Source of the DNA: an uncultured Pseudomonadota bacterium | GTDB lineage: Bacteria > Pseudomonadota > Alphaproteobacteria > Rs-D84 | DNA length: 64,000 nucleotides | Direction of reading: 5' to 3' | Assembly: GCA_902790415.1 (NCBI GenBank) | Contig: CADARU010000002.1 | Span: 62,974-126,973 of the forward strand | In this document: positions 1 to 64,000 of the stretch, one piece after another | Numbering within the stretch: position 1 is the stretch's first letter | How the letters are laid out: each line of letters opens with the position of its first letter | Translations under genes and position numbers: made by a program | The notes under the pieces: model-generated | Database searches by the model: none | The model's input: the letters and a program-made list of their open reading frames with translations, nothing else | Told to the model about the DNA's origin: nothing

Positions 1-464
1 TCTATCAAATTTCTTTCAATCACTGTGCAAGGTTTATCTTCCACGACATCAACCGTTTCTGCGGCACGCAACGCATTAACAACCTTGTATTCTGCATCGG
101 CCAAATCAAAATACTTCTGTTGATTTTCTGTGCATGCCTGTTTAGATAACAGCACATAAATTTTTGCGTTATTATCATGGTCCCATACATCTAAATTATC
201 GCCAATTCTGACACGTTGCAACAATGCATCTTCACGCATTTTGCATGGATTTTGATGTTTTTCTAAAAACTTTCTGACCTTGCCAATATGATTAACAGAT
301 TCGACCTTGGGTTTATTCTGTGGTGCTTTGTGTCCCCACAAAGAATACCCTGTCATTACACCGCAAAAGAATATACCAAACAATGCCAACCATGCCCAAA
401 CCTTTTGTGCGCGCGTACAGATATAGCAATTATCGCAAGTACATACTTTATTTTGTTTTTTCAT
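1..464 (-). CDS. hypothetical membrane-anchored protein, N-terminal part only (ORF runs off the left window edge)
   Basis: ATG at 464-462 with GGAGAG Shine-Dalgarno about 7 nt upstream. The frame is open to base 1. Translation starts MKKQNKVCTCDNCYIC and is followed by a hydrophobic helix (WAWLALFGIFFCGVMTGY). It is absent from the ORF track because it is truncated. It lies directly downstream of lolD on the same strand. Confidence 0.55.
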   Translation of the reverse strand, partial: MKKQNKVCTCDNCYICTRAQKVWAWLALFGIFFCGVMTGYSLWGHKAPQNKPKVESVNHIGKVRKFLEKHQNPCKMREDALLQRVRIGDNLDVWDHDNNAKIYVLLSKQACTENQQKYFDLADAEYKVVNALRAAETVDVVEDKPCTVIERNLI

Positions 465-486
465 TTTACCCTCTCCTTTTTATTTA

Positions 487-1197
487 TTATTTAACTGTTC
501 CATTTTTAATTGTAATGCGGCGGTCGGCACGATTTGCCAAAGACATATCATGCGTTACAAACAACATCGCCATATTATTTTTACGAACCAAATCCAACAA
601 TAATTCAAACACCGAAACGGCATGATTTGGGTCCAAACTGCCTGTTGGTTCGTCCGCCAATAAAATATCAGGTTCGTTCGCCAATGCACGCGCAACCGCG
701 GTGCGTTGTTGTTCGCCACCAGACATTTGTCCCGGCAAATGTGATGCACGATGTGAAACATTTGCGGCCTTTAATAATTTTTTTGCACGCATGGCGGCAA
801 CTTCTTCATTAACACCATTTGCCAACATCGGCAACATAACATTTTCCAATGCCGTAAAGTCAGATAATAAATTATGACGTTGATACACAAATCCCATTTT
901 TTTGCGGCGAATCATTGTGCGCATTTCATCATTCATTGTATGCACCGGGGTTCCACAAACCAAAATACTGCCCCCCGATGGTTTATCCAACAATCCAACG
1001 CATTGTAATAATGTTGATTTGCCCGACCCAGATGGCCCAACCAACGCGATAATTTCACCACGATGCAAATCAAAACCGCCACCGGTTAAGATATGTAACG
1101 GCTGGCCACCTTCTATAAAGGTCTTTTTAATATCGCGCACCGACAAAACAACTTCGCCCTGCTTTGGTTTTGATAAAGAATTCAATATAGATGCCAT
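487..1197 (-). CDS. lolD: lipoprotein-releasing ABC transporter ATP-binding protein LolD
   Basis: Walker A GPSGSGKST, ABC signature MSGGEQQR, Walker B LLADEPTGSLD. Adjacent to a LolC/E-type permease gene. Confidence 0.9.
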   Translation of the reverse strand: MASILNSLSKPKQGEVVLSVRDIKKTFIEGGQPLHILTGGGFDLHRGEIIALVGPSGSGKSTLLQCVGLLDKPSGGSILVCGTPVHTMNDEMRTMIRRKKMGFVYQRHNLLSDFTALENVMLPMLANGVNEEVAAMRAKKLLKAANVSHRASHLPGQMSGGEQQRTAVARALANEPDILLADEPTGSLDPNHAVSVFELLLDLVRKNNMAMLFVTHDMSLANRADRRITIKNGTVK

Positions 1198-1212
1198 TTA
1201 ATTATATTCCTT

Positions 1213-2466
1213 TTATTCATTTCTTAACACCTCTACGGGGTCAGTGTTTGCCGCCTTCCACGCAGGATAAATAGTTGCCAAGAAAGCCAGTGCAATCGCA
1301 ATCACCGCAATTCCTATAACCGTTATTGGCACAACGCGCGATGGCAATTCGGATAAATAATACAATTCTGCCGGGAACAAATCACGTCCTGTTGCCCACT
1401 GAAAGAATTGACGAATTGGTTCGATATAAATCGCGACAACAACACCCAATATAGTTCCCAGAATTGCGCCGATGACACCGATACTGGTCCCCGATAAAAT
1501 AAATATACGCATCATTGAACGGCGCGACACACCAAATGTTCGCAGCACCGCAATGTCTTTGGATTTGTCTTTGACCAACATTACCAACGAAGAAACAATA
1601 TTAAATGCTGCAACAATCACTATCAACATCAAGATTAAAAACATTACATTTGATTCAACCTGTAATGCACCAACAAACCCACGATTTAAATCTCGCCAAT
1701 CACGCACAATAAAACTCTCGGGCAATAAAGAAGACAATGCTTCACGTACGGCCGTTGTATCTTCGGGATTTTTCAAAAACAAATCAATATGCGTAACCGA
1801 TTTACCCAAATTCAAATATTTTTGTGCGGTTTCCAATGGCATAAACACATAGCCCGAATCATATTCATACATCCCCATAAAGAACGATGTTTGCACCGGA
1901 TAAGACATAATACGCGGCATCGTACCAAATGCGGTCGGCGTTGCACCATTTGCCGACACCAAAGAAACACTGTCGCCCATATGTACCATCAATGTACGCG
2001 CCAACGAAGACCCGATTATTAATTCACCATCACGAATATCACGCAACGATTTGCCATAAATTTTTGTTCCTGTTGCGGTCTTTGCCATCAAATCAGACAT
2101 ATTTATTCCGCGCACCATCGCCCCAGAATTTTTGCCACGCGATGTAACCATAACCTGACCTTCGGCAATAGGGACAATGGAATTAACCGCATTTTGAACG
2201 GTTTTACTGGTGCGCATTTTTTCAATCAAGAAATCATAATCGGCAATCGCGCCATCTTGGTGATAAACAACCACGTGTCCGTTCATCCCCACAATACGCG
2301 ACAACAACGTATCATGAAAACCGCCCATCACCGACATAACAACTATCAATGTTGCCACACCCAACATAATACCAATCAAAGATACCCAAGACACCACCGA
2401 ACCAAAACCACGCCGTTTGGCCCCCAGATATCTAAATGCGATTTTTCTTTCCAGTTTTGTGAACAT
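1213..2466 (-). CDS. lolC: lipoprotein-releasing system permease, LolC/LolE family
   Basis: 417 aa. N-terminus is FRYLGAKRRGFGSVVSWVSLIGIMLGVATLIV, typical of LolC/E. Large periplasmic loop and a C-terminal FtsX-like 3-TM bundle. 15 nt upstream of lolD. Confidence 0.85.
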   Translation of the reverse strand: MFTKLERKIAFRYLGAKRRGFGSVVSWVSLIGIMLGVATLIVVMSVMGGFHDTLLSRIVGMNGHVVVYHQDGAIADYDFLIEKMRTSKTVQNAVNSIVPIAEGQVMVTSRGKNSGAMVRGINMSDLMAKTATGTKIYGKSLRDIRDGELIIGSSLARTLMVHMGDSVSLVSANGATPTAFGTMPRIMSYPVQTSFFMGMYEYDSGYVFMPLETAQKYLNLGKSVTHIDLFLKNPEDTTAVREALSSLLPESFIVRDWRDLNRGFVGALQVESNVMFLILMLIVIVAAFNIVSSLVMLVKDKSKDIAVLRTFGVSRRSMMRIFILSGTSIGVIGAILGTILGVVVAIYIEPIRQFFQWATGRDLFPAELYYLSELPSRVVPITVIGIAVIAIALAFLATIYPAWKAANTDPVEVLRNE

Positions 2467-2475
2467 ATCTTTATC

Positions 2476-3798
2476 CTAATTCTTTAAAAAGTCCCTTAAT
2501 GCATCACCAACCAACTGTGGTTGTGCCGGAATATTTGCCGGGTCAACAATAGATATTATACGCGGCGACATAAACACAACCAATTCTGCAAACGGACTTA
2601 TTAACGTTTCCGGTGTCGTAACAAACGAGTGTGTCGGGATACCAATAATAACATAATTATCACCAATACTGGACGGTATATTAAACGATGACAATTCGCC
2701 ATTACTGGTTCGCAAAACGACCTTGGCATCTATTTTATCCATACCACCATAATCACCGTATTGCGCCGATGCACCAACAATTAAATCTGTTTCCAAACGT
2801 TCTTCTTTGCCACATTGACCAATATCAAATCGTGATTGCCACCCATTTGGAACAACAAAACGTCCCTGGGAAATTAGAACAACGTTTGATTGTTGTGCCA
2901 AGAATTCTTGTAACGTTTTTGTATTTATTTCTGGGCCCACAACCAACGCACGCCCGACCACACCCGGAATAGACATCTTGACATTTTTTTCGCCAAATGC
3001 CGGTAACAAATTCATCCAAACAATTGGATTATCGGTACGCGGATAAACACGATAAACATCCATATCCCATGCCATTACATATTTTTTCGATGATAAATCA
3101 GATATTATTTTTGAAACTTCGCGTTCGGTCTGATAATTTCCTTCAAAAACCAAAGTTTTATCTTGCCAGTTAACCAATAAATTTCGCATATCTGCGCCAT
3201 GCATCGCATCCAACAACGCCATTATTATACTTTCGTCTTTTGGCATTTTTATTAGCCATTTTGTTTTATTAAACAAACGCAATTCGTTGCTGTCCGCATC
3301 ATACGAATAATAAACACGTCCCAATTTGGTCATCAAATTAACCGCATCAGATAAATTTCCCGATGCAATCGAACCAGATATTTTTTCAAACATCTGCTCT
3401 TGTTCAACAACATCAATATTTGTTCCATCCAGTAATTTATTTAATGCCTGGCTGACCGTCAACTTTTGAAAATCGTAATCAGACACATTTAATTCAGGTA
3501 ACGGGTCCCCCAAATCCAAACGAACCATTTCTATCTTTTCTTCGGGAACAACAGACACAACCGATTGATTATCCCAATCAACCGTACAACGTTTCGGTAA
3601 TTCTATTGAAAAATGACGTGCAGTATCGGTTGTTAGCGCGGCTTTTTTTGGAAAAATAGGCACAGAATTATCATCTATGACCAGATTATCAACAACACGC
3701 ACCGTATCCATCTGTTCAAATTTGACCGAATTATCTTGCTGGGCACAGCCCGCCAACAAAATCGCGATTCCGGACAAAAATTTTAATAGGTGTTTCAT
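2476..3798 (-). CDS. lipoprotein with secretin-like C-terminal domain (PilN/BfpB-type lipoprotein secretin candidate)
   Basis: Signal peptide plus lipobox ILLAGC. The C-terminal ~170 aa follows the secretin pattern (LQEFLAQQSNVVLISQGRFVVPNG ... DNYVIIGIP ... AELVVFMSPRII, compare ELLIFITPRIV in secretins). Stop is 9 nt upstream of the lolC start. Confidence 0.5.
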   Translation of the reverse strand: MKHLLKFLSGIAILLAGCAQQDNSVKFEQMDTVRVVDNLVIDDNSVPIFPKKAALTTDTARHFSIELPKRCTVDWDNQSVVSVVPEEKIEMVRLDLGDPLPELNVSDYDFQKLTVSQALNKLLDGTNIDVVEQEQMFEKISGSIASGNLSDAVNLMTKLGRVYYSYDADSNELRLFNKTKWLIKMPKDESIIMALLDAMHGADMRNLLVNWQDKTLVFEGNYQTEREVSKIISDLSSKKYVMAWDMDVYRVYPRTDNPIVWMNLLPAFGEKNVKMSIPGVVGRALVVGPEINTKTLQEFLAQQSNVVLISQGRFVVPNGWQSRFDIGQCGKEERLETDLIVGASAQYGDYGGMDKIDAKVVLRTSNGELSSFNIPSSIGDNYVIIGIPTHSFVTTPETLISPFAELVVFMSPRIISIVDPANIPAQPQLVGDALRDFLKN

Positions 3799-3822
3799 AT
3801 TCCTTCCTTTTAAATATTTATA

Positions 3823-4146
3823 TTAAATATTCATCATTTTTTCAAATTCTTCCAACGTCATTTCATATATCGGTTTTTCCGAAGGGGTTACCAAATCATG
3901 CACCGCCTCAAATTGTTTTTTAAATAAATTTATCACATTTAGAACATCTTGCGGTACATTTTTGTTTTCCTTGGTTAACCGTTCGCCATATTCTACAATA
4001 TATTCTAACAGGTCCGCCGCAAAAAAACGACCAACATATTTTTCCTGGGCAATTCCGCCTTTTTTGACACAAATTGCCGACATCGTCTTTACGGTTTGAT
4101 TATAAAAATTTGCCAGTTTTATAAAGTTTTGAACCGTCAAAGCCAT
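3823..4146 (-). CDS. hypothetical protein (107 aa)
   Basis: Intact ORF 24 nt upstream of the secretin-like gene on the same strand. No recognisable motifs. Confidence 0.4.
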   Translation of the reverse strand: MALTVQNFIKLANFYNQTVKTMSAICVKKGGIAQEKYVGRFFAADLLEYIVEYGERLTKENKNVPQDVLNVINLFKKQFEAVHDLVTPSEKPIYEMTLEEFEKMMNI

Positions 4147-4221
4147 CTCTTGACCCCCTATTATTTTTATACATTATAAAAACTATTGCCACCAAAACGC
4201 AATTAAATTATAATAGTAATC

Positions 4222-4602
4222 ATGAGAATGGTTAAATTTATTTTTTTCCTGGCATTATGTGCGTGTTCTTCACCCAACGGGGGCAGTATAGATAACGCCA
4301 CAATATTGAATTGGGAAAACGAATCTGTAACAACCGAACAATTTGTTCGGGACCACAAGGCGTGTCTGGGAATAACCCAACCGTCTTATATGCCACGTTC
4401 GCGTTTGTCAAAATTATTATCTCCAAACCAGGGTACGCGTATGCCCGATTGGGACGGGTTGTGGGTAACATTTCAATCAAACGAATACCGCGATGTGGGC
4501 CAGCGGGCATTATTATCGGTCCCCAGCAATACAACATCTAAATCTGTTGGTTCTTACCGCAAATGCATGTTCAGACGTGGTTATCTACTGCGCGCGATAT
4601 AA
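4222..4602 (+). CDS. hypothetical lipoprotein (126 aa)
   Basis: N-terminal signal sequence MRMVKFIFFLALCAC with a lipobox-like LCAC. No other motifs. Confidence 0.4.
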   Translation: MRMVKFIFFLALCACSSPNGGSIDNATILNWENESVTTEQFVRDHKACLGITQPSYMPRSRLSKLLSPNQGTRMPDWDGLWVTFQSNEYRDVGQRALLSVPSNTTSKSVGSYRKCMFRRGYLLRAI

Positions 4603-4627
4603 ATTTTCTTAAACTGTCTTTTATATT

Positions 4628-5335
4628 TTGCAAAAATATGATATAATCGTGCGTATGAAACGAAGTATCTTCTTTTGGCTGTATTTTACTGGGGCCATTT
4701 TATTGGCAATATATTTTGCAACCCGCATAATTATGACATTTATGGGCTATGGACCAAATTCTATGGTGCGCAATATATCTATATCCGTTGATACCAAGGA
4801 CAAAGATTTAACCGCGTTGGCATCTGCGGTTGGGATTTCGGCTGGTACACATACATATTCCATTGATTTAGACGTGGTAAACGCGCGCGTTGGACAAACG
4901 CCCGGGGTCAAAGAATCTGCAATTCGCCGTTTGCCAAATGGCAACTTAAAGTTAAAGGTTAAATTATATCGTGCGGTTGCAACATGGACCGATGGACAAT
5001 ATTATTATCCGCTGTCTGCGGATGGCACAATCGTGAATCAACCATCCGAAGAAAGAAATGCCGGCGCGGTTGTATTTCGTGGCAACGTCCCAAAAGATAT
5101 TTCTGAAATAACAAAATCTGCGATTGGGTTATTGGGCGATTTAGATTATATGGAATGGATTGACGGACATCGATGGAACGCACAAACAACAAACGGCATA
5201 ACCGTTATGTTGCCCGAAGATAACCCAAACGCCGCGATTGCCGGTGTTATCACACTAAACAAAAAACATCGTATTTTATCAAAAAATATCAGTGTTATTG
5301 ATATGCGCGACCCGGCCAGGATTTTGGTTAAATAA
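4628..5335 (+). CDS. ftsQ: cell division protein FtsQ
   Basis: N-terminal TM helix plus POTRA-like region, immediately upstream of ftsA (2 nt gap). The track start is TTG; the ATG at 4655 (MKRSIFFWLYF) is the more likely start. Confidence 0.75.
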   Translation: MQKYDIIVRMKRSIFFWLYFTGAILLAIYFATRIIMTFMGYGPNSMVRNISISVDTKDKDLTALASAVGISAGTHTYSIDLDVVNARVGQTPGVKESAIRRLPNGNLKLKVKLYRAVATWTDGQYYYPLSADGTIVNQPSEERNAGAVVFRGNVPKDISEITKSAIGLLGDLDYMEWIDGHRWNAQTTNGITVMLPEDNPNAAIAGVITLNKKHRILSKNISVIDMRDPARILVK

Positions 5336-5337
5336 AA

Positions 5338-7110
5338 ATGAATATGTTAGATTCATCTTTTCTGTGTCTAGATATTGGAACCAGTGGTGTTCGTGGCATT
5401 GCACATCGCGTAAAAAATGCACACTTGGATAAAAGCGCATATTATTCTGTTGATAATGACGATATTGTTTTGGCCTTGAAAACGGTTATAGATGAACTGG
5501 AACAACAAATTGGCGAACATTTTGACGATGCATATATAACCGGTGATTTTGGGGCATCTTTCTTTACAATGACCGCGAAAAACACCGTATGGCAATCGGA
5601 ACATAAATTTACGGCACTGGACATACAAAACCAAATATCACAAATAAAACACCCTGATGATTTTTATCCGTTGCACATAATCCCTATGCGTTATGACAGT
5701 CCTAAATTACGCAATATGAGCACACCTGTGGGATACAGCGATAAACAATTATTGGCCACATATTCAGGGTTGTATTTCGAACGCGCCAGATTAGATGAAA
5801 TCATGTCGATTCTGCGTGGCGCGCATATCCAGGCAACATCTTTCTTTGCGCCGCATTTCTTGGAATCCAAGGTTTTTAAATCACGTGATGAAACCGCAAT
5901 GTTCATAGATTTTGGCGCATCGGGAACAACGTTATCACTGTGGACACGGCGCGGACCGGTTTGGTACACAACAATCACAAATGGTGGAAACGATTTAACC
6001 ACCGAAATATCTGACCGCATGAGTATATCATTTGCCGAGGCCGCCCGCATAAAACATTCTGTTGCCGATATGACAACCCAAGAAATGGCACGCTTTATCC
6101 CGGCCGACAGTCAATATGGTTTTTCTGTTGCGGATATAAACGAAATCGTTATTCCGTTTTATACCAATTTGGTTGAGCAAATCAAAAATGAAAGCGCGCC
6201 TTTTTTAGAAAAATACAATCCAACAAAAATTGTGGTCAGTGGTGGCGCAACCAGAATAAACGGCTTGATTGACTTTATTGCCCAAGAATTAAATGTTCCA
6301 ATTATAAATCGTGGCATAGATGCGCCAGCGCGCGCCTTGGCCGCGTATGTTTGGGCTTGTCAAAAACCGCACAGAATTGCATATATTGCACGCATGCAAA
6401 GAATAAAAAAACGCATGAATAAAATATTAAAAATATTCAAACGCAGACACAAAAAGACACAACCGCGTTTTGTTCCCATTATGCCCAGTACCCTGTGTTT
6501 TGATATGAGCGCACCTGAAACATATACAATGTTCAAATCATCTGGTATATCTGCGATACATGTTGATATAATGGACGGCTTTTATGTGGACAGAATCGCC
6601 GGCAGCTTGGATGAATTAAACGCAATTCGTACACAATGGAACGGTCATTTGCATGTACACCTTATGACCGAAGCACCAAACGCATGGGCATCTGGCGCGA
6701 TTGCGAACGGTGCAGATACGGTGATATTGTCAACAAACACTTCCGGTCTGCGTGAAGCAATTCAAACCGTAAAAAAGTCCGGAAAACGTGTTGGAATTGC
6801 GCTAAACCCGGAATCTTCGGTATTAATATTAAAAAGGGTTTTACGCGATTTAGATGAAGTTATGATTATGGCTGTAAATCCTGGTGCGGCCGGTCAAGAA
6901 TTCGACCAACGTGTTTTGCAAAAAATAACTATATTAAACGAAACCAGAAAACGCCATAATTTGAAATATACAATATCTGTTGATGGCGGAATAAATTCCC
7001 AAACCGCCCAGGCCTGTTGGAATGCCGGTGCTGATTTGCTGGTCAGTGGTTCTTATTTATCCGGCGCACCTGATTTTCCATTGGCGGTACAAAGTTTACT
7101 TAAAAAATAA
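5338..7110 (+). CDS. ftsA: FtsA fused in frame to a ribulose-phosphate 3-epimerase-like domain
   Basis: aa 1-~375 are actin-fold FtsA (LDIGTSGVRG, DFGASGTT, GGNDLT, VVSGGATRINGL) ending in a basic amphipathic tail RMNKILKIFKRRHKK. aa 382-590 (from the ATG at 6481) align with Rpe: IMPSTLCFDMSA, IHVDIMDG, VHLM, MAVNPGAAGQEF, SVDGGI, AGADLLVSGS. There is no stop codon between the two parts. Confidence 0.8.
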   Translation: MNMLDSSFLCLDIGTSGVRGIAHRVKNAHLDKSAYYSVDNDDIVLALKTVIDELEQQIGEHFDDAYITGDFGASFFTMTAKNTVWQSEHKFTALDIQNQISQIKHPDDFYPLHIIPMRYDSPKLRNMSTPVGYSDKQLLATYSGLYFERARLDEIMSILRGAHIQATSFFAPHFLESKVFKSRDETAMFIDFGASGTTLSLWTRRGPVWYTTITNGGNDLTTEISDRMSISFAEAARIKHSVADMTTQEMARFIPADSQYGFSVADINEIVIPFYTNLVEQIKNESAPFLEKYNPTKIVVSGGATRINGLIDFIAQELNVPIINRGIDAPARALAAYVWACQKPHRIAYIARMQRIKKRMNKILKIFKRRHKKTQPRFVPIMPSTLCFDMSAPETYTMFKSSGISAIHVDIMDGFYVDRIAGSLDELNAIRTQWNGHLHVHLMTEAPNAWASGAIANGADTVILSTNTSGLREAIQTVKKSGKRVGIALNPESSVLILKRVLRDLDEVMIMAVNPGAAGQEFDQRVLQKITILNETRKRHNLKYTISVDGGINSQTAQACWNAGADLLVSGSYLSGAPDFPLAVQSLLKK

Positions 7111-7112
7111 TT

Positions 7113-7520
7113 TTATTTAATGACGATTTTTCGACCATCGCCATATTCTGATATTTCTAAATGAATAGCGTCTTGTGGCAACATATCCGTTGCAATATCA
7201 GGCCATTCTATTAACGTGATATCATTTGCAATCGCATAGTCCAAACCAATTTCAACCAATTCTGCAACATCACCTATGCGATATAAATCAAAGTGTGAAA
7301 TCCGCCCACCAGGATATTCGTATGTTTGAACCAATGTAAATGTTGGACTGGGGACAACAGTATCGGCACCGCATAATGTTTGAATTATCGTACGCGCAAT
7401 CTCGGATTTGCCAACCCCCAAATCACCATGCAAGGCAACCGTTACCGGTGCATGTAATTTCTTGGCAAAATTGCGCGCAAAGGCGCGTGTTTCATCAACG
7501 TTTTTTGCAATGTATTCCAT
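7113..7520 (-). CDS. tsaE: tRNA threonylcarbamoyladenosine biosynthesis ATPase TsaE
   Basis: P-loop GDLGVGKSEIAR and the HFDLYR and EWPD motifs typical of YjeE/TsaE. The start is chosen at MEYIAKNVDE (7520) rather than the track start at 7571. Confidence 0.8.
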   Translation of the reverse strand: MEYIAKNVDETRAFARNFAKKLHAPVTVALHGDLGVGKSEIARTIIQTLCGADTVVPSPTFTLVQTYEYPGGRISHFDLYRIGDVAELVEIGLDYAIANDITLIEWPDIATDMLPQDAIHLEISEYGDGRKIVIK

Positions 7521-7815
7521 CCTGTGCCCTTTTTGATTTTGTGATTGATTTTGCAAATTGTTCTTGAACATTTTTTAAATCGATATCTACATCATCCACA
7601 AATAAAATATAAGGTTTATAATCTGGGGCCAAAAACTCTTGTTGGTTTTCTGATTGCATCGACTGCATCGCCTGCTCTGCTTTCGCTTTGGTATTATATG
7701 CTAAAACTATTTTAAAAACCAGTACCCCCCGTTGAAAAAACACATCGACAAAATGCAGATTCTTGTTAGTGCGTACACCATCTATTTTTATTGTATCTTT
7801 TGCAATGTATTCCAT
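7495..7815 (-). CDS. hypothetical small protein, paralog of 7817..8065
   Basis: Shares VDVxxxRGxLVFKI..YNTKAKAxQxM...Q..L.PDYKP with the neighbouring ORF. Its first 18 nt are identical to the first 18 nt of tsaE. Its 3' end overlaps the tsaE start by 26 nt. Confidence 0.5.
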   Translation of the reverse strand: MEYIAKDTIKIDGVRTNKNLHFVDVFFQRGVLVFKIVLAYNTKAKAEQAMQSMQSENQQEFLAPDYKPYILFVDDVDIDLKNVQEQFAKSITKSKRAQDGIHCKKR

Positions 7816-7816
7816 A

Positions 7817-8065
7817 TTATTTTTCCTTTGTTACATATCCGGCCAGCCATATAAACGGTTTGTAATCAGGAATTAAAATATCCTGTTGTTTCTTTGATTC
7901 CATTGCATGCATTGATTGTTGCGCTTTTGCCTTGGTATTATAAGGATATCTGATTTTGAACACCAGTCCACCACGCTTCACCAAAACATCAACAGCATAA
8001 AAATCCCGCCACAATGCAGAGATATAAATACCTTCAACTTTTATGATTTCTTTTACATTTATCAT
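7817..8065 (-). CDS. hypothetical small protein, paralog of 7495..7815
   Basis: 82 aa. Clear sequence similarity to the adjacent ORF over about 60 aa. Confidence 0.5.
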   Translation of the reverse strand: MINVKEIIKVEGIYISALWRDFYAVDVLVKRGGLVFKIRYPYNTKAKAQQSMHAMESKKQQDILIPDYKPFIWLAGYVTKEK

Positions 8066-8068
8066 CTT

Positions 8069-8188
8069 TTACTCCAATAACAATAAGTCATCTTCCATTT
8101 TATGAATAGTATCGCGCAATTCGGCGGCGGTTTCAAACTCTAAATTTTCGGCGGCCATGCGCATCTTTTTGGTTAAATCCTTGATTTC
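8069..8188 (-). other. uvrB: UvrB C-terminal UVR domain, encoded out of frame relative to the uvrB body
   Basis: The alternative frame reads [39 protein letters not shown], which is the MxxAAxxLEFExAAxLRD UVR motif. The frames join at a T5 run (A5 on the plus strand, 8191-8195). Confidence 0.8.
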
Positions 8189-9966
8189 GCAAAAATGGCC
8201 TTGGTAACAGTTTTTGGTATAATACCATGTTCCTGATTATATGCCATTTGCTTTTCACGACGGCGCGCGGTTTCATCCAATGCCGCACGCATAGAATCTG
8301 TTATAACATCACCATATAATATCACACGACCATTTGCGTTTCGTGCCGCACGTCCAATCGTTTGAATTAGTGAACGCGTTGAACGTAAAAAACCTTCCTT
8401 GTCGGCATCCATAATTGCGACCAATTCACATTCTGGAACATCCAAACCCTCACGCAACAGATTTATTCCAACCAACACATCGTATTTTCCCATACGTAAA
8501 TCACGCAACAATTCGATACGTTCCAATGTTTCAATATCACTGTGCAAGTAACGCGCACGCACACCGTTTTCAACAAAATAATCGGTTAATTGTTCCGCCA
8601 TTTTTTTTGTTAATGTTGTTACCAATACGCGTCCAGAAATCTTTTTTACTTCGTCCAACAAATCATCAACCTGATTTTTAGTTGGGCGGACAATACACTC
8701 TGGGTCTAACAATCCCGTTGGTCTAATAACCTGTTCAGCGACAATACCCCCGGATTGTTGCATTTCCCAATCCGCCGGTGTGGCCGATACAAAAATTGTT
8801 TGAGGGCGCAACGCGTCCCACTCTTCAAACGTTAATGGCCGGTTATCAACGCATGCCGGCAAACGAAAACCGTATTGTGCCAGTGTTTCTTTACGTGCGC
8901 GGTCGCCACGCGACATTGCCGAAATTTGCGGAACCGTAACATGACTTTCGTCAATAAACAAAACCGCATCTTTTGGTAAATACTCAAACAATGTTGGTGG
9001 TGGTTGACCAGGGGCGCGTCCGGTTAAGTATCGTGAATAGTTTTCGATTCCACGACATGTTCCGGTCGATTCCATCATTTCAATATCCATCCCCACACGT
9101 TCACGCAAACGCTGTTCTTCAATGTATTTCATATTTTCATGAAAATATTTCAACCTGTCATCTAAATCATGACGAATATTTCCAATGGCCTGAATAATAG
9201 ACGGCATGGGCGTTGCATAGTGTGTGTTTGGATAAATAACAATTCTATCCACCTTGGTTAATTTTGCACCGGTCAACGTATCAAACACCCATATTTCTTC
9301 TATTTCATCGCCCCAGAAAGACAATTTCCATGCCCTGTCCTGGCTGTGTGAAGGAAAAATGTCCAACGTATCACCACGCGACCGAAAACACCCACGTTCA
9401 AACGCGACATCATTACGTTTATATTGAATATTTACCAATTCGCGCATTATATCGGCAATACCAATTTTATCACCAACATGTAACGCCAATTTCATCCCAG
9501 AATATTGTTCTGGCGACCCCATACCATAAATTGCGGACACCGAAGACACCACAACCACATCACGTTCTTCCAACATTGCGCGCGTGGCACTGTGCCGCAT
9601 ACGATCCAACTGGTCATTTATGGATGCATCTTTATCTATATATGTATCGGTTGTTGGTAAATATGCCTCTGGTTGATAATAATCATAATAAGAAACAAAA
9701 TATTCCACATGATTATGCGGAAAAAAGGCCTTCATTTCCGTATATAATTGCGCCGCCAAAATCTTATTGGGCGCCATAATCAACGCAGGCCGCCCCAGGC
9801 GCGCAATCACATTTGCCATGGTAAATGTTTTTCCCGACCCCGTTACCCCCAATAATACTTGGGAACGACGACCCGATTCAACCCCCGACACCAAATCATC
9901 TATGGCCGCTGGCTGGTCCCCCATCGGTGCATAATTACTTTCAAGATTAAATATTTTTTTATTCAC
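8173..9966 (-). CDS. uvrB: excinuclease ABC subunit B (body; 3' end frameshifted)
   Basis: [12 protein letters not shown], Walker [13 protein letters not shown] box and helicase C motifs. The likely start is GTG at 9966 ([19 protein letters not shown]). The track start at 10056 overlaps the divergent asmA-like gene. Confidence 0.9.
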
Positions 9967-10013
9967 AAGGTTAGTATAATCATTTAGAATAAAAATACAA
10001 GGGGACGAGAGAA

Positions 10014-12494
10014 ATGGCATTAAAACCACGTTATAAACGCAGAATATTTTGGTCAATTATTGCAATTTTTGGCATCATTGTTGCGCTGTTGTTATTGTTG
10101 CCAACAATGATAAACTTGAATTCCATGCGTGGCCGTTTTGAATCAGCAATACAGAAGCAAACCGGAATATCCGCACGTGTCAATGGCGACATAAATTTTG
10201 GAATATTGGGGCGCACAACCCTGATTGCGCGAAATATAACCTTTGCAAACGGGACAATCAAAGAACTAAGTGTTACAATACCATTTTGGGGCCTGTTTAA
10301 TTTAGAAAACGCCCCCATTGACGGCGACATAAATTTATACGGTGCGAAAATCGCAATATCTTCGTTGGTTGGCGATACGGGAAAATATAATGTATCGGTG
10401 CATGATTCTGTTATACAATTTATGGGCAAAGATTATGAAATCATAGACGGCGTGTTTAACGATGGTACGTTTAATGGTCTGGTTCGAACAAATCAACATA
10501 AATACGAAATTAAATTTCAAGGCGACCAATTCACCATCCAAAACAAAAATGTAAAATTGAATATTAACGGTGAAATATACCAAAATGGTACCGCCACCGG
10601 AACGTTATCCATAGACACCGACAAAATAAATTCTTGGTTTGAATTTTCACAACCCCGCATAACGCGTCGTGTTAAATTAACCACTGATTTTTGGTGGGAC
10701 GGCGAATACGGATTTAGATTTTCTGATATAAACGCCGATAATATTCATGGTGAAATTACATTGGCGACAAACGGTGATAAAAACATAAATTTATATTCGG
10801 ATAATACGTCTTTTGATTTTTCCTTTTTGGCACACCCAATACAGGTATTAAACGCAACCAGATTAAACCTGGATTTTTCTGGTGATTTAACCTTTGAAGA
10901 CAAGAAATTCAATCATGTAAAAATTGATGTTAACGGCACAGATAACGCAATTAACATAAATCAAATTATCGCCGACAACACATCAATAACCGGCGGTAGA
11001 ATTGACCAAGATGGTGCGCACAACATCATGATAAAAACCATATTAGATGATACAGAAACAACATGTATGTTTTCTGGGAACCCAAAGGCGTGGGATTGCG
11101 CGAAATTCACATTTGGTGATTTTTCTGGCACGATAAAAAAATCTGAGCGCGGAATATTTTACATCAACATTGAATCTGGGCGAAACGTAACACAAAACGA
11201 ATTGCATAATATGTTGGAAAAACACAATATACGAAATGCGGTTATAAAATTTAAATTCGCAAACATTGGTGGCAAATACACAATAACCCCTAAAAAAACA
11301 TCTGCCGAATACGATTATGTATATGGCAAGAATTTGCATTGGCTAAACCCAAATTTAAAATTCTTACCAAAATTTATGCAACATGAATCGGGCAATATGG
11401 TCTGGACCCAAGACACCATGACATTTATCCCCACATCAAATACATGGTCAATTACAATTCATAATAATTTCTTTTTCTTGACCGGAAACAGTATTCAAAA
11501 GTGGTTTTCAAAAATGGATTGGCGACCAATGAACGATTTTGAATACACTATATCCGGGTATTATAACGAACGTGGCGATATATCTGATTTAACAATCAAA
11601 ATGGCCGACCATGTTTTCACAGGCGCCGCATCAAATGATAACATAACCCTGCACACAGACACATTTATATTAGACACGTTTTTAAATCAAGAATACATTG
11701 ACCGATACGAAGAAATGGAATTTTTAACAAATGCCCCATTGTTATCGCTGTTTGATTTAGATAAAAATATTTACCTGTCGGCGAACACGTTAATCAACAA
11801 TGGCAACGAATATAAAAACTTTACATACGCGTTAAAACCAAACGTTCAAAATATTTCTATTACCGATAAATCACGCGGCAATTTATTGGCCACAATTATC
11901 AAAGAACATTCAAATTATGACATATTTATCCAATTAAATAAATTTGTGATAAATGGACGATTGTTAACACGTGATTTTCCGTTGAACATTACCGACACAT
12001 CCATAACCGCCGAAATAGATTTAACCACAAACGGTCATATTGCGCACGATATATGGTACAATATGCGTGGTACATTGGATTTAACTTTTGAAGGTGGATA
12101 CCTTAATGGAATTGGATTGGACGGATTTTATGCATCATATAATGATTTAACACGCCTAAATGCCGAAGATACCCTGGCACGTGCATTAAGTGATGGGGAA
12201 ACAAAATTGAAATCTATGCGTGTTATTGGAAATTATGAAAACGGTAATTTTGTTACAAGCGAACCAATGAAAATATCGGTCAGATTTGTAGATATGTTGG
12301 GTGGATTAAAAATCCAAGATAACGCGATGACGGTAAAACTTGAAATGATGATGCGTGGTACATCGCCCGAACCCGTACCTGTATCATTAAAGATTGCGCC
12401 CAACGGTGGCCGCGCATATTCGCTTTCCGATATAATGAAGAATCTTGACCCGGCATATATGCGCGCATTTATAAACACGCACGACAAGTTTTAA
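10014..12494 (+). CDS. AsmA-family outer-membrane biogenesis protein
   Basis: 826 aa. N-terminal TM anchor followed by the typical AsmA start ([31 protein letters not shown]). The rest is long and beta-rich, with a C-terminal [17 protein letters not shown] motif. Confidence 0.6.
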
Positions 12495-12519
12495 AAACGC
12501 CCGCACATATATGCGGGCG
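12493..12519 (-). terminator. intrinsic terminator downstream of aspS
   Basis: Hairpin CGCCCGCA-CATATA-TGCGGGCG (12498-12519) followed on the minus strand by a T run. It sits between the convergent asmA-like and aspS genes. Confidence 0.7.
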
Positions 12520-12547
12520 ATACTAACACTAACCACTTACACTAACC

Positions 12548-14347
12548 CTAGTTCTTTTTACGAACCTGGATATGAACATCGCGCAGTTGTTGTTCGGTAA
12601 CCTCGTTCGGAGAACCCATCAACAAATCTTGGCCACGTTGATTTGCCGGGAACGCAACCGTTTCACGAACACTGTCGCCATCCCCCAGAATTTCAGAAAC
12701 CAATCTATCTATACCAAATGCGCATCCGCCATGTGGTGGCGCACCATATTTAAACGCGGTGTACAATGCACTAAAATTCTTTTCAACCGCATCCAATGGA
12801 TAGCCCGCGATTTCAAAGCATTTTTTCATAACATCTGGGTTATAATTACGCAAACCACCACTGCATATTTCCAAACCATTTACAACCATATCGAATTGTG
12901 CGGCCTTGATAGAAAATGGGTCGCGCGAATCTAATTCTGCCAAAGTTGCCATTGGGTATGAAAATGGATTGTGTGTGAATTTTGGCGCACCGGCGCGTTC
13001 TTCATCAGGTTCAAAGAACGGAAATTCATCAACCCAACAGAACGCAAAATCGCGTGGGTTTATCAAACCTAAATCCGCCCCCAATTTGTTACGCAGTTTT
13101 CCTGCGGCCTTAGCGGCATTATCAACATTGTCGCATACAAAGAACAACGATGCGTTATCGCCCGCAATTTCATGCAATTTTGCAATCCGTTCCGCATCCA
13201 GTTTTTTTGCAACAGGCCCCTTGGGTTCATCGGCAAAAACGATATACCCCAAGCCCCCCAGGCCTAATTCTTTGACGGCGTATTCGCCCAATTTATCAAA
13301 CCAAGAACGTGGTTTATCGGCGCTGTTTGGTGCCGGAATCGCACGCACAACCGCGCCATTTTCGATTGCGTTTGCAAATATACCAAATTCAGAACCGCGA
13401 AAAACATCTGTTACATCGCTAATCAAAATTGGGTTACGCAAATCAGGTTTATCAGAACCGTATTTCAACATCGCATCATCAAACGATATATGCGGAATTT
13501 CCGGATACACATTTGCATCAGGCGCAAAAGTACGCACCAATTCCGGTATAACTATTTCACCAACGGCCTGAATTTCCGGCAAATCGACAAAGGACATTTC
13601 CAAATCCAACTGATAGAATTCCAACAATCTGTCGGCGCGCAAATCTTCATCGCGAAAACAAGGCGCGATTTGGAAATAACGGTCAAACCCAGAAATCTGT
13701 AATAATTGCTTAAACATCTGGGGTGCCTGGGGCAACGCATAGAATTTTCCATGATGCAAACGTGACGGCACCAAGAAACTGCGTGCGCCTTCGGGGGAAT
13801 CCGCCGTTAACAACGGTGTTTGGAATTCCGAGAAACCCAAATCCCACATTTTATCACGCAACCACTTAATCATTTTATTGCGCATTAAAATACTGTTGTG
13901 CAATTTTTCGCGCCGCAAATCCAAGAAACGATATTTATAGCGCAATTCTTCACTGGTATCTTCATCGCCAAAAACCTGGAACGGCAAAACCTCGGAATTT
14001 GTTAAAACATCCCACTTTTCAACTTGAATTTCAACTTCACCGGTTGGGATTTTGCTGTTAACCTGGGACGGGTCACGCGCAACAACCTTGCCGGTTATTT
14101 GCAACACAGATTCCGGACGCACGCGTTCCAAATCTTCATTACCACCATCCAAGACAATCTGGGTTATTCCATAATTATCGCGCAGGTCAATAAACAACAA
14201 CGAACCATGGTCGCGTTTACGATGCACCCATCCGGACAAGGTTACCGTTTCACCGACATTTTTAGATGTCAATTCGCCACATGTATGTGTTCTGTATTTA
14301 GATTTCAAAGATAACATTTTGGTCCCTTTTTTATTTCTGGGTGCCAT
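12548..14347 (-). CDS. aspS: aspartate--tRNA ligase
   Basis: Class II aaRS motifs (FRDEDLRADR, GGLRNY..., GIDRL) and an N-terminal OB fold (GWVHRKRDHGSLLFIDLRD). The more likely start is the ATG at 14317 (MLSLKSKYRTH) with AAGGGA Shine-Dalgarno. Confidence 0.93.
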   Translation of the reverse strand: MAPRNKKGTKMLSLKSKYRTHTCGELTSKNVGETVTLSGWVHRKRDHGSLLFIDLRDNYGITQIVLDGGNEDLERVRPESVLQITGKVVARDPSQVNSKIPTGEVEIQVEKWDVLTNSEVLPFQVFGDEDTSEELRYKYRFLDLRREKLHNSILMRNKMIKWLRDKMWDLGFSEFQTPLLTADSPEGARSFLVPSRLHHGKFYALPQAPQMFKQLLQISGFDRYFQIAPCFRDEDLRADRLLEFYQLDLEMSFVDLPEIQAVGEIVIPELVRTFAPDANVYPEIPHISFDDAMLKYGSDKPDLRNPILISDVTDVFRGSEFGIFANAIENGAVVRAIPAPNSADKPRSWFDKLGEYAVKELGLGGLGYIVFADEPKGPVAKKLDAERIAKLHEIAGDNASLFFVCDNVDNAAKAAGKLRNKLGADLGLINPRDFAFCWVDEFPFFEPDEERAGAPKFTHNPFSYPMATLAELDSRDPFSIKAAQFDMVVNGLEICSGGLRNYNPDVMKKCFEIAGYPLDAVEKNFSALYTAFKYGAPPHGGCAFGIDRLVSEILGDGDSVRETVAFPANQRGQDLLMGSPNEVTEQQLRDVHIQVRKKN

Positions 14348-14591
14348 AAACTAATAGATTTTGGCACCACATATTTCAACTTGATTTCGGGGCGCAAATT
14401 TTCATGCGCGGTGCCACCCGAATTTATCACTTGGTTGGGTTTTGTTGCCTGCTCCGCGGGTGTCGGCCGCATCATCACATGCAAAAAAACATTAAACTGA
14501 CAGAATAGTAACCAAAAAAAAATCGTTTTGCAAGTAATATAAAAAATAACAAAAAACATAATGATGATACAGTAATTTCGGAATAAACAAA

Positions 14592-15533
14592 CTACCGGCA
14601 CCAACTGTTTTTACCATTACCCTTGCCATAGAGTATGTCAGCCGTTTTTGATTCAATAACTTTGATAAATTTCGGCAATGCAATCTGGGCCAAATTGGTA
14701 TTAAATTTATTATCTATCTTACTTGCCAAAATATTACGTTTTTTTGCCAAACGATTTCCGTTTACAAAAAAATCAACCTCTGGTCGCGCCAAATATTGTG
14801 CATTAAAATCCGCCATTTCTGGGCGATAATCACTAACATGGCCGTACTTTATTAAATCCTGAATACGATTTTCAAACAATGAATTTGCATCAACAGGCAT
14901 ACTGTATTTTGCCAAATCGCGTAAAATTTCCAATCCTAATTCATGCCCACCATAGTTACGCAATGCGCATTTTGCAAAATCAACAAATTCATCTTCATTG
15001 TGCCCCAAATAGCATCCATTTTTATCGTATGCCGAACCATTATTTTCACGTAAAAAACGTGCCACATATTTTTGATAACATAAAAATATTTCTTGGGGCT
15101 TTTTAAATTCACGCAAAAATGATTTAAAAAATTTCAAATCAAAAATATCATCGCGCCGAATTACATCGTTATACAGTTCACGACGTGTTTTTATTCCCTG
15201 GACAATTTGCGCCAAAACGTCTTGCGCACTGCCTACGCGAACAGGTTTATATGATTCATAGCGTGATTCTGTAAAAACAAAAGTATCAAAATTTTCCGCC
15301 TTGATTGCGGCCAAAGTCCCGTTTTTCTTTAATTGTTCACGAATAAAAACCTTGTACGAATCTTCTAGTTCTGGTCCGTTGGCCAATGCCATCAACGCCA
15401 AATCCAAGAACAGCATTTTTCTTTCATACACATCAGGTCTGCGCAAATGCCAAATCATATCAGGGTTTAAAATTTCTTTGGAATCTTGTTTTGGTAAATT
15501 AACAATCTTTTTACTTACAGCCAACACACCCAC
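14592..15533 (-). CDS. hypothetical protein (313 aa)
   Basis: Long intact ORF with no recognisable motifs. The start codon is uncertain (GTG/TTG cluster). Confidence 0.45.
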   Translation of the reverse strand: MGVLAVSKKIVNLPKQDSKEILNPDMIWHLRRPDVYERKMLFLDLALMALANGPELEDSYKVFIREQLKKNGTLAAIKAENFDTFVFTESRYESYKPVRVGSAQDVLAQIVQGIKTRRELYNDVIRRDDIFDLKFFKSFLREFKKPQEIFLCYQKYVARFLRENNGSAYDKNGCYLGHNEDEFVDFAKCALRNYGGHELGLEILRDLAKYSMPVDANSLFENRIQDLIKYGHVSDYRPEMADFNAQYLARPEVDFFVNGNRLAKKRNILASKIDNKFNTNLAQIALPKFIKVIESKTADILYGKGNGKNSWCR

Positions 15534-15568
15534 CTTTCACAACACCATAAAAACAAGTGATTAAATCG

Positions 15569-15642
15569 TGGTGCCCTAAGCAAGAATCGGACTTGCGACT
15601 CGTCCTTACCAAGGACGTGTTTTACCACTAGACTATTAGGGC
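15569..15642 (-). tRNA. tRNA-Thr (anticodon GGT)
   Basis: RC reads GCCCTAA-TA-GTCT..AAAC-A-CGTCC-TTGGTAA-GGACG-AGTC-GCAAG-TCCGATT-CTTGC-TTAGGGC-A-CCA. Acceptor, anticodon and T stems are perfect; there is one D-stem mismatch. Confidence 0.9.
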
Positions 15643-15700
15643 GATACATAAATACTTGGGTGATTATACGGAACCCCACAAAAAAATCAAGGGTTTTATT

Positions 15701-15736
15701 AAAAAACTGGGGATTTTTTATCCCCAGTTGTTTTTT
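15701..15736. terminator. bidirectional intrinsic terminator (3' of the adhesin gene)
   Basis: AACTGGGGA-TTTTTTA-TCCCCAGTT flanked by an A run and a T run. Confidence 0.75.
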
Positions 15737-15739
15737 ACC

Positions 15740-18193
15740 CTATATTCCAAAAGTCAAACCTGCACGGAATGCCCAATCACGTGTGCCACCATAAGATGCA
15801 CCCGCATTGAACAATACGTGATCATTAAAGTAGTGGAATCCACCAACCGCAACACCTACACGGTCTGCATAAACACCCGTACCCACAGACAACTGTGTAT
15901 CGCCACAATCACGTGCATTTGGTACCAATGCGCTTAACGCGGATACCGCCGCCAAACCACTCTTTAAATTGTGATTAACTTTTTCCAAACGGTTTTCGAC
16001 ACGTTCAATGTTGCTGTCCAACGTTTTAACCGCTTCTGTCAAGTTTGTAACACCTGCCAGATATTGCGTTCCATCAAAATCCATTGTACCGATTAAGTTA
16101 CCGGTTGTTTCCATCGCGGATGCGACATTTCCGGACGTACCCGACATCGCCGCATTTATTTCTGCGTTTGCAGATGAAATATTCCGGTTACCAATCGCAT
16201 CATCTAACGCAACCAAATGCTGTTCAACGGTCGTACCATTTGCCAAATTTGAATTTGCCTTTAAATGAGAATTACCATTCTTTAATCCATGGATTTGCCC
16301 CAACGTTGCATCAATATTATTCAACGCAGTTACAACATCCGCAGCAGCAGTACCAGTTCCATTGGTCAACGCATTACCTGTTGACCCGGTTCCCGCCGCC
16401 AAAGTTGCTATATCGCCAATTGTTTCATTGATAGCATTGATGTTTTGTTTAACGGTTTGTGCCCCAGCAACACCATTGTACGTTTGAACATAATCTGCAT
16501 CCGCACCGATTTCTGCATCTAACGCATTAACCGCCGCGGTCAAATTACTTGCGCCACTGGCATTTGTTCCACTAAACGTTGTATTACCAATAGCAGCATC
16601 CAGCGCATTCAAGTTCGCAACAATCGTTCCTGTTGTGGTTAAATGGTTATTACCTGTATTTAATGTTCCACGATTACCAATTGCAGAATCCAAAGATGCA
16701 ATAGCACTGTTTAATGTTCCATTGGTTGTATTTGTCGCAGATGCCCCCGCGGTGTACGTTGCATTTTCTGCAGACTTTAACACAGTCGCAGTTGTTGCGA
16801 TTGTTGTACCATTACCAGACGAGATTTTACTTGTTCCCTTGTCAATCGCATTAACCGTATTTCCACCAAGTTTTACCGATGCTAACGTTGCGGCACCGCT
16901 TTCATTGATACCTTTTCCTGTTGTTCCAATTTCCAATGAATTAACTGTTGCGGAACCATCCGCCACCACATTACCTGATGCATCAACGGTAAATTCTGTG
17001 CCATTTGCGCCGGCACCAAAAGCGCCTTTGACCAAGACATCATCTTCAAATGTATTTTTACCGGTAAATGTATTATCTGTATCTAACCCGGCCTTGGTAT
17101 TAATCGCATCTTTATTTTCAACAATCGCACCCAACAAATCTGTTGCGGTAAAGCCGGCCGAACTTAATTCTGTGGCGGCATCTGTTATGGTTGTGTCATA
17201 GCCCAATTCTTGGCCAATCCATTTTTCTTTATCATTCAGTAAATCTTCAACCAAACCGGCGGTTGTTGCAACCGTTGCAACCGAAGAACCGTTTGCTGTT
17301 ACATATCCCAACACATCACTTAATGTATGCGATACATCCGCAGAATAATCCGGCCCAACATTGGCGGTTGTCAAAACATCATTGCCACCAACTTTTAGAG
17401 ATTCTGCGGTGGTAGTTCCCGTCAAAGCGGTATCGATTAACGCATCATTTTGTAATGCGCTGTTCGCCTTGCCCAAAGATTCTTGAACACCTGATGCCAG
17501 CATATTCAATGTAACATCACCGTCTGTTAATACATCTTGTTTGGTTGCAAGTGCATTATTTATATCGGTATTAACATCATTAAGTTTCAACGCAAACAGT
17601 CCGAATGTTTGGCCAACCGTTGCGACATCATATGCATTGGCCCCCGCCCATGTTTCAATATCATCGGCATCGGTCGGCAATGCGGCCGTAACAATATTGG
17701 CCGCCGCCGCCGTTCCCATTGCATCTACCTTGGCTTTATCGGCCGCGCTATAATCATTTGTTGACAAACCTTTGCCTGCTTCTTTTGCAACAAACATAGA
17801 ATCCGCTTGTGTTTTTGTATAGTAGTCAGTGGCATTTTCGTTTGCCATGGTCCCCAGGCCATCAATCGCATCTTTATTTTCAACAATCGCGCCCAACAAA
17901 TCTGTTGCGGTAAAACCGGCCGCGCTTAATTCTGTGGCGGCATCTGTTACGGTTGTGTCATACCCCAATTCTTGACCAATCCATGCCTCGGCATCGTCCC
18001 ACTTTGTGGTCATCACTGCTTCTATTGCCTGATATGTTGGCAACACATTGGCATTAGAACCGGTTTCTGTCGTACCATTTGTTAAAACAGTAAAATCTGT
18101 ACCACCAACACTGGTTATCGTATCCGCTATGGCATGCGAACTGGTTACAGCACAAATTGCAATAATCGAACTTAATAATAATGCATTTTTCAT
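15740..18193 (-). CDS. trimeric autotransporter adhesin (YadA-like)
   Basis: Signal peptide (..VTSSHA/IAD). Long Ala/Thr/Asn/Gly-rich passenger with repeats. The C-terminus LSALVPNA....QLSVGTGVYADRVGVAVGGFHYFNDHVLFNAGASYGG...WAFRAGLTFGI matches the YadA membrane-anchor pattern. Confidence 0.8.
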   Translation of the reverse strand: MKNALLLSSIIAICAVTSSHAIADTITSVGGTDFTVLTNGTTETGSNANVLPTYQAIEAVMTTKWDDAEAWIGQELGYDTTVTDAATELSAAGFTATDLLGAIVENKDAIDGLGTMANENATDYYTKTQADSMFVAKEAGKGLSTNDYSAADKAKVDAMGTAAAANIVTAALPTDADDIETWAGANAYDVATVGQTFGLFALKLNDVNTDINNALATKQDVLTDGDVTLNMLASGVQESLGKANSALQNDALIDTALTGTTTAESLKVGGNDVLTTANVGPDYSADVSHTLSDVLGYVTANGSSVATVATTAGLVEDLLNDKEKWIGQELGYDTTITDAATELSSAGFTATDLLGAIVENKDAINTKAGLDTDNTFTGKNTFEDDVLVKGAFGAGANGTEFTVDASGNVVADGSATVNSLEIGTTGKGINESGAATLASVKLGGNTVNAIDKGTSKISSGNGTTIATTATVLKSAENATYTAGASATNTTNGTLNSAIASLDSAIGNRGTLNTGNNHLTTTGTIVANLNALDAAIGNTTFSGTNASGASNLTAAVNALDAEIGADADYVQTYNGVAGAQTVKQNINAINETIGDIATLAAGTGSTGNALTNGTGTAAADVVTALNNIDATLGQIHGLKNGNSHLKANSNLANGTTVEQHLVALDDAIGNRNISSANAEINAAMSGTSGNVASAMETTGNLIGTMDFDGTQYLAGVTNLTEAVKTLDSNIERVENRLEKVNHNLKSGLAAVSALSALVPNARDCGDTQLSVGTGVYADRVGVAVGGFHYFNDHVLFNAGASYGGTRDWAFRAGLTFGI

Positions 18194-18543
18194 TATTTTT
18201 TACCTTTTGATTTTGGTTGTTCTTGTATTTGTGGACGACAAATCGCAATAGCATTTGAGATATTGCGCGCAGAAATTTCGTCTGTATATTCCAAAATATT
18301 TGTTGTTGGACGTGTCTTTACAGATTTTATAAAATGATAAAAAGCACGAACCTGTTCATCATTCAGACGGTTATCAACAACATTTGAAAAACATTTACAA
18401 TCCATACCCGCACCACACCCGTTTTTTATAACCGAACGCATATGACACACAGATGTAAAATAAAACATCAAACCGATTACCAATACAAGTGCGCCACAGG
18501 CACCAATAATCAAAGATACGCGCTTATTTTTATTTATTTTCAT
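18193..18543 (-). CDS. small Cys-rich membrane protein, translationally coupled to the adhesin gene
   Basis: ATG at 18543 with a strong AAGGGGG Shine-Dalgarno. One TM helix. Several Cys (CHMRSVIKNGCGAGMDCKC). The TAA stop overlaps the adhesin ATG (TAATG). Confidence 0.5.
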   Translation of the reverse strand: MKINKNKRVSLIIGACGALVLVIGLMFYFTSVCHMRSVIKNGCGAGMDCKCFSNVVDNRLNDEQVRAFYHFIKSVKTRPTTNILEYTDEISARNISNAIAICRPQIQEQPKSKGKK

Positions 18544-18677
18544 TATAACCCCCTTTGTGTTTAATCGTAACAAATACGCCAAACAATAAAAACAAAATAC
18601 CTACAATGGTTAAGATAGAACACAGCGATGGTTTAAAGCAAGAAAAAAAATATTTACACAACAAAAGCACCTATTAT

Positions 18678-19358
18678 TCATAGGTGTTTTTTTAATTTCT
18701 TTAACTCTATTTTATTATCTTTTGGTATTCTATAAGATTCTATTGCTTTTTGAATTGCGCGATTATGTGTCCATGTATCTAACATTTGCTTTTTAAACAC
18801 CGGCAAAACACGGTCATAATGTTTTGCGGCCGCGGTTGCAAAATACCATGCACGCATCATATTTACATAGTAATTATCTGATTTGATTTTCAAAACCATA
18901 TACATGTACATTTCATCAAAATTGTCATCTAGAAAATATCGCATCAGACACAAAATCGCAAAGCGCACCGTATAGACGTGATTTGATGCAATCCATTTTT
19001 TTATATATCGTATTAAGACATTGGGCTTTTTTGCCAAAACACGTGGCGACATTTGATCGCATGTTGCCCAATTATCAACATAAGGCAAAAAAACGTCTAA
19101 TTCCGCCACTGTTTTATCAAAATCTTGGAATTGTGATAAAACAAAGGCGTGTAATTGGTTTTCTTCAAATGTGTCGTGCGGTAAATCAGACAAAAAAGTC
19201 GGATTTTTATCCATAATTTCACGCGCCATCGCACGCAAGATTGGGGTCCGAACACCTATGATTTTTGATTTATCAACCGTTGGAATCAGTCGCGATTGAA
19301 AATCACGATATTTTTCATCACTGACCGCATGTAAAGATTGTAATATTGTTTTTGACAT
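18678..19358 (-). CDS. DNA alkylation repair protein (AlkD/YhaZ-like HEAT-repeat family)
   Basis: 226 aa. The N-terminal pattern (..KYRDFQSRLIPT..KIIGVRTPILRAMAREI) and WATCDQ motif are typical of the DNA_alkylation family. Confidence 0.6.
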   Translation of the reverse strand: MSKTILQSLHAVSDEKYRDFQSRLIPTVDKSKIIGVRTPILRAMAREIMDKNPTFLSDLPHDTFEENQLHAFVLSQFQDFDKTVAELDVFLPYVDNWATCDQMSPRVLAKKPNVLIRYIKKWIASNHVYTVRFAILCLMRYFLDDNFDEMYMYMVLKIKSDNYYVNMMRAWYFATAAAKHYDRVLPVFKKQMLDTWTHNRAIQKAIESYRIPKDNKIELKKLKKHL

Positions 19359-19514
19359 TCAATAACTTTTATTTAAATTTTAATAACACAATTTATACAA
19401 CGCAACTATTTTCGTTCCCAAATACAACATGTAAAAACCGGAATTATATCTTGATTTTCTTGGTTTTTTGTGCAATAAAGGCAACAAGAAAAATATTAAC
19501 AAGGATGAAACGAT

Positions 19515-22472
19515 ATGGCAAAAGAAACAAAAAACAAAATTGTAAATGTTACAAATGCCTATGGTGATAAAAATACAACCGCACAAATATTGGTTCAAAA
19601 TAAAATTAAGTATACACCCAAAGTATCTGTTATTATCCCGGTATATAACACCGAATTATATTTACGCCAATGTATGGATTCTGTGGTAAACCAAACGTTG
19701 CACGAAATCGAAATTATTTGTGTTGATGATGGTTCAACAGATAAATCCTTGGAAATATTGCAAGAATATGCCGCGCACGATGAACGTATAACTATTTTAA
19801 CACAAAAGAATCTGCATGGCGGTGTCGCACGTAACGCGGGTATTGCGGTTGCGCGTGGTGAATACCTGTCTTTTTTAGACAGTGACGATTTTTTTGAACC
19901 GGATATGTTGGCGGAAATGTACACCCTGGCATCCAAACAAAATTTAGATATGTGCGTTTGTAACGCAGACGTGTATGACGAACCCACAAAAAAATTTCAA
20001 CAGGCGGGATATATTCTGCGGTATAATTATATTCCAAAAGATGCCCCTGTATTTAACAGAACGATTTTGCGTGAAAATATTTATAAATTCACTAATCCGG
20101 CGGTATGGACCAAGTTATATAAACGCGATTTTGTAACCAAGAATAAATTATATTTCCAAAACTTATACACATGTAACGATATTGGTATGGGGATGTCTGC
20201 GACATCATTGGCAAACAGAATATCTGTGGTAAACCAAGTATTTGTTCATTATCGTCGCGGTTCTAATGTTCAGGTTACCAAGAAACGTGGCAAAACCGCG
20301 ATAAATATTGTTCATGCGTATTACTATATTAAACATCATTTGACCATTGGAAAATTGGACGGGTTTATAAAAACATTGAATAACCAGATTGCCGAAAACA
20401 TCCGTTGGGAATTATCACGTTGTAATTCATCCGAAGCAAAAAGATTTAAAAAGCAAGCAAAAGAACTAATGCAAGACGATTACCAAATATTTAAATCTTG
20501 TTTCCACAAAGATAACTTTATTGTTCATTTTGTCAAACACATGCGTGAAATCATAAAATCTAAACGCGTAAAAAAAATGGGCATGTATGAAAAATTTTTA
20601 TATCACAACATTCGCAAAAACAGCGTATTACTGGTAGAAGCCAACAGTTTTCATGGCGAATGTTTACCCGGGATGGCAAAATACTTTTTAGATTTAGGTT
20701 ATAACGTTGATGTTATCATGAATCACAATGAATTCAGATTAAATCCTTTTTGTAATTTCAAAGATGCGCGGGTGCAATTATTTGGCATGGACGTTGAATC
20801 TATAAAACGAATTTTGGACAGTGATATTATTGAAAAATACGAACACCTATATTTCAATTCAGATAGAATCTTTGATGTCAACAAAAACGAATTAGTCAGT
20901 TATTATAACTATTTCGGCACAGATTTAAAATTACCCGAAGAAAAAGTTATTAACATGGTTCATACCATTGAAAAATATGACGAAAACAATTTTTCACACC
21001 CTGCATTTTTTGGTGTAACATTATCTGAATTACCAATAATCAAAGGTAAAGATTTACAAATTGTTAATACGCATTATTTTGGTGAATTTGCCAAACATAC
21101 AAAAAACGATAAATTGGTAAAATTTGTATGTGTTGGAAACATTGAAAGCAAACGTAAAAACCACTCGTTATTATTCGATGCGATTGACTATTTGTTATCC
21201 AAAGAAATAACAAATTTCAAAATCAATGTTATTGCGCGTGGCGGTAATTTATTAATTCCTGAAAAATACCAAAAGTTCATAGAATTCCTTGGCCGATTAG
21301 ATTACAAAGATATGTATGCCAACGTCAATGATTCAGATTTCTTTTTAACATTATTAGACCCGGAAAACCCGGACCACAACCGATATTTAACCAGTGGCAC
21401 CAGTGGCAGTTATCAACTAATCTATGGTTTTTCCAAACCATGCTTAATATGTGATAAATTTGCATGTAATATAAATATGATAGATAAAAATAACGCAATA
21501 CTGTATAAAAAGAATTCTGATTTGGGGCGTGCAATGCAACGCGCCATTGAAATGCCTACAAAAGAATATCAAGAAATACAAAACAACATACAATCTTTGG
21601 CGCAACAAATATATGACCAATCTTTGAAAAATCTTGGAAATTTATTAAAAACGGAAACATGCCAATTTGATAAAAACACATTTATCAGTTTGGGTGAAAA
21701 TTGTTTTGTTCGCACAATATTGGTCCGGCATCACACAAAATGCAAACGTTCCGAAGGTGAATTATCTTACCCGTTTGATTTAAAGGTTTGTTATATCAAA
21801 ACTGTGATAAAATTATTACAATCTGATTTCAGGGGGTATTTTGATGATTTATCATGGGACGATACGAAAAAGATATGGGTTAACAAGAAATTAAACATCA
21901 TGTACAATCATGACTTGGATTGTGATACCAAAGAAAAACTGATTTCGCGTTACACCACCAGAATCGAAAATATGCGCATGCTAAAAAATAAATCTGGTCT
22001 GGTTTTCGTGGCCAGTACGGTCAATCCAGATATTAGTATTGACGACATAAACCAACTTTATACCGTTCTTAAATCGACATATCGGGATATAAAATTTGTG
22101 TTTATAAATATTTCTAAATCAGAATTGAAAGACATCAAGAATTTAAATTCTGAAATATTCTATAAACATATTCCAAACCCATATCCAAATTATTGGGGTG
22201 AATGGTACAAGGAAGAATTTTATAACTCGAAATCTGGGGTTGAATTTGAATGTGCCTGCAACGAATTTGTCCGCACATCCGCAAAAACAACCACAGAAAA
22301 CGGCCATCCGTACAACGAACCAGGCAAAAAAAATACCGAACCACACCAGGCGAGATTATTTTGGTGGAAAATTGGTAAAACACTTAAATATTTGTGGGAA
22401 TGTCCGATACGTATTTATGATAAATACACCAGGGTAACCAACAAAATAAAACAAATTAAAAATGGCAAATAA
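19515..22472 (+). CDS. multidomain glycosyltransferase (GT2 + GT-B-like + DUF1796-like C-terminal region)
   Basis: N-terminal GT-A/GT2 signature VSVIIPVYNTELYLRQCMDSVVNQT..IICVDDGSTD and DxD LDSDD. The central region resembles a GT-B C-domain. The C-terminal ISLGENCFVRT...LSYPFDL resembles DUF1796. Confidence 0.7.
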   Translation: MAKETKNKIVNVTNAYGDKNTTAQILVQNKIKYTPKVSVIIPVYNTELYLRQCMDSVVNQTLHEIEIICVDDGSTDKSLEILQEYAAHDERITILTQKNLHGGVARNAGIAVARGEYLSFLDSDDFFEPDMLAEMYTLASKQNLDMCVCNADVYDEPTKKFQQAGYILRYNYIPKDAPVFNRTILRENIYKFTNPAVWTKLYKRDFVTKNKLYFQNLYTCNDIGMGMSATSLANRISVVNQVFVHYRRGSNVQVTKKRGKTAINIVHAYYYIKHHLTIGKLDGFIKTLNNQIAENIRWELSRCNSSEAKRFKKQAKELMQDDYQIFKSCFHKDNFIVHFVKHMREIIKSKRVKKMGMYEKFLYHNIRKNSVLLVEANSFHGECLPGMAKYFLDLGYNVDVIMNHNEFRLNPFCNFKDARVQLFGMDVESIKRILDSDIIEKYEHLYFNSDRIFDVNKNELVSYYNYFGTDLKLPEEKVINMVHTIEKYDENNFSHPAFFGVTLSELPIIKGKDLQIVNTHYFGEFAKHTKNDKLVKFVCVGNIESKRKNHSLLFDAIDYLLSKEITNFKINVIARGGNLLIPEKYQKFIEFLGRLDYKDMYANVNDSDFFLTLLDPENPDHNRYLTSGTSGSYQLIYGFSKPCLICDKFACNINMIDKNNAILYKKNSDLGRAMQRAIEMPTKEYQEIQNNIQSLAQQIYDQSLKNLGNLLKTETCQFDKNTFISLGENCFVRTILVRHHTKCKRSEGELSYPFDLKVCYIKTVIKLLQSDFRGYFDDLSWDDTKKIWVNKKLNIMYNHDLDCDTKEKLISRYTTRIENMRMLKNKSGLVFVASTVNPDISIDDINQLYTVLKSTYRDIKFVFINISKSELKDIKNLNSEIFYKHIPNPYPNYWGEWYKEEFYNSKSGVEFECACNEFVRTSAKTTTENGHPYNEPGKKNTEPHQARLFWWKIGKTLKYLWECPIRIYDKYTRVTNKIKQIKNGK

Positions 22473-25321
22473 TGGGGGATATTATGGCAAACACACTAAA
22501 ATCAATCAAACAAACAACCGAATTGATAGTATCCCTGACATCGTACCCGGCACGTATTGGTACAATTAATCAAACAATAGAAAGTTTATTAAATCAAACA
22601 AAACCCGCCGACAAGGTTATTTTATGGTTGGCCCCCGAACAATTTCCAAATCGTGAAAAAGATTTACCAAAACAACTATTAGATTTAACAAAAAGTGGTC
22701 TGACCATTGATTGGTATCACGATATTCGTTCTTATAAAAAACTAATTCCAACGTTACGTAAATATCCTGATGCAATTATTGTAACCGCAGATGACGATAA
22801 CATATATTCACCAACATGGCTTGAAAAACTCTATAACAGTTATAAAAAATACCCAAATGATATTCAGGCCCATCGTGTTACCAAATTTTATCATGATAAA
22901 TATGGGTGGCATACAATTGCGGGCGGTAAAGAATATTGGCCAGGGGCAAGTTATTTGAATAAACTGGTTGGTCTTGGTGGTGTATTGTATCCCCCACATT
23001 GTTTTTATCAAGATATTTTGAACGAAGATTTAATAAAAGAATTGGCGCCAACAAATGACGACCAATGGTTCTGGTTACAAGCGGCGATGAATAATGTGCG
23101 TGTTCGGGTTGTTGAAAATCCCGAAATTGAAGCCAACTATGTTCCTGGCACCCAAGAAACCGGTTTAACAAAAATTAACGATCATGGTCAAAATCTGTTT
23201 TGGCGCGATTTTAAAAAACTGATGAACTATTATCCAAAGGCGCAAGAAATTTTACTGACCGAGGCAAAACAACATAAAATAAATAGACCTTTTGTCGTAC
23301 CATATAAAAAAGAATTGGAACAATGGTATACAAAATTATTTGGTCCAATCGATTTAGAACACCCAAAAACATTTAACGAAAAAATACAGTGGTCAAAAAT
23401 ATATGATTCTACACCAATAAAAACGCGATTGGCGGATAAATATCTGGTTCGTGATTGGGTCGCTGAAAAAATAGGAAAACAATATTTGATACCATTATTG
23501 GGTGTTTATAATTCTTTTGAAGAAATTGATTTTGATAAATTGCCAAAGCAATTTGTTATCAAATGTAATCACGGTTGTGGTTATAATATTATCGTCAAAG
23601 ATAAATCTAAGTTAGATTTGGCATATGTAAAGGAAAAACTTGATTATTGGATGCGACAGAATTTCGCCTTCAAGTTTGGCACAGAACTGCAATATCGTGA
23701 CATAGAACCCAAGATTGTTATTGAAAAATATATAGAAAATACAAAATCACGTGATGGTGATTTATATGATTATAAATTCTGGTGCTTTAATGGCAAAGTA
23801 AAATACATTCAATTTTTATCAGAAAGAAATACGAACGGCTTAAAAATGGCCTTTTATGACAAAAAATGGCGCAAACAACACTTTGTATACAGCCATCCAC
23901 TAGACCAAAAAAACATAGAAAAACCGTCAAATTTGAAAGAAATGATTAAATTAGCCGAAAAACTATCTGCCGGATTTAATCATGTTCGTGTTGATTTTTA
24001 TCGTTTGGATAATGGCCAAATATACTTTGGCGAAATGACGTTTACATCTGCATCAGGTATGTGTAAATGGAACGATGAAAATATTAATCAGTATTTTGGC
24101 GATTTGTTTAAATTACCAAAAATGGCCTATAACATAAATAATGGCGCATATTATAAGGTACCAAAGCACAGAATTATTAAGCCATACCTACTGTTTCCAT
24201 ATTATTTATTGGCAAATATATGGTTACGTAATATTTCATTACCGTTGGCAAAGTTTAAAAAACACATTAAGCAGGTCATGTATTCACACAGCCGCCGTGG
24301 TCAAATAGATAAATTAAATGCAAAAATAGATAACATTGCACAATCAGTGTTAAATATTAGCACACGCACAGATTCTGTTATTCAAGACGTTGAAAAAATT
24401 GGTGTTTTTTATACTTACGACAATCAAACCAACTGGGCAATTTCGCATAAAATGACAGAAATTACTAATGTTCCGGATTTTGAATCTCGGTTTATGAAAT
24501 TGATAACTGGCCTGCCGTTTGAAAGTAAAGTTACAATAACAAATATTATTGCCAGATTACAGATGATTAAAGATGGCAAACATCATGATTTGTTTAACAA
24601 TCAAGAAAAACTGTTATTAAAACAAGTGTCTGATTTTGAGAATTCTATATTGAAAATATCTGATAACAAGTTTTGGTGTAACGATTATTTATTGCCAATA
24701 AATCATTTCGAACCCAGTGTATTCTTTTATAAACATGGTTTGGATAAATTAGACAATATAAAATATTTTCAATCCAAGGCAATATTAGATGTCGGTGCGT
24801 TTATTGGCGATAGTGCGCTAATTTTATCACCGTTAACTAAAAATAAAGTTTATTGTTTTGAAGGGTGTCAAAAAAATTATGATTATTTGAACCAAACAAT
24901 ACAAATGAATAACTTGAAAAATATTGTCCCGGTAAAATCGGCACTTGGCGATTATAACGGAGAAATAGAATTATTCTACTATGGTGGCGCAACATCTGTT
25001 GATAAAAACATGGTAAAAAAATCAACAAAATCCGAAAAAACTCAAATTATGCGTCTGGACGATTATGTTCGCGAACACAGAATAAACGTTGGTTTGATTA
25101 AGGTTGATATCGAAGGTGCCGAACAATCTTTCTTGCGTGGCGCACGTAAAACAATCGAAAAATACAAACCAACGTTGTTAATTTCAATTTATCATAATGT
25201 GGACGATTTTTTGGACATAAAACCAATGATAGAAAGTTGGAATCTGGGATACAAATTTAAAGTATTCAAACCGACAATCGGTTCTGTTTCTGCGGAAACA
25301 TTGTTGATATGTGAACAATAA
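22472..25321 (+). CDS. multidomain glycan-modifying enzyme (GT-A-like + TupA-like ATP-grasp + FkbM methyltransferase)
   Basis: aa 20-260: SLTSYPARI...VTADDDNIY, glycosyltransferase-like. aa ~285-545: PKTFNEKIQWSKIYD...IKCNHGCGYNIIVKDKS, TupA-like ATP-grasp pattern. aa ~740-949: DVGAFIGDSAL...IKVDIEGAEQSFLRGA, FkbM family. The ATG at 22484 with GGGGGA Shine-Dalgarno is the likelier start. Confidence 0.7.
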   Translation: MGDIMANTLKSIKQTTELIVSLTSYPARIGTINQTIESLLNQTKPADKVILWLAPEQFPNREKDLPKQLLDLTKSGLTIDWYHDIRSYKKLIPTLRKYPDAIIVTADDDNIYSPTWLEKLYNSYKKYPNDIQAHRVTKFYHDKYGWHTIAGGKEYWPGASYLNKLVGLGGVLYPPHCFYQDILNEDLIKELAPTNDDQWFWLQAAMNNVRVRVVENPEIEANYVPGTQETGLTKINDHGQNLFWRDFKKLMNYYPKAQEILLTEAKQHKINRPFVVPYKKELEQWYTKLFGPIDLEHPKTFNEKIQWSKIYDSTPIKTRLADKYLVRDWVAEKIGKQYLIPLLGVYNSFEEIDFDKLPKQFVIKCNHGCGYNIIVKDKSKLDLAYVKEKLDYWMRQNFAFKFGTELQYRDIEPKIVIEKYIENTKSRDGDLYDYKFWCFNGKVKYIQFLSERNTNGLKMAFYDKKWRKQHFVYSHPLDQKNIEKPSNLKEMIKLAEKLSAGFNHVRVDFYRLDNGQIYFGEMTFTSASGMCKWNDENINQYFGDLFKLPKMAYNINNGAYYKVPKHRIIKPYLLFPYYLLANIWLRNISLPLAKFKKHIKQVMYSHSRRGQIDKLNAKIDNIAQSVLNISTRTDSVIQDVEKIGVFYTYDNQTNWAISHKMTEITNVPDFESRFMKLITGLPFESKVTITNIIARLQMIKDGKHHDLFNNQEKLLLKQVSDFENSILKISDNKFWCNDYLLPINHFEPSVFFYKHGLDKLDNIKYFQSKAILDVGAFIGDSALILSPLTKNKVYCFEGCQKNYDYLNQTIQMNNLKNIVPVKSALGDYNGEIELFYYGGATSVDKNMVKKSTKSEKTQIMRLDDYVREHRINVGLIKVDIEGAEQSFLRGARKTIEKYKPTLLISIYHNVDDFLDIKPMIESWNLGYKFKVFKPTIGSVSAETLLICEQ

Positions 25322-25322
25322 T

Positions 25323-25348
25323 AAAATCCCCTATTCAGGGGATTTTTT
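25323..25348. terminator. intrinsic terminator between convergent genes
   Basis: AATCCCCT-ATTC-AGGGGATT followed by T6. Confidence 0.75.
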
Positions 25349-26192
25349 ATGATGCACTGTTTGCATAGATAAAGTCAAAATAACGTACTGTACCGGTTGC
25401 GGTATAATCTATTGTTACAACATCACCTTTTGCAACAGGTATCCATGGTGTAACCCAATTTCCAACCGAAATCGCGAACATCATTGAACGCATATTATGC
25501 GCAGATGTATTTATTAAAGATGCATATTGTCCCGCCGCGGTTGCAGATATACCCAAACTTAAATACCCATCTGCTGGTGCGGTATATTGTGTACCACTGG
25601 CACCTAAATTTAATGCGATAAATGAACTTGATGGCATTGCCAGATGTGATATTTCTGCTTTGCCGGTTGCACTAAAATTGCTGGCATTTTTTAAATCGTT
25701 TATATCTGTGTTGATACTATCAATATCACCCAATGCATTTATTTTGGTGGTAACTTCATCTATTTCATCATGTATTGCGGCAATCCGCGCCAATAAATCT
25801 GTTGTTGATTCTTTATCAGCAATGTCGGCATATTGCGCACTTAGCACCCCCAAATTGTCTTTCATATCTTTTAGAACTTCCATCATATAGTTCATATCTT
25901 GATTTAATGTCGTTGGTTCTATTTTAACCATTGGTTGATAATCTGTGATGCGTGCTGGCGGTAAATTGCGCGCAATAGTGATAGTGTCTGATACGGTTGG
26001 TGCGGTTTCAAAAACAACCTTGCCCCCAGAATACGGAATATCTGCATTTTCACCCGCGGACGTTCCAACGATTGTATATCCGGTTGCGGCATCCGTATTT
26101 TTGGTAACAACAATATCTGTATTTTGAAAATACGGAAAATTGAACATAAATTCTGTTGTTGTCCCGTCCCCCATATAAGAAACTCTTGGCAT
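25347..26192 (-). CDS. phage tail-fibre-like protein (T7 gp17-type N-terminal domain)
   Basis: Start MPRVSY at 26192 with AAGGAG Shine-Dalgarno. YMGDGTTTEFMFNFPY..DIVVT....ITIARNLPPARITDY....LNQDMNYMMEVL follows the T7 tail-fibre N-domain pattern (Y.LDGS...F.IPFEY...VVVT...I.L.R.T....VDF....LN). Then a coiled-coil and a C-terminal beta-rich domain. Confidence 0.55.
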   Translation of the reverse strand: MPRVSYMGDGTTTEFMFNFPYFQNTDIVVTKNTDAATGYTIVGTSAGENADIPYSGGKVVFETAPTVSDTITIARNLPPARITDYQPMVKIEPTTLNQDMNYMMEVLKDMKDNLGVLSAQYADIADKESTTDLLARIAAIHDEIDEVTTKINALGDIDSINTDINDLKNASNFSATGKAEISHLAMPSSSFIALNLGASGTQYTAPADGYLSLGISATAAGQYASLINTSAHNMRSMMFAISVGNWVTPWIPVAKGDVVTIDYTATGTVRYFDFIYANSAS

Positions 26193-26213
26193 TTTTACTC
26201 CTTTTGTTATAAC

Positions 26214-26240
26214 AAAAAAAGCCCCTGCAATCGCAGGGGC
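26214..26240 (-). terminator. intrinsic terminator inside the 5' leader of the tail-fibre-like gene
   Basis: GCCCCTGC-GATT-GCAGGGGC followed by T7 on the minus strand. It ends 22 nt before the tail-fibre start codon. Confidence 0.7.
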
Positions 26241-26284
26241 ACAAAAAAAACGGCGACAAAAAGTCATCCGCTTTGGTTATGTGT

Positions 26285-26313
26285 ATTATATCACAAACCG
26301 CATAAAAAAACAA
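26285..26313 (-). promoter_or_regulatory. sigma70-like promoter (TTGTTT-17-TGATATAAT)
   Basis: On the minus strand: -35 TTGTTT (26313-26308), a 17-nt spacer, and an extended -10 TGnTATAAT (-10 at 26290-26285). Confidence 0.5.
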
Positions 26314-26407
26314 CAACAAAATCAGACATGATACATTAACGCATTTCTTATGTTGTAAATTTGTTAAGTTGCTCGAACTGCGCTTCGCTTGTTCTCAACT
26401 GCTATTT

Positions 26408-26486
26408 TGTCGGACCCTGGGGTCCTTATCTTTCGCGACTATACCAAAATTAAAACCGGGTCATACCCGGTTTAAATTTTGGTAGC
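26408..26486 (-). repeat. 79-nt repeat copy A (conserved box + terminator + tRNA-like ACCA end)
   Basis: TGTCGGACCCTGGGGTCCTTATCTTTCGCGACTATACCAAAAT..hairpin..TTTTGGTAGC. It parallels copy B at 26671-26749. The two hairpins differ in sequence but both fold. Confidence 0.7.
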
Positions 26487-26574
26487 CGCACAAGGGATTG
26501 CTTCGCCACCTTGCAAAATTTGCCTGACGGCAAACCGGCGTTATTCCGCCTTTTTGCTGCGGTTCGGACCCCTG
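26480..26574 (-). pseudogene. tRNA(CAT) 3'-half pseudo-copy interrupted in the T-loop by a ~63-nt hairpin-rich insert
   Basis: The minus strand reads CAGGGGTCCGAA (12/12 match to the neighbouring tRNA), then the insert CCGCAGCAAAAAGGCGGAATAACGCCGGTTTGCCGTCAGGCAAATTTTGCAAGGTGGCGAAGC, then AATCCCTTGTGCGGCTACCA, followed by a terminator. A further fragment, CGAATCCTTCGCCGCA, is at 26588-26603. Confidence 0.6.
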
Positions 26575-26670
26575 TGCCGGTGTCCAATGCGGCGAAGGAT
26601 TCGCTCGGCATAAATGCCTACGCGGCAACCGTAACGATTTCACTGCGTTATACTTGTGAAATCTACTTGT

Positions 26671-26749
26671 TGTCGGACCAGGGTCCTCATCTTTCGCGAC
26701 TAAACCAAAATAAAAAACGACCACAAGGGTCGTTTGTTATTTTGGTAGC
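26671..26749 (-). repeat. 79-nt repeat copy B (overlaps the terminator and 3' end of the tRNA gene)
   Basis: See copy A. The hairpin is ACGACC-ACAAG-GGTCGT with a T run on the minus strand, immediately 3' of the tRNA ACCA. Confidence 0.7.
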
Positions 26750-26817
26750 GGCGAAGGGATTCGGACCCCTGACCAAAGGATTATGATTCCTCTGCTCTAC
26801 CACTGAGCTACGCCGCC
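26743..26817 (-). tRNA. tRNA with CAT anticodon (elongator Met, or Ile2 if lysidinylated)
   Basis: RC is GGCGGCG-TA-GCTC-AGTGGTA-GAGC-A-GAGGA-ATCATAA-TCCTT-TGGTC-AGGGG-TCCGAAT-CCCTT-CGCCGCT-A-CCA. All stems pair; positions 1:72 form a G:U pair. Confidence 0.88.
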
Positions 26818-26920
26818 AATGCGTCAAATTATAACAAACATTTTTCAAAATGCAAGAATTTCTGCTAGGTTACTTCGCCCTATTGAAAAACCCCATAAAA
26901 AGGTGTATAATACACACCTG

Positions 26921-27484
26921 ATGAAAAGAATTATTGCGATTTTTCTTGGGGTTTTCTTATGCGGCACATCTTTTGCCGCATCAACGTCAAACCCATTTAC
27001 ACGCGATTTTAAAAACCAAATTTCTTTTAATCTTGGCCAAGGTATCGACAGTGGTATTATCGTACCATTACCTTTGCGTCCGGTTCCGTTTTATTTGTTG
27101 CACCTGCAATATTCACAGCCGACAACATTTTTCACATTACCTGCACGTCAATCATTAAACGTTGGTCAAACAATCGGATTGGGGCCAAAGTATGGATGGG
27201 ACTGGGACGAATACACAATTCCTATGGTCTTTTTATCACAAGATGTCGCCCTATCCTATTATAAAAACATATATGTTGCGGCGGGATTTGGTGTCGGCCT
27301 GCAGGCACAACAAAATGAACGCCTGGGGGCGAAATTATTATTCCAATTCAAATTAACAGGTGGTTATCATATAAACGATAAATGGGCCATAGAAATATTT
27401 ATGCAACATTTTTCAAATGCAAACACCGCGCCCGAAAATTATTCCTATGCGTTTTATGGTGCCGGCGTAACGTATAACTTTTAA
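26921..27484 (+). CDS. outer-membrane lipid A deacylase-like protein (PagL/acyloxyacyl hydrolase family)
   Basis: Start at MKRIIAIFLGVFLCGTSFA (signal peptide). Alternating beta-strand pattern. C-terminal HFSNANTAPENYSYAFYGAGVTYNF resembles the PagL His-Ser catalytic region and the terminal aromatic residue of an OMP. Confidence 0.5.
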   Translation: MKRIIAIFLGVFLCGTSFAASTSNPFTRDFKNQISFNLGQGIDSGIIVPLPLRPVPFYLLHLQYSQPTTFFTLPARQSLNVGQTIGLGPKYGWDWDEYTIPMVFLSQDVALSYYKNIYVAAGFGVGLQAQQNERLGAKLLFQFKLTGGYHINDKWAIEIFMQHFSNANTAPENYSYAFYGAGVTYNF

Positions 27485-27488
27485 ACCG

Positions 27489-28163
27489 TTACCAATTAAT
27501 GGGTTTACCGCCATGCGCGGCCAAATATTCATTTGCACGTGAAAAATGCTTGCAACCGAAAAACCCCCTGTACGCAGACAACGGCGAAGGATGCACACTT
27601 TTCAACACCAGGTTTTTATTTTCATCAACAATGGATGCCTTGCGTTGGGCATAACTGCCCCAGAGCATATAAACAACCCCTTCGCGGCGTGTGGCCAATG
27701 CGCGTATAACCGCATCGGTAAATTCTTCCCATCCGCGCCCCACATGTGATGCCGCCAAATGTGCCGCCACCGTAAGTGTAGAATTCAACAACAACACACC
27801 CTGGCGCGCCCATGCGGTTAAATCACCATGTGTTGCACTGGGGCGACCCAAATCAGATTCTATTTCTTTATAAATATTAACCAACGATGGTGGGGGTGTT
27901 ATGCCATCTGGCACAGAAAAACATAAACCATGTGCCTGGCCCGGTTCGTGGTACGGGTCTTGACCAATAATAACGACACGCACATCATCAAAAGGGCACA
28001 AATTAAATGCATTGAAAATGTTTTTAGGTGCCGGATATATTTTTTTACCAGACAAATATTGGGCGCGAACAAAGTCGGTCAATTTGATAAAATAATCTTT
28101 ATCAAATTCATCGCCCAACACGCGCTTCCAAGATTCTTCGATTTTCACATCCATACCCACCAC
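27489..28163 (-). CDS. ung: uracil-DNA glycosylase (family 1)
   Basis: GQDPYHEPGQAHGLCFSV and HPSPLSA motifs. Confidence 0.93.
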   Translation of the reverse strand: MVGMDVKIEESWKRVLGDEFDKDYFIKLTDFVRAQYLSGKKIYPAPKNIFNAFNLCPFDDVRVVIIGQDPYHEPGQAHGLCFSVPDGITPPPSLVNIYKEIESDLGRPSATHGDLTAWARQGVLLLNSTLTVAAHLAASHVGRGWEEFTDAVIRALATRREGVVYMLWGSYAQRKASIVDENKNLVLKSVHPSPLSAYRGFFGCKHFSRANEYLAAHGGKPINW

Positions 28164-28792
28164 CTATAGCTTTATCAAACCAATTTGTAATGATTTCCAT
28201 AAAACAACATCAATATATCCACGCGGAAGTCCGGTTTCATGAACCATGTGCGCAAACATATCATCACATGCGCGCCGCACTTCATCTGTCAAATCGTCCG
28301 GGCACCGGATTCCGGCGTACCGCGCGCCCAGGCGGCGAATCCAAATATCATATTTGACCACATCCACCCCCAAATTTCGCGCCAAATGATTCGCGGTTAT
28401 TTTTCCAATATGTGGCAATTTTGATAAATATTTCAACCGCGCATCATCGGTTTCACATTTATAGAACCCTTCACACAACGCGACACGATTTTTCCAAATT
28501 TTACAAATCGCATTTATTTTGTTTTTATTATGAAACATTTGAAACAACGCGTCAAAATCTGCCCCATTTTTGTAAATATAATCCATAATATTTTTGTGAA
28601 TACGTTTTGCGGTCTTTTGCGAAAACCCGCCCGCCAAAATTACATACGCCGCCATTTCGGCGAACGCGTCCGGCGCGAAAGTTCGCGGATGTGCCAACAT
28701 TTCACGAATTTCATCAAAAGATTGGGCGTCTGAATCCGCGCCCAAATCTTTTATTTTTTTCTCTAAATCAAAAAACCATTTTGCCGAAAACA

Positions 28793-28793
<1 letters not shown>
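28164..28793 (-). CDS. HhH-type DNA glycosylase-like protein
   Basis: Helix-hairpin-helix LPHIGKITANHLARNLG followed by VDVVKYDIW (position of the catalytic Asp in the HhH-GPD superfamily). Abuts ung with no gap. Confidence 0.45.
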
Positions 28794-31210
<2,417 letters not shown>

Positions 31211-31281
31211 TTATATTGCTAGCGTAACAATTTGTGTTACTATTGTAAAGAAAAAAGGCAAAAAAACAAAGGATTTTTATT

Positions 31282-31890
31282 ATGACACAAGTTATCACTT
31301 TACAGGATTTTTTAAGTCCCCAGCAATATGCGGAAAAACACAAAGAAGACCCAAAATTAGTCAAAAAAATCATGGAGATAGCACACAGACATGGTGTTTC
31401 TGCCATTATTTCTGCGACAAGAAGACCTGTTATAATTTTATATAGTGGCAAAAATAGAAAAAAAACTTGGTTGTTGCGTCCAGAAGCCGATGCCCAAAAA
31501 GTGTTTAACAAATTTTTCAAAACACAAAAGGGGGTGCTTATCGGCAAAAAAATCACTAACAATGTGGAAAAAAACGACCAAGACAATCTTAAAAAAGTCC
31601 AAGAAACGGTGGAATCACCAAAACACAAGAATATCAAAAACTGTCCGACAAATGGATGGGGAATTTATAAATTCACAGATTACTATTTCGGACAAACCGC
31701 GGAAGAACGTAAATTTGTCCGTAAAGCCATGGATTTTGCGTATGAAACTTCTGTCAAAATAACTATTTCTGACGAAGATTATAATATTGTATTTAAAAAT
31801 TCATCAAACGGTTTTCGCATACGACCAGAGGTTGCCGCACACAACAAATTATTAGAAATTGTTAAACAAATCAAAGCCAAGGAAATGTAA
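31282..31890 (+). CDS. hypothetical Lys-rich protein (202 aa)
   Basis: Intact ORF 2 nt upstream of the RusA-like gene. Basic central region. No recognisable motifs. Confidence 0.45.
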   Translation: MTQVITLQDFLSPQQYAEKHKEDPKLVKKIMEIAHRHGVSAIISATRRPVIILYSGKNRKKTWLLRPEADAQKVFNKFFKTQKGVLIGKKITNNVEKNDQDNLKKVQETVESPKHKNIKNCPTNGWGIYKFTDYYFGQTAEERKFVRKAMDFAYETSVKITISDEDYNIVFKNSSNGFRIRPEVAAHNKLLEIVKQIKAKEM

Positions 31891-31892
31891 AC

Positions 31893-32462
31893 ATGAAATT
31901 CAAACTGTTATATTTTGGTGATATTTTAATAAACCCAAAAAAACGCGCCCAACACATATCGGACATACGGATGCAATTTCATCCCCAATTAAAAAAGTTA
32001 TTGGAACACAGTCCATGGGACAATTTAACCCAATATATGCAACCAGGCGCGATTAAAAGCCCGATTACCACACGTCATGTTGGCGGGATAGATTGGAATC
32101 CAATTATTACACCAAAATTAAAGTTGATTGCGGAATTAGATATTCAAATGTTACACCCTGAAATCATCGGCGTGCCACGTTCAGATATAGATAACCGCAT
32201 AAAAACATTGTTTGATGGTCTGCGTTGTCCACAAAACGAACACGAAATTGGTCAAAATGTTCCGCGTGATATTGGACCAATTTACACATTACTGGACGAT
32301 GACCATTTAATCACAAAGATTTCTGTTAACACCAGCCACCTTTTAGGCACAGATATGTTCAATCAACAATTCAAAACCAGTCCTGATTGCGTGTTTTTAA
32401 TGATTGATGTTAATTTGCGTGTCGCCGAAGGCACATTAGAAAACTTGCCATTTATGGTGTAA
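31893..32462 (+). CDS. RusA-like (Holliday junction resolvase fold) protein, atypically long
   Basis: [29 protein letters not shown] (aa 82-110) matches the RusA core [34 protein letters not shown] (aa 133-140) matches WLDDAQV. An insertion of about 20 aa separates the two motifs. Confidence 0.45.
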   Translation: [189 protein letters not shown]

Positions 32463-32465
32463 AAA

Positions 32466-32492
32466 ACAGGTGCCGTTTGGCACCCGTTTTTT
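32466..32492 (+). terminator. intrinsic terminator after the RusA-like gene
   Basis: GGTGCC-GTTT-GGCACC followed by T6. Confidence 0.75.
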
Positions 32493-33507
32493 ATTTACTG
32501 TTTGGTTTGTTTAATATAGTACTTCTTAGTTCATCTAGATAACAATTTGTGTGTATCAACTTTTGTTCCAATTTTTCGTTTTCTTTTAATAATTTTTCTT
32601 TTTCGTGTGTCAGTTCTCTTACTTCATCCGCCAATTTTTTCTCACGCACGGACGCGGTTTCAGACAACATTTTTTTCAATCGTTCATTTTCGTACTGCAA
32701 ATTAACAATCGTTCTATTCTGTAGTTTTATTTCGTTGCTTAATTCTATAATCCTGGTCAAATTAGGCGACACAATATCATTTACCCCAGAATACAATTTT
32801 TTATAATATTCTTGTTCATAATTGCTGCTTGGTTGAATACCACATATATAACGAATATTTACAACAAGTTGAGAATCACGTGTTGCGAGTTTTGTTAATA
32901 TTTTGTTTATATTTTGAAACATGGTATCAAAATCTTTTTCCGAATAATCTGCGATTAAAACAAATCGTTTAATCTGTATTATCCAATTTGAAATTATTTC
33001 TTTAAAATTCATTACTTTTGTTATATTTTTATCCACCCAACGCGATAAATACAGGTTATAATCATCCAATCTGGCATACTTGTTATCCAACACAGACAAA
33101 TAAATTTTATCTTTTACGCCTTCGTTTTTTATTACCTTTGCAACCCATTTTAGCATGTTATATTTTACTTTTTCATCACTCAAAGACATTATCGCCAACA
33201 TCAGATTTTGCAAATCTTGTGCAACATTGTCATATAACGCCCCAAGCAACATCTTTAAATTTGAAAAAAACAAATTTTCAAATTTCCCCTTTTTATCGAC
33301 CGTATAATAATCGAAAATGTTTTTCACTAATTGTCTAATATTTGTGTCTTCTGTTTTTTCCATCAAAGCACCATAGGCGGTATAAAAACCACCATGTTTA
33401 ATAGAATCAAACAAAACTTTTAAACGATTTATATCGTTATAACTTGCCCCGGATAACGTGACAATCATTTCATTTAATCCCATATATAAATTTTTTTTCT
33501 GTTCCAT
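32491..33507 (-). CDS. hypothetical protein with C-terminal coiled coil (338 aa), last gene of the pilus-like operon
   Basis: Intact ORF 56 nt downstream of the GspF-like gene. The C-terminal ~80 aa is heptad-like (LQYENERLKKMLSE...LLKENEKLEQKL). Confidence 0.45.
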   Translation of the reverse strand: MEQKKNLYMGLNEMIVTLSGASYNDINRLKVLFDSIKHGGFYTAYGALMEKTEDTNIRQLVKNIFDYYTVDKKGKFENLFFSNLKMLLGALYDNVAQDLQNLMLAIMSLSDEKVKYNMLKWVAKVIKNEGVKDKIYLSVLDNKYARLDDYNLYLSRWVDKNITKVMNFKEIISNWIIQIKRFVLIADYSEKDFDTMFQNINKILTKLATRDSQLVVNIRYICGIQPSSNYEQEYYKKLYSGVNDIVSPNLTRIIELSNEIKLQNRTIVNLQYENERLKKMLSETASVREKKLADEVRELTHEKEKLLKENEKLEQKLIHTNCYLDELRSTILNKPNSK

Positions 33508-33563
33508 ATCATACCCTTATACGATTGAAACATAGTATAAACAAAAACAAATTATTGTCAAGT

Positions 33564-34634
33564 TTAAGATAAAATCGCGGTTATTTGGTCTTGCATTTGG
33601 AAAGTCCCCAGTACAATCCACGCAATTACGGCCGATATCAGCAAAATACCAATTGTATTTAGTGTACTGGACACAGATTCTATTTTTTTAACAGAATTTT
33701 CCAGGTATTCATTAGAAATCTGACTTAAATTGGCATCAAAATCGTTCATATCGGCATAAATAGTCAAATCGCCAATCAGTTCAGAATTTGGAAAATCCAT
33801 CCCTGTGTTATATAACGCGTTTCCTAAATTATCACCGTTTGCAATGTATCGCAATGTACGTTCCAAAATATCACGCAGATAAGGATTCGAATTATCCGCC
33901 AACATACGCATTGCATCAGGTATCGTTATACCAGATGCAACCATCGCAGATAAAGACATCATCCAACTGACCGACAGTTTTAACTTATAAATATTCCATG
34001 GCACAATATTATCAAAAATACTGCGCACACGCCCGCGCCAACGCGGCAAAGACCACCAACACAAAATCCCCAGAACAACAAAAGAAATTGCCAAAACCTG
34101 CCAATATTTATATGCAACGTCTGCAACCCAAATCAAAGATGCGGCCCAACCCTGCCATACCATATTTGGTCCGGCAACTTCGGCCAAAGGCGGTATCAAA
34201 TACAATCCGACCATAACAATTATTGCAAACACCAAAACCACCAATAACAACGGATATGCAATCGCACCAAATACCGCGTCACGGATTCTTTTGTTTGCCG
34301 AAACAATACGTCCGACATTTTCCAATGCGACAACCAAACTGGAAATATTTCCCGATGTTAGCAACAGTGTTTCTTCGGCCGGAATCCACCCGCGCGTAAC
34401 TTCTGAAAAACTTTTACCGCGTTCCAAATCTTGTTCCCATTGGCGCATGCATATTGCAAAGGGCTCGTTTGGTTTTTGACCGCCCTTGGATTCAATCATT
34501 TGAATTCTATTTAGGGCATTTACCAACGTAAAATCGTTTTTCAGCAACGAAATCAGTTTTCGCCAAATTGCGATACGTTTATTTGTACTAAACCTGCATA
34601 CAGCTTTGGCATACAATAATTCAAGTTTATTCAT
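33564..34634 (-). CDS. type II secretion / type IV pilus platform protein (GspF/PilC; R64 PilR-like)
   Basis: 356 aa. Two T2SSF-like repeats with three TM segments. 1 nt after the ATPase gene. Confidence 0.75.
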   Translation of the reverse strand: MNKLELLYAKAVCRFSTNKRIAIWRKLISLLKNDFTLVNALNRIQMIESKGGQKPNEPFAICMRQWEQDLERGKSFSEVTRGWIPAEETLLLTSGNISSLVVALENVGRIVSANKRIRDAVFGAIAYPLLLVVLVFAIIVMVGLYLIPPLAEVAGPNMVWQGWAASLIWVADVAYKYWQVLAISFVVLGILCWWSLPRWRGRVRSIFDNIVPWNIYKLKLSVSWMMSLSAMVASGITIPDAMRMLADNSNPYLRDILERTLRYIANGDNLGNALYNTGMDFPNSELIGDLTIYADMNDFDANLSQISNEYLENSVKKIESVSSTLNTIGILLISAVIAWIVLGTFQMQDQITAILS

Positions 34635-34635
34635 A

Positions 34636-36258
34636 CTAATAAACCCCCGGTCTGTCTAATAACCCGACCCAACGTTCTAATTCATCAACCCCGATAATAC
34701 CCTGTAACATTAAGGCACAGGCGGCCTCTTTTAACGTGCGACCATCCATTTCTTCCAACCAGTATTTTACCGCACCTTCTGTATTTCCGGACAACGCCAG
34801 TTGTAAAAATTCACTGTTTGTTATAATTATTTCGCCGGCCTTGATACGTCCCATGGTGCCACTGCCACCACAGTGTTCACACCCATGTCCACGAACAAAA
34901 ACCTGGTTTAATCCCAAATCACCAAAGGCATCATGAACACGACCGTATTCCGGATATTCCGGGTGATTTATCAACTTTTCACGACAATGTGGGCACAAAC
35001 GTTTAAACAACCGCATAGAAACAAGCCCACGCATCATTGTTTCTTCTTTTAACTTAAATGCCTCTACCCCCATGTCCAACAAACGAACCAATGCCGCCAT
35101 CGCAGAATTTGCGTGCAACGTTGTCCAAACATTATGCCCAGACAACGCGCCTTTGACGGTTAATTGCGCCGCCGCCAACGTACGAATTTCACCAACCATC
35201 AGTGTATCAGGGTCGCTGCGCAGTGCGGCCGCCAATGCTTCGGTATATTCGTTTTCACGTTGTTCTTCGTTCATGGTATTCACAACCGGTATTTGATGTG
35301 CACCGAATATTTTCTGTTCAACCGGGTCTTCAACCGTAATCAAATTTATTTCATAGTGATGTTCTTTTAACATTAGAACCATATTGCGAACCAACGTTGT
35401 AGATTTTCCAGAACTGGTTGGACCGGCGACAACAACCAACCCGGTTGGAAACGAACGTAATCGTTGCAGCAACAGTTGTTCATATTCACCGAATTCTTGT
35501 TCGGTTTTTATATTTTCTGATGGATTATCATATAACAATCGCATAACGACATAACGACTGCCGAATGCGATTGGCATAAATTGCATTCTGATACTCTGTA
35601 CCCCATGTGGCAAATATAAATCTTTTGTTCCACGTAACGGTGTACGACCATCTTTCTGGGCGGTCTGGTATTCATTTTGTGCATAGTTCGCATTTGATAT
35701 ATCGGCCGAAGCAAATGCCGCGCGAACAAAAGATTCCCCCCAACCAGAATTAAATTCTAAAACAGGTTGCATACTGCCATCTATACGAAAGAAAATAGTT
35801 GTTTGATCGGCAACTTCGATATGAATATCAGAAACCTTTTGTGCGGCGGCTTTGGCGATAATATCGACAAAATCTTTCTGCATTTGGTTATCATAATCCA
35901 AGCGAACTTTGGTACCACCAACCTTGTTTTCATAAAATTTATAAATTCCTGAAACCAACCCTAAATCAGAATAAAACGGGGTTTTAACAGGCCGACCTTT
36001 GCGTTTCAATAAATCAATAAACGCCAAAACACGACCGTCATAGCGATGTGTACGCGAAATAATAATACACCCACCCTGAAAGTAAGCAATCAACCCACGT
36101 GTTTCTTGTGGTAATTCAAATTCCCCACCCGGTGCCGTTAACAACCGATTATTTTCGGCAAACAAATATTCAATAATCTCGTTATTATCGGCATGTTCCA
36201 ACCGCACCGGCACAGACGGTGTTTGTGTATCAGAAAACATAGTGTTTTTTTCAACCAT
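34636..36258 (-). CDS. GspE/PilB-family secretion ATPase (R64 PilQ-like)
   Basis: Walker A GPTSSGKST, Asp box ITVEDPVE, Walker B DTLMVGEIR, His box TLHANSA, and a tetra-Cys motif CPHC...CEHCGGSG. Confidence 0.9.
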   Translation of the reverse strand: MVEKNTMFSDTQTPSVPVRLEHADNNEIIEYLFAENNRLLTAPGGEFELPQETRGLIAYFQGGCIIISRTHRYDGRVLAFIDLLKRKGRPVKTPFYSDLGLVSGIYKFYENKVGGTKVRLDYDNQMQKDFVDIIAKAAAQKVSDIHIEVADQTTIFFRIDGSMQPVLEFNSGWGESFVRAAFASADISNANYAQNEYQTAQKDGRTPLRGTKDLYLPHGVQSIRMQFMPIAFGSRYVVMRLLYDNPSENIKTEQEFGEYEQLLLQRLRSFPTGLVVVAGPTSSGKSTTLVRNMVLMLKEHHYEINLITVEDPVEQKIFGAHQIPVVNTMNEEQRENEYTEALAAALRSDPDTLMVGEIRTLAAAQLTVKGALSGHNVWTTLHANSAMAALVRLLDMGVEAFKLKEETMMRGLVSMRLFKRLCPHCREKLINHPEYPEYGRVHDAFGDLGLNQVFVRGHGCEHCGGSGTMGRIKAGEIIITNSEFLQLALSGNTEGAVKYWLEEMDGRTLKEAACALMLQGIIGVDELERWVGLLDRPGVY

Positions 36259-36259
36259 T

Positions 36260-36913
36260 TTACTTTCTTGCTTCTATGTTTAATGTTGTGGTTTCAGACC
36301 CCTTGACGAAAACAACACCTTCATCCAAAGATATGGATTTTACGGTATAACCATCTATTTTTTTACCAACACTGACACGTTTATTTTGTCCGGTTGTTGT
36401 ATCTTGGATTGTTGCCTGTAATTGTGTTCCGGCACCAATAACATTTACCAATTTATATTTACCATCAAAGGCAACATCTTGTTTTTTTGCCGGCACAGAT
36501 TCTTTGACAACGGCGATATCTTCCTGGTTTTCTAATGCTTCTTTTTGTGCCTCTAAACGTTTGGCCTCGGCTTCTAATCGTGCGCGTTCATTATCAAATT
36601 CTTGCTGTTGTTGTTCGGCGCGTCCTGACAAGTTATCTATTTCCATACTTAACTTGATTTTTTCTGCGGCCAACCTGTCCAAATCCAGGTTTAATTGCGC
36701 GCGTTCTTTTTCCAACTGCATCAAGATTTTTTCTTGTTCCAAATCTGTGATTTGTTGAAACAAAGAACCCTCAACCTGATAATCATCTATGGCCTGGGAC
36801 GAAACTTCTTCGCCGACACTAATTTGTTCTTCTATATCAACTTCTTCTGCAAAAGCAGTACCCACGAACAAAACACCAACCAATATGGCAAAAAATTTAA
36901 ATTTACTTTGCAT
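36260..36913 (-). CDS. PilP-like pilus biogenesis protein (signal peptide + coiled coil + C-terminal beta domain)
   Basis: Signal peptide. Gln/Glu-rich coiled coil. C-terminal YKLVNVIGAGTQLQATIQDTTTGQNKRVSVGKKIDGYTVKSISLDEGVVF resembles the type IVb PilP / GspC HR domain. Confidence 0.45.
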   Translation of the reverse strand: MQSKFKFFAILVGVLFVGTAFAEEVDIEEQISVGEEVSSQAIDDYQVEGSLFQQITDLEQEKILMQLEKERAQLNLDLDRLAAEKIKLSMEIDNLSGRAEQQQQEFDNERARLEAEAKRLEAQKEALENQEDIAVVKESVPAKKQDVAFDGKYKLVNVIGAGTQLQATIQDTTTGQNKRVSVGKKIDGYTVKSISLDEGVVFVKGSETTTLNIEARK

Positions 36914-38042
36914 AAATAATCACCTCATAGTTCCAAATTTTTCTGTTTGAATTCCACGAAACTTTTGTCATATAAACACCGTCAAAGCCGTTAAATATTT
37001 CTAAAAATTCGCGCGGTATCAGTTTAGATTCCGCCGACACTTCGACCAAATACAAATCTGCGCGTGGAACCGCATCCAGTGTTGGTAGTTTTGCCTGGAC
37101 ATTTATTTCATTATCAGACAATTCTTGAACAACCGCACCCGGTAATTTTTCCGCCGCAACAGAATAAAAATTGTCCAATGTTCCAAAAGAACGAATAAAT
37201 CTGGCATTAACATGCGTTTCGCCACAACTAACATCTATCTGGTTCCAACCGGTAATAGGTTGCATTAAAAACGCGATTGCCTTGTAACAATTTTCTGCAC
37301 GCATAATACTATCTGGTAATAAATCATAAGGCATAACCAATGGTTCTGGTTCTTGATTTATATCAAATTCCGCATCCAGTTCTTTATTTTTTTCTTCTAT
37401 TTGACGTTTATATTCTTCCGCTATTTTTGGGTCTATTTTTGAAATTTGTGGTTTTGGTGCAAACATCTGATTCAACGGTTCACGAAACAGATACAACAAC
37501 ACAAACGCAAACAATATAAATGTCAGCAATGATAATACACCCGAACCAAATCGACTAATTGGGCGCAAAACCCCGTGCGCCGTTGTTGAAATCAAATCGG
37601 ACAGATTTTTTTCAACCGCACGTGGCATACCCCACATTGCCGGTGCAATTAAAATATTCCAATCAGGTATTTCAGATAATTCGGAATACTTAGCGCGTGC
37701 AACAACCTCGCTATCAAATAAAGAATCTTGCAAAATTATTCCGTTTCTGGCCGCAACTAAAACAAATTTATTTTCCACAGAAAACACCGCCAAAAAAGAC
37801 GAATATTCTGATAACGCGGTCATAACTTCCAATGCGATTGATGGCATTGACGAACGTGCGCCACGTGAACGCGCGCCCAAACCAACCAATGAACGATACC
37901 CGACATACATGTTTAATTTTCTGTCGATACTGCGGGCCAATTTGTATGCGTATGCACGCACCGTATAACCAGAAACCATCGGTTGCCAAACCAGACCAAC
38001 CGCATATTTTTTTCTATTAATTTGTATGTATTGTCCTGCCAA
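36903..38042 (-). CDS. bitopic inner-membrane assembly protein (type IVb PilO-like)
   Basis: TTG start. N-terminal KKYAVGLVWQP motif, a single central TM (VLSLLTFILFAFVLLYLF) and a periplasmic C-domain. Overlaps the next gene by 11 nt. Confidence 0.35.
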   Translation of the reverse strand: MAGQYIQINRKKYAVGLVWQPMVSGYTVRAYAYKLARSIDRKLNMYVGYRSLVGLGARSRGARSSMPSIALEVMTALSEYSSFLAVFSVENKFVLVAARNGIILQDSLFDSEVVARAKYSELSEIPDWNILIAPAMWGMPRAVEKNLSDLISTTAHGVLRPISRFGSGVLSLLTFILFAFVLLYLFREPLNQMFAPKPQISKIDPKIAEEYKRQIEEKNKELDAEFDINQEPEPLVMPYDLLPDSIMRAENCYKAIAFLMQPITGWNQIDVSCGETHVNARFIRSFGTLDNFYSVAAEKLPGAVVQELSDNEINVQAKLPTLDAVPRADLYLVEVSAESKLIPREFLEIFNGFDGVYMTKVSWNSNRKIWNYEVIIYAK

Positions 38043-38068
38043 AATCTCTCTCTGTTTTTCTGTTTTAA

Positions 38069-38077
38069 ATTATAGCA
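38069..38077 (-). promoter_or_regulatory. extended -10 element (TGCTATAAT) upstream of the pilus-like operon
   Basis: The minus strand reads TTATGCTATAATTT about 27 nt upstream of the TTG start. No good -35. Confidence 0.4.
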
Positions 38078-38101
38078 TAAAAATATTTAATCGCGCCACA
38101 A

Positions 38102-38128
38102 CAAAAAACCGTTATTTTCATAACGGTT
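38102..38128 (-). terminator. intrinsic terminator after the small lipoprotein gene
   Basis: AACCGTTAT-GAAA-ATAACGGTT followed by T6 on the minus strand. It separates the lpxC unit from the pilus-like operon. Confidence 0.7.
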
Positions 38129-38156
38129 TAATAGAACAAAAATCATATTTTCAATG

Positions 38157-38486
38157 TTATAAATTTGGACAGTTATAAACCCGAACATCAAAAACAAACG
38201 AACGTTCTGGCCCGAACATTGTCCAATCGTTTTGCACCGTTGATTGTTTTTCAACCCAATACGCATTTGCACCTGTTGCGCGTTCCACAATATTGTTTTC
38301 CAGATACCTGTACGCATCCGCAATTTCATAATAAGATGCCGTTGTCTGCATTTTATAGAGCATTTTGCACCCCACCGGTTCTACATCAAGACGTACCAGA
38401 TTTTCACTGCCCCCTTGATTTTTAACGTAACCACCGCACCCGGCCAAGGCAAACGCAATCAAACCTAATTTTATATATTTTTTCAT
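38157..38486 (-). CDS. small lipoprotein (possibly DUF4156-like)
   Basis: Signal peptide and lipobox ALAGC. Conserved-looking TGANAYWV and a C-terminal YNCP. The start overlaps the lpxC stop (TAATG). Confidence 0.5.
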   Translation of the reverse strand: MKKYIKLGLIAFALAGCGGYVKNQGGSENLVRLDVEPVGCKMLYKMQTTASYYEIADAYRYLENNIVERATGANAYWVEKQSTVQNDWTMFGPERSFVFDVRVYNCPNL

Positions 38487-39427
38487 TATTTTCCTTCCTT
38501 TATTTCATAGTTATCTGGATTACTAAATAATTTTATCAACACCAGATTATTTAATGCATGACTGCCCTTGTATGAATCTAGGTTACCGACAACAAATCCG
38601 CCGGATGTAAACATATCACCAAGTGCATCTATGATTTTGTGCCGCACAAATTCATCAGGCCAAAAAACACAATTCAATGTTCCATCCCCACGATTATTTA
38701 ACGCAATAACATTTGTTTCATCGGCACCACGTCCCATACCATGCGCCTTTAAGTATTCCCATTCTGAATATTTACCAAACGTGCGTGCACGCGCAACGTT
38801 TTTTATAAAATTTGTTTCTGATTTTTTTGTGCCATCATAAGAATATTCATAGGTTTGGCGACCTATGATTTTTTCTTTGTACACCAATGTTGCACATATA
38901 TTTAATTTGCTGTTTTCTGATGGTGATAATCTTACAAAACCGTCAGACTTGCGCCCAGAAAGCAAATTCATAATAAAAATTTGAAATCTGACTTTAAAAG
39001 GCAACTGCCGTATAATATCACGCGCCCGAACAATAACCGGCCTTTTTACAATAATTTGTTTTAATTTGCCCGCTGTTACCCCTGCATTTATCAAAGCATT
39101 ATAAAATTGGACCGCACTGCCATCTAAAATCGGTGTTTCTGGGCCATCTATATCTATGACCGCACTGTCAATTTTTGCCATGAACAGGGCCGCCATCAGG
39201 TGTTCTATTGTTTGTACATGTGCGCCATCTTTATTACCGATTGTTGTGTTACGCATTTTCGTATCACCAACATTATCAAATGTTGCCGGAATTAAATCCT
39301 TTTTATCTAAATCTGTTCTGCGGAAAAATATTCCTGGTTTTTTACTGGGTCTAATAACTATATTAACCGGCAGACCCGAATGAATCCCACGTCCTGATAA
39401 TTTAACAATCTTTTTTAATGTCGGCAT
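38486..39427 (-). CDS. lpxC: UDP-3-O-acyl-N-acetylglucosamine deacetylase
   Basis: N-terminus GRGIHSGLPVNIVIRP, plus HLMAAL and FVRHKIIDALGD motifs. Confidence 0.93.
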   Translation of the reverse strand: MPTLKKIVKLSGRGIHSGLPVNIVIRPSKKPGIFFRRTDLDKKDLIPATFDNVGDTKMRNTTIGNKDGAHVQTIEHLMAALFMAKIDSAVIDIDGPETPILDGSAVQFYNALINAGVTAGKLKQIIVKRPVIVRARDIIRQLPFKVRFQIFIMNLLSGRKSDGFVRLSPSENSKLNICATLVYKEKIIGRQTYEYSYDGTKKSETNFIKNVARARTFGKYSEWEYLKAHGMGRGADETNVIALNNRGDGTLNCVFWPDEFVRHKIIDALGDMFTSGGFVVGNLDSYKGSHALNNLVLIKLFSNPDNYEIKEGK

Positions 39428-40325
39428 TTATTTTCTCCTTTAACCAAACAAAGAACGCATTGTCTATATTGGTTTCCAATCTGGCAAATTTAATTTGTTT
39501 TTGAATATCTGGTGATAAACGCATCCAATCTTTTTCTGTTGTAACTAACTTGGCTTTTTTCTTATCTGCGATTTTTATTAAATCAGAAATATCTTTATCG
39601 GTATATTGATAATGGTCCGGAAAGGCGCGATGTGCCACCACGTTTTTTAATGCACCAAAGAATTTTTTTGGAAAACCTATACCGGCAAAGGCAACAATCT
39701 TTGTTATGTTTGGATATGGCGACAAGGTTTTATTTTCCGCGTAAAACACCGGAATACCGGCAGGCAATTTCATTTTTTTTCTTGCGTGTTTACTTTTTAT
39801 AATAATTATTGCATCTGCGCGTTTTATGTGTGATTTTGGTTCACGCAAAGGTCCGGCAGGCAACAAAAAAACATTACCTAGCCCAACAGATTCATCAAAA
39901 ACCAAAACAGAAATATCTTTGTGTATTAACGGATTTTGTAAACCATCATCCATAACAATCGGTGTATCACAAGATTGTCTGTCTAATAACATAATATTAC
40001 TTTTTCTGTCGCCGACATGCACCGCAATACCATCAGATGCCAACATCATCGCTTCATCACCAACATTACCGGTCTTGGATGTTTTTTTATACCCACGCAT
40101 AACCACCGGCGCATCTAAAACGTGCGCAACCTGGCGTACAATCGGGGTTTTCCCGACACCACCGGCCAAAATTCCACCAAAACAGATAACCTTGCGTCGT
40201 GATTTATAGGCAAACATCTTTCGCCACACAAATACGCACCTGGAAATAAAGTAATAAATCAATGCCACCGGCAATAATAAAAAAGCCAACGGAGTTTTAT
40301 GTAAAAACCACCAAGGTGTCTTCAT
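39402..40325 (-). CDS. lpxK: tetraacyldisaccharide 4'-kinase
   Basis: P-loop GGILAGGVGKTP after an N-terminal TM helix; about 300 aa. Overlaps lpxC by 26 nt. Confidence 0.88.
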   Translation of the reverse strand: MKTPWWFLHKTPLAFLLLPVALIYYFISRCVFVWRKMFAYKSRRKVICFGGILAGGVGKTPIVRQVAHVLDAPVVMRGYKKTSKTGNVGDEAMMLASDGIAVHVGDRKSNIMLLDRQSCDTPIVMDDGLQNPLIHKDISVLVFDESVGLGNVFLLPAGPLREPKSHIKRADAIIIIKSKHARKKMKLPAGIPVFYAENKTLSPYPNITKIVAFAGIGFPKKFFGALKNVVAHRAFPDHYQYTDKDISDLIKIADKKKAKLVTTEKDWMRLSPDIQKQIKFARLETNIDNAFFVWLKEKINADIKKDC

Positions 40326-40326
40326 A

Positions 40327-49104: not shown

Positions 49105-49345
49105 CAATTTCAACAATTTTCAACAAGTATAAAAAACAAACACATAAAATTGTTAAAAATGTTGAAAACTTTCATTTTTTTTAACAAGTTTTAAACATAA
49201 TAAATTTTCAACAATTTAAATAAAAATACCGCAAAACTAGGAAAAAATTGTTAAAAACATTGTTAATAATCCATTTTCAACAATTTCAACACCCCCAACA
49301 ACAAAAACAAAATATAAATATATTATTTGATTTTTGTTAAAAAGT
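49105..49345. promoter_or_regulatory. array of about 11 copies of TTTT(C)AACAA[T/G] in both orientations in the virB3 / rpmJ divergent intergenic region
   Basis: Plus-orientation copies at 49108, 49117, 49179, 49205, 49275 and 49285. Reverse-orientation copies at 49149, 49159, 49247, 49258 and 49334. Confidence 0.65.
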
Positions 49346-49376
49346 GTTTATAATGCCTTGGCAAAAAGGATTTGAT

Positions 49377-49511
49377 ATGAAATTTTTAAGTTCATTAAAA
49401 GCTTGGAAAAAACGTGGTAATATTAAACAAGTTCGTCGTGGAAAACAAATTGTTTTAATTGACCCGGATAACCCAAAGTTCAAAGCAAAACAGGGCTTTA
49501 AAAGAAAATAA
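49377..49511 (+). CDS. rpmJ: 50S ribosomal protein L36 (long, non-zinc type)
   Basis: 44 aa, MKFLSSLKAWKKRGNIKQVRRGKQIVLIDPDNPKFKAKQGFKRK. Matches the MKV.SSLK......C..VRR.GR..VI.K.NPRFKARQG pattern. Too short for the ORF track. Confidence 0.85.
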   Translation: MKFLSSLKAWKKRGNIKQVRRGKQIVLIDPDNPKFKAKQGFKRK

Positions 49512-49537
49512 TGCCTTGGTTTTCTTGTGATATTCTG

Positions 49538-49568
49538 CGGTATTTGCGATTGTAAATACCGTTTTTTT
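49538..49568 (+). terminator. intrinsic terminator after rpmJ
   Basis: CGGTATTT-GCGATTGT-AAATACCG followed by T7. Confidence 0.75.
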
Positions 49569-49570
49569 AT

Positions 49571-50260
49571 TTAAAACAGGTTAAAATCGTTCATAAATGC
49601 TTCGGTTGTAATATCTTGGATTTCATTGGTTGCCAAACCTGCATTACGCAGATAATTTATTTGAATATCACTTGGATGAAACATATATGCACTATGTTCG
49701 GCCGAATCGGGCACAGATTGTATTTTTTGGCGTGGTATGAACTTTAATCTGGCGGTTTTATCTATTAAGCCGGCAAATCTAATATCTGATTTAACATTTT
49801 CGCAATTTTTATTTATGATTGCGGTTGCGGACAGTTTTGAAAAACTGTCTTTTAAACCGATTATTTTTGTTTGTATTAAAATACCTGTGTTTGATGCCAA
49901 ATGTTGCGCATCGCATTTTAACACTAAATCGGAATAATTTTTCAACATTATATGTCCACGCACTTCGGAATTTTTCCCGGTGTTTTTGATAAAAATATTC
50001 AAAAAGGCCGGGTTTTTATTTTCAATATTTACACTTAAAAACACCGGTTGATTTTCGGCCGTTATATTTATATTTAATGTATTTTCGCGCTCTATTTGTC
50101 CGACATATATTATATGAACAGGTAAATCATAATTCTTGGAAATATTACAATCTGTTATTGTTGACAGGTCTTCTCGAAACAACCCATTACAATAAACCAG
50201 CGTTTCTGCCGGCATAGTTTTTATATTGAATTCGTTCCACAAGTATGACATATTACACAT
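49571..50260 (-). CDS. short SufD/SufB-like protein (beta-helix core plus C-terminal motif only)
   Basis: 229 aa. The C-terminal IPRQKIQSVPDSAEHSAYMFHPSDIQINYLRNAGLATNEIQDITTEAF follows the SufBD pattern (..a.H.a.vg.ld.e.lfYL.sRGl....A..l....F). No sufB/C/S genes are adjacent. Confidence 0.5.
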   Translation of the reverse strand: MCNMSYLWNEFNIKTMPAETLVYCNGLFREDLSTITDCNISKNYDLPVHIIYVGQIERENTLNINITAENQPVFLSVNIENKNPAFLNIFIKNTGKNSEVRGHIMLKNYSDLVLKCDAQHLASNTGILIQTKIIGLKDSFSKLSATAIINKNCENVKSDIRFAGLIDKTARLKFIPRQKIQSVPDSAEHSAYMFHPSDIQINYLRNAGLATNEIQDITTEAFMNDFNLF

Positions 50261-50278
50261 ATTATAAAGGATTTTATT

Positions 50279-51358
50279 ATGGGTTTCAATTGTGGAATTG
50301 TTGGATTACCAAATGTTGGTAAATCTACATTATTTAATGCGTTGACACAGAGTGCCGCGGCCGATGCGCAAAATTATCCATTTTGTACTATTGAACCAAA
50401 TACCGGTCGTGTTGTTGTGCCTGATGAAACATTACATAAATTGGCGGCGGTTGATAATTCTGCCAAGATAATACCAACACAACTAGAAATTGTTGATATT
50501 GCGGGTTTGGTACGTGGTGCATCTAATGGCGAAGGACTTGGGAATAAATTCTTGGGAAATATTTTAGAAACAGATGCAATTATTCATGTTGTGCGTTGTT
50601 TTGAAAATGATGATATTGTCCATGTTGATGGCCGTATTGACCCAATATCAGATATTGAGACAATCGAAACAGAATTAATGTTGGCGGATTTAGAAAGTTT
50701 GGAAAAACAAATAAAAAATCTGGAAAAAAAGGCGCATGGTTTGGATAAAAATGCGATAAAGTTATTATCTGATGCCAAGGCGATAAAAGAAAATTTGGAA
50801 AAATCTATACCGGCCCGTTTGGGTGAAACCGATGCATCACCATTTAATTTATTAACATCTAAACCGGTAATTTACGTATGTAATGTTGAAGAGGCATCTG
50901 CCGCAACAGGAAACAAATATTCTGATATGGTTGTTGAAAAATATGGAAAAACAAATGCAGTGTTAATTATTTCTGGGAAAATAGAAATGGAAATCGCGCA
51001 AATTGTTGACCCGGCGGAACGTCAGATATTTTTAAATGAACTTGGGTTAAAACAATCAGGATTAGAACAGGTTATAAAAACAGGTTATGAAACACTTGGA
51101 TTACAAACATTTTACACCGTTGGTCCCAAGGAAGCACATGCCTGGACAATTCGGCGTGGTATGACCGCACCCCAGGCGGCGGGAAAAATTCATACTGATT
51201 TTGAACGTGGTTTCATCCGGGCCGAGGTTATATCGCCATCAGATTACATAGAACTTGGCGGTGAAGTTGCCGTAAAAGAGGCCGGTAAAATGCGCCTGGT
51301 TGGACGCGATTATGTAATGCAAGAAGGTGATATATGTCATTTCTTGTTTAATAACTAG
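50279..51358 (+). CDS. ychF: ribosome-binding ATPase YchF
   Basis: GIVGLPNVGKSTLFNALT, DIAGLVRGAS and a C-terminal TGS-like domain. Confidence 0.95.
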   Translation: MGFNCGIVGLPNVGKSTLFNALTQSAAADAQNYPFCTIEPNTGRVVVPDETLHKLAAVDNSAKIIPTQLEIVDIAGLVRGASNGEGLGNKFLGNILETDAIIHVVRCFENDDIVHVDGRIDPISDIETIETELMLADLESLEKQIKNLEKKAHGLDKNAIKLLSDAKAIKENLEKSIPARLGETDASPFNLLTSKPVIYVCNVEEASAATGNKYSDMVVEKYGKTNAVLIISGKIEMEIAQIVDPAERQIFLNELGLKQSGLEQVIKTGYETLGLQTFYTVGPKEAHAWTIRRGMTAPQAAGKIHTDFERGFIRAEVISPSDYIELGGEVAVKEAGKMRLVGRDYVMQEGDICHFLFNN

Positions 51359-51362
51359 TTAT

Positions 51363-51391
51363 AAAAAAATCCGCATATTTGCGGATTTTTT
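51363..51391. terminator. bidirectional intrinsic terminator between ychF and dnaG
   Basis: ATCCGCA-TATT-TGCGGAT flanked by an A run and a T run. Confidence 0.75.
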
Positions 51392-53012
51392 AATCGTTTA
51401 CTAATAAATCTTGTTTTGATTTCATACGTGATATTTCTTGGTCTATACGGCGTATTTCTTGACCTACATCGGAACCATTTGTTAAACCCTGGATTGTTAA
51501 ATCACGTTTTTGTTGTTCTAAATTTTCAATATATTTTTGCAGTTTTAATGAAATAATATATCGTTCAGATTGTTTAAAATCTAAATTCAAATCAGACTTT
51601 ACATCTGTATCTAAATCTAGATTAAATTTATTTAAAAAATCACCATATCTTTCCGATATTTCTGGGAATTTATTTATAATATAAACAAGAGTATTTTTTA
51701 TAACCGTATCTATTTCAGGGACGGCGACATCAGCCGATTTTTCATCTTTTTTCCATTTATACCAATTTTGGAATTTACGATTATCGTATTCGTGTTCGTA
51801 TTCTGATTTTAATGTTTTATCTTGGATTTTATCTAATTCTTGTTTTAAAAATTTTTCGGCGCGGGCACGTCCGGCGGGGGTTTTTGTTAAAAAGTTTGTG
51901 TTTATAATTTGCCACAGAAAATCAACCAAAGGTGTCGCATCATTTATTATTTTTTCCATTAACGCGCGACCATTTTGTTTTCTTAATATTTCATCAGGGT
52001 CTTTACCCCCGGTGATAAATGCAAATTTAACATCGGAATTATCACGAATAAAAGGCATAACCAATCCGCATGCACGTGCCGCGGCCTTTTGTCCGGCGGT
52101 ATCGCCATCAAAACAGAAAATAATATTACGGTTTGATTTGCATATCATAGCAATATGGTCTTCGGTTAATGCGGTCCCCAATGGCGCAACAGTTTCACCA
52201 AAACCATTACATTGCATTTGAATCGCATCTATTTGACCTTCGACAATAATTGCCCTATTTGCACGATGAATTGCTTCACGTGCAAAATTAAATCCAAATA
52301 ATGTTTGTCTTTTGTGAAATAATTCTGTATCAGAAGTATTTATATATTTGGGTTCACTGCCGTCAAGACTTCTGCCGGAAAAAGCAACAATTTTGCCGTT
52401 TGCGTTAAATATAGGAAACATTAATTTATCACGAAAGAAATCGTATGTTCCATATTCACCACGTCTAACCAATCCGGTCGCAATAAGTTTATCTTGTTTT
52501 GTGTTAACATACTTGTTTGAAATAATATTGTTTTTTGGCGCGTATCCAATACCATATTTTTTTATCATATCATCAGAAAACCCACGATTTCTAATGTATG
52601 CAAGACCATGCGCACCATCGGATGAAAACAGTTTTTCGGCAAATATTTTTTGTGCCGCACCAACAATACTATAATAAGATTCTTCTGCATCAATTTGTTG
52701 TTGTGTTTTTTTATGCATTGTTGGTAATGGTAATCCCGCCATTTCCGCCAGTTCTGTGATTGCGGCCTTGAAATCCATATGTTTATATTCCATAACAAAT
52801 GAAATAATATCGCCATGCTTTGCACAACCAAAACAATGGAAAAATCCTTTTTCTTCATTAACCGAAAAAGAAGGTGTTTTTTCATTATGAAACGGGCAGC
52901 ATCCCCAATAATTTTGACCTTTTTTTACCAACGGTACATACTTTGACACAACATCATAAATAGACAGACGTTCACGCAGTAAATCGGTAAAATTATTGTC
53001 ATATTTTGCCAT
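51390..53012 (-). CDS. dnaG: DNA primase
   Basis: Zinc finger CPFHNEKTPSFSVN..FHCFGC and TOPRIM motifs EGQIDA...FDGDTAG. Confidence 0.93.
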   Translation of the reverse strand: MAKYDNNFTDLLRERLSIYDVVSKYVPLVKKGQNYWGCCPFHNEKTPSFSVNEEKGFFHCFGCAKHGDIISFVMEYKHMDFKAAITELAEMAGLPLPTMHKKTQQQIDAEESYYSIVGAAQKIFAEKLFSSDGAHGLAYIRNRGFSDDMIKKYGIGYAPKNNIISNKYVNTKQDKLIATGLVRRGEYGTYDFFRDKLMFPIFNANGKIVAFSGRSLDGSEPKYINTSDTELFHKRQTLFGFNFAREAIHRANRAIIVEGQIDAIQMQCNGFGETVAPLGTALTEDHIAMICKSNRNIIFCFDGDTAGQKAAARACGLVMPFIRDNSDVKFAFITGGKDPDEILRKQNGRALMEKIINDATPLVDFLWQIINTNFLTKTPAGRARAEKFLKQELDKIQDKTLKSEYEHEYDNRKFQNWYKWKKDEKSADVAVPEIDTVIKNTLVYIINKFPEISERYGDFLNKFNLDLDTDVKSDLNLDFKQSERYIISLKLQKYIENLEQQKRDLTIQGLTNGSDVGQEIRRIDQEISRMKSKQDLLVND

Positions 53013-55246
53013 TATTTTTTACCAAACCTTTTTGTTGTTTTTTTGTTATTTATCAAATCAATCGCGGTTTCTAAATCTGGTTGTTCTTTGACCGAAACAT
53101 TAACCTTGTTCGAAGATATATATGCACCGTATCGCCCGGTTGGATAATAATAAATCATCTTTTCGGTCTTGGGGTTTATACCGATTTCTATTGGTTCGGC
53201 CTTTTTGGTTTCGCCTAATAATAATTCTTTTGCGATTTCTAATGTTATTGTATCGGCATTATATTTTTTTGCCGCGACATTTTTCTTGCCATCGGTTACA
53301 TATGGACCAAATTTACCAATACGGAAAGAAATTCCATTTCCTAAATCTTTTGGTTCATTTGTTTTTTTATTTTCTTGTGTTTCATTTGTATCGGATAGGC
53401 GTTTTGTATAATCGCATGTCGGATAATTTTCACATCCGATAAATGCACCAAATTTTGATAATTTTATCCCAAGTTTTCCGCCACATTTTGGACATTTATT
53501 ATTATTATCAGAAAACAAATGATGCATCATAAATTTATTTATTTCATCGATTATTTCGGTTGTTTTTACATCACGTGCCGATGAAATCATATTTTTTGTA
53601 TTACCCCAAAATTCGTTCAATGCGGATAATTTTTCTATCTTGCCGTTTGATACATCGTCCAGTGTATCTTCGGTTTTTGCGGTAAAATTAACATCGACCA
53701 GGTCTGTAAAATATTTTGCCAAATATGCCGCAATAACCCATCCACCAGATGTCGGATGAAAACGCCGTTGTTTATCTTGTTCGACATATTTTCTATCAAC
53801 AATGGTGGACATAATTGTTGCATACGTTGATGGACGGCCTATTCCCAATTCTTCTAATTTTTTAACCAAGGATGCTTCGGTATAACGTGCGGGCGGCATA
53901 GTAAAATGTTGTTCGGTATTTATTTTCGTGATTTTTATATTATCACCAACAGACAAAGACGGTAATTTTATTTGCTTTTCATCATCAGAATCATCTTTGT
54001 CTTCATCATAAATTTTCATAAACCCGTCAAATGTACGTGTTGTACCAACACAGTGAAATGTTGCAATTTTATCATTTGTTGTGATATCCACAGAAACCGA
54101 ATCAAATTCTGCGTTTGTCATTTGACACGCAATAGTTCTTTTCCAAATAAGATTATAGAGTTTTGCTTCATCCCCATCCAGTTCATGTTCAGACATATCA
54201 AAATGTGTTGGACGAATCGCTTCGTGTGCTTCCTGGGCATTTTTAGATTTTGTTACATAAATATTTGGGTTGGTTGGTAAAAATTTATCACCATAGGCGT
54301 TTTTGATATACTTTCTGATTTCTTCGACCGCCTCTGCCGACAGATTTGTCGCATCAGTACGCATGTATGTTATATAACCATTTTCATACAATTTTTGTGC
54401 GACAGACATTGTTTTTTTTGATGAAAAATACAATTTACGTGCGGCTTCTTGCTGTAACGTACTGGTTGTAAACGGGGCATAAGGCCTGTGCGATGTTTTT
54501 TTCTTGGTAATATCGGAAACACTTGCATCTAGTGGCGTTGTTAATTTAGATAAAACCTTATCGACATCGGATGAATTTTTTAATGTCATCTTGTCAATTT
54601 TATCGCCATTAAAACGCGATAACATTGCGGTAAAAGTTTTTTTATTGCTTTCGCAATCCCCCGACACAGACCAATATTCAACGGGCTTAAAATCTTCTAT
54701 TTCGCGTTCACGATCAACAACCAATTTAACCGCCACAGATTGTACGCGTCCGGCCGATTTTCCTAAATTACGCCGCCACAACAACGGTGATATTTCAAAT
54801 CCAATTAAATAATCCAGTGCGCGTCTAACCAAATATGCATCTACCAAATTAGAATCTATTTCACGCGGATTTTCAATAGCATCCATAATTGCGTGTTTTG
54901 TAATTTCATGAAATGCGACACGATAAACCGGTGTTTTCCCTAATAACTTTTTAGAATTTAATATATCTAGTATATGCCACGCAATCGCTTCCCCTTCGCG
55001 GTCAGGATCCGATGCCAGATATACCGCATCTGCTTTTTTTACTTCATCAGTGATAAGTTTTATTTGTTTATCTTTGCCGGGCATAATTTGCCAACGCATT
55101 GCAAAGTTGTTTTCTGTATCAACACTGCCGTTTTCTGGGACTAAATCACGAACATGACCAACAGATGCAATAACACGCCAACCACGTCCTAAATATTTTT
55201 CTATTGTTTTCGCCTTGGATGGTGATTCTACAATTAATAAATTCAT
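53012..55246 (-). CDS. topA: DNA topoisomerase I
   Basis: LLIVESPSKAKTIEKYLG, TOPRIM DPDREGE, active-site region GYITYMRTD, and C-terminal Zn-ribbon CPKCGG...C. Confidence 0.95.
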   Translation of the reverse strand: MNLLIVESPSKAKTIEKYLGRGWRVIASVGHVRDLVPENGSVDTENNFAMRWQIMPGKDKQIKLITDEVKKADAVYLASDPDREGEAIAWHILDILNSKKLLGKTPVYRVAFHEITKHAIMDAIENPREIDSNLVDAYLVRRALDYLIGFEISPLLWRRNLGKSAGRVQSVAVKLVVDREREIEDFKPVEYWSVSGDCESNKKTFTAMLSRFNGDKIDKMTLKNSSDVDKVLSKLTTPLDASVSDITKKKTSHRPYAPFTTSTLQQEAARKLYFSSKKTMSVAQKLYENGYITYMRTDATNLSAEAVEEIRKYIKNAYGDKFLPTNPNIYVTKSKNAQEAHEAIRPTHFDMSEHELDGDEAKLYNLIWKRTIACQMTNAEFDSVSVDITTNDKIATFHCVGTTRTFDGFMKIYDEDKDDSDDEKQIKLPSLSVGDNIKITKINTEQHFTMPPARYTEASLVKKLEELGIGRPSTYATIMSTIVDRKYVEQDKQRRFHPTSGGWVIAAYLAKYFTDLVDVNFTAKTEDTLDDVSNGKIEKLSALNEFWGNTKNMISSARDVKTTEIIDEINKFMMHHLFSDNNNKCPKCGGKLGIKLSKFGAFIGCENYPTCDYTKRLSDTNETQENKKTNEPKDLGNGISFRIGKFGPYVTDGKKNVAAKKYNADTITLEIAKELLLGETKKAEPIEIGINPKTEKMIYYYPTGRYGAYISSNKVNVSVKEQPDLETAIDLINNKKTTKRFGKK

Positions 55247-55247
55247 T

Positions 55248-56393
55248 TTAACTTCCTTTGGCAGATAACTGTTGATCTTTGTGTATATGTGCGTTCTGGC
55301 TTAGCCCGAATCCAAACAACAAGGACATTAAACTGCTGCCCCCAAAAGACATCAGTGGTAATGGAACACCAACGGTCGGTGCCAACCCAAGAACCATAGA
55401 GATATTTATAAAATAATAAATGAAAAAGTTCAACATAAAACCAAAACATACCAGTTGACCAAACCTGTTTCGGCATGTTTTCGCCGTCCAGAACAAAATT
55501 GCAACAATTACAGAATATAATAACAATAATATAAATGCGCCAACAAACCCGAATTCTTCACCCAGCATAGTAAATATAAAATCAGTTTGTTTTTCTGGTA
55601 AAAATGATTGTTGGGATTGACTGCCGTTCATATAACCTTTGCCCAAGATACCACCACTGCCAAATGCGATTTTTGCCTGGTTTATTTGATAACCTGCGCC
55701 TCGGGAATCTTGGTCAGGGTTGATAAATGTTATAATTCTGTCGCGTTGATATTGGTGCAGTCCGCCGTACCAAACAACTGGTGCCGCCAGTATCAACAAT
55801 ACACCACCTATGTAAAACCACTTTTTATTTGCACCAACAATAAAAAACATCCCCAGTGTAATTAAACCAATAGATACCGCGGTCCCTAAATCGGGTTGCA
55901 TAACAATTAAACAAAAAGGTATTAACATCAGTAATGTTGGAACTAGATAATTTTTAAATTTAGTTAAATCTACGGAATTCATCCACGCAAAATGCCGCGC
56001 CAAAACCAAAACTAATGCCATTTTTATAAATTCTGATGGTTGTATGTTTATCCCTGCGACATTTAACCATCGTTGGGCCCCCATGCCGGTATGCCCAATA
56101 AAAGTAACCAACACAATTAAAATCAGGGCAATCGCATATATAAAATATGCGGATTTTATCCAAAATTTTATATTAGAGAAAGATGTAAATGCAAATATTC
56201 CCATACAGAAAACAATCTTGATTAACTGGGACAAAGCAAATGGTTGCCATGAACCGCCACCGGCAGAATACAAAACAACTTCGGATAAAATTAAAACCAA
56301 ACACATTGGAATAAATAATGCCCATGAAAAACGTTTTAGTTTTTCTGAAAAAGTCATCATATTCGCATTAGAAATTCTTATTTGTGTGGACAT
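55248..56393 (-). CDS. rodA: peptidoglycan glycosyltransferase RodA (SEDS family)
   Basis: 381 aa polytopic FtsW/RodA pattern (QPSEF.K, PEKQTDFIF, PLPLMSFGGSS). Downstream of PBP2 and mreCD. Confidence 0.9.
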   Translation of the reverse strand: MSTQIRISNANMMTFSEKLKRFSWALFIPMCLVLILSEVVLYSAGGGSWQPFALSQLIKIVFCMGIFAFTSFSNIKFWIKSAYFIYAIALILIVLVTFIGHTGMGAQRWLNVAGINIQPSEFIKMALVLVLARHFAWMNSVDLTKFKNYLVPTLLMLIPFCLIVMQPDLGTAVSIGLITLGMFFIVGANKKWFYIGGVLLILAAPVVWYGGLHQYQRDRIITFINPDQDSRGAGYQINQAKIAFGSGGILGKGYMNGSQSQQSFLPEKQTDFIFTMLGEEFGFVGAFILLLLYSVIVAILFWTAKTCRNRFGQLVCFGFMLNFFIYYFINISMVLGLAPTVGVPLPLMSFGGSSLMSLLFGFGLSQNAHIHKDQQLSAKGS

Positions 56394-56395
56394 TT

Positions 56396-58171
56396 TTATT
56401 CTTCACCTTTTAATACTTCCGTCATGGCGGCGGCGGCAGTTCTGGCGGCAGAACCACTGGACCCGGAATGTTCTGTAATAACACAAACGACATATTTTGG
56501 ATTGTCTGTTGGGGCGTATCCAACAAACAGCCCATGATTTCGCATATTCCATTTTAGTTGTTCATTACTTAAAACGCCACGAATACGTTCGGCCCTGGAA
56601 ATACTGCGTACCTGGGATGTGCCGGTTTTACCGCCCATTTTTGCACCGTTTACGTTTATTGCACTGCCCGATGCAGTTCCACCAGGTTTTAAAACACCTT
56701 CCAAGCCCTGTAACACATGGTTTATATTTTTTTGTTGCAGACCAACAGATTTAAATTTTGGCACTTTATCTGTTTTTATCAAACGCGGTACAACCATTTT
56801 ATTTGATGCAACACGTGCCATCATAACCGCCAACTGCATACAGTTGACCAGTATAAATCCTTGACCAATTCCAGAAATAATTGTATCACCATGAACCCAA
56901 TTTGAACCAACATGGGCCTCTTTCCATTTTTTATCGGGAATAATCCCTGTCATCTGTTTTGGAATAATATCGGTTATATATTTTTCTGTGAACCCTAATT
57001 TTTTTGCCATATGCTTGATTGAATCTATACCGATTTTTAACGCCAGTTGATAGAAATATATGTCGCACGAGTGTGTCAATGCATCGGCCAAATTCATTTT
57101 ACCATGACCTTTGTGTTCCCAACAGTGGTATCTGCGGTCGCCATAGTCCCAATATCCTGGGCAAAACGTTGTGTCGTTTGGTGATATTGCACCTGATTCT
57201 AATGCCGCCAACGCAACAACAATTTTAAATGTTGAACCCGGTGGATAAAGGCCTTCAAAAACCTTGTTCATAAACGGTTTGGCAATATCGGCACGCAGAT
57301 TAGACATATATTCATCGGCATCATCACCAGAAAAATCATTTGGATTGAAACTGGGGCTGGAAACCATGGCCAATATATCACCCGTTTGTATATCCATAAC
57401 AACACCACAACCGGCCTTGTGCAGTGTTAATGTATCGTATAGTTTTCTTTGAACCGCATCATTTATGGTTGTTTGAACATCATTACCGGTAATCGATGAT
57501 TTGTATTGTGTTTTGTCTTCACCGGTTATTCTGCCAACGGCATTAGTAATCATAACCGTTTGTCCGGGAACACCCGCCAGTTTTTTTTCAAAAGTTTTTT
57601 CTAATCCTGTAATTCCCGATGTATAGAAAGGTGTGTTTGTAACCGGTTTATCGGGCGCACCAACGTATCCAAAAAATTGCGCCCCCGCCGGCCCCAATTC
57701 GTACATACGTGCATAGCCACTGTTTACATGTAATCCTGGTAAATTTTTTGCCTGTAATCTGGCCAACACATCCCAATTTGTATTTTCACTAATCAAAACA
57801 GGTTGAAATTTTTGTTGTTTTTTTATTCGTGCCCAGATTTTATCAACACGCTTTTTGCTAAGTTTTAAATCATCTGCAACCGTATTTACCAAATTTTCTA
57901 AATCATCGGTTTCTTCGGGAATAATATAAATACGATAAATTGGTGCGTCATGTGATATTGGTGTGCCAGATGATGCCAATATATTGCCACGTTGCGCCAT
58001 ATTTATTTGAATACGAAATGAATTATTTTCACTTTTCTTTTTATAAGTTCTATGTTCAAAAATTTGCATTTGCAGCATGCGCAAAACCAGAATAGATGTT
58101 AATATCATACCACCTGTTAAAAACAGTGCGCTGCGGCGGTCAAATTGTTTAGATATTTCTGTATCAATCAT
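56396..58171 (-). CDS. mrdA: penicillin-binding protein 2 (elongasome transpeptidase)
   Basis: N-terminal anchor, SxxK (PGSTFK), SxD-like region and KTGT (GGKTGTSQV). Confidence 0.9.
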   Translation of the reverse strand: MIDTEISKQFDRRSALFLTGGMILTSILVLRMLQMQIFEHRTYKKKSENNSFRIQINMAQRGNILASSGTPISHDAPIYRIYIIPEETDDLENLVNTVADDLKLSKKRVDKIWARIKKQQKFQPVLISENTNWDVLARLQAKNLPGLHVNSGYARMYELGPAGAQFFGYVGAPDKPVTNTPFYTSGITGLEKTFEKKLAGVPGQTVMITNAVGRITGEDKTQYKSSITGNDVQTTINDAVQRKLYDTLTLHKAGCGVVMDIQTGDILAMVSSPSFNPNDFSGDDADEYMSNLRADIAKPFMNKVFEGLYPPGSTFKIVVALAALESGAISPNDTTFCPGYWDYGDRRYHCWEHKGHGKMNLADALTHSCDIYFYQLALKIGIDSIKHMAKKLGFTEKYITDIIPKQMTGIIPDKKWKEAHVGSNWVHGDTIISGIGQGFILVNCMQLAVMMARVASNKMVVPRLIKTDKVPKFKSVGLQQKNINHVLQGLEGVLKPGGTASGSAINVNGAKMGGKTGTSQVRSISRAERIRGVLSNEQLKWNMRNHGLFVGYAPTDNPKYVVCVITEHSGSSGSAARTAAAAMTEVLKGEE

Positions 58172-58619
58172 TTTTCACCGCCTTGATTAAAAATGTTGTT
58201 GGTATGTACATAGCGCATAAAACAGAAAACGTTAGTATAGATGTAATAATACTGGTCCAGCCAATGTGATGCAGCATTATAAACAGTATCACCGGTGCTA
58301 AAAAAGTCATAAAAGCAAACAAACCGTTTTTATTTGTATGACTTAAATCTATAAACGTTTGAATATTTACAATAACATAATAAATACAATAAAAGATTGT
58401 CCATATCAAAACAGTGCCAAATTTGTAATCCAATAAAAAACAAAATAACAACGCATACGCCGTAAAATAAGGCACAGGCCGAATAAAAGAACAATAAAAT
58501 ATTGGAATTATTGCCAATATCCCCGCCGGATTTATAAACGGACAAGATAAACGCCATAATACCAATGTGATTAAAAACGGAAAGGATATTGTTAAAAAAG
58601 TTATAACTTTCTGTTTCAT
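58164..58619 (-). CDS. mreD: rod shape-determining protein MreD
   Basis: 151 aa polytopic membrane protein between mreC and mrdA, with overlapping stops and starts. Confidence 0.7.
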   Translation of the reverse strand: MKQKVITFLTISFPFLITLVLWRLSCPFINPAGILAIIPIFYCSFIRPVPYFTAYALLFCFLLDYKFGTVLIWTIFYCIYYVIVNIQTFIDLSHTNKNGLFAFMTFLAPVILFIMLHHIGWTSIITSILTFSVLCAMYIPTTFLIKAVKND

Positions 58620-59437
58620 TTGTATTTGTCCTGGGCATTAAATTTTAACACAATAACACGTGCCAGGTCCCGCGGGCCCAGTACTTCTACATCTGTTTCG
58701 TTTTTTAATTTTCCAACGTATATATCTGGTGGTAACACACCACTAATATTACTGGTTACCAATTTAATACCGCCAGATGGTTGAAATTTATGGTCGTTAA
58801 AGAAACCAATTGTTGGAACCGATGAACCGTTACCCGCCATAAATCCATAAACGTCAGAACCAACAATTCTGACGGCGATGTTTGTTTCTGAATCGGTTAA
58901 TCCGCGTACACGTGAAAAATCGGCCCCCGAATCGATGATGATACCGGCTAATCTGTTATCAAAAGATGTAACCACCATACCACGATTAACCCCATCGTTT
59001 GTTCCGCGATTTATCATAAACGTGCCATGATGCAATGCAGAATTATCAAAAAATACATCGGCAACAATAGATGGATAATCAGAATTTCTAATCACATCTA
59101 ATTCTTGGGCCAGTTTTTGGTTTTCAATAATTGCAAAATCACAGGCATTTTTTTCAGCCAATGCCTGGTCTAATCTGGCGCGTAATTCTTCATTTTCTTG
59201 TTCCAGATTAGAAATATTATGAATATTTTTTATCAACCGGCCCCCTAAACGTACCGGCCAAGTAATAACATCCCCCACCCCATGTGCAATAGGCAAAACA
59301 ACATGTGCCAGCCCGTTCATAATACGATAATCGGGCTTTGCAATCATGATATAGATAAACATCACTGGCAATAACACCGCAACAACAGCGGATTTTATCA
59401 GTGAATGTAATCTGGAAGATATATTCTTTGGGTTCAT
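58616..59437 (-). CDS. mreC: rod shape-determining protein MreC
   Basis: N-terminal TM helix, coiled coil (LEQENEELRARLDQAL) and a beta-rich C-domain with GMVVTS..LAGIIID. Confidence 0.85.
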   Translation of the reverse strand: MNPKNISSRLHSLIKSAVVAVLLPVMFIYIMIAKPDYRIMNGLAHVVLPIAHGVGDVITWPVRLGGRLIKNIHNISNLEQENEELRARLDQALAEKNACDFAIIENQKLAQELDVIRNSDYPSIVADVFFDNSALHHGTFMINRGTNDGVNRGMVVTSFDNRLAGIIIDSGADFSRVRGLTDSETNIAVRIVGSDVYGFMAGNGSSVPTIGFFNDHKFQPSGGIKLVTSNISGVLPPDIYVGKLKNETDVEVLGPRDLARVIVLKFNAQDKYK

Positions 59438-59577
59438 CGCCAGACCAGTTTAAACGCAAAATATTTAATATTCAATAAAAACTTGATTTTTGCTTTATTT
59501 ATGGCAAAATATGGCCATAAACCGTCTGAAATGGCAAAGGCATTGCCATCAAGACATAAAAACCAAGAGGTTAAAAA

Positions 59578-59781
59578 ATGCCAAAATTAAAAACAAAGTC
59601 ATATATGAAAAAACGTGCATCTATGACTGCGACCGGTAAAATCCGCGTTGCCAGAAATGCTCACAAGAAACTGTTGCGTAAAAAATCTGCGCGTGCAAAC
59701 AACGCCGGGTCTAAACCGCAATATTTGAACGACAACATGGTTGGTCAGGCGAAAATCTTGGCACCATATGGTTTGAAATAA
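59578..59781 (+). CDS. rpmI: 50S ribosomal protein L35
   Basis: MPKLKTKS..KKR...T..GKI...NAHKKLL.KKS pattern. Upstream of rplT. Confidence 0.9.
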   Translation: MPKLKTKSYMKKRASMTATGKIRVARNAHKKLLRKKSARANNAGSKPQYLNDNMVGQAKILAPYGLK

Positions 59782-59793
59782 TGGGGGCACAAA

Positions 59794-60159
59794 ATGGCAA
59801 GAGTTAAACGTGGAACAACTGTTCGTCAAAAACATAATAAAATCTTGGAACGTGCCAAGGGTTATCTTGGCCGCCACAGCAGCACATATCGTGCGGCCCG
59901 TGAAAAATCAGAAAAGGCCGGACAATATGCGTATCGTGATCGCCGCGTGAAAAAACGTGATTTCCGCAGTTTGTGGATTGTTCGTATCAATGCCGCGGTT
60001 CGTGCCAATGGTATTACATACAGCCAATTTATGAACGGCTTGAAAAAGGCGGGTATTGAATTGGATCGCAAGGTTTTGGCCGAAATGGCATACGCAGGTG
60101 ATGCGAATTTCGCAGTGCTGGTTGAAACAGCAAAACGATTTATCAAGGGTTCTAAATAA
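59794..60159 (+). CDS. rplT: 50S ribosomal protein L20
   Basis: [23 protein letters not shown]...YR.A....[24 protein letters not shown]. Confidence 0.95.
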
Positions 60160-60197
60160 AACCCTTGGCGGCAAATCGTTTTTTGTTTATGATTATT

Positions 60198-60217
60198 GGG
60201 CCGTCGGTTGACGGCCC
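60198..60217 (+). terminator. GC-rich hairpin between rplT and pheS (weak terminator or attenuator)
   Basis: GGGCCGTC-GGTT-GACGGCCC. Only a weak T tract follows (ATGTTTAT). Confidence 0.4.
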
Positions 60218-60242
60218 ATGTTTATAGTAAAAGAGTAAAATT

Positions 60243-61196
60243 ATGTTAAAAGATAATATAAATAACGCAAAAACAGTCGAAGAATTACAAGAATTATATA
60301 CTGCGACATTTGGTAAAAACGGGACAATGACCGCAAAACTAAAAGAAATGAAAAATTTAGAGATGGACGCGCGTGCACAATTAAACCGCGAAAATACCGA
60401 ATTGCGTGAATTGTTCAAAACACGTCAGGCCGAATTAGAAAATGCGGCATTAAACGCGAAACTGGCCGGCGAATACATAGATGTTACGTTGGATGCCGAA
60501 CCAAAAAATCGCGGAACAATTCATCCAACAACCCAATCGTTCAAAGAAGCAGTGGCTATTTTTGAATCTATGGGATACACGTTGATGACTGGTCCAGAAA
60601 TTGAAGACGATTGGCATAATTTTACTGCATTGAATATGCCGGCATACCACCCCGCGCGCGATATGCAAGATACCTTCTTTTTACCAAATGGTAATGTTAT
60701 GCGCACACAGACCAGTGCGGTTCAAATTCGCGCAATGGAAAAACAGGGGGCGCCAATTAAAATGTTTTCTGTTGGCCAATGTTATCGCAAAGAATTAGAT
60801 GCAACACATTCTGCGATGTTCGACCAAATAGAAGGTTTATATGTAGACAAGGTTGAAAAAAAGATAACTTTATCTGATTTATTGGGAACAATGCGAACAT
60901 TTGCTTCAAAGTTTTTTGGACGCGAAATGGAATTGCGTATTCGTCCATCATATTTTCCGTTCACCGAACCTTCTATTGAAATAGACATGAAGTGGGGGGA
61001 TAGATGGATGGAATTGTTATGTGGTGGCATGGTTCATCCGAATGTTCTTAAAAATTGCGGTATTGACCCAAATGAATATCAGGGATTTGCCTTTGGTTTT
61101 GGTTGGTCCAGATTGGTAATGATGAAATATGGTCTGAACGATATTCGTGCATTTACCGATGGTGATGTTCGTTGGTTAAAAAATAGTGGTTTTTAA
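60243..61196 (+). CDS. pheS: phenylalanine--tRNA ligase alpha subunit
   Basis: HPARDMQDTFF, class II motifs FRKELDATHSAMFDQIEG and GFAFGFGWSRL. Confidence 0.95.
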   Translation: MLKDNINNAKTVEELQELYTATFGKNGTMTAKLKEMKNLEMDARAQLNRENTELRELFKTRQAELENAALNAKLAGEYIDVTLDAEPKNRGTIHPTTQSFKEAVAIFESMGYTLMTGPEIEDDWHNFTALNMPAYHPARDMQDTFFLPNGNVMRTQTSAVQIRAMEKQGAPIKMFSVGQCYRKELDATHSAMFDQIEGLYVDKVEKKITLSDLLGTMRTFASKFFGREMELRIRPSYFPFTEPSIEIDMKWGDRWMELLCGGMVHPNVLKNCGIDPNEYQGFAFGFGWSRLVMMKYGLNDIRAFTDGDVRWLKNSGF

Positions 61197-61211
61197 TAAA
61201 GGGGTAAAAAA

Positions 61212-63536
61212 ATGAAATGGTCTTATGAATGGTTAAAACAATATTTAAAAACCGATTTAACCCCAGAGCAAATCGCGGACACTTTAACCCGTATTGGTTT
61301 AGAGGTTGAAGATATAACAACACCCGTATTACCTATTGCGGCAAAAATCGTTGAATGTGTTGCGCACCCGGACAGTGATCATTTACATGTATTACAGGTT
61401 GATGATGGTTCTGGTAAATTACGCCAGGTCGTCTGTGGTGCACCAAATGCGCGCACAGGATTGGTTTCTGCGTTGGCGGTACCGGGTTGTGTCATCCAAG
61501 GACATGAAATACAACCTGGGAAATTGCGCGGTGTTGTATCAAATGGTATGATGTGCAGTGGCGCAGAGTTGGGTATAAATGATGACGATTCCGGAATTAT
61601 TGAATTAGATGAAAAAGCGGAAAAAATAGGTCAACCAATATCTGCATTGGCGGACAGCGCATCTGCAATACTTGAAACATCCATCACACCAAATAGACCA
61701 GATTATCTGGCAGTGCGTGGAATCGCATTGGATTTAAGTGCCGCTGGTGCCGGTAAATACACAGTGGACACAATCCAAGAGTTACCACTTGTTGCTGGTT
61801 CACGCAAGGTTAATTTGTTGGCAACTGATGCGTGTCCGACATACAGATTCTGTGAAATACATGGGATTAAAAACGTTCCGTCTAATCAAATAATCCAAAG
61901 ACGTTTGCATGCGGCGGGCATTAACCCGAAAAATGCAGCGGTTGATGCAACAAATTATATCTGTTATGATATGGCACAACCAATGCATTGTTTTGATGCC
62001 GATAAAATCGTTGGTAATATCACTGTGCGTATGGCGCAAGAAAATGAAAAATTTGTCGATTTGTTTGGAAATGAACATACATTAAATGAAAAAGATTTAG
62101 TGATATGTGATGATGCGGGTATTTTGGCCTTGGCCGGTGTTGTTGGTGGGGACAGGGCATCCACGACAAACGAAACCAAAAATATTATTTTAGAATCCGC
62201 GTATTTTAATCCTGTATCAGTACGTAAATCTGCAAAAAAAATTGGTTTATCCACAGATTCTTCTTACAGATATGAACGTGGTATAGATCCAAATGCATCT
62301 GCAATCGCATTAGCGTATGCCGCTAAAATAATTATAGATACCTGTGGTGGCGAGATTGTTAATGTATCTGTGGCAGGTCGCACATCCTATACACCGGAAT
62401 CTGTGCGTTATAACCCGTCTTTGTTTGAACAAAAGACAGGTGTAAAAATTGATGAAGAAACACAAAGAAAGATTTTAACAGATTTGCATTATGATATTAA
62501 AAACATGAAAAATGGTGATTGGTCAATAACCCCAATTTCATCACGTGTTGATGTTGTTATACCTGAAAATATTGTGTCCGATTTAATTCGCATGTATGGA
62601 TATGAAAAAGTCGGTCTGAATTATGTTCCTGAAAAAGTTGTACCTGTGGAACATAATGACTTGAATATTCCATTAAAAGAAAAATTGTCCAGATTAGGAT
62701 TAAATGAATCTATTAGTTTTGGTTTTGGAAACAGTAAATTAGAAAAAATATTAACAGATAAACCAATTGTAATGATTGCAAATCCTATATTAGTAGATAT
62801 GGATACGGCGCGAAACACATTGTTAGAAAATTTACTGGTTGCGGCGGAAAAGAACGAAAAACGCGGATTCCCAGATATGAACATGTTTGAAATGGGACCG
62901 GTGTTTGATGGTGATATGCCCGGTCAACAACATACTTCTATTTGTATTATTCGCACAGGCGCAACATCACCAAAACATTGGATGAAACGCAACAGACCGG
63001 TTGATGTTTTTGATGTTAAATCCGATTTAGTGTCATTGCTTGGCGCACAAAGATATACTATCGACACAACAGACGCACCGCTTTGGGCGCACCCATATCG
63101 TTATGGAAAAATTGTCCAAGGTAAAAAAGTACTGGCGGAATTTGGCGAATTACATCCATCGGTGGCAAAGCAAATGCATATAAAAACAAAAGTGTTTGTT
63201 GGAATTGTCGAAGATATTGAAAACCTGCCGAAAAATCCAAAGTATAAAAAAATACCTATGACAGATTTTCAGCCGATTACACGTGATTTCGCATTTATCG
63301 TGGACAATGATTTCCCATCAGAAAAAATTATATCTGTGGCGACATCGACAGATGCCCGAATAACAAATGCGGTTGTGTTTGATTCTTTTGCGATGTCTGA
63401 TGGTAAAAAATCGATTGCGTTCACATTGACGATTATTCCGACAGAAAATATGTCAGATGCCGATTTGTTAAAAATACAAAATTCGGTCATCGCCAATGTA
63501 GAAACCAAGTGCAATGCAAAAATTCGCGACAAATAA
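61212..63536 (+). CDS. pheT: phenylalanine--tRNA ligase beta subunit
   Basis: MKWSYEWLKQYL start, tRNA-binding OB domain, B3/4, B5 and a C-terminal FDX-ACB domain. 774 aa. Confidence 0.95.
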   Translation: MKWSYEWLKQYLKTDLTPEQIADTLTRIGLEVEDITTPVLPIAAKIVECVAHPDSDHLHVLQVDDGSGKLRQVVCGAPNARTGLVSALAVPGCVIQGHEIQPGKLRGVVSNGMMCSGAELGINDDDSGIIELDEKAEKIGQPISALADSASAILETSITPNRPDYLAVRGIALDLSAAGAGKYTVDTIQELPLVAGSRKVNLLATDACPTYRFCEIHGIKNVPSNQIIQRRLHAAGINPKNAAVDATNYICYDMAQPMHCFDADKIVGNITVRMAQENEKFVDLFGNEHTLNEKDLVICDDAGILALAGVVGGDRASTTNETKNIILESAYFNPVSVRKSAKKIGLSTDSSYRYERGIDPNASAIALAYAAKIIIDTCGGEIVNVSVAGRTSYTPESVRYNPSLFEQKTGVKIDEETQRKILTDLHYDIKNMKNGDWSITPISSRVDVVIPENIVSDLIRMYGYEKVGLNYVPEKVVPVEHNDLNIPLKEKLSRLGLNESISFGFGNSKLEKILTDKPIVMIANPILVDMDTARNTLLENLLVAAEKNEKRGFPDMNMFEMGPVFDGDMPGQQHTSICIIRTGATSPKHWMKRNRPVDVFDVKSDLVSLLGAQRYTIDTTDAPLWAHPYRYGKIVQGKKVLAEFGELHPSVAKQMHIKTKVFVGIVEDIENLPKNPKYKKIPMTDFQPITRDFAFIVDNDFPSEKIISVATSTDARITNAVVFDSFAMSDGKKSIAFTLTIIPTENMSDADLLKIQNSVIANVETKCNAKIRDK

Positions 63537-63563
63537 AAAAGCCGCCCATTTGGGCGGTTTTTT
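63536..63563 (+). terminator. intrinsic terminator after pheT
   Basis: GCCGCCC-ATTT-GGGCGGT followed by T6. Confidence 0.8.
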
Positions 63564-63578
63564 AATGATATAAAATCA

Positions 63579-63932
63579 TTATTTTTGATATGTTGAAACA
63601 ACGCGTCTTAGATATGCGATAGAGTTATCTTGCTCTTTATTTTGTAACAATCTTTTTTGTTCTTTGACAACGGATGCATCGTGTTGTTTAATAAATTTTT
63701 CACGACATTTGTTGTAAATTGTGGCGGCTTTGTCAAAAGATAAACTGTGTACGCCACCCCTGATGTGAATAACCGCGTATAATCCAACAACGGTTATTCC
63801 GAAAATTTTGGTTCCAGTATTATCAAATACATCAAAACCTTCACGTGTATCAACAACCAATGTATTCGGTGTTGTGTCAAGTATTTGGTTAATTAGTTCA
63901 AAAATTTGTTGTTCAAAAACAGTTTGAATCAT
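63579..63932 (-). CDS. hypothetical protein (117 aa)
   Basis: Intact ORF convergent with pheT. No recognisable motifs. Confidence 0.4.
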   Translation of the reverse strand: MIQTVFEQQIFELINQILDTTPNTLVVDTREGFDVFDNTGTKIFGITVVGLYAVIHIRGGVHSLSFDKAATIYNKCREKFIKQHDASVVKEQKRLLQNKEQDNSIAYLRRVVSTYQK

Positions 63933-64000
63933 TTTTTTGTCCTTTTTTGTGTTTAAAATCTAGCACAAAAAAGCCAAAAGTCAATTATTTTGCACCCTTG

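Follow-up and report, generated by a model that had tools for sequence, protein, structure and literature searches.

A repeat array behind a tRNA(CAU) gene of an uncultured rumen alphaproteobacterium, probably of the E. coli tRNA-linked repeat kind

The locus behind the tRNA(CAU) gene of the window (the whole 64,000-nucleotide stretch of DNA that was analysed) is probably a tRNA-linked repeat (TLR) array of the E. coli kind, carried by an uncultured rumen alphaproteobacterium of the Ca. Enterousia clade. The initial annotation had described, on the minus strand, a tRNA(CAT) gene followed by a terminator, a conserved box, three fragments of the same tRNA, a second terminator and a second box. 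All of these elements were found at their minus-strand positions, and the observation was correct throughout. The box and the paired terminators, like the split 3' half of the pseudo-tRNA, are modules of a single repeat family. At tRNA-Met the window contains a fused A+C unit (26701-26480) and, after it, a truncated one (26440 to ∼26357), arranged as follows.

26743..26817, minus strand: tRNA(CAU) gene (ARAGORN; Rfam tRNA, 66.4 bits)
26704..26746, minus strand: terminator hairpin 1, a long stem-loop (inverted-repeat search and terminator scan)
26662..26701, minus strand: box 1, the 5' module of unit 1 (repeat search, cross-genome comparison)
26588..26701, minus strand: A-type part of unit 1 (alignment A1, RNAalifold)
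26481..26597, minus strand: C-type part of unit 1 (covariance model R1, 75.9 bits, E = 5.7e-17)
26480..26499, minus strand: 3' end of unit 1, AATCCCTTGTGCGGCTACCA, a divergent copy of the tRNA's final 19 nt (read from sequence)
26442..26484, minus strand: terminator hairpin 2 (inverted-repeat search, terminator scan)
26357..26440, minus strand: truncated unit 2, consisting of box 2 and the first hairpin of a B/D-type core (cross-genome comparison)

ARAGORN and the Rfam tRNA model confirmed the tRNA gene, which ARAGORN labels tRNA-Met, with tRNA-Ile2 as a possible alternative; the same sequence is present in ∼20 related genomes. Its last 19 nt, AATCCCTTCGCCGCTACCA, are the segment copied by the array, and the first unit starts 41 nt past the tRNA ACCA on the same strand, as it does in all related loci. 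Two copies of the box were indeed found (26682-26701 and 26421-26440), both without mismatch to AGTCGCGAAAGATNAGGACC; 0.01 copies would be expected in the window by chance, and 0/100 shuffles reached two. The repeat is longer than this, 39 nt at 90% identity, and its copies are 261 nt apart. Box 1 contains the closing strand AGUCGCGAAAG, a GAUGAG motif and the hairpin GGACC-CU-GGUCC, whose 3' strand together with GA is the T-arm 5' half of the tRNA (GGUCCGA). The second box copy is present as annotated, but it opens a further (third) unit, truncated, that runs from 26440 to ∼26357, where likeness to full units stops at the start of the next gene's promoter region. That gene, downstream of the array, has its own promoter and leader.

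The three tRNA fragments between the first box and the second terminator were located as CGAATCCTTCGCCGCA at 26603-26588, CAGGGGTCCGAA at 26574-26563 (12/12 identical to the tRNA) and, after an interval of 63 nt that was likewise confirmed, AATCCCTTGTGCGGCTACCA at 26499-26480. In the A-type part, the box is accompanied by hairpin 2 (long and covarying, its loop 12 nt), by hairpin 3 and by a 3' strand that resembles the tRNA in degenerate form (CGAATCC-TTCGCCGCA). The C-type part consists of the T-arm 5' half copy CAGGGGTCCGAA, a three-way junction (strands GCAAAA/UUUUGC, GGCGG..CGCC and UUUGCC..GGCAAA), a T-stem-like hairpin and the tRNA-like 3' end. In that 3' end the first 8 and last 7 nt of the tRNA 19-mer are kept and the 4 middle nt are replaced by 5 changed nt, which abolishes a C:C mismatch with AGUCGCG. 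The 222-nt stretch had been proposed to close through an acceptor-like stem; the closure is supported, but the stretch is not one primary unit, being a fusion of an A-type (26701-26588) and a C-type (26597-26481) unit that also occurs at five related loci (L007, L012, L013, L019 and L025). Nor does the split in the T-loop mean that something was inserted into a defunct piece of tRNA: the whole family shows it as a constant part of its design, and so do E. coli tRNA-linked repeats.

Units of the family follow one order: a 5' strand AGUCGCGAAAGAU that pairs with the unit's own 3' end, GAUGAG, a hairpin carrying the T-arm 5' half, an exchangeable structured core (interchangeable types A, B, C, D and E) and a tRNA-like 3' end made up of the T-loop 3' half, T-stem 3' strand, acceptor 3' strand and ACCA, after which a terminator hairpin that pairs with the ACCA closes the unit. 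The pairing of AGUCGCG with UGCGGCU was reproduced as 7 pairs, two of them G:U. When 26480-26701 was folded alone, this acceptor-like closure appeared in both the MFE and the centroid structure (-82.1 kcal/mol, z = -3.15, 0/200 shuffles), and it agrees with the closing stem of the family consensus. In a fold of 26400-26820, the 3' strand of the closure paired instead with the identical AGUCGCG of box 2, across the second terminator hairpin. The 3' strand thus has two possible partners, box 1 and box 2, depending on the span that is folded, so folding alone cannot choose between them. For stand-alone C, E and fMet units several closing pairings fit, for example GGGAUU/AAUCCC or UGUUGGG/CCCCGCA.

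Both terminator hairpins are real and longer than annotated, with arms of 19-20 nt (26704-26722/26728-26746 and 26442-26461/26465-26484) that are 95% complementary and include the ACCA. In hairpin 1 the outer stem is formed by the tRNA's ACCAAAAU and AUUUUGGU, and the core (26715-26735) with its U-run is intrinsic-terminator-like; hairpin 2 has a terminator-like core at 26453-26473, the same outer stem and a different inner stem. Structure is kept while sequence changes, as the initial annotation had stated; one instance is a compensatory C:G to U:A change in the same-species variant L003. The terminator scan scored both hairpins as bidirectional terminator-like sites and gave 8 such sites in the region against 1.4 expected. 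These hairpins could by themselves be the function of the locus, with tandem terminators shielding the next gene from the very strong promoter of the tRNA and the DNA between them serving as spacer. The excess of terminator-like sites, the hairpin at the end of every unit, the layout shared with E. coli rrnB (5S, T1, rrB, T2) and the downstream gene's own promoter and leader all fit such a role. A spacer, however, would preserve neither covarying helices nor an invariant 20-nt box, and a T-arm 5' half that changes with the tRNA would not be retained in one either; strains with a single hairpin also exist. We therefore regard a role in termination only as very improbable.

The helices of the family covary. 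In the C-type alignment A4, 90.7% of cells are paired and 19/28 pairs are altered on both sides (0/500 shuffles), with a covariation score of 0.373 against ≤0.071 when partners were slid; A4 was fitted to the model structure and is to that extent biased toward pairing. The A-type alignment A1 has 97.2% paired cells and 9/32 pairs altered on both sides, and its covariation score was reached by 0/500 shuffles. Between species, helix P2 changes from GCAAAU/AUUUGC to ACAAAU/AUUUGU. The B-type consensus has an 11-bp closing stem, AG.U.GCGAA.GAU with AUC..UUCGC.GCU, followed by the ACCA tail.

The same architecture had been claimed for the fMet locus of the window, and this was borne out. A tRNA-fMet gene (41247-41323) lies just before the sister locus, which comprises two near-identical copies:

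41326..41512, plus strand: fMet sister locus, hairpin and C/E-type unit (R1 match 41372-41484, E = 0.02)
42262..42456, plus strand: second near-identical fMet hairpin and unit (R1 match 42316-42428, E = 0.011)

Model R1, made from Met units only, detected both fMet units where they were expected (E = 0.011 and 0.022). The T-arm halves and 3' end of the fMet-locus unit match tRNA-fMet, 17/18 positions of the tRNA 3' end being matched by the fMet units. The two copies form direct repeats of ∼190 bp that bracket a GNAT acetyltransferase gene (41657-42172).

Conservation in relatives had been named by the initial annotation as a test against decayed att debris, and it is present: at least 20 related alphaproteobacterial genomes from rumen or gut (Ca. 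Enterousia clade) have the family behind tRNA-Met(CAU). In 15/18 genome matches and 7/11 metagenome matches the box follows immediately on tRNA-Met and its hairpin, the rest being GC-rich chance matches; at box loci the flanking PagL and UDG proteins are 52-70% and 73-87% identical to those of the window. In a sample drawn independently of the box, through PagL homologues, units occurred in 6/7 species groups. Most full units in relatives finish with the exact 19-mer AATCCCTTCGCCGCTACCA, of which E-type units of distant species retain less, and four hairpin types with a common outer stem recur among the genomes. At greater distance the species groups carry another tRNA-Met, 77 nt long, and the first hairpin of their unit holds GGGGGUUCAA, the T-arm 5' half of that tRNA. 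The tRNA-derived parts of the units follow three different tRNAs. R1 also detected the distant E-type units where expected (E = 0.0026 to 0.24), and its matches at E < 0.1 were confined to tRNA-linked sites. Horizontal spread, and not purifying selection, could account for some of the high sequence identity between species. The arrays also account for a practical difficulty, the interruption of assemblies at such loci.

Integrating elements offer another source for such sequences. Elements that entered the 3' part of tRNA-Met could have brought a replacement 3' end and terminator, and only inert att remnants would now be left. tRNA-Met is a proven integration site: when related genomes were checked for elements at this gene, as the initial annotation had advised, integrase islands were found, and L010 and L020 carry islands of 3.5-4.2 kb that encode a tyrosine integrase of 473 aa (Phage_integrase 1.6e-22, Arm-DNA-bind_3) and lie between direct repeats of 44 nt, TCATAATCC...CTACCA. 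Arm repeats of the islands (TCTACACA.., TTTACAC) adjoin unit 3' ends in L007, L008, L017, L023, L037 and L058, and some strains have no units. The repeat in the units, however, is 19 nt from the T-loop, whereas the island att in the same genomes is 44 nt from the anticodon loop. Moreover, unit interiors are conserved and covary across species whose flanking proteins are only 52-70% identical, the split-T-arm design follows three tRNAs and recurs in E. coli TLRs, and the 1-2-3 tandem series with a period of ∼174-182 nt (unit plus hairpin) fits unequal crossing-over rather than an integrase. Viral contigs carry neither the box nor the tRNA end in a comparable setting: none has the tRNA end, and the single box match is a GC-rich chance match within a coding region. 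Megablast against phage records gave no match to the locus, and a phage origin was dropped on these negatives. Between the repeats in 26357-26742 neither a recombinase gene nor element cargo was found. Inert debris is accordingly decidedly unlikely as an account of the array.

The arrays turn over between strains. Strains of one species have one (L042), two (L040/L048) or three (L046) unit copies, and relatives overall have 0-3; in a second species a unit is precisely present or absent between identical hairpins (L061/L064 versus L062/L063), and in L037 and L038 a core of ∼90 nt is swapped within 100% identical flanks. Same-species variants that have no unit were found behind tRNA-Met (L003) and behind tRNA-fMet (L072), and the units are dispensable in some strains. 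Such precision could mean that the units are small non-autonomous mobile cassettes, or parts of island attachment arms, moved by integrases in trans or by recombination, their structure serving the element. The core swap falls exactly at boundaries that resemble a T-loop (..CCGACA and AATCCC..), genomes with far-apart proteins share a 20/20 identical box, and at the fMet locus a GNAT gene sits between two hairpin-plus-unit repeats. In L008 an attR fragment is fused to a unit core exactly at GGTCCGA, and L023 has the order tRNA, hairpin, C unit, arm repeats, cargo, attR, hairpin and B unit, so its C unit could be part of the left end of the island. Against mobility, copies occur only behind the cognate tRNA (two boxes in the window, and R1 at E < 0.1 tRNA-linked only), terminal inverted repeats are lacking and most arrays have no recombinase gene inside or adjoining. 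E-type units occur without any island cargo, the islands of L010 and L020 have no unit at their tRNA-proximal end, and ordinary homologous recombination among hairpin, box and 19-mer suffices for every rearrangement seen. We consider the cassette explanation unlikely.

A further candidate was a tmRNA-like molecule, which could be one-piece and reduced or have the permuted two-piece form of Alphaproteobacteria. The order 3' strand-ACCA, hairpin, complementary 5' strand is that of permuted ssrA; some A-type units contain GUU GCC GCG UAG (Val-Ala-Ala-stop); L032 gave a weak match to Rfam tmRNA_permuted (11.8 bits); and GGUCCGAC is similar to GGAUUCGAC, the D-loop motif of tmRNA. The Rfam match lies far under the gathering score of 47, however, and ARAGORN, run on the window and on 24 related loci, reported no tmRNA. 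In the closing stem the pair is U3:G70 and not the G3:U70 required for alanine charging, and the Val-Ala-Ala-stop frame is unconserved, becoming GCC ACG CAG or GAC GCG CAG with changes that track a base-paired stem. Since the units are also dispensable and variable in copy number, the tmRNA interpretation is effectively refuted.

Other searches of the array defined it further. Rfam gave no relevant family in the array at gathering level or at E ≤ 10, and ARAGORN and the Rfam tRNA model (to E ≤ 10) reported only the genuine tRNA, with no cloverleaf in the units, whose likeness to tRNA is limited to the T-arm halves and acceptor 3' strand. No ORFs of note were found within 26357-26742; coding potential was set aside, the ORFs over the array being short and unconserved and the Val-Ala-Ala-stop frame tracking a stem. 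No sigma-70-like promoter was predicted on the minus strand within the array. A hammerhead-like core (GAUGAG, hairpin and CGAC, compared with CUGAUGA, stem II and GAAA) was rejected for lack of C3/U4 and A14 equivalents and of an Rfam ribozyme match. An integron attC-like nature of the hairpins and a guide-RNA or bridge-RNA role for the split matches to the tRNA were both set aside: no integron integrase, IS110, TnpB or other partner gene adjoins the array, and the two tRNA-like segments have the sense of the tRNA.

Taken together, the tRNA-linked repeat reading is the one that we favour, and the unit most likely gives an RNA that arises by read-through and is processed by virtue of mimicking a tRNA end. 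By analogy with E. coli rrA/B/F, units would be transcribed from the tRNA promoter by read-through of leaky terminator hairpins. They may then be excised by tRNA-processing enzymes, by RNase P at the 5' side and by 3' trimming at the tRNA-like end, because the closing stem with ACCA would mimic an acceptor stem. With a good intrinsic terminator ahead of each unit and no internal sigma-70-like promoter, transcript levels could be very low. Homologous recombination among the repeated hairpin, box and 19-mer would allow arrays to grow and shrink and cores to be exchanged, and the tRNA-like 3' ends may double as secondary attachment sites for integrase islands.

The TLR design is thus present in a distant lineage, where it tracks whichever tRNA precedes it and its helices are kept by compensatory change. 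The alphaproteobacterial arrays give comparative leverage beyond the near-identical E. coli copies, in the form of a consensus structure, a division into constant and variable parts, and natural variants with 0, 1, 2 or 3 copies or with swapped cores. They also call for caution, in that such repeats should not be scored as prophage att scars. More tentatively, and with what we judge a modest chance, TLRs may be old and widespread structured RNAs that mimic the acceptor/T-arm end of the preceding stable RNA, and not a peculiarity of enterobacteria. If so, the 5' handle (closing strand, GAUGAG and T-arm-half hairpin) and the 3' handle (the tRNA end) would be constant and the core cassette-like, a layout that would suit an RNA loaded or processed by tRNA enzymes, the core setting specificity. 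Such an RNA might, for example, act as a regulator or sponge coupled to transcription of the tRNA, or as a decoy that diverts tRNA-targeting integrases or nucleases from the real gene.

TLRs were described in 1978, first behind E. coli tyrT and behind 5S rRNA; E. coli has 22, and the origin and function of most are not known (PMC8144298). They are defined as lying directly 3' of a tRNA or rRNA gene in the same orientation, with their last 18-19 bp equal to the gene 3' end, in 1-5 tandem units that are co-transcribed and processed (PMC8144298). The array described here agrees in position and orientation, in its copy of the 3' end (exact in most relatives, diverged in the window) and in tandem number. 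The closest counterparts are the 178-bp tyrT repeats (RtT, RF00391), which share tandem units of ∼130-180 nt just 3' of a tRNA on the same strand, a closing stem with T-loop remnant, T-stem and acceptor 3' strands (GGGGAAGGAU/AUCCUUCCCC there, AGUCGCGAAAGAU/AUCCCUUCGCCGCU here), and GAUGAG followed by a hairpin with the cognate T-arm 5' half plus CGA; in tyrT the hairpin carries AAGGUUCGA, the T-arm 5' half of tRNA-Tyr. The layout of box 1 corresponds to positions 15-47 of the Rfam RtT consensus. In tyrT and here alike, the tRNA 3' end (the last 19 nt in tyrT) comes after a second T-stem-like hairpin, whose loop is GAAGCG..AGCG..AAU. The present repeats differ from tyrT in having an ACCA-pairing terminator hairpin of their own after every unit, several exchangeable core types (A-E) and an alphaproteobacterial rather than enterobacterial host.

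They differ also in sequence. Rfam RtT (gathering threshold 45 bits) gave no match at E ≤ 10 in 26200-26900 or in L032 1-330, whereas the same model scored E. coli tyrT at 133-137 bits, and R1 scored one E. coli TLR at only 10 bits (E = 0.013, filters off). Plain alignment to RtT with shuffles was significant for 1/7 units, and so for one subtype alone (L021_C, z = 4.0, 2/500); the window unit was not significant. Descent from E. coli RtT by sequence was set aside on this weak covariance-model cross-match and single alignment, and what we claim is the shared design: a design in common with E. coli TLRs is supported, and common descent is not demonstrated by these sequence comparisons.

The E. 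coli small RNAs rrA, rrB and rrF, which lie between T1 and T2 of rrnA, rrnB and rrnD (Stenum et al. 2021, PMC8144298) and are transcribed via read-through of a leaky terminator (PMC8144298), offer a second parallel. The order read from the sequence of E. coli rrnB is 5S, T1, rrB, T2, and in rrA, rrB and rrF as in the window a stable-RNA gene is followed by a terminator, a unit with a copy of the gene 3' end (18 nt in E. coli) and a second terminator. Unlike the window units, rrA, rrB and rrF mimic 5S rRNA and not a tRNA, and are single copy per operon; in E. coli they bind Hfq and CsrA via GGA motifs. A third comparison is with the tandem att arrays and the integrative-element accretion (CIME/ICE) known at tRNA and tmRNA genes, reportedly set out by Williams in 2002 and 2003. 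Such arrays likewise have direct repeats of a tRNA 3' segment behind an intact tRNA, a hotspot for integrase islands in relatives, and presence or absence among strains. The units described here differ in carrying neither recombinase nor cargo, in repeating 19 nt from the T-loop and not 44 nt from the anticodon loop, and in having interiors that are conserved, structured and covarying.

The minus-strand tRNA(CAU) gene is followed by an array of terminator-like hairpins, box copies and tRNA fragments, which are laid out as follows.

Features of the tRNA(CAU) array
26817-26743, minus strand: tRNA(CAU) gene
26746-26704, minus strand: hairpin 1, with 19-bp arms and a terminator-like core; tRNA ACCAAAAU paired with AUUUUGGU
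26701-26662, minus strand: box 1, AGTCGCGAAAGATGAGGACCCTGGTCCGACAA
26603-26588, minus strand: tRNA fragment CGAATCCTTCGCCGCA, inside the ~180-nt stretch after box 1
26574-26563, minus strand: tRNA fragment CAGGGGTCCGAA, a 12/12 match to the tRNA T-arm
26499-26480, minus strand: tRNA fragment AATCCCTTGTGCGGCTACCA, inside the ~180-nt stretch after box 1
26484-26442, minus strand: hairpin 2, with the outer stem of hairpin 1 and a different inner stem
From 26440, minus strand: box 2

The box, the tRNA fragments and both hairpins are present as the initial annotation described them; the box pattern occurs twice versus 0.01 copies expected, and the array region contains eight terminator-like sites versus 1.4 expected. 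The acceptor-like closure proposed there, AGUCGCG/UGCGGCU, was recovered in the MFE and centroid structures of 26701-26480 folded alone (z = -3.15), and in a longer-context fold the identical strand of box 2 competes for its 3' strand. Units behind tRNA-Met (each a box or 5' strand, T-arm-half hairpin, core and tRNA-like 3' end) were sorted by core into types A, B, C and D. The 222 nt in the window consist of fused A and C units, a fusion also found at five sampled loci (L007, L012, L013, L019, L025), and box 2 opens a unit that breaks off at ~26357, at the start of the next gene's promoter. The T-loop of the tRNA(CAU) gene itself (26757-26763, minus strand) has the sequence UCCGAAU and thus a C at position 55, a site occupied almost universally by U (pseudouridine 55). 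This T-loop is identical in all ~20 genomes with this tRNA(CAU); in more distant relatives, the T-loop of the 77-nt tRNA-Met is the usual UUCAAGU. At one sampled locus (L015, minus strand, oriented positions 5596-5646), a second, partial copy of the tRNA-Met 5' end, 25 nt long (GGCGGCGTAGCTCAGTGGTAGAGCC), stands directly upstream of the intact tRNA.

Conservation in relatives had been set as one of the tests against decayed att debris. The 20-nt box was found directly behind the same tRNA-Met and hairpin at 15 non-chance genome loci and 7 metagenome loci. In genomes with the box, PagL and UDG are 52-70% and 73-87% identical to the window proteins, a divergence at which unconstrained intergenic DNA is no longer expected to be alignable. 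Each unit in the array behind the tRNA closes with the tRNA's last 19 nt, AATCCCTTCGCCGC(TACCA), and is followed by a hairpin of one of about four types. The box and split pseudo-tRNA are thus parts of a conserved repeat family.

The tRNA-derived parts of the units change with the tRNA they stand behind. The first hairpin of box-type and C units ends in GGGUCCGA, where the tRNA itself has GGGGUCCGAAU. A second sample, drawn via PagL homologues and therefore independent of the box, contained species at 63-68% PagL identity with a different, 77-nt tRNA-Met; behind it lie a hairpin and a unit of another type, E. The first hairpin of the E unit finishes with GGGGGUUCAA, which is that tRNA's T-arm 5' half. 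Units of the same design stand behind tRNA-fMet in the window (41247-42456, plus strand); these contain GGUGGUUCA and finish with TTCCATCCCCCGCAACCA. The T-loop split noted in the initial annotation is therefore a constant feature of the repeat family and not damage in one broken copy, as the same split tracks other tRNAs.

Features of the tRNA-fMet locus
41318-41512, plus strand: block 1, CAACCA, hairpin, unit, CAACCA
41657-42172, plus strand: GNAT acetyltransferase gene, bracketed by the two blocks
42262-42456, plus strand: block 2, CAACCA, hairpin, unit, CAACCA

The two fMet blocks are near-identical, at ~190 bp each, and both are followed by similar GTTCGAAAG...GAAAATTGC sequences. The GNAT gene has the appearance of a cassette caught between two tRNA-linked repeats. 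In L072, a strain whose neighbouring DUF374 protein is identical, a plain terminator, and no unit, comes after tRNA-fMet.

The array could also be read as pure terminator duplication, given the terminator-like hairpins; the units between them have a structure of their own. When folded as single sequences, A, B and D units repeatedly took a cloverleaf-like shape, in which the box 5' strand and the tRNA-like 3' strand form a closing stem, ACCA is free and three arms branch. RNAalifold on nine B units returned an 11-bp closing stem (AG.U.GCGAA.GAU with AUC..UUCGC.GCU). Among ten aligned A units, 97.2% of cells were paired and 9 of 32 pairs showed two-sided change (e.g., CAC/GUG to UGG/CCA), with a covariation score of 0.246 versus at most 0.047 for slid partners, reached by 0 of 500 shuffles. 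A covariance model of the C family, R1, built from eight Met-linked units, scored 75.9 bits on the window's C copy and also detected the window's two fMet-linked units (E = 0.011 and 0.022) and further units in more distant species (E = 0.0026 to 0.24), every one of these matches sitting exactly behind its tRNA. The C-family alignment, which was fitted to R1 and includes one weak, probably spurious plus-strand match, had 90.7% of cells paired, two-sided change in 19 of 28 pairs, and a score of 0.373 versus at most 0.071 for slid partners, again reached by 0 of 500 shuffles.

Within one species with identical PagL protein, tandem E units number one (L042), two (L040, L048) or three (L046), with a period of ~174-182 nt, and L041 has a partial duplication. 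In another species, a unit plus one hairpin occurs in L062 and L063 and is precisely missing from L061 and L064, the flanks being otherwise identical, and one sampled species group (P0089) is without any unit. Two strains of the window's closest sampled relative (L037, L038) match at 100% from the tRNA through hairpin and box, and again from AATCCC on; between box and AATCCC, a B core in one strain stands where the other has an A core. L003, a variant contig of the window's species, has a compensatory C:G to U:A change in hairpin 1 and a different sequence after it. Presence or absence, copy number and core thus change between strains, and the units are dispensable and turn over quickly. Homologous recombination among the repeated hairpin, box and 19-mer can yield all of these changes.

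tRNA-Met is a real integration site, and relatives do carry integrated elements there: L010 and L020 have islands of 3.5-4.2 kb that encode a tyrosine integrase of 473 aa (Phage_integrase, Arm-DNA-bind_3, HTH_17) and have a 44-nt repeat, running from anticodon loop to CCA, on either side. This gives the att-debris reading its setting. The box and unit come after the distal 44-nt repeat, and are therefore part of the native flank; the segment copied in units is 19 nt from the T-loop and differs from the island repeat. Alternatively, the units could be a non-autonomous cassette or island-arm element. A second island type (TCTACACA../TTTACAC arm-like repeats, GNAT/APH cargo) abuts unit 3' ends in L007, L008, L017, L023, L037 and L058, so that unit ends seem to be secondary landing sites, or some units seem to travel with island ends. 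The units contain no genes, and a search of phage records and viral contigs found none carrying them. A tmRNA reading was rejected.

One flank of the array encodes PagL, UDG, a 209-aa protein and gyrB; the other holds a tail-fibre-like ORF and two glycosyltransferase-domain proteins of ~950-985 aa. DNA identical to the window's is present in rumen metagenome assemblies, and box matches fall among rumen and gut genomes titled Ca. Enterousia, 'Alphaproteobacteria bacterium' or 'uncultured proteobacterium'. The 'orphan' tail-fibre-like ORF (25347-26267, minus strand) probably starts at an ATG at 26192 (MPRVSYMGDGTTTEF...) preceded by GGAG, and over residues 27-111 it matches phage tail protein PHROG 1640 (E = 1.7e-15). 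Upstream (26193-26330, minus strand) are a promoter of the TGATATAAT type and a leader that contains two terminator-like hairpins (e.g., 26240-26221, GCCCCTGC..GCAGGGGC plus T-run); a comparable leader precedes a 45%-identical homologue in L016. The segment ~19500-26300, between the tRNA-Met array and a DNA_alkylation gene, contains the tail-fibre-like gene and the two multidomain glycosyltransferases (~950-985 aa) and has a G+C of 0.32-0.34 versus ~0.38-0.44 for most of the remaining first 41 kb. It appears to be a variable island site, because L037 has nothing but island arm repeats and an APH kinase gene in the corresponding slot. Two of the more distant species have serine recombinase (Resolvase) genes within a few kb of their tRNA-Met/PagL loci (L061 1-1669, L065 4570-5169). 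Short-read assemblies of the window's species (L003, L006, L070-L076) repeatedly break in or beside the tRNA-Met and tRNA-fMet arrays, within ~160-260 nt of the flanking gene, probably owing to the repeats and to strain variants coexisting in one sample; window-type and L003-type junctions are both present in ERZ1029115.

Promoter prediction found no internal promoter in the array. Units would be transcribed by read-through from the tRNA promoter, and the RNA may be freed by tRNA-processing enzymes that recognise the acceptor-like closing stem and ACCA tail; homologous recombination would keep and reshape the array. With its conservation, covarying structure, tracking of the tRNA, tandem variation and link with dual terminators, the array is genuine and conserved; the description that fits it best is a new, alphaproteobacterial variant of the tRNA-linked repeats (TLRs).

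E. coli has 22 TLR units at ten loci, 1-5 per locus, most without known function, and read-through produces rrA/B/F, which are located between terminators T1 and T2 (PMC8144298). The rrnB order of 5S, T1, unit and T2 is that of tRNA, hairpin, unit and hairpin at the window array. The likeness of the tyrT repeats exceeds the class definition: the tyrT repeat, as we read its sequence, has a closing stem GGGGAAGGAU/AUCCUUCCCC, then GAUGAG, then a hairpin with the T-arm 5' half of tRNA-Tyr as its 3' strand (AAGGUUCGA), further 3' a hairpin with a GUCA-type loop, and then a second T-stem copy with loop GAAGCG..AGCG..AAU, closing with the tRNA end. The Rfam model of the tyrT repeats (RtT, RF00391) gave no match to the units at E <= 10, and membership in that family fails; R1 reached no more than 10 bits, on one E. 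coli unit, and plain alignment to RtT was significant for one subtype only. We therefore assign the locus to the TLR class because it has the features that define the class and shares its design, not on proven common descent. TLRs as a kind are already known; new here is the comparative signal of structure, tRNA tracking, and copy-number and core-swap alleles, which makes the old question of TLR purpose more tractable.

Follow-up and report, generated by a model that had tools for sequence, protein, structure and literature searches.

Transfer RNA genes are classic landing sites of genomic islands, and the tRNA fragments that islands leave behind are usually viewed as inert scars. An attachment site that works by folding is found in CTX-type filamentous phages, where two inverted site copies in single-stranded attP refold and mimic the target, which is dif. 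The Islander concept treats displaced tRNA gene fragments (attR/attL) as marks of islands in tRNA genes (PMC4383910), tRNA gene fragments have been described as displaced island remnants (PMC9897764), and CIMEs are decayed ICEs or IMEs that keep attL and attR without the integration and transfer genes (PMC5704250). Our literature search returned these general frameworks (islands, CIMEs and tRNA fragments) and no description of the element reported here.

We examined a 64,000-nucleotide stretch of DNA (the window) from an uncultured Alphaproteobacterium known from metagenomes and MAGs alone. The window is ordinary chromosome (gyrB, lpxC, lpxK, uvrB, topA, pheST and cell-division genes) and contains three tRNA genes identified by ARAGORN and the Rfam tRNA model: Thr (15569-15642, minus strand), Met/CAT (26743-26817, minus strand) and initiator fMet (41247-41323, plus strand). 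An earlier note had described inserts within the T loops of partial tRNA copies beside the last two of these genes, and we located them at 26500-26562 on the minus strand (locus 2) and at the fMet locus, with a third copy at 42359-42407. Each insert proved to be part of a larger unit. With a probability of roughly one half, we consider this unit an integrative mini-element that lacks an integrase and needs its attachment region to fold in the tRNA-sense strand.

Layout of the unit at tRNA-Met and tRNA-fMet

The unit is 164-189 bp long, contains no ORF and lies directly after the CCA end of tRNA genes. Its parts follow the order terminator, R (an inverted copy of the local T arm), loop, D-left, three-way junction and D-right, which runs through CCA, and the intrinsic terminator, R and loop were observed upstream of the insert in every lineage. 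D-left is a direct copy of the T-stem 5' strand with T-loop nt 54-58 and pairs with R to form helix P2. The junction is followed either by an extra hairpin (the fMet type, L032, L055 and L061) or by a short linker, and D-right comprises T-loop nt 59-60, the T-stem 3' strand, the acceptor 3' strand and CCA, forming a 17-40-bp direct repeat of the real tRNA end. The P2 loop starts with G and ends with A, is purine-rich, usually ends in AA or CA, and is 6 nt long except in the fMet copies of the window (8 nt, GAGGATAA); the hexaloops observed were GGCACA, GAACAA, GAAAAA, GAGAAA, GGGAAA, GATAAA and GATGAA.

Of 9-10 D-left positions, 8-10 agreed with the local tRNA in Met and fMet frames; in His frames the ungapped agreement was 6-7 of 9. 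The inverted copy R matched the tRNA at between 7/10 and 15/15 positions. R, D-left and D-right track the type of the adjoining tRNA, while the loop consensus and the junction are constant, and the T loop is split at the same position in all tRNA types. No cloverleaf was detected in any unit by ARAGORN or the Rfam tRNA model, the interrupted copy not being a complete tRNA, and ARAGORN found no tmRNA in the window or the scanned loci. The features of locus 2 are as follows.

26743..26817, minus strand: tRNA-Met gene (anticodon CAT), intact, which serves locus 2 as target or model (ARAGORN; Rfam tRNA model, 66.4 bits)
26715..26735, minus strand: bidirectional intrinsic terminator after tRNA-Met, the centre of a larger palindrome of direct and inverted tRNA 3'-end copies
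26589..26701, minus strand: module A, with an inverted degenerate tRNA 3'-end copy, direct GGTCCGA, a different structured insert and then AATCCTTCGCCGC (compared with L047, L049, L064 and L065)
26573..26588, minus strand: R, the 5'-truncated inverted T-arm copy ATTGGACACC, with hexaloop GGCACA
26563..26572, minus strand: D-left, direct T-stem 5' strand with T-loop nt 54-58/59 (GGGGTCCGAA), paired with R in helix P2 (10/10 identity to the tRNA; 8/10 pairs with R)
26500..26562, minus strand: the insert of the earlier note, a three-way junction and then linker GGCGAAGC (covariance model, 98.9 bits)
26561-26563 with 26508-26510, minus strand: junction helix ACC/GGT
26552-26557 with 26513-26518, minus strand: outer helix of the junction
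26547-26550 with 26537-26540, minus strand: hairpin 1 of the junction
26535-26536, minus strand: GG between the hairpins
26529-26534 with 26519-26524, minus strand: hairpin 2 of the junction
26480..26499, minus strand: D-right, T-loop 3' end, T-stem 3' strand, acceptor 3' strand and CCA (AATCCCTTGTGCGGCTACCA)
26453..26473, minus strand: second bidirectional terminator, which closes the locus 2 unit
26350..26442, minus strand: partial A'-type module (ATAGTCGCGAAAGATAAGGACCCCAGGGTCCGACA, then another insert) without a 3' end (resembles L044 and L064)

The 63-nt insert of locus 2 (CCGCAGCAAAAAGGCGGAATAACGCCGGTTTGCCGTCAGGCAAATTTTGCAAGGTGGCGAAGC) is preceded by GGGGTCCGAA, identical to the T-stem 5' strand and T-loop start of the adjacent tRNA-Met(CAT), and followed by AATCCCTTGTGCGGCTACCA, which supplies the remaining T arm, the acceptor 3' strand and CCA. 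Module A has the same frame as the junction unit (module B) but another structured insert; its copy at locus 2 lacks CCA and terminator, the two modules being joined there through the loss of TACCA and a terminator. An alternative for locus 2, a whole tRNA-like RNA having a short D arm and compensation in its acceptor stem, was ruled out by L047: there the 5' acceptor-like and D-arm-like parts lie in a distinct module A, which has a CCA and a terminator of its own. At the fMet locus two units, F1 and F2, were observed.

41247..41323, plus strand: intact initiator tRNA-fMet (ARAGORN; Rfam tRNA model)
41326..41366, plus strand: terminator with a 19-bp stem, start of unit F1
41380..41410, plus strand: F1 helix P2, made of R GGGTTTGAATCACC, loop GAGGATAA and D-left GGTGGTTCA (9/9 pairs)
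41411..41492, plus strand: F1 insert, made of TTAC, three-way junction (41415-41463), linker and extra hairpin P4 (41472-41492) (covariance model, 52.9 bits)
41493..41512, plus strand: F1 D-right AATTCCATCCCCCGCAACCA, a direct repeat with the tRNA end (repeat family D2)
41521..41542, plus strand: terminator after F1 and start of the GNAT cassette
41657..42172, plus strand: 171-aa GNAT-like ORF, carried as cargo by a cassette whose end is ...CTGCACACACTGCACAACCA (about 42261)
42262..42456, plus strand: unit F2 (52.8 bits), with terminator 42270-42310, R/loop/D-left 42324-42354, insert 42355-42436 (junction 42359-42407) and D-right 42437-42456
42464..42489, plus strand: terminator after F2

The F1 junction reads CAGCAAAAGCCGGACGGAAGTACGGCGGTCAACCTATAGGTTGATTTGC and is flanked by GGTGGTTCA and AATTCCATCCCCCGCAACCA. 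Both units sit in a 300-nt segmental repeat (41318-41617 and 42262-42561) that brackets the GNAT-like ORF, and the core of F2 differs from that of F1 at two positions only, a C to T change in hairpin 1 that gives a G.U pair and a T to G change in a loop. The GNAT cassette of the window was also found directly after tRNA-fMet in GCA_036309105.1. The right end of this cassette (CTGCAC...AACCA) resembles a vestige of the last hairpin and tRNA end of an fMet-type unit.

Covariation of the three-way junction across lineages

A pattern scan of metagenome contigs yielded 13 real loci, and homologs of the flanking PagL and DUF374 proteins led to contigs of more distant species. With covariance models R1 and R2, a kind of search that the earlier note had proposed, cores were recovered in L055, L065, L075/L077 and, as two tandem copies, in L061. 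The core was present in at least five lineages of uncultured Alphaproteobacteria of a gut or rumen clade, adjoining tRNA-fMet, tRNA-Met(CAT) of two sequence types and tRNA-His. A degenerate copy was observed in L033 (52 bits) and a remnant in L067. The earlier note had proposed one structured family linked to tRNA(CAT); its single family and its link to tRNA T arms held, while the restriction to tRNA(CAT) had to be given up, with near-identical cores in tRNA-His-derived frames (L032 and L040). Met-linked and His-linked inserts were ~96% identical over 75-76 nt, and their flanks were unrelated.

The same pattern gave a single match among viral contigs, a chance match inside a coding region. Among GTDB representative genomes it gave 25 matches, none of them with the hairpins, which we regard as chance, and the pattern was probably too strict for diverged members of the family. 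The GTDB representatives of the clade may lack exact matches to the pattern. A BLASTN search of the full unit against plasmid and phage collections returned nothing relevant.

Compared by sequence only, the inserts of the Met and fMet loci showed modest similarity, with a global alignment score of 42 against 27.9 +/- 4.4 in dinucleotide shuffles (z = 3.2; reached by 16 of 2000 shuffles). The homology, which the earlier note had drawn from an alignment by eye, holds, and the decisive evidence for it comes from the relatives. MAFFT placed indels wrongly between the Met and fMet cores, and covariance-model alignments were used instead.

The core folds into a 6-bp outer helix, a single A, a hairpin 1 of 4-6 bp, an invariant GG and a hairpin 2 of 4-6 bp, with the single A present in all cores except the three of the fMet type, which lack that residue. 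The changes GGCG/CGCC to GCCG/CGGC and TTTGCC/GGCAAA to TCAACC/GGTTGA, which the earlier note had read as compensatory, are real, and the pairing GCAAAA/TTTTGC, which it had overlooked, closes the three-way junction. Stems of the additional homologs covaried as well. Among 16 distinct cores (Met-, fMet- and His-linked), standard pairs filled 99.0% of cells and 12 of the 19 pairs had changed on both sides, while slid-register controls gave at most 4 such pairs. The covariation score was 0.417, compared with 0.110 for shuffled alignments, and was reached in none of 500 shuffles.

The alignment of the 16 cores was fitted by a covariance model and leans towards structure; the helix variants are nonetheless legible in the raw sequences. 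They comprise GCAAAA/TTTTGC, ACAAAT/ATTTGT, GCAAAT/ATTTGC and GAAACT/AGTTTC in the outer helix, GGCG/CGCC, GGTG/CACC, GCCG/CGGC, GGCGCG/CGCGCC and GGCGTG/CACGCC in hairpin 1, and TTTGCC/GGCAAA, TCAACC/GGTTGA, TTAACC/GGTTAA, TTGC/GCAA and TTGT/ACAA in hairpin 2, where a further variant, TCCACC/GGTGGA, carries a 14-nt loop. The junction and the pairing of R with D-left are under selection for pairing in the tRNA-sense strand, and the covarying junction together with the R:D pairing implies a folded single strand. Arms of attachment sites that are bound by proteins normally conserve their sequence, so this covariation is not explained by a classical attP.

Strand preference, transcription and gain of the unit as a block

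Computed with RNA parameters, the sense strand had the more stable fold in 12 of the 13 modules, and its advantage over the antisense strand averaged 4.6 kcal/mol. Under DNA parameters, a single strand of the His-linked unit adopted all four helices of the architecture (z = -6.6), and wobble pairs exceeded A.C mismatches in P2 and the extra hairpins. The asymmetry of the strands fits an RNA or one DNA strand and argues against a purely double-stranded protein-binding site. By inspection, hammerhead and other small-ribozyme cores, group II intron domains and IS608-like TTAC targeting were unsupported across the family.

The main rival, a real if minority possibility, is that the unit specifies a small structured RNA of about 110-135 nt, made in the direction of the tRNA by read-through of the leaky tRNA terminator or from an unrecognised promoter. 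Through its inverted T arm and T-arm mimic it would influence tRNA metabolism or the biology of the element, for which the mini-element would be just the vehicle. G.U-compatible states within the covariation and the greater stability of the sense strand suit such an RNA, as do the P2 hexaloops and the conserved junction residues (A and GG), which look like RNA tertiary motifs. An intrinsic terminator closes most units, but several (L035, L047 and L044) lack one downstream, and a competent terminator is situated 5-15 nt upstream, with no sigma-70-like promoter found between that terminator and the unit. Rfam 15 contained no family matching at its gathering threshold and permissive thresholds gave chance matches only, the best sub-threshold match being GcvB (27 bits against a gathering threshold of 42), which spans the two terminators. 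No conserved neighbour gene hints at a target, and the module A palindrome GGACCC(N)GGGTCC is almost loop-less, which makes it unlikely as an RNA hairpin.

Pairs of contigs from the same species showed gain or loss of the unit as a block. L074 and L075 encode an identical DUF374 protein, but immediately behind the CCA of tRNA-fMet L075 has an additional 168 bp, bounded by a 27-bp direct repeat (CAAATCCATTCCCCGCAACCAGTTAAA); the following 400 nt are 99% identical. The segment holds a new terminator, R, loop, D-left, junction and linker. Its D-left reads GGTGG and the local tRNA reads AGTGG, so the unit was not copied locally; the mismatch and the unit's own terminator point to a foreign origin. 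L064 and L065, with an identical PagL protein, differ by a 164-bp unit at tRNA-Met(CAT), where the 22-bp direct repeat has T-loop nt 59 as its first position. In both pairs, DNA missing from one relative is bounded by a directly repeated tRNA 3' part, as at island ends (attR). The flanking repeats were spaced, start to start, by 188 bp in L043, 172 bp in L040, 174 bp twice in tandem in L061 and 189 bp in F1 of the window.

These pairs bear on a further explanation, that the mobile entity is the 60-90-nt insert alone, which would target T-loop nt 58 of tRNA 3'-end copies and survive only in redundant copies. We regard this as unlikely, as both pairs differ by the whole unit and an unoccupied scaffold (R, loop and intact T arm) was absent from all fetched loci; nor were terminal inverted repeats, a clear target-site duplication or a transposase observed. 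It would account well for the similarity of Met and His inserts, which ends exactly at the T-loop split, for the same split position in all tRNA types and for the second insert type (module A) at that position. In L036 and L039 the insert lies in a genuine displaced tRNA 3' half without an inverted T-arm copy, but the L036 layout is derivable by deletion between two copies of GGGGTCCGA. The insert that the earlier note placed in a partial tRNA copy is no intrusion into an older pseudo-tRNA; insert and copy belong, with R, loop and terminator, to a single 164-189-bp unit that is present or absent as a block with a 22-27-bp direct repeat. That the loci are functionless debris of decayed islands, alike through shared ancestry only, is highly improbable: they are crowded with decayed tRNA-end repeats, truncated modules and degenerate copies such as L033 and the L067 remnant, but double compensation at 12/19 pairs (0/500 shuffles) and 99% pairing across lineages with unalignable terminators and flanks, along with conserved loop and junction residues, bear out the earlier note in setting random decay aside.

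The same tRNAs are integration hot spots in relatives. L044 carries a 3.6-kb island that uses the anticodon loop of tRNA-Met(CAT), along with displaced tRNA 3' halves; judged from their translations, its ORFs include a putative tyrosine recombinase of 473 aa with an N-terminal excisionase-like HTH and one resembling DUF3800. An integrase island was observed at tRNA-fMet in L076, and a 79-aa GIY-YIG cassette has a 22-bp repeat of a module A end as its boundary. The L044 integrase was rejected as the enzyme that moves the unit, as its site is the anticodon loop, the junction is missing from its island, and no homolog was found in the window or the other loci.

We favour an integrase-less mini-element on the grounds of the covariation, the gain and loss as a block, the foreign D-left and the hot-spot context, together with the missing promoter, the tRNA-matching flanks around a conserved core and the folding of the sense strand. 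Such an element would be essentially an attachment site with a terminator, comparable to a CIME or a MITE, and would be moved by an integrase encoded elsewhere. Strand exchange would take place in the segment common to all direct repeats, made of the T-loop 3' end, T-stem 3' strand and acceptor strand. In the reading that we prefer, the tRNA-sense strand would fold as DNA during recombination, serving as substrate or architectural element; by analogy with attC and CTX attP, the fold may restore the target's T-arm duplex, and the junction would branch off it at T-loop position 58/59. Repeated integrations, together with single-gene cassettes (GNAT and GIY-YIG), could build the arrays of tRNA-end repeats.

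Several observations weigh against the mini-element. Its mobilising enzyme is hypothetical, as no recombinase, integrase, relaxase or transposase was found in the window or next to most units, and a parent element with the junction beside an integrase was not found. Indels between direct repeats could also come from homologous recombination or tandem duplication, and recombination would work poorly on a double-stranded circle of ~170 bp. The bias of G.T wobbles towards the sense strand suits RNA at least equally, and the ~96% identity of Met and His cores with unrelated flanks is awkward for an element that always moves whole. A more specific and rather doubtful proposal is that the unit is a retargetable, structure-dependent attachment module, in which a hexaloop and junction scaffold would carry exchangeable T-arm copies in both orientations and the recombinase would act in trans. 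The folded single strand would restore the target duplex, with its branch at T-loop position 58/59. If this were true, the module and the GNAT and GIY-YIG cassettes would together resemble an integron whose cassettes are anchored on tRNA genes, and the recombination site would be of a new, folded kind.

Comparison with known systems

We found the unit to match no catalogued RNA family or mobile element; it was recognised neither as a tRNA, a tmRNA or an Rfam member nor as an attC site or a MITE-like element. A fragment that looks like a scar carries a compact three-way junction, with covariation as clear as in a curated RNA family, and tracks three tRNAs. A covariance model is now available for the family, which, should the fold be an RNA, would be an undescribed family of small RNAs linked to tRNAs.

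Direct repeats of the tRNA end and accretion at tRNA genes are shared with genomic islands and CIMEs. As in tRNA-gene islands, the inserted DNA ends in a directly repeated tRNA 3' part, the real tRNA remains intact, arrays build up and presence varies between strains. The unit differs from these islands in its length of 164-189 bp without a gene or integrase, in the split T loop with a covarying junction and in the inverted T-arm copy. It is 10 to 100 times smaller than genomic islands and CIMEs. With CIMEs it shares the lack of integration and transfer genes, the att-like flanking repeats and the tandem accretions with other elements at the tRNA 3' end; however, CIMEs are kilobase-sized remnants of decay, while the unit is compact, is conserved across lineages and has a selected secondary structure.

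Among elements that interrupt a tRNA-like T arm, archaeal T-loop introns of the bulge-helix-bulge type and bacterial group I tRNA introns offer a likeness, but here the interrupted copy is not a complete tRNA, the hosts are bacteria and no intron family was detected. Palindromic elements of the MITE and IS200-IS605 kinds differ in that the unit, by inspection, has no terminal inverted repeats; its boundaries are 17-40-bp tRNA-end repeats and it has no transposase.

Integron attC sites and CALINs resemble the unit in conserving structure over sequence, in forming arrays of small cassettes with one gene or no ORF, in a recombinase that need not adjoin them and in a strand-specific fold, which is plausible here. 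Unlike attC, the unit has no IntI beside the arrays of the window, has a branched junction in a T-arm mimic in place of a bulged hairpin and is anchored on tRNAs. Core sites of the RYYYAAC/GTTRRRY type were not general on inspection, with GTTAAAC/GTTTAAC present only in fMet-type terminators and absent from Met-type and His-type units. As in CTX attP, inverted and direct copies of the target lie in one strand and might refold, a likeness seen here as sequence geometry alone; the unit carries no phage genes, and its target is the tRNA T arm rather than dif. If the fold is a recombination substrate, attC and CTX attP would be joined by another, new class of folded site, and there would be a route by which tiny cassettes could accumulate at tRNA genes in abundant uncultured gut Alphaproteobacteria.

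A second family within the junction-unit frame

Module A, the block fused to the junction unit in the array 3' of tRNA-Met(CAT), follows the same layout as the junction unit, running from an inverted tRNA 3' end through a direct GGGTCCGA and an insert to AATCC(C)TTCGCCGC. The module A insert differs from that of the junction unit, and its hairpin 1 covaries too (GATTTCAC/GTGAAATC, GATTACAC/GTGTAATC, GGTTTCAC/GTGAAACC and GGTTTTGC/GCGAAACC).

Module A in the window and in loci of related bacteria
26589-26701, minus strand: module A, also observed in L047, L049, L064, L065 and L034

All terminators in the tRNA arrays were centred within longer imperfect palindromes (window 26440-26490, 26700-26745 and 41320-41370), which consist of direct and inverted copies of the tRNA 3' end, e.g. 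TACCAAAAT...hairpin...ATTTTGGTA. A tRNA-end repeat was also observed in the related locus L057 (777-845, minus strand), where the T arm, acceptor strand and CCA of tRNA-Met(CAT) are perfectly duplicated in tandem over 33 bp, abutting the tRNA gene with zero intervening sequence. This duplication could be an excision scar or an empty repeat.

Cassettes and an island at tRNA genes

Discrete single-gene cassettes were observed at tRNA genes, as was one larger island in a related contig.

Cassettes, island and inverted repeats
Window 41543-42261; L003 2390-3148; L004: GNAT-like cassette
Window 41571-41622 and 42515-42565: 10-11-bp inverted repeats, AGTTCGAAAG...CTTTTGAACT and AGTTCGAAAGT...ACTTTCGAACT
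L064 1880-2260: GIY-YIG cassette, a 79-aa GIY-YIG domain gene with a long hairpin leader
L044 1000-4470: 3.6-kb island whose integration site is the tRNA-Met(CAT) anticodon loop

The GNAT-like cassette comprises a 171-aa GNAT-like gene, its promoter region and a CTGCACACACTGCACAACCA end. Within GCA_036309105.1 it lies directly 3' of tRNA-fMet without junction units, bounded by CAACCA and by terminators unlike those in the window. The inverted repeats enclose approximately 30 bp and lie beside the promoter of each of two distinct GNAT genes; they may form a shared operator. Insertion of the GIY-YIG cassette in L064 is accompanied by a 22-bp direct repeat (GAATGTGCAATCCCTTCGCCGC), and the cassette is missing from L065, whose encoded PagL protein is the same. 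The L044 island displaces a tRNA 3' half beginning at cttATCATAATCC; judged by eye from translations, its ORFs include a 473-aa product reading as HTH plus tyrosine recombinase and another resembling DUF3800.

Variation at the fMet array and other window features

Elsewhere in the window, a single 590-aa ORF (5338-7110, plus strand) had both FtsA/PilM-like and ribulose-phosphate 3-epimerase Pfam matches, which could reflect either a fusion of genes or the joining of two by the mechanical ORF call. A loose pattern, CAGCAAAA...TTTGC, also matched at 48981-49038; the covariance model gave no hit there, and the match is due to chance. Some 4 kb separate the fMet array from the type IV secretion genes VirB4 and VirB3 (46343-48763, minus strand, and neighbours), a proximity relevant only if single-stranded DNA transfer takes part.

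The second fMet unit (window 42359-42407; L001 10703-10749) was polymorphic among assemblies of one organism, being identical to unit 1 in L001 and differing from it at two structure-neutral positions in the window and L002. These two states suggest a recent duplication or gene conversion.
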